Below, piece after piece: positions 1 through 24,000 of a stretch of 24,000 nucleotides of DNA. The first letter of the stretch is position 1. Every line of letters starts with the position of its first letter. The stretch is taken from NCBI GenBank assembly GCA_020832135.1, contig JAFIFG010000106.1, positions 5,346 to 29,345 of the forward strand. Direction: 5' to 3'. The position numbers and the translations under genes were made by a program. Under the pieces are notes generated by a model, which did not search any database, was not told where the DNA came from, and worked only from the letters and a program-made list of their open reading frames with translations. The stretch comes from Clostridiaceae bacterium. Lineage in GTDB: Bacteria > Bacillota > Clostridia > Peptostreptococcales > Natronincolaceae.

Positions 1-147
1 CTTTTACTAAGTTTTCAATTTGTATTGAATATTATGGAATTTTTTGATATATTGAACAAAATTATACTTTTTAACTCTACTTATTTTTATAAGGATCTAT
101 ATTATAATTTACTGGATTATACTACAATATTCAAAAGGAGAGTAACT

Positions 148-954
148 ATGACTTATAAAAAAATTATTAATATTGTTCATAACAGTGTTAGATTTTCTGT
201 TGATACTGCTAAATACTTAAAAGGTAAACTTGTGGACTTAGGTTACGAAGTGCCAGATGAATTTGACGAAAATGCTGAATTAATTATTAGTATTGGTGGG
301 GATGGATCTTTTTTAAGGGCCCTACATAAATACCATTTCCCCGATATCCCTATTATAGGTATCAACACCGGTCACCTAGGCTTTTTTACAGAAGTAAACC
401 CTGATGAAATAGATTATTTTTTACAGCAATATACCTCTGAAAACTATTTTATAGAAGAAATCAGCCCTATTGAAGCAACTATATGCACTAGAAGTAATTG
501 TATCGAAGTTATGAGTATTAATGAAATTGTCATTAAAGGAGATAGGTCTCGAACTCTTCATTTAGATATGTCTGTAAACAATAATCTTATACAACGTTTT
601 AGTGGTGACGGTATATTAGTGGCTACCTCCACCGGGAGTACCGCCTATAATTATTCTGTAGGGGGAAGCTTAGTAGATCCTCGTTTAGACGTTTTACAGG
701 TGACTCCTTTAGCTCCTATTAATACAAATGCATATCGCTCCTTCACCTCAAGTGTTATACTGCCTTCTGACACAACCATAACCGTCAATCCTGAATACAG
801 ATTTGAAAACTCAATTGTAGTGGTTACTGATGGAGAAGAACACCGACATGCAGCAATTACAGAAATTACTCTGCAACTATCTAAAATGAAAATAAAGATG
901 TTAAAATTAAAAGATTTTGATTTTTGGGGCAAGGTTATTAAGAAATTTTTGTAA
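148..954 (+). CDS. nadK: NAD(+) kinase
   Basis: GGDGSFLRA motif, NEIVI and STGSTAYNYS-type motifs typical of PpnK/NadK. I prefer the internal ATG at 148 (MTYKKIIN...), which follows AAAAGGAGAG with 5-nt spacing. The 41-codon upstream extension from 25 is low-complexity and has no RBS. Confidence 0.9.
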   Translation: MTYKKIINIVHNSVRFSVDTAKYLKGKLVDLGYEVPDEFDENAELIISIGGDGSFLRALHKYHFPDIPIIGINTGHLGFFTEVNPDEIDYFLQQYTSENYFIEEISPIEATICTRSNCIEVMSINEIVIKGDRSRTLHLDMSVNNNLIQRFSGDGILVATSTGSTAYNYSVGGSLVDPRLDVLQVTPLAPINTNAYRSFTSSVILPSDTTITVNPEYRFENSIVVVTDGEEHRHAAITEITLQLSKMKIKMLKLKDFDFWGKVIKKFL

Positions 955-982
955 TGCTTTATAGAAGTTAATGTTAAAATTT

Positions 983-1019
983 AAAAAACCCTAATAGACT
1001 TTAACCTATTAGGGTTTTT
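983..1019. terminator. Bidirectional rho-independent terminator between nadK (+) and the convergent symporter gene (-)
   Basis: Perfect 9-bp stem ccctaatag (989-997) / ctattaggg (1006-1014) with an 8-nt loop, flanked by an A-run (983-988) and a T-run (1015-1019). Confidence 0.8.
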
Positions 1020-1078
1020 AAAGTTTAAACTATAATATTTTTCTTTAAGCTAATAGTTAAAGATGAAACTTCCTAATG

Positions 1079-2227
1079 TTATTTGCTTCTTGCAAACTTA
1101 TTAACAATTAATGCGATAGCACCATCTCCTGTTACATTAGCAGCTGTTCCAAAGCTATCTTGGGCAATATATAAAGCCATCATTAATGCTACCTGGCCTT
1201 CAGTAAACCCTAACATAGTTTCAAGCAATCCTACAGCTGCCATAATTGCTCCTCCAGGAACTCCTGGAGCTGCCACCATCGTAATTCCTAACATTAATAT
1301 AAAAGGAAATACTTGAGCGAAGTTTAAATTCTGTCCTTCTAATGCCATAACTGCAATTGCACACATGGTTAATGCAATAGTACTTCCTGCTAAATGAATT
1401 GTGGCACATAAGGGAATGGCAAACTCTGCTACCTCGTCCTCTACACCGTTGTTCAGAGTACTTCTTACTGTTACTGGAATAGTTGCTGCTGAAGATTGAG
1501 TTCCTATTGCAGTAAAATATGCTGGAAGCATATTTTTAATCGCTCTAAAAGGATTTGTTCCTGTTATTGAGCCCGCAACAAAATATTGTAAAATAATATA
1601 GACAATATGCAGTGCAATAACCAGTGCAAAAACTCTACCAAATATCGATAGTGTTTGAGCAGCTTCTCCTGTATAAGCCATTCTAGCAAAAATACCTGCT
1701 ATATGTATTGGCAATAATGGAATAATGATGGCTTCAATAACCTTTTGAATAATTTTTTGAAATTCCTGCATAAATTTAAGCATTGTATCACTTTGAATAG
1801 CTGCCATCCCTAACCCTAAAAGAAAAGCTGTTACTAAGGCTGTCATAACACCCATAATAGGAGGCATTAATATTTCAAAGTATGCTGTAACTTCTTGACC
1901 TTCCGTAACCATATCTCTTCCAGTTGTTATAATGGCCGGTAGAATAATTGAAGCTGTAAAAAATGCCAATATTCCTGCTACCACAGTTGATAAATAAGCT
2001 ATTCCAGCTGTAATGCCTAGTAGTCTTCCAGCCTTTTTACCTAATTCTGCAATACCTGGTGCAACGAATCCAATGATCAACAATGGAATAATATAGCCTA
2101 AAAAAGCCCCAAATATCGTACTAAATGTCACCAATAATCTTGTGAGAATTTCAATTCTAGTCGAACCAATAACGATACCTAATATAATACCAATAATTAA
2201 TTTTGGCAATAACCCTAATTTCTTCAT
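1079..2227 (-). CDS. Dicarboxylate/amino acid:cation symporter (DAACS) family transporter, short SstT-like form
   Basis: 382-aa polytopic protein with family motifs SSAATIPVT, IPLCATIHLAGSTIA and AANVTGDGAIALIV. The RBS AAGGAGGAG lies upstream of the ATG. Confidence 0.8.
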   Translation of the reverse strand: MKKLGLLPKLIIGIILGIVIGSTRIEILTRLLVTFSTIFGAFLGYIIPLLIIGFVAPGIAELGKKAGRLLGITAGIAYLSTVVAGILAFFTASIILPAIITTGRDMVTEGQEVTAYFEILMPPIMGVMTALVTAFLLGLGMAAIQSDTMLKFMQEFQKIIQKVIEAIIIPLLPIHIAGIFARMAYTGEAAQTLSIFGRVFALVIALHIVYIILQYFVAGSITGTNPFRAIKNMLPAYFTAIGTQSSAATIPVTVRSTLNNGVEDEVAEFAIPLCATIHLAGSTIALTMCAIAVMALEGQNLNFAQVFPFILMLGITMVAAPGVPGGAIMAAVGLLETMLGFTEGQVALMMALYIAQDSFGTAANVTGDGAIALIVNKFARSK

Positions 2228-2430
2228 AATACTCCTCCTTGTAAATTTCCTTTCTTATTTCTTGCTCACTTATATTATTACCAATTTATATGTTTATCAT
2301 AATCTAACTGGACATATACTTCTTATTTTATCAAAGCAATTTAAAAAATGGCTTAAATTAAACCGTACCATCACAATTAATAATATTTGCCAAAACTATT
2401 AAATCACTCTTTAAGCCCGCAATTTAACAC

Positions 2431-2466
2431 AAAAAAGTTCCTACCAAATATGGTAAGAACTTTTTG
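2431..2466 (-). terminator. Rho-independent terminator after the GltP-like symporter gene
   Basis: gttcctacca (2437-2446) / tggtaagaac (2451-2460), a 10-bp stem with one mismatch, flanked by A- and T-runs. It sits 24 nt downstream of the stop at 2490. Confidence 0.7.
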
Positions 2467-2489
2467 GAAATTAACTTTTTATTAAGCTC

Positions 2490-3764
2490 TTAAGCAGTAG
2501 TACCTTCACTGTCAGCATCAAAAATGCTTTGGTCAAATTCACCTTCTGCTTTAGCAATAATTGTTGAGCAGACAGCATCTCCAGTAATGTTGATAGCTGT
2601 TCTTGACATGTCCAGCAGTCTATCAATACCCATAATTAACGCAATACCTTCTACTGGCAATCCAACTGATTGTAATACCATGGATAACATAATCAAACCT
2701 ACTCCTGGTACTCCTGCAGTTCCTATAGATGCCAAGGTAGCAGTTAAAATAACTGTTAGTATGGCTGAAAAACCAAGTTCAATACCATATACCTGTGCAA
2801 TAAATATGGTGGCAACACCTTGCATAATAGCTGTCCCGTCCATATTAATCGTAGCACCTAGTGGCAATGTAAAGGAAGCAACATTTTTAGAAACTCCAAT
2901 TTGCTCCTCTACAGTTTCTATGGTAACTGGTAATGTAGCACCACTACTTGCTGTAGAGAAGGCTACAGAGAAGGCTGGGAAGAACTTTTTAAAGAATCTA
3001 ATAGGACTTAACCCTGTAAATCCTTTCAACATTCCACCATAGGTCACAATAGCATGAATAATTAAGGCAGCTATTACTGTTAACATATATTTCGCTAATG
3101 GGATCATAACATCAAAACCTTCGTTAGCAAAGGTTCTAGCAATCAATGCGAAAACACCGTAGGGTGCTAATAACATTACAAAGCCTACCATTTTCATTAT
3201 TAGTTCATTTAATTGATCAAAAATAGCAACAATGCCCTTTGTTCTTTCACCTAATGCAGATAGCCCAACACCAATAAATACAGCAAATACAATGATTTGC
3301 AGCATATTGCCGCTTGACATAGCTGCAACTGGATTTCTCGGAACCATATCAATCAATACTTCTACTAATGGTACACCTTCATTAATTGTTGGTTCACTTG
3401 TAACTACATTTGATAAATCTAATCCTAATCCTGGGTTCACAATAGATGCTAATCCCAATGCAATAGAAATAGCCACAGCTGTTGTTACTAAGTAAAATAG
3501 TACTGTTCTGACACCAATTCTACCTAGCTTTTTAATGTCTCCCATACTAGCAGAACCATTTACCAGTGAAATAAATACTAATGGTACAACCATCATCATG
3601 ATACCTCTTAAGAATACCTGACCAACTAATAAGAATAGTCCATCAACAATAACAGTATCCCTAAAGATTCCCTCTGGAACAAAGTATAATATAATACCTG
3701 TAACAATACCTAACACAAGACCTGCCAGGATTTTTGTAGTAAGACCTTTTTGTTTTACTGACAT
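2490..3764 (-). CDS. Dicarboxylate/amino acid:cation (Na+/H+) symporter, GltP/GltT-like
   Basis: 424 aa with DAACS signature motifs SSGATLPVT, LPLGATINMDGTAI and RTAINITGDAV. The RBS AAAGGAGG is upstream. Confidence 0.85.
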   Translation of the reverse strand: MSVKQKGLTTKILAGLVLGIVTGIILYFVPEGIFRDTVIVDGLFLLVGQVFLRGIMMMVVPLVFISLVNGSASMGDIKKLGRIGVRTVLFYLVTTAVAISIALGLASIVNPGLGLDLSNVVTSEPTINEGVPLVEVLIDMVPRNPVAAMSSGNMLQIIVFAVFIGVGLSALGERTKGIVAIFDQLNELIMKMVGFVMLLAPYGVFALIARTFANEGFDVMIPLAKYMLTVIAALIIHAIVTYGGMLKGFTGLSPIRFFKKFFPAFSVAFSTASSGATLPVTIETVEEQIGVSKNVASFTLPLGATINMDGTAIMQGVATIFIAQVYGIELGFSAILTVILTATLASIGTAGVPGVGLIMLSMVLQSVGLPVEGIALIMGIDRLLDMSRTAINITGDAVCSTIIAKAEGEFDQSIFDADSEGTTA

Positions 3765-4043
3765 AAATTTACCTCCTTTTTAAAAATAATAATTAAGATT
3801 CCAGTACTAACTAAGATATATTATACTTTAAAATTGTAATTTGCACAAGGTTTTGAATTAATTATATATTAATCCATATCAAGCCTCATGCTATTATGTT
3901 CTGTTCATTTCAAACTCATCAATCTATTACTATTATTTATATGATAGCAACTATGCTTTTTATACAAATTAACGCCTTATATATTTGCATATTATTTTTC
4001 ATATCATGCATTTGTTAGAAAATTAACCTTGTCTCCTAAAATT

Positions 4044-4073
4044 ATAGAGCATCGTCTACTGACGATGCTCTAT
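4044..4073 (-). terminator. Hairpin overlapping the stop codon of the LtaS-family gene
   Basis: 13-bp perfect stem atagagcatcgtc (4044-4056) / gacgatgctctat (4061-4073) with a 4-nt loop. The T-run on the minus strand is weak (aatttt). The stem includes the last codons and the stop of the CDS. Confidence 0.55.
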
Positions 4074-5927
4074 AATATATTCCATACCTTTTTTTCTAAC
4101 TAAAGGGATCAAGTTGTTCTCAAGAATATATTCTGATAGATTTGTCTCTGCTATTGCTCGTGCATAACCTTCTCTAGCTTCTTCTAAGTCTACAGTTTCC
4201 CCTGTACGGTGATCCCATGCCCTACTATTTTCGTAAATACCATCATTTGACATGATAAAAATCTTTTCATTATCAATAAATGAACCTCTTGCCACATGGA
4301 CTCGCTTAGCTACAAAACCCTCTTCTATATTTAATAAATCCTTCCCTAATGTTATGTTGCTTTCCATATCAATTCCTAATAAGTTAGCCATCGTAGGAAA
4401 GAAGTCTATTTGCCCTCCTACTGTAACAATTTCTTCCGTCACTCCCTTATTTGGTATATGAATTATTAAAGGGATTCTAAACATCTCATCTTCTTCATAG
4501 GGCTTATTTAAGAAGGAGGATAATAATTCATTGGTTTCTTCATCCCTCATATCTAATCCCTGATGGTCGCCATAAATTACAATGATGGTATTTTCATAAA
4601 GGCCCTCTTGCTTTAATTCTTCAATGAATTTACCTATCTCTCTATCTAAATAATTTACTGTTTGTAAATACCCATCTAATACCGTGCCTTCATATTCTTC
4701 TGGTATTTTTAAATGTTTATACTTATCTGGTAATGTAAAAGGATGGTGAGAGGTTACTGTAGTATAAAATCCATAAAAGGATTTAGGTTTCTCTCTTATA
4801 TAGTCCATCGATTGTCTAAAAAGAGAACCATCACTTAAACCTATCCCTATCATTTCATCTTGCTCAAAATCCTCTAAGCTTATGAAGGTATCTATTCCTT
4901 GGGCAGGATAAATCGCTTCTCTATTCCAAAAATCTCCATAGTTTCCATGAAAAGCGATGGTTGAGTACTCTTTCTCCTTCAATAACAAAGGTAGTGTTGT
5001 AAATTCATTATCTTCATATCTTTTATAACTAAAGACATTGGAGGAAGGATAAAACCCATTATGAGATATAAATTCAGCATCAGAGGTATTTCCCCACCCC
5101 ACCTGTTCATAGTACTTACTAAAATATATACTTTCATTATCTATAAGACTATTTAGTACAGGTGTAATAGCCTGCCCCTCAATCTTTTTATCTATGACAA
5201 AACTTTGAACTGATTCTGCTTGTATCACAATGACATTTTTTCCTTCTGCTAAACCAAATGCATTTTTATCTGTAACTACATGATTCATGTTTTCTATAAT
5301 GCCTTCTGCCAATTTGATATCTAATGTGGTTCTTGTAAAGGATCTTGCTATATCATATAAATGATAATTAATAACACCTAAATTATGAGGAGTATAATTT
5401 CCATCAGACATCTTAGAGGTTCCATAGGCTATGGAACTGATTAATAGTATTAATATGCAAAAAGCTACTAAAAACATTGGTTGTCTTTGTTGAGTAATAA
5501 CTTTAGTTTTTTTATAGTATTTCTTATAATAAAGCCAAAGCACAAAAAAATCTATGAAAAACAAAAAGTATTGTGGTCTTATTAACGAAATAATACTATT
5601 GGAAACTGGTCCTAACTGTCCTACTTGATATATGCTATGAATTGGAATCAGTGTAAAGAAATGACTATAATACATAGCATCCATGAAAAGAATGACAGAT
5701 ATGATAAAATTAATAGCTAAGAAAACATTATGCTTAGTATTTTTTCCGATAAAACTCACCATACAGTAAATTGCAATAACTGTAAAAAGATTTTTTATCG
5801 TTATAACAAGCACACTTTCTCCAGTACCCATCAAATAATGAAATAAAAACAACTTTATCAATATACCTGCATTAAATAAAGCTACATCTTTATATCTATT
5901 TCCTTTGGACAAAGATTTTGAAAGCAC
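4056..5927 (-). CDS. LTA synthase (LtaS) family protein: N-terminal polytopic membrane domain plus extracellular sulfatase-fold domain
   Basis: 623 aa. The N-terminus has about 5 TM helices. The C-terminal domain carries GNTSDAEF (catalytic Thr region), SHHPF and GDHQG motifs typical of LtaS-type phosphoglycerol transferases. Apparent GTG start preceded by AGGGGGA. Confidence 0.8.
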   Translation of the reverse strand: MLSKSLSKGNRYKDVALFNAGILIKLFLFHYLMGTGESVLVITIKNLFTVIAIYCMVSFIGKNTKHNVFLAINFIISVILFMDAMYYSHFFTLIPIHSIYQVGQLGPVSNSIISLIRPQYFLFFIDFFVLWLYYKKYYKKTKVITQQRQPMFLVAFCILILLISSIAYGTSKMSDGNYTPHNLGVINYHLYDIARSFTRTTLDIKLAEGIIENMNHVVTDKNAFGLAEGKNVIVIQAESVQSFVIDKKIEGQAITPVLNSLIDNESIYFSKYYEQVGWGNTSDAEFISHNGFYPSSNVFSYKRYEDNEFTTLPLLLKEKEYSTIAFHGNYGDFWNREAIYPAQGIDTFISLEDFEQDEMIGIGLSDGSLFRQSMDYIREKPKSFYGFYTTVTSHHPFTLPDKYKHLKIPEEYEGTVLDGYLQTVNYLDREIGKFIEELKQEGLYENTIIVIYGDHQGLDMRDEETNELLSSFLNKPYEEDEMFRIPLIIHIPNKGVTEEIVTVGGQIDFFPTMANLLGIDMESNITLGKDLLNIEEGFVAKRVHVARGSFIDNEKIFIMSNDGIYENSRAWDHRTGETVDLEEAREGYARAIAETNLSEYILENNLIPLVRKKGMEYIIEHRQ

Positions 5928-6001
5928 CTCTAAGTCCCCCTAACTTTTTAAAATATTAGTATACTTATATGCTTATACCCACTAAAGGGCAACCTACTCT
6001 T

Positions 6002-7231
6002 TTAATTTTTTTCGTGATAAAGCTGAACTATCTTAATGATTACCTCTACAGCTTTATTCATAGATTCAACAGGAATATATTCAAATTTGCCATGGAAATT
6101 ATGTCCTCCAGTAAATATATTGGGACAAGGCAAATTCATATAGGAAAGCCTAGCACCGTCAGTTCCACCTCTTATAGGCTTAATCTTCGGAACTATATCT
6201 AATTCTTCCATAGCTTCCTTTGCAGTATCAATAGTGTGCATCACCGGCACTATTTTTTCCTTCATATTGTAATATTGATCCTTAAGTTCTAACTTTATTA
6301 CATCTTGTTCATATTTATGGTTTAAAAATGCAACAATTTTTTCTAGGATAACTTTTTTCTCTTCAAATTTATCTCTATTATGATCCCTAATGATGTACTG
6401 CATAGAAGTTTCTTCAACACTCCCATTTATATCCACTAGATGAAAGAAGCCCTCGTAGCCTTCAGTAAACTCGGGTTTTTGGTTTTGTGGCAACATGCCA
6501 TTTAGTTCCATAGCTATTTCTATAGAATTGATCATTTTATTTTTAGCTGATCCTGGATGGACGTTTCTACCACTTATTATTATTTTAGCTCCTGCAGCAT
6601 TGAAGTTTTCATATTCCAACTCACCTATCTCTCCACCGTCTACAGTATAAGCAAAATCTGCATTAAATTTTTCTACATCAAATAAATCTGCTCCCCTTCC
6701 GATCTCTTCATCGGGAGTAAAGCCAACCTTTATAGTACCATGTTGTATTTCAGGATTGTTTATGAGGTATTCCATTGCCGTAACGATTTCTGCAATACCA
6801 GCTTTGTTATCAGCCCCTAATAACGTGGTACCATCGGTGGTAATAAGGGTTTGTCCTATGTAATTTTTCACTTCAGGAAAATCTTTGGGAGATAGTATTA
6901 TGTTTTTTTCCTTATTTAAAATAATATCAGCTCCGTCATAATTTTCTACAAGCTGAGGATGAACATTTTCTCCAGACATGTCTGGGCTAGTGTCCATATG
7001 GGCGATAAAACCTATAGTAGGGATTTGTTTATCTGTATTAGAGGGTAGAGTAGCCATTATATATCCATTGTCATCTAAGGATACATCTTGTAACCCTATC
7101 TCCTTTAACTCCCTCACTAGTTTTTCTGCTAAATCAAGCTGTTTTTTAGTACTAGGACATATGCTAGAGTTAGGGTCAGCCTTTGTATCGATTTTAGCAT
7201 ATCCAATAAACCTCTTAACAACCTTGTTCAT
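6002..7231 (-). CDS. pepT: Peptidase T (tripeptide aminopeptidase, M20B)
   Basis: 409 aa. N-terminus VKRFIGYAKIDTKADPNS..CPST..Q, plus AHMDTSPD, TTDGTTLLGADNKAG, PDEEIG and GGTDGA motifs, matching PepT end to end. RBS AAAGGAGG. Confidence 0.9.
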   Translation of the reverse strand: MNKVVKRFIGYAKIDTKADPNSSICPSTKKQLDLAEKLVRELKEIGLQDVSLDDNGYIMATLPSNTDKQIPTIGFIAHMDTSPDMSGENVHPQLVENYDGADIILNKEKNIILSPKDFPEVKNYIGQTLITTDGTTLLGADNKAGIAEIVTAMEYLINNPEIQHGTIKVGFTPDEEIGRGADLFDVEKFNADFAYTVDGGEIGELEYENFNAAGAKIIISGRNVHPGSAKNKMINSIEIAMELNGMLPQNQKPEFTEGYEGFFHLVDINGSVEETSMQYIIRDHNRDKFEEKKVILEKIVAFLNHKYEQDVIKLELKDQYYNMKEKIVPVMHTIDTAKEAMEELDIVPKIKPIRGGTDGARLSYMNLPCPNIFTGGHNFHGKFEYIPVESMNKAVEVIIKIVQLYHEKN

Positions 7232-7445
7232 AAATCTTCCTCCTTTTATCTACATGTAATATTATTTGAAAATTTAGTGATACCTTACAATATATATTAT
7301 TACATAAATTTTAATTTTTTTCACATCCATTCTCTATCTACTACTATATTTTCTGTCTTGGTACTATTATTTTTATCCTCCCCTTGGCTTTTATTATGTA
7401 TAATATAGGAATAACGAAAAATTTAAAAAAAATTGGAGCGATACT

Positions 7446-7811
7446 ATGAATCAATGGATTAACAAAAGCATTAAAATCAACAAATATACCATTAAAAACA
7501 GAATCATCATGCCACCTTTGATCTGTTTCAATTGGGGGGATCAGGATGGATTTGAAACCTACAACCGAGCTGAGCATTATGGTAAACGAGCAAAGGGTGG
7601 AACAGGTCTCATCATAGTTGAAGCCTACTCTACCTCTTAGAAAGGACGTATCGTTCATACAGAACTGGGATTATGGAAGGATCAACACATACCACAATTT
7701 CAAAGAATAGGAGAACACTGTTATAAAGAAGAAACTGTAGCACTTGTTCAAATAGTTCACACTGGTATGAAAGCGGTAGGGACTCCAGTATACTCTGCTC
7801 TTTTAGTTTAG
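7446..7811 (+). pseudogene. Remnant of an Old Yellow Enzyme-family NADH:flavin oxidoreductase (N-terminal ~120 codons, in-frame TAG at 7638-7640)
   Basis: My translation reads MNQWINKSIKINKYTIKNRIIMPPL...HYGKRAKGGTGLIIVEAYSTS*KGRIVHTELGLWKDQHIPQFQRIGEHCYKEETVALVQIVHTGMKAVG...*. It is colinear with the YqjM/OYE N-terminus (KNRIvMsPm, HY..RA.GG.GLIIvEA, GRI....LGiW.D.HI, iQl.HaG). The frame is interrupted by TAG and ends at 7811, far short of a >330-aa OYE. Confidence 0.7.
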
Positions 7812-8012
7812 AATGAATTAATTTGATGTTTTTAATAAATACATGTATAATAATAGAAAAAAAATGTTCATAATATATAACAAAGCTATAAGAGTCATTT
7901 ATGTAGGTATACTTATATAAAATAAAACTTAGTTTGTTCATCTAGAAATATGGGTCTTGGTAATACATAGAAGATAATTATTAAATTTTCAACTTTACTT
8001 TCATTATTTTTA

Positions 8013-8041
8013 TTGACAATAATTTAAAATAATGTTAAAGT
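8013..8041 (+). promoter_or_regulatory. Putative sigma-A promoter of the cold-shock gene
   Basis: TTGACA (8013-8018), a 17-nt spacer, then TGtTAAAGT (extended -10, 8033-8041). This would give a ~145-nt 5' UTR, typical of csp genes. Not verified. Confidence 0.4.
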
Positions 8042-8190
8042 GAATTGAATGTATAAATGGAGTTTATAATTCACATATTATAAAGAGTTATCACTTCATT
8101 ATAGGGTATTGGAATTAAGTGGTATTCTCTATAATATGTGAGTTTTTACTCCCAAAAAAAAATTTTAAAATTATTTGGAGGTTTCAGAAC

Positions 8191-8391
8191 ATGAAAACAG
8201 GTAAAGTAAAATGGTTTAACTCAGAAAAAGGATTTGGATTTATCGAAGTTGAAGGAGAAGATGACGTATTCGTACATTTCTCTGCAATCACAGGAGACGG
8301 ATTCAAAACTTTAGAAGAAGGTCAAAGTGTTGAATTCAACGTGGTTCAAGGTAACAGAGGACCTCAAGCTGAGAATGTAGTAAAATTATAA
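8191..8391 (+). CDS. cspA: Cold-shock protein, CspA family
   Basis: 66 aa: [33 protein letters not shown]..., with RNP1 (KGFGFI) and RNP2 (VFVHF). Start is at the internal ATG 8191, behind GGAGG. The ORF-track extension from 8119 lacks an RBS. The symbol is family-level only. Confidence 0.92.
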
Positions 8392-8394
8392 TAG

Positions 8395-8420
8395 AACTGC
8401 CCTAATGGGCAGTTTTTTTA
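8395..8420 (+). terminator. Rho-independent terminator of csp
   Basis: aactgccc (8395-8402) / gggcagtt (8407-8414), loop taat, followed by a T-run. Confidence 0.85.
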
Positions 8421-8512
8421 TGTCTTTTTTTTATAAAATGCATATTACCTCCTAATATATCAAATACTATCATTGTTATAAATTACAATATAAAATTTTT
8501 AGGAGGCTAACT

Positions 8513-8791
8513 ATGCAAAATCAACAACAAGGTCAACAACAATTACAACAAGTAACTCAAACTTTACAACAAGCTCAACAAGCAATTCAGCAAGCTCAAA
8601 CAAACTCTAATCCTCAACAATTACAACAAGCTCAACAACAGCTTCAACAAGTAACACAACAATTACAACAAGCAACTCAACAAATGGGCACCGAAACAAA
8701 CCCTCAACAAAAGCAACAGCTTCAACAAGCTCAAAATCAACTTCAACAAGCTCAACAGGCTATGCAACAAGCTCAACAACAAATGCAATAA
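8513..8791 (+). CDS. Glutamine-rich small protein (92 aa, 50 Gln by my count), function unknown
   Basis: Strong RBS AGGAGG 7 nt upstream of the ATG and its own terminator downstream. The frame stays open through highly repetitive CAA-rich DNA. There are three modules separated by T-N-S-N-P and T-E-T-N-P. Confidence 0.7.
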   Translation: MQNQQQGQQQLQQVTQTLQQAQQAIQQAQTNSNPQQLQQAQQQLQQVTQQLQQATQQMGTETNPQQKQQLQQAQNQLQQAQQAMQQAQQQMQ

Positions 8792-8802
8792 AGTGTACAT
8801 AC

Positions 8803-8844
8803 AAAAAGACTGGTTATTTTCCTTGAGAATAGCCAGTCTTTTTG
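8803..8844 (+). terminator. Rho-independent terminator of the Q-rich gene
   Basis: aaaaagactggttatt ... aatagccagtcttttt: a long stem (one mismatch) with A/T-run flanks. Confidence 0.8.
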
Positions 8845-9008
8845 TATGATTTAAAATTAATTTTTTGATTAATTTTAAAAATTTGTCTGTATGGATCGAA
8901 TAATAATATTTTTTTTATAAATATTACAAATTATGACATTTTTCTAAAAAATTATATTGTATAATTTAAATGTTACAACTTTTTTATATTTAAGAAAGGA
9001 GGTGTATT

Positions 9009-9152
9009 ATGAAAAATATTAAGAACTATATAATGAAAAATTCACTGGGACTACTAGCTTTTTTAGCATTAATAGTTGGGACAACCTCTATTTCAACTAA
9101 CTCTATGTTTTTAATTCATCAAGTAAAATGTCCTGAAGAATTACTGAAATAA
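9009..9152 (+). CDS. agrD: AgrD-like autoinducing-peptide precursor (47 aa; not in the supplied ORF track because it is short)
   Basis: Hand translation: MKNIKNYIMKNSLGLLAFLALIVGTTSISTNSMFLIHQVKCPEELLK. GGAGG at 8998-9002 with 6-nt spacing. It has a hydrophobic/amphipathic leader, a short core, and a charged tail with a P-E-E-L motif. It lies directly upstream of an AgrC-like kinase and AgrB. Confidence 0.7.
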   Translation: MKNIKNYIMKNSLGLLAFLALIVGTTSISTNSMFLIHQVKCPEELLK

Positions 9153-9187
9153 GATTTGAGGAGTTTACTCCTCAAATCTTATTTCAC
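9151..9187 (+). terminator. Terminator-like hairpin (possible attenuator) between agrD-like ORF and kinase gene
   Basis: Perfect 13-bp stem aagatttgaggag (9151-9163) / ctcctcaaatctt (9168-9180), loop ttta, followed by a short U-rich tract (atttc). It starts within the agrD stop codon, and the kinase RBS follows about 10 nt later. Confidence 0.55.
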
Positions 9188-9202
9188 CAAAGGAGAGATA
9201 CG

Positions 9203-10561
9203 ATGGAATTAGATGTATTTTTAAATAATATTATTTTTAACATTTTTGAAGGATTAATTTTATTATTTATATTCTTAATTTTAATTAACAGAAGGAATTT
9301 TATACAAATCAATAAATTTAAAACATTAATATTTATTAGTATCTATGCTATATTTTCTTATTGGGCTACAGTTTATATGCCAGTAGGTTATCATAGTATT
9401 GCTATTATATCATTTAGTATTATCTGTCTTTCATTAATTACTTCTACTAGCTTACTACACTCATTTATGGGAATATTAATAAGTGCAATTTTTTTCATGG
9501 TTACTGAACTTATAGTTTTTGCCAGTCTCTCAATATTTAATCATATAAAAATTTCAGATATAATAAACAGCCCAATTATTAAGCTTCAAATGTCTATTAT
9601 AACACGAATCCTTCAAATTTCAATGCTTATATTGCTATATAAATCAAAAAAGATATTTTGGAGGAACATACAACCTAGCTCAAATACTATGCTTTCTTAT
9701 TTTATATTGGGTATATTTCTTATGGGTATTTTTATATTTAATGTTAGTTTTGCTGTTTCAACTAAAGAGAATATCTTTTTATATGAAATTTTGCTGTCCT
9801 CTATTTTTCTTTTATTTATATTTTTAGGAGCTTTAGTATATCAAGAGAAGAAACAACTTTTGAAAATAGAGCATGTATATAAATCACAACAAGAATATAT
9901 ACAAAATATGGAAACAATTATGAACATTATTCGCCGTGAAAAACATGATTTTTCTAATCACCTCAGTACTATACATGCTATGTGTGTACTAAATAAGCCA
10001 AACACCCCTGAAAAAATAAAAGCATATATTGATAAATTAGCAAATAGTCTACACTCATCCTATCGTTATTTCAATACAGGAAATGATTTTATTGATGGCC
10101 TATTAGCGGTAAAAAGTAATTTTGCCTTCAATCATAATATTCACTTTGAAGTAGATTTTGAAATTCCACTTAACCATTTATCTGTAGAGGATGAAAATCT
10201 TATAAGTATTTTAAGTAATATAATAGATAATGCCTTCGATGCCATTGCAACAGATGAGGATACGGAAAATAAAGTTGTATCTATCTGTACCTATGCTGAG
10301 GATCATAGACACTATTTATCTGTATCAAATAATGGTCCTATGATCTCTAAAGAAAATATAGATAAGATTTTTTCAAATGGATACTCATCGAAAACTAATA
10401 ACAAAGGGGATCATGGTTTAGGCTTATATATTGTAAAGCAATTAATAGAAAAGAACAATGGCACAATAACAGTTTCAAGCAACGAAGAGGAAACAAACTT
10501 TTTAATTAGATTTAATAAGGAGAAGATTAATCATGGAAAAACTAGCCCACAACATCACTAA
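9203..10561 (+). CDS. AgrC-like sensor histidine kinase (polytopic sensor plus HPK10-type GHKL kinase)
   Basis: 452 aa with about 6 N-terminal TM helices. H-box REKHDFSNHLSTIHAM, N-box ILSNIIDNAFDA, G-box GDHGLGLYIVKQL. No PAS or HAMP domain. The architecture is that of AgrC/ComD-type peptide receptors. Confidence 0.8.
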   Translation: MELDVFLNNIIFNIFEGLILLFIFLILINRRNFIQINKFKTLIFISIYAIFSYWATVYMPVGYHSIAIISFSIICLSLITSTSLLHSFMGILISAIFFMVTELIVFASLSIFNHIKISDIINSPIIKLQMSIITRILQISMLILLYKSKKIFWRNIQPSSNTMLSYFILGIFLMGIFIFNVSFAVSTKENIFLYEILLSSIFLLFIFLGALVYQEKKQLLKIEHVYKSQQEYIQNMETIMNIIRREKHDFSNHLSTIHAMCVLNKPNTPEKIKAYIDKLANSLHSSYRYFNTGNDFIDGLLAVKSNFAFNHNIHFEVDFEIPLNHLSVEDENLISILSNIIDNAFDAIATDEDTENKVVSICTYAEDHRHYLSVSNNGPMISKENIDKIFSNGYSSKTNNKGDHGLGLYIVKQLIEKNNGTITVSSNEEETNFLIRFNKEKINHGKTSPQHH

Positions 10562-11096
10562 TTTAATACAACAAAATAATACCAACTTAAGTGAACTAGA
10601 AATCAAAAAAATTCAATTTGGATTACATTGTTTATTTGCAGAGATATCTAAAATTATAGTTTATTTAATGATATTTTCTCTTTTTTCACTGACAAACTAT
10701 TTTTTAGTTAGTTTATTCTTCTTCTGCACATTAAGATTGATAGCAGGAGGCTATCATGAGAATACCTATTGGAAATGTTTTTTTTCTAGTTTTATTCTGT
10801 TTGTTATCATCATAGGGATAGGCACATTTTTTTTCTTTTCCTTCTATAAAAAAATATTTATATTAACAATATCATTTATTATTACTTGGATTTATGCTCC
10901 AGTAGATCATCCTAACAAACCAATACTAAGTAACTTAAGAAGAAAAAAATTTAAATATCTTTCTTTATTTACTTTAGTACTTTTAGGTAGCATTAGTTTT
11001 TTATTGCCAGAACAACTATCTACTATAGCAATAATAGCAATTTTAATTGAGACTTTATCTCTACCAGTAGGATATTTTGCAAAAAAGGGGGTATAG
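10533..11096 (+). CDS. agrB: Accessory gene regulator B (AgrB) family membrane peptidase
   Basis: 187 aa with about 4-5 TM helices. It has the conserved AgrB region LRLIAGGYHENTYWKCFFSS (catalytic His/Cys pair). Its ATG, behind AAGGAG, lies 29 nt inside the kinase 3' end. Confidence 0.8.
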   Translation: MEKLAHNITNLIQQNNTNLSELEIKKIQFGLHCLFAEISKIIVYLMIFSLFSLTNYFLVSLFFFCTLRLIAGGYHENTYWKCFFSSFILFVIIIGIGTFFFFSFYKKIFILTISFIITWIYAPVDHPNKPILSNLRRKKFKYLSLFTLVLLGSISFLLPEQLSTIAIIAILIETLSLPVGYFAKKGV

Positions 11097-11098
11097 AA

Positions 11099-11332
11099 AT
11101 GAAATCATTAAAGGGTGAACTTATAGAGGATTCAACTATAATTAAAACCTCATCCGCATCCTATAATAACCCAAGTGATTTTTTTATTGCACTTGTAACT
11201 ATAAGTGATAACTTAGATGTTGATATTCCAATATGGACACTAAAAGAGGATAAATTATTAAAACAGCATAAGGAAGTAATATTACAATTGGACACTAATT
11301 TATCTCTAAGAATATACTTACAGGAGCATTAA
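11099..11332 (+). CDS. Hypothetical soluble 77-aa protein, translationally coupled to agrB
   Basis: The ATG is 2 nt after the agrB stop, with the RBS AAGGGGG about 7 nt upstream. No TM segment and no motif I recognise. It is the last gene before the terminator hairpin at 11349-11377. Confidence 0.55.
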   Translation: MKSLKGELIEDSTIIKTSSASYNNPSDFFIALVTISDNLDVDIPIWTLKEDKLLKQHKEVILQLDTNLSLRIYLQEH

Positions 11333-11348
11333 ATAAAGAGGTAAAACT

Positions 11349-11377
11349 AAGCTCAAGAGATCTATCCCTTGAGCTTG
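11349..11377. terminator. Hairpin between the convergent agr-like cassette and the isochorismatase gene
   Basis: aagctcaag (11349-11357) / cttgagctt (11369-11377), a 9-bp stem with an 11-nt loop. U-tracts are weak on both strands. Confidence 0.5.
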
Positions 11378-11381
11378 AAAT

Positions 11382-11933
11382 TTATCTTATTAATTTAGAT
11401 AGTTCTTTAAACTCAGGTGCTTTAGCATCCTTTACAAGGTCAAAAAGTACTGTCTCAGTATTAGTAATCACTGCACCCATTTTCTCCATTAAGGATAAGC
11501 CGTGAAGATAATTTTCTTTAGCACGAGAACATACAGCATCAGCCACCACAAAAACCTCATAGCCATCCTTAAGCAATTCTCTAACCGTCTGAAAAACACA
11601 AATATGGGTTTCCATACCGGTTATAATAACTTTCTTTCGTCCTGTTTCCTTCATGGCACAGTTTACTTCTTCAGTACATGCTGAAAAGGTTGTTTTTTCA
11701 TAGGGTGTAATCCCTTCTAGATTACAAGCAACATCTGCTACAGTATTACCTATTCCTCTAGGATATTGCACTGTAACCAACACTGGTAATTCTAAGGTTT
11801 TTGCAACGGTAAGCAATGTATTGGTATTCTTTATAACTCTTTCACCATGCTCCTTCATACCTGGTATTAATTTTTCTTGAATATCAATGATTAATAAGGT
11901 TGCTTGGTTTCTTTCTAAAGTGAATTTATCCAT
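11382..11933 (-). CDS. Isochorismatase-family (cysteine) hydrolase
   Basis: 183 aa with LLIIDIQEKL near the N-terminus and ITGMETHICVFQTVRELL (catalytic Cys region), characteristic of the family. Confidence 0.85.
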   Translation of the reverse strand: MDKFTLERNQATLLIIDIQEKLIPGMKEHGERVIKNTNTLLTVAKTLELPVLVTVQYPRGIGNTVADVACNLEGITPYEKTTFSACTEEVNCAMKETGRKKVIITGMETHICVFQTVRELLKDGYEVFVVADAVCSRAKENYLHGLSLMEKMGAVITNTETVLFDLVKDAKAPEFKELSKLIR

Positions 11934-12053
11934 TATAAAGCCTCCATTCTAATAAATAATTTTCTTAAACTAACGTCCATTAACTATAGTTTCTATTTTA
12001 AACAAAAAAATCCTTCAGTTTTCATTATTAAAATAAAGAAAAAATTATACTCC

Positions 12054-12617
12054 TTAAACTTCATTATATCTAAAACAATTCTTTACATGGTCATTTACTA
12101 ATCCAGTAGCCTGCATATAAGAATATATAATGGTAGTTCCTATAAATTTAAACCCTCGTTTTTTAAGATCTTTACTTAGTTTATCAGATATTTCAGTATT
12201 TGCAGGAACCTGAGAGATATCTTCCCATTGATTTTTAATCACTTTATTATCTACAAAGTTCCATAGGTATGTATCAAAGCTTCCAAATTCTCGTTGTATT
12301 TCTATAAACCTTTTAGCATTATTGATGGAGGCCTCTATCTTCTTACGATTTCTAATAATACCAGGGTTATTAAGCAATTCAATTGCTTTTGCTTCATCAT
12401 AACCTGCTACTTTCACGACATCAAAATCATCATATGCTTCTCTGTAATTCTCTCTTCTTTTTAAGATAGTTAACCAGCTTAATCCAGCCTGAGCAGATTC
12501 TAAAACCAAAAACTCAAAATGTTTATGATCCTCATGTACCGGAACTCCCCATTCTTCGTCATGATACTTTACATATAATGCATCTTCTCCACACCAAGAA
12601 CATCTTTGCAATAGCAA
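12054..12617 (-). CDS. tag: DNA-3-methyladenine glycosylase I
   Basis: 187 aa with RCSWCGEDALYVKYHDEEWGVPVHED..FEFLVLESAQAGLSWLTILKRRENYR, matching Tag including the zinc-binding Cys/His residues. Confidence 0.9.
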   Translation of the reverse strand: MLLQRCSWCGEDALYVKYHDEEWGVPVHEDHKHFEFLVLESAQAGLSWLTILKRRENYREAYDDFDVVKVAGYDEAKAIELLNNPGIIRNRKKIEASINNAKRFIEIQREFGSFDTYLWNFVDNKVIKNQWEDISQVPANTEISDKLSKDLKKRGFKFIGTTIIYSYMQATGLVNDHVKNCFRYNEV

Positions 12618-12631
12618 TCCCTCCAGTTTTA

Positions 12632-13252
12632 TTAAACTATAGATAAGATTTCATTGGGTGTGCTTACTATATAATCGGGGTTCTCCCCCTTTACCATTTC
12701 CACTGTATCAAGTCCCCAGTCTACCCAAATAATCTCTACATTCGTTTTTTTACATGCAACAATATCTCTATGTTCGTCTCCAACATACATCACTTCAGAA
12801 TTTTTGAGTTTATATTTCTTTAAAAATCTTCTAATCATTTTATCCTTACCAAAAACATTATTGGAACAAAAAATTTTCTTTATATAATCTATCTTGTTTT
12901 CTTGTAAAAACTCCCTTATATTTTCTTCTGCATTAGATGATATAATTGCTATGTTGTACCCTCTATTGTGTAGTGCATCTAACAATTCTCTTATTCCATC
13001 AAACATATTAAGATTTTTCATAAGGGATTTATACACACCATAAAACTCTAGTGCAATAGCAGGTAGTCTATACATAGGAACTTTTAATTGCTTGCATCTT
13101 TCTGGAATAGATAAATTCCTTAAATATTCAATATCCTTCTTCTCTAACCTTTTAAAATTATATTTCTCTGCAAGCTGATTAACTGCTGCTATAGCTATAT
13201 CTTGTGAATCAACTAAAGTTCCATCAAAATCAAAAATCATATATTTAATCAT
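12632..13252 (-). CDS. HAD-superfamily hydrolase (phosphoglycolate phosphatase-like subfamily IA)
   Basis: DFDGTLVDS motif I, ISSN motif II, and a VGDEHRD-type motif IV. Confidence 0.8.
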   Translation of the reverse strand: MIKYMIFDFDGTLVDSQDIAIAAVNQLAEKYNFKRLEKKDIEYLRNLSIPERCKQLKVPMYRLPAIALEFYGVYKSLMKNLNMFDGIRELLDALHNRGYNIAIISSNAEENIREFLQENKIDYIKKIFCSNNVFGKDKMIRRFLKKYKLKNSEVMYVGDEHRDIVACKKTNVEIIWVDWGLDTVEMVKGENPDYIVSTPNEILSIV

Positions 13253-13433
13253 AGCTTGTACTTCTTCCTTTCTTTCATAAAGACATAAAAATATAAAAAC
13301 TACTGTTAATACACACTTTCAATTAAGCATGCTTAAACAACTATTCATATATCAGAAGATTAAATTTTTTATTTTTATAATTATACCATAGATTATCCAG
13401 CAAACAACTTCTTAACTAAAAAAAGAGAATGAT

Positions 13434-14552
13434 TTAATCATCCTCTAGGTTTTTATTATTTTTAACATCTGTATTTATGATAGGTTTTAATATATTGCTA
13501 ATAACATTAAGAAAATCAATTTTTTTATAATCTAATAGTGTATTTCCAACAAAACCATTTAAATTTCTAACCAATATATCAAATTTTTTATTATCTAGCT
13601 TCTCCATGGCTTTTCTTAATACTAAAGCATTTTCATAGCTTTTGTTCAGGTTTTTCACTAATTTTTCATAGTTTCCTTTTCCACATAAATCATAGGCTGC
13701 ATAGATACCGGTCATAATAGCAGGAAATTGTCCGAATCCTAAGAAAGGCATAATTGCTCCATAACAGTTTCCAACAAAAAAGGTGTTTCCAATTCTAGGC
13801 TTGTTACAATGTCCTATAATATACTCTGCAATCTCGAACCCATCGGTTATCTTTAATGTTTGCTTCAGATCTCTTTGAACTCTTGTAAAAAAGTTTTCCC
13901 ATAAGACATTCCCATCTAACCTATTGCTCTTTTGATAATCAGGGTAAGCAATAACAATATTAGCTTCCGTATTGGATAATGGAATTAAATATGTATATCC
14001 ACTAGGTGCAAAAGTATTGTCTAGCCATGTCTTTGTAGTATATCTATCGAACTCCCCTTCAACTATAGCTCCTTTTAAGGATACAGTAAAATCTCTTTTA
14101 TAGTTCCCCATTTTTTCACTATAGGCTCCGTCTCCTGTTGCTACAACAATATGAGTAAACTCTTTTAATAATTCTTCATAGGTGTGCTTTGAATTGTATA
14201 CTATTTCCGTATTCAGTTGATTTAACAATTGTTTGCATAGTGAATCCTCTCTTCTACCCCTTGCCACATTAAAACCTAAGTCTCCAGTAGTAATTGCTTG
14301 TTCATTTTCTGAATATATAATTAATTTTTTTATATGTCCAACTGGTTGAAGATAAATTTGAAATTCATTCGAAAGATATGCAAAGGCATCTTCTATTGGT
14401 GCATTTAATGCATCCAAGAATATTTCCCCATTAACAAACCTATCATCAACTTCTTTTCTACTTTCAAAAATGGTGGGTATTATTCCATTTCTTTCTAATA
14501 TAATGGCACAAGCTAATCCTGATAATCCTGCTCCCATAATTGCTACCTTCAT
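13434..14552 (-). CDS. NAD(P)/FAD-dependent oxidoreductase
   Basis: N-terminal Rossmann dinucleotide motif MKVAIMGAGLSGLACAIILERNG. 372 aa. The substrate cannot be assigned by eye. Confidence 0.7.
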   Translation of the reverse strand: MKVAIMGAGLSGLACAIILERNGIIPTIFESRKEVDDRFVNGEIFLDALNAPIEDAFAYLSNEFQIYLQPVGHIKKLIIYSENEQAITTGDLGFNVARGRREDSLCKQLLNQLNTEIVYNSKHTYEELLKEFTHIVVATGDGAYSEKMGNYKRDFTVSLKGAIVEGEFDRYTTKTWLDNTFAPSGYTYLIPLSNTEANIVIAYPDYQKSNRLDGNVLWENFFTRVQRDLKQTLKITDGFEIAEYIIGHCNKPRIGNTFFVGNCYGAIMPFLGFGQFPAIMTGIYAAYDLCGKGNYEKLVKNLNKSYENALVLRKAMEKLDNKKFDILVRNLNGFVGNTLLDYKKIDFLNVISNILKPIINTDVKNNKNLEDD

Positions 14553-14679
14553 ATTTTTACTCCTTTTGTCAGTATATATTTATAACTATTCCATCCTATA
14601 ACCTCGTTATAGTAATTGCATAACAATAGTATGTTTAGTAAAATAACAACTCATTCATAATAAATCATATTAAAACAAA

Positions 14680-14723
14680 AAAAATAAAGAGCATCTTAAT
14701 TATAAAATAAGAATGCTCTTTTT
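14680..14723 (-). terminator. Rho-independent terminator after the 225-aa gene
   Basis: aaagagcat (14686-14694) / atgctcttt (14713-14721), with a long A-run on the + strand, which is a U-run for the minus transcript. Confidence 0.75.
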
Positions 14724-14743
14724 ATATTGTAATTACTTCAGAT

Positions 14744-15412
14744 TTAAAAATCTTTTCTATAAACCTCCATTCTACTTCTGAATATCTCTAACGTAGAAGG
14801 GGGATTATAAATAACAGCATTTGCTCCAGCATTAACAGTTCTTTTTATGGTTTCCTCATCAGATCCTCCAGTCGCTATAATAGGAACATTTCCAAACTCT
14901 TTTCTAATTGATTCCACAACCTCCACCGTCTTCTTTCCTGCAGCTACATTTAAAATATCTACCCCTGACATCAATCGCTCCTCTATCTTTTTCAAGTTAG
15001 AGGTTGCTATTGTAACAGTAACAGGAATATCTATCATTTCCCTCATCATCTTAATGGTTTCATTAGAAGTAGGAGCATTTAATACAACCCCTAGTGCTCC
15101 TTGAAATTCCGCATGAAGAGCTAAGTTACATGATCGTTGTCCGTCAGTTACTCCTCCACCAACCCCGCAAAATACAGGTGCATCAGAACAAGTCATAATT
15201 GCATTTGTAATTGTAGGCTGAGGGGTAAAGGGATAAACCGCCCAAATAGCATCTGCATTAATATTTTCAATAACAGATATGTCTGTAGTAAATGCTAATG
15301 ACTTAATTTTTCTACCAAAAACTATAATTCCTGAGGCTTCTCTTATTACTTCTGGAACCTTAATCATATAACTCCTTAAATTTCCCGTAATATTTGGTAT
15401 ATACCTCTCCAT
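14744..15412 (-). CDS. Uncharacterised protein with TIM-barrel-like phosphate-binding motifs
   Basis: Motifs FCGVGGGVTDG and PIIATGGSDEETIKRTVNAGANAV resemble the phosphate/FMN-binding end of IMPDH/NPD-type barrels. The start is ambiguous: ATG at 15412 (MERY..., RBS GGGAAGGGAAG 9 nt upstream) or GTG at 15421 as in the ORF track. Confidence 0.6.
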   Translation of the reverse strand: MERYIPNITGNLRSYMIKVPEVIREASGIIVFGRKIKSLAFTTDISVIENINADAIWAVYPFTPQPTITNAIMTCSDAPVFCGVGGGVTDGQRSCNLALHAEFQGALGVVLNAPTSNETIKMMREMIDIPVTVTIATSNLKKIEERLMSGVDILNVAAGKKTVEVVESIRKEFGNVPIIATGGSDEETIKRTVNAGANAVIYNPPSTLEIFRSRMEVYRKDF

Positions 15413-15620
15413 GCTTAACACTTCCCTTCCCGTATCTTATTTAGAATTTCATTATAAATATTATTATTTTATTTGTAAAGAAAATTATTTTTATACAAAG
15501 ATAGATAAAATATTTTGTTGCTGTTTTTATTTATATCCATAAACCCCTTCATCTAACCAATCCTTTTCTCTCCAATAGGCCTTATCATAATTCCCATCCT
15601 CATAACCCCGAACTGTGAAC

Positions 15621-16115
15621 CTACTCCAAACTTTTCTTCATCACAATAGCATCCAAAGTTTTATCTGTCCATTGTAATTGAATTTTTTCTTTTCTACTAA
15701 ATCCTCTTTTCTCCCAAAACTCTAAAACTGTCTCATCATAATCATATACAACATCAATTCTTATATTTCTTACTTTTCTTTCCTTTAGATAATCTTCAAA
15801 TGCTTTATATATTTCTTTCCCATAGCCTTTGTTCTTGTATTGACTATGTAGCATCAGCAAAGATAAATAACTTTCCTCTTTGAGGCAATAATCAATAAAT
15901 CCAATTATACGACCACTGACTTTTGCCTTAATGATTAAGGTCTTAAAATTCATTTCTTTCATTTCTTCCTGTTCTTTTATGCACCATTCAATATCTATTT
16001 TATCCTTATCCATATGAGCAAAAAGAAACTTAGGATTTGAATTGTAAACCTCTTTAATTTCCTGTAGATCTTCATTCTTTATATCACATAGTCTTAAATT
16101 TTCCGTCACAATCAT
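15621..16115 (-). CDS. GNAT-family N-acetyltransferase
   Basis: 164 aa with acetyl-CoA binding motif A, QYKNKGYGKEIY, and a typical GNAT length and layout. Confidence 0.8.
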   Translation of the reverse strand: MIVTENLRLCDIKNEDLQEIKEVYNSNPKFLFAHMDKDKIDIEWCIKEQEEMKEMNFKTLIIKAKVSGRIIGFIDYCLKEESYLSLLMLHSQYKNKGYGKEIYKAFEDYLKERKVRNIRIDVVYDYDETVLEFWEKRGFSRKEKIQLQWTDKTLDAIVMKKSLE

Positions 16116-16166
16116 TATGACTTCCCCCTGCTACTTTTCAAGGTTAGTACCTAAATATTATATATC

Positions 16167-16478
16167 CTACTTAATTCTTCTAATATCCTTCCATTCACTA
16201 GCTAACATACTATAGATCACATGATCCACATAATGATCATATAACCACTCCGATTCTCTTGTCAATCCTTCCTTTGTAAATCCTAATCTTTCTGGAATAG
16301 ATCTACTTTTATAGTTTTCCACAGCACAGCGGATCTCTACCCTGTTTAACTTTAGGTCTACCAAGGCATGCTCTACAAATACTTTCACAGCCTCCGTCAT
16401 AATTCCTTTGCCCTGATATTTTTCTCCTAGCCAATAACCAATACTGGTGGATTTATTTGACCAATCAGTTCGGAAGAT
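16167..16478 (-). pseudogene. 5'-truncated RimJ/RimL-type GNAT acetyltransferase remnant
   Basis: The open frame runs from just after an in-frame TAA (16479-16481) and reads ...TDWSNKSTSIGYWLGEKYQGKGIMTEAVKVFVEHA...RVEIRCAVENYKSRSIPERLGFTKEG... This is only motif A onward (about 100 of roughly 180 aa). The first ATG (16400) lies inside motif A. The upstream part is replaced by an unrelated ORF in another frame. Confidence 0.65.
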
Positions 16479-16749
16479 TTAATGGGTCAAAGACTACACC
16501 AGAAGGTGAAACCATAAATGCCACTTGCTCACCACCTTTATCTATAAAATGAACAAAATAATCCCCATGGGCTGATGAATATTCTATAAAACTGTACTGA
16601 AATTCTTTTTCAGGATATCTGCTTTCTACATATCTTGTAGCTGTATATATACATAATCTAGAAGGCAAAATCCCCGTTCCCCATAATATTGATATCAGAA
16701 CAACTACAGTTATTAATATAGTAATTTTTTTGTGCTTTATGAACCTCAT
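16465..16749 (-). CDS. Hypothetical N-terminally membrane-anchored small protein (94 aa)
   Basis: Basic N-terminus plus one TM helix (ITILITVVVLISILWGTGIL), then a soluble ~60-aa domain. AAGGAG lies 10 nt upstream of the ATG. Confidence 0.5.
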   Translation of the reverse strand: MRFIKHKKITILITVVVLISILWGTGILPSRLCIYTATRYVESRYPEKEFQYSFIEYSSAHGDYFVHFIDKGGEQVAFMVSPSGVVFDPLNLPN

Positions 16750-16787
16750 TCAAACCTAACTCCTTATTATAAAGAAAGATATTTTTT

Positions 16788-17108
16788 TTATTTGTTTTGT
16801 TGAATAATACTACTACCAATGGTGGTTCCAACCAATGCAATGGCAGCATAGATAACAGTATAAATCCAAGCAGTGCTATTATAATAAATGAAAATGGTTG
16901 GAATAAAAAGACTGGCTACTATAAGAGGGTAGAATAATTTAAATCCACTTCTAGCCCCATGTAATAAAGCTGCTGTGAAGCAGATTAATGGTACAGCAAT
17001 CAATAGAATCAACATAAAGCTCCCCGTATCTCTACCCAGCAAGGGCAGTAAATAAAAGGCTATTGCTGTTACAATTAAATACGGTAACATTTGTTTTAAC
17101 TTATCCAT
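16788..17108 (-). CDS. Hypothetical small integral membrane protein (106 aa, 3-4 TM)
   Basis: Strong RBS AAAGGAGGAAA 5 nt upstream of the ATG. The hydrophobic helices are separated by short polar loops. No SMR or CrcB signature. Confidence 0.6.
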   Translation of the reverse strand: MDKLKQMLPYLIVTAIAFYLLPLLGRDTGSFMLILLIAVPLICFTAALLHGARSGFKLFYPLIVASLFIPTIFIYYNSTAWIYTVIYAAIALVGTTIGSSIIQQNK

Positions 17109-17169
17109 GGTGATTTCCTCCTTTTATGGCTTAATTATGCTGCTTTATTTTAAGATGTTCTCTTATTTA

Positions 17170-17380
17170 AAATCACTTTAGCAAGGAATTGGCAACGTGA
17201 ACTGAGAAACATGGACTAATGGGTAAATATCCTGTTGCTCTTTTGAAAATTGTATTTTTCTCGTCTAAATAGAATAACACAACACCTTTCTCTCCATCGC
17301 CATGATAGGGTGGTTCAACCAGTAATAGGGGCAGGTTTCCACACCTGCCCCTTAAGACACTCCATACCTTATACAATTAG
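17170..17380 (-). other. Unassigned GC-richer island containing a 9-bp G/C hairpin; possible 5' leader, small RNA or gene remnant
   Basis: Locally higher GC than the flanking intergenic DNA. Hairpin ggggcaggt (17328-17336) / acctgcccc (17343-17351). The only ORF here has a TTG start and no RBS. The strand assignment is a guess based on the downstream membrane gene. Confidence 0.3.
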
Positions 17381-17728
17381 ACGATAGATTTTCAAAAATG
17401 TTCCTGTAAAGTTGCTACTCTAGATAAATAATTTAAAAACAATTCTTATTTTCTACATAAATATCCTCATTAATCTCGATCCATGCTTCACCTCTTTTTA
17501 TTAAACTTCTACTTCCACTATATGCACTTATTAATATTATTCTATTAGATATAGTTTTTTAATGCAATAATACTTTTATTCATGATCGTTCCCAATTACT
17601 TTCGACCTCACTTGAAGCCAGAGCATATGATAACTTATGCCTAACCAATTACGTATCAAAAGCTTGAAAATCCCTAAAATAACATGTATAGTTAAGGTAA
17701 TTTATTACAATTATTAGGTGGTGTAGTA

Positions 17729-19519
17729 TTGAGTATCTATGAAAAACGAGTAGTTAAATATGAGAAATTGGTTAATAAGTTAGATAAGAAAATGCATTCC
17801 ATAAGTAACTGGAGATTATTGACTGCTGTTAGTGGTATTATTATTTCTGTTGGGGCCGATAAGTTTAAGTTATATTATTTGTTTTGGAGCTCTGTACTTA
17901 TTTTCTCTTCCTTATTTATTTACTTAGTTCTTGAATATAATAAGTTAAAAAGAATGCTTAAGTATGGACAATCTATGCTTAAGATTAATAATGACTCTTA
18001 TAAAAGATTAGATGGAACCTGGATTGATTTTGAAGATACTGGAGAAGAGTTCAGGGATGAGCATCATGAGTATTCCCATGATCTAGATATATTCGGTAGA
18101 GGGTCACTTTTTCAATGGATTAATGCTACTAATACTTACTTGGGAAGAAATAGGTTTAAGGAGTGGTTAACTAATCCTTGTCATTCAGAAGATTTTTTAC
18201 ATAATAGACAAGCTGCTCTTAATGAACTTGGTGAAAAACGATGGTGGCGACAAAAATTTCAAGCTGAGGGTATGGATATAGCTGAGCAGGTTAGAGAAGA
18301 TAAGAGTCTAATAGAATGGCTAGCTAGTAGCAATAAATTATATGGTAGGAAGCATATAGTTTTTTTAATCCGTCTTCTACCAATACTTACAATCTCTGCT
18401 TTCTTATTAAGCTATGGATTTAATATTATTCCTAGATTAATTCCTATACTTGGAGTTATTATCCATATTATTATTCTTCTTGCAAATATTAAGAAAAGAA
18501 ATCTAGCTTTTAAAACTGTATGTACCTATCAAAGAAACATTAGAGTATATAAAATGATGCTTAAGCATTTTGAGAAATCAAATTTTAAATCTACTTATAT
18601 AAAAACGTTAAAGGAAGGTATCAGAAGTAAAGACGGGTTATTATCCTATGAGCAATTAGGTACATTAGATAAAATTGTGGATCGCATTGCCAATAGAAGT
18701 AATTTCATGTTTATACCTATTAATATTCTTCTCCTATGGGATTATCAGTGTATGATATCATTAGAAAAATGGAAAAGAAACTCTGGTGGTTTAGTAGATC
18801 AATGGCTAAATGCATTAGGCGAGATGGAGGCTTTATCTAGCTTAGCTATTATTAACTTTGATTACCCTCACTGGGCAATTCCTGAATTTACTTTAGAGAG
18901 GTCGGTTATTAGAGCAAAAGGAATAGGTCACCCTCTTTTAACTAACAAACAGATATATAATGATCTAATTATAGAGGAGCCTAAAAATATTCTATTAATT
19001 ACAGGTTCTAATATGTCTGGTAAAAGTACATTATTAAGAACTGTTGGAATTAATCTTGTACTTGCCTATGCAGGAGCACCAGTTTGTGCTAATGAATTTC
19101 AATGCTCTTTTATGAATCTATATACCTGCATGAGAATTACCGATAATCTTGAAAAAAGCATATCCTCCTTTTATGCAGAACTACTACGAATTAAAGAAAT
19201 TCTTAAAGCTACAGAGGGTAACCAGCAAGTATTTTTCTTGCTAGACGAAATATTTAAGGGAACTAATTCCCATGATAGACATATAGGTGCCAAGATGTTA
19301 ATTGCAAAGTTATACAAACAAAATGCAGTTGGATTAGTCTCTACCCATGATTTAGAGCTAGGAGAAATGGAACAGGATACTAATGGAAATATAGTTAACT
19401 ATCATTTCCAGGAGCACTATAAGAACAATAAGATTTATTTCGATTACAAATTAAGAAAAGGAGTTTCTACAACAAGAAATGCCTTGTACTTAATGAAAAT
19501 GATTGGTATAGAAGATTAG
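17729..19519 (+). CDS. MutS-related protein: MutS domain V ABC-type ATPase with membrane-spanning N-terminal half; no mismatch-binding or Smr domain
   Basis: 596 aa. Walker A GSNMSGKSTLLR, Walker B FFLLDEIFKGTNSHDR, and STHDLEL, which are MutS C-terminal ATPase signatures. There are two hydrophobic hairpins (about aa 30-70 and about aa 210-255). TTG start 7 nt after AGGTGG. Confidence 0.8.
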   Translation: MSIYEKRVVKYEKLVNKLDKKMHSISNWRLLTAVSGIIISVGADKFKLYYLFWSSVLIFSSLFIYLVLEYNKLKRMLKYGQSMLKINNDSYKRLDGTWIDFEDTGEEFRDEHHEYSHDLDIFGRGSLFQWINATNTYLGRNRFKEWLTNPCHSEDFLHNRQAALNELGEKRWWRQKFQAEGMDIAEQVREDKSLIEWLASSNKLYGRKHIVFLIRLLPILTISAFLLSYGFNIIPRLIPILGVIIHIIILLANIKKRNLAFKTVCTYQRNIRVYKMMLKHFEKSNFKSTYIKTLKEGIRSKDGLLSYEQLGTLDKIVDRIANRSNFMFIPINILLLWDYQCMISLEKWKRNSGGLVDQWLNALGEMEALSSLAIINFDYPHWAIPEFTLERSVIRAKGIGHPLLTNKQIYNDLIIEEPKNILLITGSNMSGKSTLLRTVGINLVLAYAGAPVCANEFQCSFMNLYTCMRITDNLEKSISSFYAELLRIKEILKATEGNQQVFFLLDEIFKGTNSHDRHIGAKMLIAKLYKQNAVGLVSTHDLELGEMEQDTNGNIVNYHFQEHYKNNKIYFDYKLRKGVSTTRNALYLMKMIGIED

Positions 19520-19524
19520 ATGCA

Positions 19525-19560
19525 ATTTCCCCCTAAATACTCATCTAGGGGAAAATTTTT
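19525..19560 (+). terminator. Rho-independent terminator of the MutS-related gene
   Basis: tttcccccta / taggggaaaa stem (one bulged C), followed by ttttt. Confidence 0.7.
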
Positions 19561-19754
19561 CACTCTTATATTTTTATCTAAAACCTCTCAAACCTCTAAT
19601 TTCAACTTGCCTCTTCTCTATCTATCAAAACCACATACTCCACATGGGTTTTGATAGAAAGATGATACTGATACGCAATAATATTTATTTTGCATAAAGA
19701 TGTACCCCCCTATAATTAAGGGGACTATCTGGAATATTTGTTGATGCCGTTTTC

Positions 19755-20126
19755 TCATATCCCATACTTATTGTTGATGAAAGCAAAGGACAAAGACAGT
19801 GACAATACCATAGACAATAGTATGGCCCCTATCGATTTCCAATCTTCCTTCCAGATAAATCTCTCTTCTCTAAATCTAAGTCCATAGACCCATATTATTA
19901 TACAAGTAAGAAAGGCGAACAAAATATTGATATTAAGTATGTAAACTGATACCGAAAGAATTACTTCCTCTTTTTTATGGTACAGTACAAATTCTTGTAA
20001 ATACCTAAATACCTTATTTAAATAAAAAATAAGTGATAAGGATGTAACAAGTACTGCATACACAATTATTTTTTGAACGGATTTAAGAAATAACCAAGTA
20101 AAATTCATCAAAACTATTTCATACAT
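19755..20126 (-). CDS. Hypothetical integral membrane protein (123 aa, about 4 TM)
   Basis: Hydrophobic helices throughout. Its ATG overlaps the stop of the upstream disrupted ORF in an ATGTATGA arrangement. Confidence 0.5.
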   Translation of the reverse strand: MYEIVLMNFTWLFLKSVQKIIVYAVLVTSLSLIFYLNKVFRYLQEFVLYHKKEEVILSVSVYILNINILFAFLTCIIIWVYGLRFREERFIWKEDWKSIGAILLSMVLSLSLSFAFINNKYGI

Positions 20127-20448
20127 TAAGTTCTATTTGGCAGAGCTTTTTCAGTTCAATGTTTGCATTCTCTTCAACTTTATCAAAAGATTTCTTTTTA
20201 GTATTGTATCGAGACTCAGCATCTTCTACAATGTTTTTAGCTTCCAACAGCTTTTTTACACCTGTTGATGTTGATGTTGCACCTATAACTCCTGCTGTAG
20301 AAATGGTGCCAATAGCAGTCGCACCTGTAGCAGTTCCCGCTACAGGGAAGTCCCCGGGGCGTTTTTTTAAAATGCTGTCGTTGAGCTTTCTTAATAACGT
20401 TCCTCTAATATCTAGGACCCTGTCTAATTATCTAATACTGGCTGTCAT
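20119..20448 (-). pseudogene. Disrupted ORF (about 109 codons) with in-frame TAA at codon 7; Gly/Ala/Thr-rich segment followed by a charged helical tail
   Basis: Hand translation: MTASIR*LDRVLDIRGTLLRKLNDSILKKRPGDFPVAGTATGATAIGTISTAGVIGATSTSTGVKKLLEAKNIVEDAESRYNTKKKSFDKVEENANIELKKLCQIELNV*. There is no ATG/GTG/TTG after the TAA, so it is missing from the ORF track. The stop overlaps the next gene's start. Confidence 0.4.
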
Positions 20449-20850
20449 TTCCCCTTTAATTCTTCTTATTATATTATCCCTTGTTACTGCTATTGAATAT
20501 CAGATAGCTATTATGCTTGGTATTCTTGGAAGGGTTGCCTTAACTGTCATATTATTTGTCCAACTAGGCTATAAAACTTTCTTTAATGAAGAAAGTTGAT
20601 TAATTATTGGTGAATAGAAAAAATAACGAGTGAATATATATGCCCATATGCTAGATGCAATTTTAGCCTATAGGCGTATTTTTTATTTATCTTTTCTTAT
20701 TTTATATTATTATTAATCATTTCGTTATGACTTTTGTCCTTGTACCCTAGACCTAAGCAATTTTACTACTCAGTTATATTAACCATATATTATAGATTAA
20801 TATAGTATGTTTATATGAAGAATATAACAAAAAATCTTGTCCCGATAGGT

Positions 20851-21627
20851 CTAGGTAGAAGTTTTCTTTTTCTTAAGGACAACATGATGCCTATTATCCA
20901 CTTTAATAATCGTTGTTTCTACACCATATACTTGTCTGATGTTATTTTCATTAATTATGTCTTTATTTTGACCTTCTGCAATTATTGTTCTATCTTTTAA
21001 TAATAGTAATTTATCACAAAACATTGAAGCCAAATTAATATCATGAATTGCTATAATTGCAATCAGTTTTTTTTCCTTAACGATATTTTTTATTTTCTCA
21101 AGTACATCCATTTGGTTCTTTAAATCAAGGTTACTTGTTGGTTCATCAAGGATTAATAAAGAGGGTTCTTGGGCAATACTTCTGGCAATTATAACTTGCT
21201 GACGTTCTCCTCCGCTTAATTCATTAATATTTTTAAAGGCATAATCCTCCAAATTCAGCATTTCTAAAGCTGCAAATGCCTTATCTTTGTCATTTTTAGT
21301 TATTTTCATATTAATATAGGGTATTCTACCCATCAAAACTGTATCAACAACAGACATGGGAAAGGATGAATAAGTACTTTGTGGAACATAACTAATTATC
21401 TTGGCCTTCTCTTTTATGGAAAAGGAACGTAGGTTTTTTTCAAAAATAATTATATTACCCGACTGAGGTGGTAATATATGAGAAATACATTTTAATAGTG
21501 TTGACTTTCCCATTCCGTTTGGTCCTAACAGACCCAGCAGATTACCTGCTTCAATATCAAAAGAGATATTTTCTAAAATATTATCTCTATGATATTTAAA
21601 TGATAGATTTCTTACTTGCAAACTCAT
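20851..21627 (-). CDS. ABC transporter ATP-binding protein (FepC/BtuD-like iron-chelate/corrinoid importer ATPase)
   Basis: Walker A GPNGMGKST, signature LSGGERQQV, Walker B LLILDEPTSNLD, H-loop AIHD. Confidence 0.9.
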   Translation of the reverse strand: MSLQVRNLSFKYHRDNILENISFDIEAGNLLGLLGPNGMGKSTLLKCISHILPPQSGNIIIFEKNLRSFSIKEKAKIISYVPQSTYSSFPMSVVDTVLMGRIPYINMKITKNDKDKAFAALEMLNLEDYAFKNINELSGGERQQVIIARSIAQEPSLLILDEPTSNLDLKNQMDVLEKIKNIVKEKKLIAIIAIHDINLASMFCDKLLLLKDRTIIAEGQNKDIINENNIRQVYGVETTIIKVDNRHHVVLKKKKTST

Positions 21628-22670
21628 TAGAAATATCCTTTCTTTCTGGTAATAATTAAATTAATAAATAACGGAACACCCAAATAAGAAACAACAATTC
21701 CTACTGGAATAATGACCGGTGACAGTATAACACGACCAATGGTATCAGCAAGAACAACCAAGAGTCCACCGACAGCAGTAGAAAAAGGAAGTAGAAAACG
21801 GTGATCTGATCCAATGATTAATCTTGAAATGTGAGGCGCTACAAGACCAACAAAACCGATAACGCCTGTAAAGCTAATAATTGAAGCTGTAACCAGGACA
21901 CTTAAAATGCCAGCTACTGCTCTGTTTTTAGCTGGATTAATACCCAGTCCTTGAACAAGCTCATCCTCATTGGAAGCCATGGCATTAAATACCCATGCTT
22001 GACGATATAGAAGAGGAAAACAAATTACAATTACCACCATAACATAAACAACATGCTCCCATGTTGATGCATTTAGACTTCCAAATGTCCAAGCAACTGC
22101 AGATGCCAACTGATGCTCTTGAGAAAAAAAATGAATGGTGGCTGTAAATGCACTAAATAAATAATTAAGCGCAATGCCCGTTAAAATCAATGTTTCTGGT
22201 GTTAGGCCAATTTTATTTGAAATACCATACACCAGCAGAGCACATAAAAGTGAAAAGAAAAATGCCGTTAATACAATACCAAAGCTTGTACTAGTATAAA
22301 TACCTAACCCAAAAACAATGGCCAATGATGCTCCAAAAGCTGCTGCAGAAGATATGCCAATGGTAAAAGGACTTACTAAAGGGTTCCTTGTAATAGCCTG
22401 CATAACTGTTCCAGCAAAGGATAGGCCTGCCCCCGCTAAAATAGCCATAAGAATTCTTGGTATACGCAAGTGCAAAATAATTTTTTCCTGCACTGTTAAA
22501 GAACTATTCGTCAATATCTTTCTAATTGCACTTAAAACCTCATGCACACTGATATTAGCTGTTCCAAGTGTTATAGTATAAATGGAAAGTATAATCATAA
22601 ATACAAACAACAATGAAATCCATTTTATTTTTTTGTTTGTTTGTTCATCATATTGTTCTCTGATATCCAA
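21627..22670 (-). CDS. FecCD/BtuC-family ABC permease
   Basis: 347 aa with about 9-10 TM helices and a typical FecCD layout (LRIPRILMAILAGAGLS..., ...GVIGFVGLVAPHISRLI). Its stop overlaps the ATPase start by 1 nt. Confidence 0.9.
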   Translation of the reverse strand: MDIREQYDEQTNKKIKWISLLFVFMIILSIYTITLGTANISVHEVLSAIRKILTNSSLTVQEKIILHLRIPRILMAILAGAGLSFAGTVMQAITRNPLVSPFTIGISSAAAFGASLAIVFGLGIYTSTSFGIVLTAFFFSLLCALLVYGISNKIGLTPETLILTGIALNYLFSAFTATIHFFSQEHQLASAVAWTFGSLNASTWEHVVYVMVVIVICFPLLYRQAWVFNAMASNEDELVQGLGINPAKNRAVAGILSVLVTASIISFTGVIGFVGLVAPHISRLIIGSDHRFLLPFSTAVGGLLVVLADTIGRVILSPVIIPVGIVVSYLGVPLFINLIITRKKGYF

Positions 22671-22691
22671 ATTTAACCCGCCTTTAATATT

Positions 22692-22730
22692 ATAAATACA
22701 TTACTACCAGATTGGTAGTAATGTATTTAT
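22692..22730 (-). repeat. Perfect 18-bp inverted repeat (intra-operon hairpin) between the binding-protein and permease genes
   Basis: ataaatacattactacca (22692-22709), loop gat, tggtagtaatgtatttat (22713-22730). No U-tract follows on the minus strand. Confidence 0.8.
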
Positions 22731-22742
22731 ATCTATTTCTTA

Positions 22743-23816
22743 TTATAGTACTGGATAGAAATGTCCATCCACAAACTGAAAGCCTTGTATATCCTCCATC
22801 CATTGTCTTTCTATTTCTACCGGATTTAACTCTGGTAACATATCTCCGTAAATCCATTTTGCCATATACGCTGCACCAACTAGTTTAGAAGCACCACCAT
22901 GACCAAATTGGGACATCACGTATACTTCATTATTTCTAACAGCCTCAATCTCCTCCCAGGCTGGCCTATTTTTGATTTCTTCAATTACACGTTGGCTTTG
23001 TTCTAAGCGAGGTGCTTCATATAAGCCAGTTCCTGAAAGTGCATGATCAGGGGTAATCATTTTTACAATGACATCTGGGTTTTTGATAATCACTTCTTCT
23101 GGATTGATGACAGTACCAGTCAAACCTTCCAGTCTTTCTTGGAAAATATGTTCTCCACCAGATAATGTGACCATCCCATAAAAGAAGTCACCTTCAAATG
23201 TGGTAGCAAATTCATTCAGTGTTTCAAGATACACTGTTCTTTTTTCTACCTCAGCTATTTGCACTGTAATATAGTCTGCTACATCACTATACCAACCAAT
23301 AAATGTCTCTGCTTCTTGTTCTTTTCCAAACATCTTCCCTAAGTTGGTAACCTGATCAATAAAATCAAAGGTGTCATAACCAGATACCACAACTACTTGG
23401 ATTCCAAAAGGCTCAAGGATTTTTGCATCTTCTTCCCAAGTGCCATTTTTAGGAGTAATCAATACCTGGGGAGCCAATTCAATTATTTTTTCATAGTTTA
23501 ACTCTCTTTGGCCACGTCCAATTGTATTCTCAGGGTCAAACTCACTCCAAAACTCACGGTCCTGTGCAGTATTCATATCGACGGCGATAACACGATCAAT
23601 TGCCCCTATTGCCCTGATTAGCTCACTGTTATAACGGTTGGCAACGACTGCAGTCTCCACTGGATAGGGTAATTCAACAGTTCTGCCTGCATTATCAATG
23701 ATAGTAACAGTCTCCTGTTGTAACTCTACAGTTTCCTCTGATTTCTGCCCACAATTAGTTAGAAATAATGTTGAGCAAAATAATAGAATAAATACTACAA
23801 TATACCTTGTTTTCAT
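22743..23816 (-). CDS. ABC transporter substrate-binding lipoprotein (class III PBP, BtuF/FhuD-like)
   Basis: Signal peptide with a lipobox-like LFLTNC, 357 aa. It is the first gene of an operon with a FecCD permease and ATPase, downstream of a B12-box leader. Confidence 0.85.
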   Translation of the reverse strand: MKTRYIVVFILLFCSTLFLTNCGQKSEETVELQQETVTIIDNAGRTVELPYPVETAVVANRYNSELIRAIGAIDRVIAVDMNTAQDREFWSEFDPENTIGRGQRELNYEKIIELAPQVLITPKNGTWEEDAKILEPFGIQVVVVSGYDTFDFIDQVTNLGKMFGKEQEAETFIGWYSDVADYITVQIAEVEKRTVYLETLNEFATTFEGDFFYGMVTLSGGEHIFQERLEGLTGTVINPEEVIIKNPDVIVKMITPDHALSGTGLYEAPRLEQSQRVIEEIKNRPAWEEIEAVRNNEVYVMSQFGHGGASKLVGAAYMAKWIYGDMLPELNPVEIERQWMEDIQGFQFVDGHFYPVL

Positions 23817-23850
23817 TTCTATCTTCCTTTCTATTTATGTTTTGCCGGGC

Positions 23851-23890
23851 AATAAAAAAAAGTCTCCCAGCTATTAACTAAGAGACTTTC
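23851..23890 (-). terminator. Leader terminator (expression platform of the cobalamin riboswitch)
   Basis: On the minus strand, aaagtctc ... gagacttt is followed by an 8-nt U-run (+ strand A-run 23854-23861). It lies about 35 nt upstream of the binding-protein start. Confidence 0.6.
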
Positions 23891-24000
23891 CCATCTTAAA
23901 GTCTTCTTAAAGTATCATATAAACGATACTGACAAAACATAAAAGTCCCCCTTGTTTTGTCTAATCTAAGGCAGGTCTCCTGGCTCACGGGTCTCTCTCC
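23891..24000 (-). promoter_or_regulatory. Cobalamin (B12) riboswitch, 3' portion only (5' part lies beyond the window end)
   Basis: The minus strand reads ...gtgAGCCAGGAGACCTGCCtta..., which is + strand 23970-23985. This matches the B12-box consensus (AGYCMGGAGACCKGCC as I recall it). It is followed by helices and a terminator upstream of a BtuFCD-like operon. Confidence 0.7.

Follow-up and report, generated by a model that had tools for sequence, protein, structure and literature searches.

A clostridial agr-type cassette with no linked response regulator, a new family of small proteins and a tentative link to Spo0A

The canonical agr locus, known from Staphylococcus aureus and Clostridium acetobutylicum, has the gene order agrBDCA and combines four parts: a peptidase with a His/Cys pair (AgrB), a peptide precursor whose ring has five residues and whose tail is acidic (AgrD), a receptor kinase with a polytopic membrane part (AgrC) and the LytTR regulator AgrA. 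A layout without a regulator gene has already been published: in C. autoethanogenum and five other clostridia, Piatek et al. described in 2022 a locus with the order agrD1-agrC1-agrB1 (‘System 1’) which lacks agrA and has a spo0E-like neighbour. They left the output of the system open and proposed that AgrA is encoded elsewhere (PMC8748961). A third relevant class is made of the clostridial orphan kinases that act on Spo0A, such as CA_C0323, CA_C0903 and CA_C3319 of C. acetobutylicum and CPR0195 of C. perfringens (PMC11210211), which are membrane kinases of spore formers without an obvious phosphorelay and have no cognate regulator gene beside them. Here we describe a clostridial locus that has traits of all three. 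Its regulator-less layout is not new; what is new is its fourth gene, a hairpin behind agrD, the type of its kinase core and the links of its relatives to sporulation.

The locus lies in a window of 24 kb (the whole stretch of DNA that was analysed) and is made of four genes on the + strand: agrD (9009-9152), which encodes the 47-aa precursor of an autoinducing peptide; a gene for an orphan sensor histidine kinase of 452 aa (9203-10561), identified in Pfam and NCBIfam scans; agrB (10533-11096), which encodes a membrane cysteine peptidase/cyclase of 187 aa that matures AgrD; and a gene for a conserved, acidic cytoplasmic protein of 77 aa (11099-11332), hereafter X77. The order is D-kinase-B-X77 instead of the canonical B-D-C-A, AgrA and its LytTR domain are missing, and X77 is extra; the His/Cys pair of AgrB, the five-residue ring (predicted here) and acidic tail of AgrD and the polytopic receptor kinase are common to both systems. 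Cassette genes are translationally coupled, and agrB starts 29 nt inside the kinase gene while X77 starts 2 nt past the agrB stop codon. Unlike canonical agr loci, the window has no RNAIII-like element, nor was any Rfam match found for the locus. Upstream, the cassette is bounded by the intrinsic + strand terminator of a Q-rich ORF (8802-8844), made of a 20-pair stem and a T-rich tail. Downstream, the boundary is a hairpin with a 12-pair stem (11349-11376) that is common to the convergent X77 and isochorismatase genes; because of the latter it was scored as a - strand terminator, and we do not assign it to one strand. A sequence-only reading of the window had proposed these four ORFs, their unusual order without a response regulator and both flanking hairpins, and all of them were recovered, with profile HMM support for the AgrD (TIGR04223), AgrB (PF04647) and kinase (HATPase_c_5) assignments. 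The locus is best explained as an autoinducing-peptide module, complete in itself, that belongs to the regulator-less clostridial type and to which a clade-specific gene, X77, has been added.

The agrD product matches TIGR04223 with 43.6 bits (cut-off 19, E = 2e-11) and has Cys/Ser at the ring position as well as a charged recognition tail at its C-terminus. By analogy, its ring is predicted to be a five-residue serine lactone, S-M-F-L-I, with serine rather than the cysteine of canonical agr systems at the ring position; the assignment is modelled on C. perfringens, where we take the ring CLWFT to be followed by HQPEEP. The tail behind the predicted ring, HQVKCPEELLK, is conserved: in an alignment of 72 AgrD homologues, S, T or C stands five residues ahead of [HYQ]Q, and the tail, QP[KE]CP[DEK]ELLK, hardly varies. 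AgrB matches PF04647 with 131 bits (E = 4e-38) and retains the catalytic His and Cys within GGYHENTYWKC, 7 residues apart, presumably the same spacing as that of H77 and C84 in S. aureus AgrB. The enzyme would cut the HQVKCPEELLK tail off AgrD and cyclise the core to the predicted serine lactone SMFLI, and the peptide would then be exported.

The cassette had been regarded as four tightly packed, co-directional ORFs. Orientation and packing are as proposed, but a perfect 19-bp hairpin on the + strand (9145-9186) had been overlooked. It lies between agrD and the kinase gene, takes in the agrD stop codon and interrupts the transcription unit; hence, the four genes do not form one uninterrupted unit. 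With a folding energy of -27.1 kcal/mol (z = -7.7), it is more stable than any of 200 shuffled sequences. A hairpin with z < -3 occupies the matching position in 41 of 63 non-redundant loci; the sequences are unrelated, and many have U tracts. The element is probably a leaky terminator or an RNA-stabilising structure that sets a high ratio of agrD to kinase/agrB transcripts, and the peptide transcript would then be made in excess of those for its receptor and its maturation enzyme.

No receiver domain was detected in the window, either when every ORF of 70 aa or more was compared with Pfam or when jackhmmer was run with REC seeds on every six-frame ORF of 25 aa or more, and LytTR domains were likewise missing from the 24 kb. 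The claim that the window encodes no response regulator thus stands. Over 200 homologues of the kinase were found, and 82 non-identical kinase loci from many genera were compared. A receiver domain lies within 2 kb of the kinase gene in none of the 82 and within 5 kb in four, which contradicts the idea that an adjacent agrA has merely been deleted here. The agrD gene is upstream of the kinase gene in 66 loci and agrB downstream in 61, with overlap or abutment of the kinase and agrB genes kept in 61 loci; the complete order agrD-kinase-agrB without agrA recurs in 57 of the 82, an X77 homologue occupies the same position in 29 loci, and the genes that flank the cassette vary. These data bear on the possibility that the locus is a decayed and rearranged agrBDCA operon that no longer signals. 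The lack of agrA, present in the canonical four-gene operon, would fit such an origin. However, the AgrB His/Cys pair and the kinase phospho-acceptor (H248), N box and G boxes are all intact, 57 loci keep the gene order, translation of the genes is coupled, both promoter and hairpin have been preserved, and agrD mutants of the homologous system of C. autoethanogenum show phenotypes (PMC8748961). Decay is thus extremely improbable, and conservation effectively refutes it.

Among known systems, System 1 is closest to the locus of the window. Both have the order peptide-kinase-AgrB without a response regulator, and their kinases are homologues, with 35% identity between the window kinase and C. 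ljungdahlii P0105 across 95% of the query (E = 3.5e-79). The sample contains loci from C. ljungdahlii and C. ragsdalei (L060, L061, L064), and the AgrD tail QPKCP[DE]ELLK is shared with L058-L061. Three kinase clades can be distinguished. The System 1 loci of acetogens belong to clade C, lack X77, and often have a spo0E-like gene and a sigma-H promoter; the window belongs to clade B and differs from System 1 in X77, in a promoter with tandem hexamers, in a longer kinase C-terminus and in having no spo0E-like gene.

The N-terminal sensor of the kinase is polytopic, with at least five and probably about six membrane segments between residues 10 and 209, as judged from hydropathy peaks. In its catalytic part, HATPase_c scores 67 bits, HATPase_c_5 scores 39.7 bits against a cut-off of 22, and SPOB_a scores 32.4 bits against a cut-off of 28.1; the DHp, of SPOB_a type, carries the phospho-acceptor His248 in REKHDFSNH. 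H248, N339, N343, G405 and G407 do not vary across 37 sequences. The DcuS/MalK model of NCBIfam scores 100 bits, although over residues 230-437 only and below its cut-off of 520, while the AgrC equivalog reaches 33.9 bits against a cut-off of 500. When the DHp was used alone as a profile, the top three PDB matches were Spo0B with the phospho-His residues aligned, a marginal match (E = 0.03); the only structure aligned across both DHp and CA was the AgrC module 6e52 (E = 7e-9). The sequence-only reading had attributed HPK10/AgrC-type boxes to this protein, which is half right: like AgrC, the kinase has a polytopic sensor and matches HATPase_c_5, but its DHp is of SPOB_a type and its ATPase core is best matched as DcuS-like. 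From its sequence, the catalytic core appears to be of Spo0B/DcuS type rather than of staphylococcal AgrC type.

Spo0B shares with the window kinase the four-helix-bundle His domain and the signature H-[DE]-[FWY]-x-N-x-L; unlike the window kinase, it has no ATP-binding activity and no membrane sensor. The HPK5 kinases DcuS and CitA share the combination of SPOB_a DHp and HATPase_c; they carry a periplasmic PAS/Cache sensor and have an adjacent CitB/DcuR regulator, whereas the window kinase lacks both and has a polytopic N-terminus. The orphan Spo0A kinases resemble it as orphan membrane kinases with no cognate regulator gene adjacent, from spore-forming lineages, and loci of the window family are linked to genes of the Spo0A network; in contrast, they have a HisKA DHp, often PAS domains, and no known ligand, whereas the window kinase has an SPOB_a DHp and a putative peptide ligand encoded next to it. 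Kinases of the X77 clade carry an extra C-terminal tail of 15-25 aa that is missing from the X77-less clade. The segment that encodes the tail overlaps the start of agrB and its ribosome-binding site, and this overlap may explain why the tail is conserved.

X77 founds a new, narrow family. It has no Pfam match, no sequence match in the PDB and no significant PDB fold match, and neither sequence nor fold assigns it to any described Pfam, NCBIfam or PDB family. It is nevertheless modelled with confidence (AF2, pLDDT 94, pTM 0.81), with a predicted beta-beta-alpha-alpha-beta-beta fold. Conservation of the 77-aa ORF, anticipated in the sequence-only reading, is evident: homologues lie directly 3' of agrB in 29 of the 82 loci, and reverse look-ups from three divergent homologues led back to the same cassette. 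The gene is always located behind agrB, or behind the kinase gene where agrB has been lost, as in Geosporobacter. Among 1.84 billion representatives the family has only 31 clusters, all of them stand-alone, and no domain fusion hinting at a partner was found among those clusters. F28, V33, P44 and W46 are invariant, as is L39 in a second alignment, and these residues are mostly hydrophobic. No conserved His or Asp was found in the alignments (Asp42 is Gly in several members), and the family is acidic, with a mean pI of 5.3, which makes DNA binding unlikely.

The position of X77 in the slot of agrA had raised the idea that the protein stands in for AgrA and transduces the signal by interacting with the kinase, or by being modified by it, in place of a receiver. 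The restriction of X77 to this cassette, its retention with the kinase where agrB is lost and the extra C-terminal tail of the kinases in its clade are in agreement with such a role. Against it, X77 has no conserved His or Asp to carry a phosphate, its invariant residues are mostly hydrophobic, and its acidity argues against DNA binding; two of the three kinase clades do without such a protein, no fusion points to a partner, and the kinase tail has another possible cause of conservation in its overlap with the agrB start and ribosome-binding site. X77 is thus unlikely to replace AgrA, and we consider its role as transducer very improbable. It may instead have an accessory function in the cytoplasm and modulate either the kinase or the output of the circuit, without accepting a phosphate.

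Upstream of agrD, a putative activator-dependent promoter (8923-8965, + strand) was recognised from its sequence. It is made of the hexamers ATTACA (8923-8928) and ATGACA (8933-8938), separated by AATT, and of a 21-nt spacer followed by TATAAT (8960-8965), 43 nt before the agrD ATG. The pattern ACA-N7-ACA-N20-22-TAnnnT is found in 13 of 26 clade-B loci, the window included, and in none of 14 clade-A or 27 clade-C loci; the background is 0.0044 per 150 nt, and shuffled sequences average 0.11 of 26. In those 13 promoters the two hexamers have a period of 10 bp and lie 21 nt from the -10 element. Read in reverse, the hexamers of the window are degenerate 0A boxes (TGTCAT and TGTAAT versus TGTCGAA); the 0A box and its shared recognition by clostridial Spo0A have been defined previously, with G5 as one of the three bases contacted by Spo0A (PMC3485338). 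Both hexamers of the window lack G5. In eight clade-B relatives the proximal hexamer is TCGACA, and a perfect reverse 0A box, TTCGACA, precedes agrD in 6 of 26 loci versus 0.3 expected from shuffles.

Other members of the family have different links to sporulation. A sigma-H promoter (AGGA, 17-18 nt, GAAT; motif definition from PMC12456013) precedes agrD in 21 of 27 loci of Clostridium sensu stricto, against a background of 0.008 per 300 nt. Genes with the Spo0E-like signature SQxLD lie within 1 kb of 20 of the 82 cassettes, in at least four arrangements (upstream or downstream of the cassette, in either orientation), at a density about 30 times that of the remaining flanks; Spo0E proteins act on Spo0A (PMC11210211). 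Clade A has none of these features. The window itself lacks a Spo0E-like gene, a sigma-H promoter and a perfect 0A box, and G5 is missing from its hexamers; the link of this locus to Spo0A therefore rests on homology of architecture. Published phenotypes point in the same direction: in R. cellulolyticum, the formation of endospores is under the control of an autoinducing peptide (PMC8251862); in C. difficile, AgrD1 promotes sporulation at an early stage (PMC11210211); and loss of agr in C. acetobutylicum lowers the number of spores (cited in PMC8748961).

Coupling to Spo0A, which had not been contemplated in the initial reading of the window, is the option that we judge best supported. The proposal that the kinase acts on Spo0A, and that Spo0A takes the place of AgrA, is held tentatively, at somewhat less than an even chance. 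It draws on the orphan kinase family, the Spo0E-like neighbours, the sigma-H and tandem-hexamer promoters, the type of DHp and the phenotypes mentioned above. The extracellular peptide would be sensed by the six-helix membrane domain, and the kinase would autophosphorylate on His248; the phosphoryl group would then pass directly to Spo0A and not to an AgrA-like LytTR protein, so that the protein would be in effect a peptide-gated clostridial sporulation kinase. Bound to the tandem 0A-like hexamers, which replace a proper -35 element at a 21-nt spacing, Spo0A~P might switch on the agrD promoter and close an autoinduction loop, as AgrA does in staphylococci. Several observations speak against this proposal, besides the features that the window itself lacks. 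All clostridial Spo0A kinases experimentally characterised in the 2024 review have a HisKA-type DHp and not SPOB_a (PMC11210211); the match to Spo0B is marginal, and SPOB_a is found as well in the DcuS/CitA kinases, which are partnered with CitB/DcuR regulators; another regulator, for instance of OmpR or CitB type, could equally recognise hexamers with a 10-bp period; clade A has no sporulation-linked feature; a double agrD mutant of C. autoethanogenum had altered Wood-Ljungdahl and alcohol-dehydrogenase proteins, while its sporulation could not be assessed (PMC8748961); and the search for regulators covered the window and the locus flanks.

The main rival is a dedicated partner with an unlinked gene, be it an orphan LytTR protein like AgrA or a regulator of CitB/DcuR type matching the DcuS-like core, that would bind the tandem hexamers; sporulation genes would adjoin the cassette only because entry into stationary phase is when both systems operate. 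We regard such a regulator as rather unlikely, though a serious contender. There is a precedent in C. difficile, where RgaS and RgaR are encoded apart and RgaR activates agrB1D1 (PMC11210211), and Piatek et al. made the same proposal for System 1. The best match of the catalytic core to DcuS/MalK, the alignment of the full DHp-CA module with AgrC 6e52, the poor quality of the window hexamers as 0A boxes and the lack of all sporulation-linked features in clade A add to the case. Yet one would expect the partner to be next to the kinase at least sometimes, and this is so within 2 kb in none of the 82 loci from many genera. An unlinked regulator would also leave unexplained the recruitment of Spo0E-like genes in four arrangements and the fact that the best-conserved hexamer is an exact 0A box. 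In LytTR sites, repeats of 9 bp recur about every 21 bp, unlike the 10-bp period found here.

The sign of the signal admits more than one interpretation as well. If Spo0A is the target, the kinase might be mainly a phosphatase or inhibitor of Spo0A~P that the peptide switches off or on, and sporulation would be delayed rather than triggered. Inhibitory orphan kinases are documented, namely PtpA, PtpB and PtpC of C. difficile and CA_C0437 of C. acetobutylicum (PMC11210211; bioRxiv 10.1101/2021.11.18.469199), and the linkage to Spo0E, sigma-H and 0A boxes is silent on sign. However, 0A-like boxes at the -35 position of an activator-type promoter fit positive feedback better, the published clostridial peptides promote sporulation, and a Spo0E-like phosphatase would be redundant beside a kinase working as a phosphatase. 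An inhibitory kinase is thus quite unlikely. Extended to the whole cassette family, the preferred Spo0A reading would have a genetically encoded cyclic peptide gate an orphan kinase with a Spo0B-type DHp that phosphorylates Spo0A directly, with agrD driven by Spo0A~P (by sigma-H in the Clostridium clade) and the circuit tuned by Spo0E-like proteins or X77. In this complete form the scheme is possible but doubtful.

The 2024 review names two gaps in the field: the signals and kinases that activate Spo0A without the Bacillus phosphorelay, and the effect of Agr peptides on sporulation in the absence of an AgrCA pair (PMC11210211). The cassette offers a defined peptide-receptor pair, present in at least 80 species, for which Spo0A is indicated by Spo0E-like neighbours, sigma-H promoters and 0A-like operators, and X77 is a previously undescribed, confidently folded 77-aa partner protein. 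Should the target prove to be an ordinary orphan regulator, the locus would be one more member of a published type, together with a new family of small proteins. If Spo0A is indeed the target, this would be the first known case in Clostridia of a peptide ligand and its kinase governing the entry into sporulation, accompanied by a new family of small-protein modulators; and, were the wiring confirmed, a synthetic peptide could switch sporulation together with the programmes coupled to it, such as those for solvents, toxins or acetogenesis.

All four ORFs of the agr-type cassette proposed by the sequence-only reading were recovered in place: agrD (9009-9152, +), a kinase gene (9203-10561, +), agrB (10533-11096, +) and a 77-aa ORF, X77 (11099-11332, +). 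HMM searches supported the AgrD assignment (TIGR04223, 43.6 bits against a cut-off of 19) and the AgrB assignment (PF04647, 131 bits), and the His...Cys pair of AgrB is kept (GGYHENTYWKC). The agrB start lies 29 nt within the kinase gene and is preceded by GGAG; X77 starts 2 nt past agrB and is preceded by GGGGG. The reported lack of a response regulator also held, as scanning every larger ORF in the 24 kb with Pfam detected no receiver domain, nor did jackhmmer with REC seeds among all six-frame ORFs of the window. An Rfam search of the window gave no RNA family. A promoter-like antisense site lies within the kinase gene (9623-9596), in a region where the count of promoter-like matches equals that of shuffled sequences. 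The G+C content of the cassette (window 9001-11000) is 0.25-0.27, below that of the flanks (0.28-0.35); this is consistent with horizontal acquisition, or merely with the AT-rich codons of membrane proteins.

Two other genes of the window appear incomplete. Beside a complete 164-aa GNAT acetyltransferase (15621-16115, −) lies a second 77-aa ORF (16167-16400, −) whose match to Acetyltransf_3 is limited to the C-terminal third of that domain; an acetyltransferase gene may have been truncated or split here. The similarity of a 146-aa ORF (20159-20599, +) to UPF0014 is confined to its final 35 residues, which cover just the C-terminal end of the profile (positions 208-242 of 242); the ORF could be a fragment of a gene or could have a mis-called start.

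The kinase was described as AgrC-like, and this description stands in part. The protein has about six hydrophobic segments in its N-terminus (residues 10-209) and matches SPOB_a, HATPase_c and HATPase_c_5, each over the Pfam threshold. Only its DHp-CA module can be aligned over the full length of a solved AgrC module (6e52, E = 7e-9). The kinase is AgrC-like in topology and context, but it is not an AgrC equivalog: it scores 33.9 bits with that model, whose cut-off is 500, and its core reaches a far higher score, 100 bits, against DcuS/MalK. When a DHp-only profile was used, the three best PDB matches were Spo0B (E = 0.03-0.26), and His248 of the kinase was aligned with the phospho-histidine of Spo0B.

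In the public annotation of the metagenome-assembled genome, the kinase is a 279-aa 'GHKL domain-containing protein' (P0001) that covers only the C-terminal 62%, and its closest relative (P0041) is likewise called short, at 283 aa. The starts of the deposited genes were probably misplaced, and the membrane sensor is hidden as a result. In the window, the 452-aa ORF is intact and can be aligned over its full length with 458-aa homologues. That the cassette is a dead remnant seems highly improbable.

The distribution of the cassette was examined by a pattern search based on an alignment of 37 kinases, which led to 80 loci from GTDB species genomes; ORFs were called in six frames and searched with jackhmmer seeds, and counts refer to 82 non-identical kinases. 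An AgrD-like ORF lies immediately upstream of the kinase in 66/82 loci, an AgrB gene overlaps or abuts its 3' end in 61, and both are present in 57. Receiver domains were absent within 2 kb of all 82 kinases, and were found within 5 kb of only four. Hence, the arrangement is not peculiar to this locus, and the possibility that agrA was merely deleted here is ruled out by this survey. The flanking genes vary between loci, so that the cassette acts as a unit of its own. One candidate partner, a 124-aa receiver 2.2 kb upstream of one Clostridium algifaecis cassette (L075), was discarded after reading the sequences, as it belongs to a CheY / CheC-like / GGDEF operon.

A neighbour-joining tree of the kinases divides them into three clades. 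Clade A is made of D-K-B cassettes (agrD, kinase, agrB) or lone kinases. Clade B, which includes the window, has the order D-K-B-X77 and comprises 'Lutispora-free' genera, among them Anaerophilus, Inediibacterium, Anaerosolibacter, Geosporobacter and Petroclostridium. Clade C is made of Clostridium sensu stricto, published acetogen loci included, with D-K-B often accompanied by a spo0E-like gene. At their C-terminus, the kinases of clade B have an additional tail of 15-25 residues that is missing in clade C. The tail (residues about 437-452 in the window) comes after the final ATPase-domain strand, with a consensus of roughly K-x-x-[ND]-G-x-x-S...[YH]; its conservation is ambiguous because it overlaps the agrB start and ribosome-binding site.

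Kinases that stand alone, with neither agrD, agrB nor regulator nearby, were detected at L029, L032, L035, L053, L066 and L082, as well as in two tandem copies at L037/L090. They may possibly be 'eavesdropping' receptors for peptides made elsewhere. No partner was suggested by the neighbours of the lone kinases L090 and L091. Typical Clostridia cassettes were also found under Bacteroidota and Actinomycetota labels, in the records of Lutibacter sp. B2 (L005, the closest relative of the window, with 57% kinase identity) and of a Solirubrobacterales MAG (L062), which suggests contamination or mis-binning of these assemblies.

X77 is a real, conserved gene: homologues occur at 31 loci, of which 29 are distinct. 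Only one relative was retrieved by a word-indexed search with the protein by itself, and the rest were found by iterative profile search of the loci. The homologues sit directly behind agrB, or behind the kinase where agrB is absent, as is the case for Geosporobacter ferrireducens and a second G. subterraneus locus. In G. ferrireducens (L002/L015, 9334-9669), the X77 ORF is extended upstream to 111 aa and starts 46 nt within the kinase gene, at the usual start site of agrB; this arrangement resembles the scar of a deletion. G. subterraneus has X77 without agrB in L016 and a full D-K-B-X77 in L009; AgrB may therefore work in trans, an idea already put forward for System 2 of C. autoethanogenum. 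Reverse look-ups of three divergent homologues placed all of them behind a SPOB_a kinase and AgrB, in unrelated surroundings.

The X77 family is small: an exhaustive HMMER search of 1.84 billion representative proteins found 31 clusters only, all stand-alone and 65-99 aa long, with no fusions. Residues F28, V33, P44 and W46 are invariant, and the family shares the motif FFxALVxxCxxLxVDxPxWTxxEE. The AlphaFold2 model (pLDDT 94) has a beta-beta-alpha-alpha-beta-beta topology. No match was found in Pfam or NCBIfam, nor in the PDB by profile search or by fold (best Foldseek E = 0.39). A Spo0E-like nature was discarded, as X77 has no SpoOE-like Pfam match, its fold is beta-rich and the SQxLD motif is lacking; a role as DNA-binding regulator was rejected as unlikely, the family being acidic (mean pI 5.3). 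It had also been proposed that signal transduction might involve the 77-aa protein. X77 does occupy a conserved place behind the kinase and AgrB, but its acidic nature and the lack of any conserved His or Asp in the alignment make a role as transducer quite improbable. We concluded that X77 would be an accessory protein rather than a surrogate regulator.

The tail of AgrD homologues is strongly conserved ([HYQ]QP[KE]CP[DEK]ELLK), and includes a near-invariant Cys within the C-terminal part that is cleaved off (KCPEELLK). The ring position, five residues ahead of the tail, is S, T or C, and the predicted ring of the window peptide is a serine lactone, S-M-F-L-I. Several precursors, for instance those of L001, L006, L008 and L010, have Thr at this position instead of Ser or Cys; a threonine lactone would be unusual for an autoinducing peptide. 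A perfect 19-bp hairpin (9145-9186; dG −27.1 kcal/mol, z = −7.7) spans the agrD stop codon and was not noticed in the sequence-only reading. Strong hairpins right after agrD are found in 41/63 loci, often with U tracts, and their position is kept but not their sequence. These features point to a putative leaky terminator that would leave the peptide message in excess. Just upstream of the cassette lies a 92-aa ORF (8513-8791, +) with its own terminator, made of 21-nt (7-aa) repeats and composed almost entirely of Gln, Leu and Ala (QQLQQAQQ...); its sole match was a weak, sub-threshold one to DUF4398.

Four independent observations tie the family to the sporulation-initiation network. One is the neighbourhood: 20/82 cassettes have, within 1 kb, a Spo0E-like gene bearing the SQxLD signature, up- or downstream and on either strand, and such genes are some 30 times as dense there as in the remaining flanks. 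Another is a textbook sigma-H promoter before agrD in 21 of the 27 clade-C loci (e.g., GCAGGAAAA-N11-GTAGAAT), compared with a background of 0.008 per 300 nt; the motif was defined as in PMC12456013. It reads RNAGGAWWW-N11-12-RNNGAAT and lies 60-130 nt upstream of agrD, for instance in C. ljungdahlii (L060), C. tyrobutyricum (L049/L051) and C. ragsdalei (L061); the paper on acetogen agr loci apparently makes no mention of such promoters. Both strict and relaxed patterns were absent from the window and from clades A and B.

The third observation concerns clade B, where 13 of 26 promoters, including that of the window (8926-8965), carry a pair of nnnACA hexamers, repeated with a 10-bp period and separated by 21 nt from a downstream TATAAT. 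The background frequency of this pattern is 0.0044 per 150 nt (0.11/26 on average in shuffles), and it was not found in clades A and C. With a spacer as long as 21 nt, sigma-A cannot recognise a promoter unaided, so an activator is probably required. A similar spacer, of 22 bp, is present in the spoIIG promoter of Bacillus subtilis, which depends on Spo0A. The proximal hexamer is TCGACA in 8/26 promoters, and a perfect reverse 0A box, TTCGACA, lies upstream of agrD in 6/26 loci, versus 0.3 expected from shuffles. Clostridial Spo0A recognises TGTCGAA via G2, C4 and G5, and real targets are often degenerate (PMC3485338). This signal was seen only after the clades had been split and the architecture considered: across all loci, the strict TGNCGAA box upstream of agrD is weakly enriched (9/69 vs. 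4.3 ± 2.1). The fourth observation is the Spo0B type of the kinase DHp domain.

On these grounds we give nearly an even chance to the view that the kinase acts directly on Spo0A; that it would target Spo0A with the opposite sign is improbable. Confidence is held down by several facts. The window has no strict TGNCGAA box, and its hexamers (ATTACA-AATT-ATGACA, that is, TGTAAT and TGTCAT, both without G5) represent a degenerate version only; it also has no Spo0E-like gene and no sigma-H promoter. SPOB_a is found as well in kinases of the DcuS/CitA type, whose partners are CitB/DcuR. The 10-bp-period hexamers could bind another regulator; an unlinked, dedicated regulator, the main rival view, is rather unlikely. 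Characterised clostridial Spo0A kinases contain HisKA rather than SPOB_a (PMC11210211).

A regulator-less D-C-B layout is of an already known kind. Piatek et al. (2022; PMC8748961) described agrD1-agrC1-agrB1 without agrA, and followed by a spo0E-like gene, in C. autoethanogenum, C. ljungdahlii, C. coskatii, C. ragsdalei, C. drakei and C. scatologenes, and stated that its output 'can be only speculated'. Agr peptides control sporulation in R. cellulolyticum (PMC8251862), C. acetobutylicum (as cited in PMC8748961) and C. difficile (PMC11210211), and a 2024 review considers the route from AgrD1 to Spo0A an open problem (PMC11210211). What is new here is the breadth of species, the conserved X77, the internal hairpin, and the promoter and neighbourhood evidence that points towards Spo0A.

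Follow-up and report, generated by a model that had tools for sequence, protein, structure and literature searches.

The locus considered here raises the question of which residue closes the ring of the autoinducing peptide (AIP) that it appears to encode. In the window, that is, the whole stretch of 24,000 nucleotides of clostridial DNA that we analyzed, a preliminary description made from the sequence alone had singled out a short ORF as an AgrD-like precursor in which Ser, rather than the usual Cys, would form the ring. Computed translation of this ORF gives the 47-aa product MKNIKNYIMKNSLGLLAFLALIVGTTSISTNSMFLIHQVKCPEELLK, which agrees letter for letter with the hand translation reported earlier, and the residue numbering used there, including Ser32 and Cys41, is correct. 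The peptide matches the NCBIfam profile TIGR04223 (‘AgrD family cyclic lactone autoinducer peptide’) with a score of 43.6 bits (cut-off 19, E = 2.2e-11), AgrD residues 10-47 being aligned with all 38 profile positions (1-38). This end-to-end match above the cut-off bears out the assignment to the AgrD family. The proposed three-part layout is present as well, the window AgrD comprising the leader MKNIKNYIMKNSLGLLAFLALIVG, the core ..STNSMFLI and the tail HQVKCPEELLK. The Pfam AgrD model gave no match to the 47-aa peptide. GGAGG-like sites similar to the one preceding agrD in the window are present also 5′ of homologous agrD ORFs. Judged by its sequence, the ORF is a genuine AgrD precursor with Ser, not Cys, at the predicted ring-forming position. 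Coordinates of agrD, its parts and the surrounding features are collected in the table.

Table. Features of the agrD locus, in window coordinates
Feature	Position	Strand	Basis or remark
Promoter-like ATGACA ... TATTGT / TATAAT	8933-8965	+	Consensus match only
RBS GGAGG	8998-9002	+	6 nt 5′ of agrD ATG, read off sequence
agrD, AIP precursor, 47 aa	9009-9152	+	TIGR04223, synteny, column and codon-position analysis
agrD leader M1-N31	9009-9101	+	
agrD predicted ring S32-I36	9102-9116	+	
Ser32 codon TCT, predicted ring nucleophile	9102-9104	+	S/T/C column, 10 residues before Pro42
agrD tail H37-K47	9117-9149	+	
Cys41 codon TGT, conserved tail residue, not ring former	9129-9131	+	Invariant 37/37
Pro42 codon	9132-9134	+	
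19-bp perfect stem-loop over agrD stop codon	9145-9186	+	Containing stretch folds at -30.6 kcal/mol
‘AgrC-like’ orphan sensor histidine kinase, 452 aa	9203-10561	+	Pfam SPOB_a, HATPase_c, HATPase_c_5; hydropathy
agrB, membrane peptidase/cyclase, 187 aa, His75/Cys82 catalytic	10533-11096	+	PF04647, 131 bits, 3.6e-38
orf77, conserved 77-aa protein	11099-11332	+	Starts 2 nt after agrB stop
Hairpin, likely transcription-unit end, before convergent isochorismatase gene	11349-11376	.	Terminator-like site

agrD is the first gene of an apparent operon in which it is followed, all on the + strand, by the kinase gene, agrB and orf77. The preliminary description had taken agrB to be directly adjacent to agrD, which is not the case: agrB is located 1.4 kb downstream, beyond the kinase gene, which its start overlaps by 29 nt. 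Gly72, Gly73, His75 and Cys82 of the window AgrB are invariant in 35 of 35 AgrBs of the family. The catalytic pair of S. aureus AgrB, H77/C84, has the same i+7 spacing as His75/Cys82.

Promoter-like sites in this AT-rich region number 24, compared with 20.6 expected by shuffling, and since this count is not above the shuffled expectation, the promoter listed in the table is a positional guess. Control of agrD through a Spo0A box was considered and rejected: the box (TGNCGAA) is present upstream of agrD in one of 36 loci as against 5.7% of control windows, i.e. it shows no enrichment. The hairpin over the agrD stop codon is matched in position, though not in sequence, by hairpins at most related loci. 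As it has no clear U-tract on the + strand, a function can be suggested for it only conditionally; possibly, it acts as an attenuator or a transcript stabilizer between agrD and the kinase gene, and it may let the precursor transcript exceed the message for the kinase and AgrB, thereby setting the precursor-to-enzyme ratio. agrD is preceded by a 92-aa ORF (8513-8791, + strand) made up of Gln-rich repeats (QQLQQ, QQAQQ) over nearly its whole length, which yields weak, sub-threshold Pfam matches only and has its own strong terminator at 8802-8844. Further upstream, two overlapping ORFs of ~100 aa on the - strand (7344-7941) have no Pfam matches, and the public gene call on the opposite strand (7446-7640; 1438-1632 in L081) is a 64-aa fragment with a match to Oxidored_FMN; this stretch is probably a gene remnant.

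To collect homologs, we had to rely on the kinase, because a direct search of a word-indexed database with the 47-aa peptide as a query retrieved the peptide itself only. An exhaustive phmmer search against 1.84 billion representatives (E <= 0.001) added five AgrD relatives, their small number being due to the short query. By contrast with the peptide, the kinase yields 155 relatives at E <= 1e-10, mainly in Clostridia, the closest of which are 52-57% identical to it. An alignment of 30 kinase relatives led to 80 genomic loci, 54 of them with a full-length kinase. In tblastn searches of these loci with the window proteins, an agrD-like ORF was found 50-250 nt upstream of the kinase gene in 35 loci, agrB directly downstream of it in ~45 loci, and orf77 after agrB in 16-17 loci. 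The order agrD-kinase-agrB is shared across ~35 clostridial genomes. The earlier reading had been made dependent on conservation of the ORF next to homologous kinase/agrB pairs, and the agrD-like ORFs at 35 loci give no reason to abandon it. The closest genomic relative of the window (L001, JADPRS010000022.1; 57% kinase identity) is labelled ‘Lutibacter sp. B2’, a Bacteroidota genus. Since this type of locus is otherwise found in Bacillota only, the L001 assembly probably carries a wrong label or contaminating DNA.

Ring and tail were brought into register with the help of the 37 syntenic AgrDs having an 11-residue tail, which were compared gap-free from the C-terminus. Column -5, occupied by Ser32 in the window, holds Ser in 22 homologs, Thr in eight and Cys in seven, i.e. 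one of these three residues in 100% of the sequences, and in none of the other columns does their joint share exceed 57% (46% at -6, 38% at -7, 57% at -8). Columns -4 to -1 are hypervariable, as expected of the ring that confers specificity on an AIP. Ser32 is separated from Pro42 by a spacing of 10 residues, the same as that between C28 and P38 in AgrD-I of S. aureus. The spacing is also 10 (S25-P35) in the C. thermocellum AgrD verified by mass spectrometry (PMC5322536). Taken together, the restriction of column -5 to Ser, Thr or Cys, the hypervariable ring and the spacing of 10 put Ser32 at the nucleophile position. All five of the additional relatives detected by phmmer have Ser or Thr at -5 together with the identical tail Cys. 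The proposal that S32-M-F-L-I36 constitutes the ring, originally reached by aligning on the tail, is thus corroborated by a tail-anchored column that is Ser, Thr or Cys in 37 of 37 homologs.

The tail follows the consensus [HYQ]-Q-P-[KE]-C-P-x-E-L-L-K, in which Gln2 and Cys5 are present in 37 and Pro6 in 35 of the 37 homologs. Within its codons, positions 1 and 2 are conserved at ~1.0, and position 3 at 0.43-0.73. Variation of the third codon position at conserved first and second positions indicates selection on the agrD tail as protein and, on this codon evidence, the tail is under purifying selection family-wide. Pro-X-X-Pro has been described as the tail motif of clostridial AgrDs (PMC8748961). 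In the window, Pro42 and EELLK of the tail motif are present, and the first Pro of Pro-X-X-Pro is replaced by Val39; this position is Pro in 32 of the 37 relatives and Val, Ile or Ala in the others.

Cys41, which the preliminary description had assigned to the tail, does belong there: it corresponds to the invariant Cys5 of the consensus, encoded by both TGT and TGC, and in seven homologs it is found alongside a ring Cys, which in all seven lies exactly at -5. In the outliers L073 and L076 the tail-Cys column holds Ile, with Ser still at -5, and more generally the Ser-type AgrDs encoded at the distant loci L056, L057, L063, L073 and L076 have Ile, Val or Pro instead of the tail Cys. Classical AgrDs have Val, Ile or Glu in this column, and the presence of the tail Cys is uncorrelated with the type of nucleophile. 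We also considered the tail Cys as a thiol relay required by precursors with an oxygen nucleophile. This idea was rejected because the tail Cys is found also together with a ring Cys (seven peptides) and is missing in distant Ser-type AgrDs.

How firmly is Ser32 then established as the residue closing the ring? Taken on its own, the window peptide would permit other choices: the stretch T25-T-S-I-S-T-N-S32 carries several hydroxyl side chains, and with a pre-ring region so rich in Ser and Thr an alternative nucleophile is conceivable from this single sequence, e.g. Thr30 or Ser29 forming a 7- or 8-residue lactone, as is a cut one residue off Ile36/His37. Macrocycles of six (C. acetobutylicum) and nine (GBAP) residues are indeed known. 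Such a register is nevertheless very unlikely, since it is at column -5 only that Ser, Thr or Cys is universal, since the ring Cys of Cys-ring homologs is at exactly this column in seven cases out of seven, and since the spacing between Ser32 and Pro42 is that of two experimentally defined AgrDs. The same homolog columns effectively exclude a thiolactone formed by Cys41 (C-P-E-E-L or similar), for which Ser32 would be irrelevant. What speaks for Cys41 is that it is the sole Cys of the window peptide and strikingly invariant among homologs. However, the six residues following it would not suffice to make both a ring and a tail recognized by AgrB, it resides within the part of the peptide that is conserved best, unlike the rings of AIPs, which are hypervariable, and it precedes the conserved Pro that marks AgrD tails; in addition, both the seven homologs having two Cys and L073 and L076, with Ile in its place and Ser at -5, argue against it. 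Finally, the ORF might be an agrD that has decayed or fallen silent and whose product is neither made nor processed any more, which would fit the observation that its closest relatives are only ~50-60% identical. Given the intact ORF with its strong RBS, the intact catalytic residues of AgrB, the intact kinase boxes and the family-wide purifying selection on the tail, we find this hardly credible.

The most serious rival concerns the final product only and leaves the biosynthesis unchanged. If the leader were cut directly before Ser32, so that no exocyclic tail remained, the free amine of Ser32 could attack the ester, and this O-to-N acyl shift would convert the lactone into the all-amide cyclo(SMFLI) as the stable product. 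Tail-free thiolactone AIPs of clostridia are known to rearrange within minutes to homodetic cyclopeptides, and the fate of tail-free Ser lactones (H. thermocellum) was left unsettled in the same study (Molloy et al. 2021, PMC8251862). In C. thermocellum, cleavage at A24|S25 likewise yields a tail-free peptide (PMC5322536), but the product has been reported as a lactone matching the synthetic standard (Verbeke et al., PMC5322536). Among the homologs, Ala or Thr frequently precedes the nucleophile, which would suit such a cut, whereas in the window Asn31 does. By the -3/-1 rule, sites for signal peptidase I seldom have Asn at -1. This mildly favors a cut further upstream, after which a remaining exocyclic tail would prevent the shift, and hence a stable lactone. 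On balance, the all-amide product is unlikely, and a lactone closed by Ser32 is the reading that we retain.

The exchange of Ser, Thr and Cys at the nucleophile column can be set against the corresponding enzymes. When ordered by sequence similarity, AgrBs partnered with Ser, Thr and Cys peptides are interleaved; for example, AgrB of L037 (Cys) is 79% identical to that of L047 (Ser), and AgrB of L010 (Thr) is closest to that of L024 (Ser). This points to interchangeable nucleophiles that were switched repeatedly with no obvious change in the enzyme and suggests that AgrBs of this clade can use oxygen and sulfur nucleophiles alike. Thr is present at the nucleophile column in L002, L003, L010, L011, L014, L017, L020 and L023 (8 of 37; agrD ORFs at ~3660-3955 of the respective loci), as well as in two of the five further relatives (P0124 and P0125). 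A literature search found no report of a Thr-cyclised AIP, though this search was limited and an earlier report is therefore possible. Ser-type AgrDs are not confined to the agrD-kinase-agrB arrangement. They are found also in the distant loci L056, L057, L063 and L073, which have the classical order kinase-agrB-agrD with the agrD ORF just downstream of agrB. These loci come from Desulfofundulus, Tepidibacillus and Aneurinibacillus, with rings and tails such as SWLTW|YQPEVP, SALFI|YQPDPP and SWWTS|YEPEIP, and show Ser nucleophiles to be common among environmental Bacillota.

The kinase encoded between agrD and agrB has ~6 hydrophobic segments within residues 1-210, followed by an H-box (EKH248DF) and by a GHKL ATPase domain, and its H, N and G boxes are intact. 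Against the AgrC equivalog NF046015 it scores 33.9 bits, far from the cut-off of 500. The best matches of its core are of the DcuS/MalK type (100 bits), making it more similar to DcuS/MalK/CitA than to AgrC. Judged by these profile scores, the window kinase is not strictly an AgrC. In public annotation, its gene is called from an internal Met (P0002, 279 aa), whereas homologs align from residue 1 of the 452-aa ORF. Neither a receiver domain nor a LytTR regulator (agrA) is encoded within the 24-kb window. Of 54 related loci, searched with receiver-domain sequences as queries and with L045 as a positive control, 53 have no receiver domain closer than 4 kb to the kinase. As there is no AgrA-like regulator nearby, reception of the signal by this kinase is an assumption.

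The last gene of the apparent operon, orf77, encodes a protein with the conserved motif FFxALVxxCxxLxVDIPxWTxxE. Its AlphaFold2 model, predicted from a 2-sequence alignment, has a pLDDT of 85 and β-β-α-α-β-β topology. Despite this confident model, Foldseek returned no significant PDB match, and the sequence has no match in Pfam or PDB. orf77 takes the position that in acetogens belongs to a Spo0E-like gene, such as the 57-aa Spo0E-like ORF in the C. ljungdahlii locus (L032, 6016-6189). The possibility that orf77 itself is Spo0E-like was rejected, as it has neither a Spo0E-like Pfam match nor the SQxxD motif.

We consider it probable that the agrD product is the AIP precursor of an agrD-kinase-agrB-orf77 system, in which Ser32 closes a five-residue lactone. 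The sequences establish membership in the AgrD and AgrB families, the conserved operon, the ring and tail register and the exchange of Ser, Thr and Cys at the nucleophile column; the individual steps can be proposed by analogy with AgrB/AgrD of S. aureus and with the C. thermocellum lactone. The 47-aa peptide would enter the membrane via its leader, and AgrB, using His75 and Cys82, would recognize the tail HQVKCPEELLK and cut between Ile36 and His37. The Ile36 carbonyl would be held by AgrB as an acyl-enzyme thioester until attacked by the side-chain oxygen (Oγ) of Ser32, giving the five-residue lactone cyclo(S-M-F-L-I). The cyclic peptide would then be exported and its leader trimmed, the neighboring polytopic kinase being the likely sensor of the product. 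As no response regulator is linked, the output, too, can be proposed by analogy only. Several observations count against the proposal, namely, the silence of the Pfam AgrD model, the replacement of the first Pro by Val39, although a few relatives likewise have Val, Ile or Ala there, the pre-ring region rich in Ser and Thr, the DcuS/CitA-like core of the kinase and the lack of an AgrA-like regulator nearby.

A bolder reading, which we regard as rather doubtful, would make the locus an agr variant working without a response regulator. A cyclic peptide closed by an ester of Ser, Thr or Cys would be sensed by a DcuS-like orphan kinase, and the output would pass through an unlinked partner (e.g. 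Spo0A) or orf77, which takes the place of the Spo0E-like phosphatase of acetogens. The invariant tail Cys would serve specifically in processing by AgrB or in a second function that the tail, once released, has inside the cell, and members with Thr would produce a threonine-lactone AIP. If true, the latter would represent a new chemical subclass, one that is not known to have been described.

The closest known counterpart of the window locus is Agr system 1 of acetogens. In C. autoethanogenum, this system consists of agrD1-agrC1-agrB1 (CLAU_0816-0814), with no agrA and with a Spo0E-like gene downstream, and the same arrangement has been noted in other acetogens (Piatek et al. 2022, PMC8748961). 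The precursors listed in Table S5 of that study, e.g. ...IVPT STGGA YQPKCPDEFLK, have a five-residue ‘lactone ring’ that begins at Ser (PMC8748961). The entries for C. drakei and C. ragsdalei are identical to the peptides of L026 and L047, so that the window peptide belongs to a family which had already been annotated with the interpretation given in the preliminary description. The acetogen system and the window share the gene order agrD-kinase-agrB with no linked agrA, a 47-aa precursor with a Ser-started five-residue ring, and the tail [HYQ]QPKCP[DE]ELLK including its Cys. Their kinases are of the same family, the loci of C. ljungdahlii, C. drakei and C. ragsdalei having been retrieved with the window kinase, but are only ~35-40% identical. 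The window further differs in its new ring, SMFLI, in Val instead of the first Pro of Pro-X-X-Pro, and in having orf77 rather than a Spo0E-like gene after agrB.

Experimental precedent is available from C. thermocellum (Acetivibrio thermocellus), which secretes a Ser25-Phe29 lactone pentapeptide, as confirmed by LC-MS/MS in comparison with a synthetic reference (Verbeke et al. 2017, PMC5322536). Its precursor, Clo1313_2818, resembles the window AgrD in the Ser nucleophile, the five-residue ring, the Pro 10 residues after Ser and a tail opening with an aromatic residue or His. Unlike the window gene, which is part of a complete operon, Clo1313_2818 is not co-localized with agrB or a kinase gene. 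Further Ser-cyclised signals listed in a 2025 primer are those of C. difficile agr2, NSA[SSWVA], and S. pseudintermedius, RIPT[STGFF], as well as GBAP (PMC12312760). The AIP of S. pseudintermedius/intermedius, C. difficile agr2 and GBAP of E. faecalis are agr-type and Ser-cyclised, as predicted for the window, but they are produced by canonical agrBDCA/fsrBDCA systems, whose kinase is of the HPK10 and whose regulator is of the LytTR type, and the GBAP ring has nine residues. S. aureus shares with the window the three-part precursor, a nucleophile 10 residues before the tail Pro and the His/Cys i+7 pair; it differs in its Cys thiolactone, the agrBDCA order and an AgrC-type kinase with AgrA.

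In view of these systems, the earlier statement that Ser-lactone AIPs are rare and typical of the S. intermedius group is outdated: Ser is the majority nucleophile here (22 of 37), it has been predicted in C. autoethanogenum, verified by mass spectrometry in C. thermocellum and assigned in C. difficile agr2, and it recurs in the distant Ser-type loci. The window agrD is an ordinary addition to a published family, and its interpretation is not new. As originally stated, the observation adds one more predicted Ser-type AIP, with the ring SMFLI and from an uncultured clostridial relative, and matters little. More useful is the view at the level of the family, in which Ser is the commonest nucleophile, Cys is in the minority and Thr accounts for about a fifth of the members. 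It is at this level that residual interest lies, in the Thr nucleophiles, in the invariance of the tail Cys and in a route of signalling with no linked regulator.
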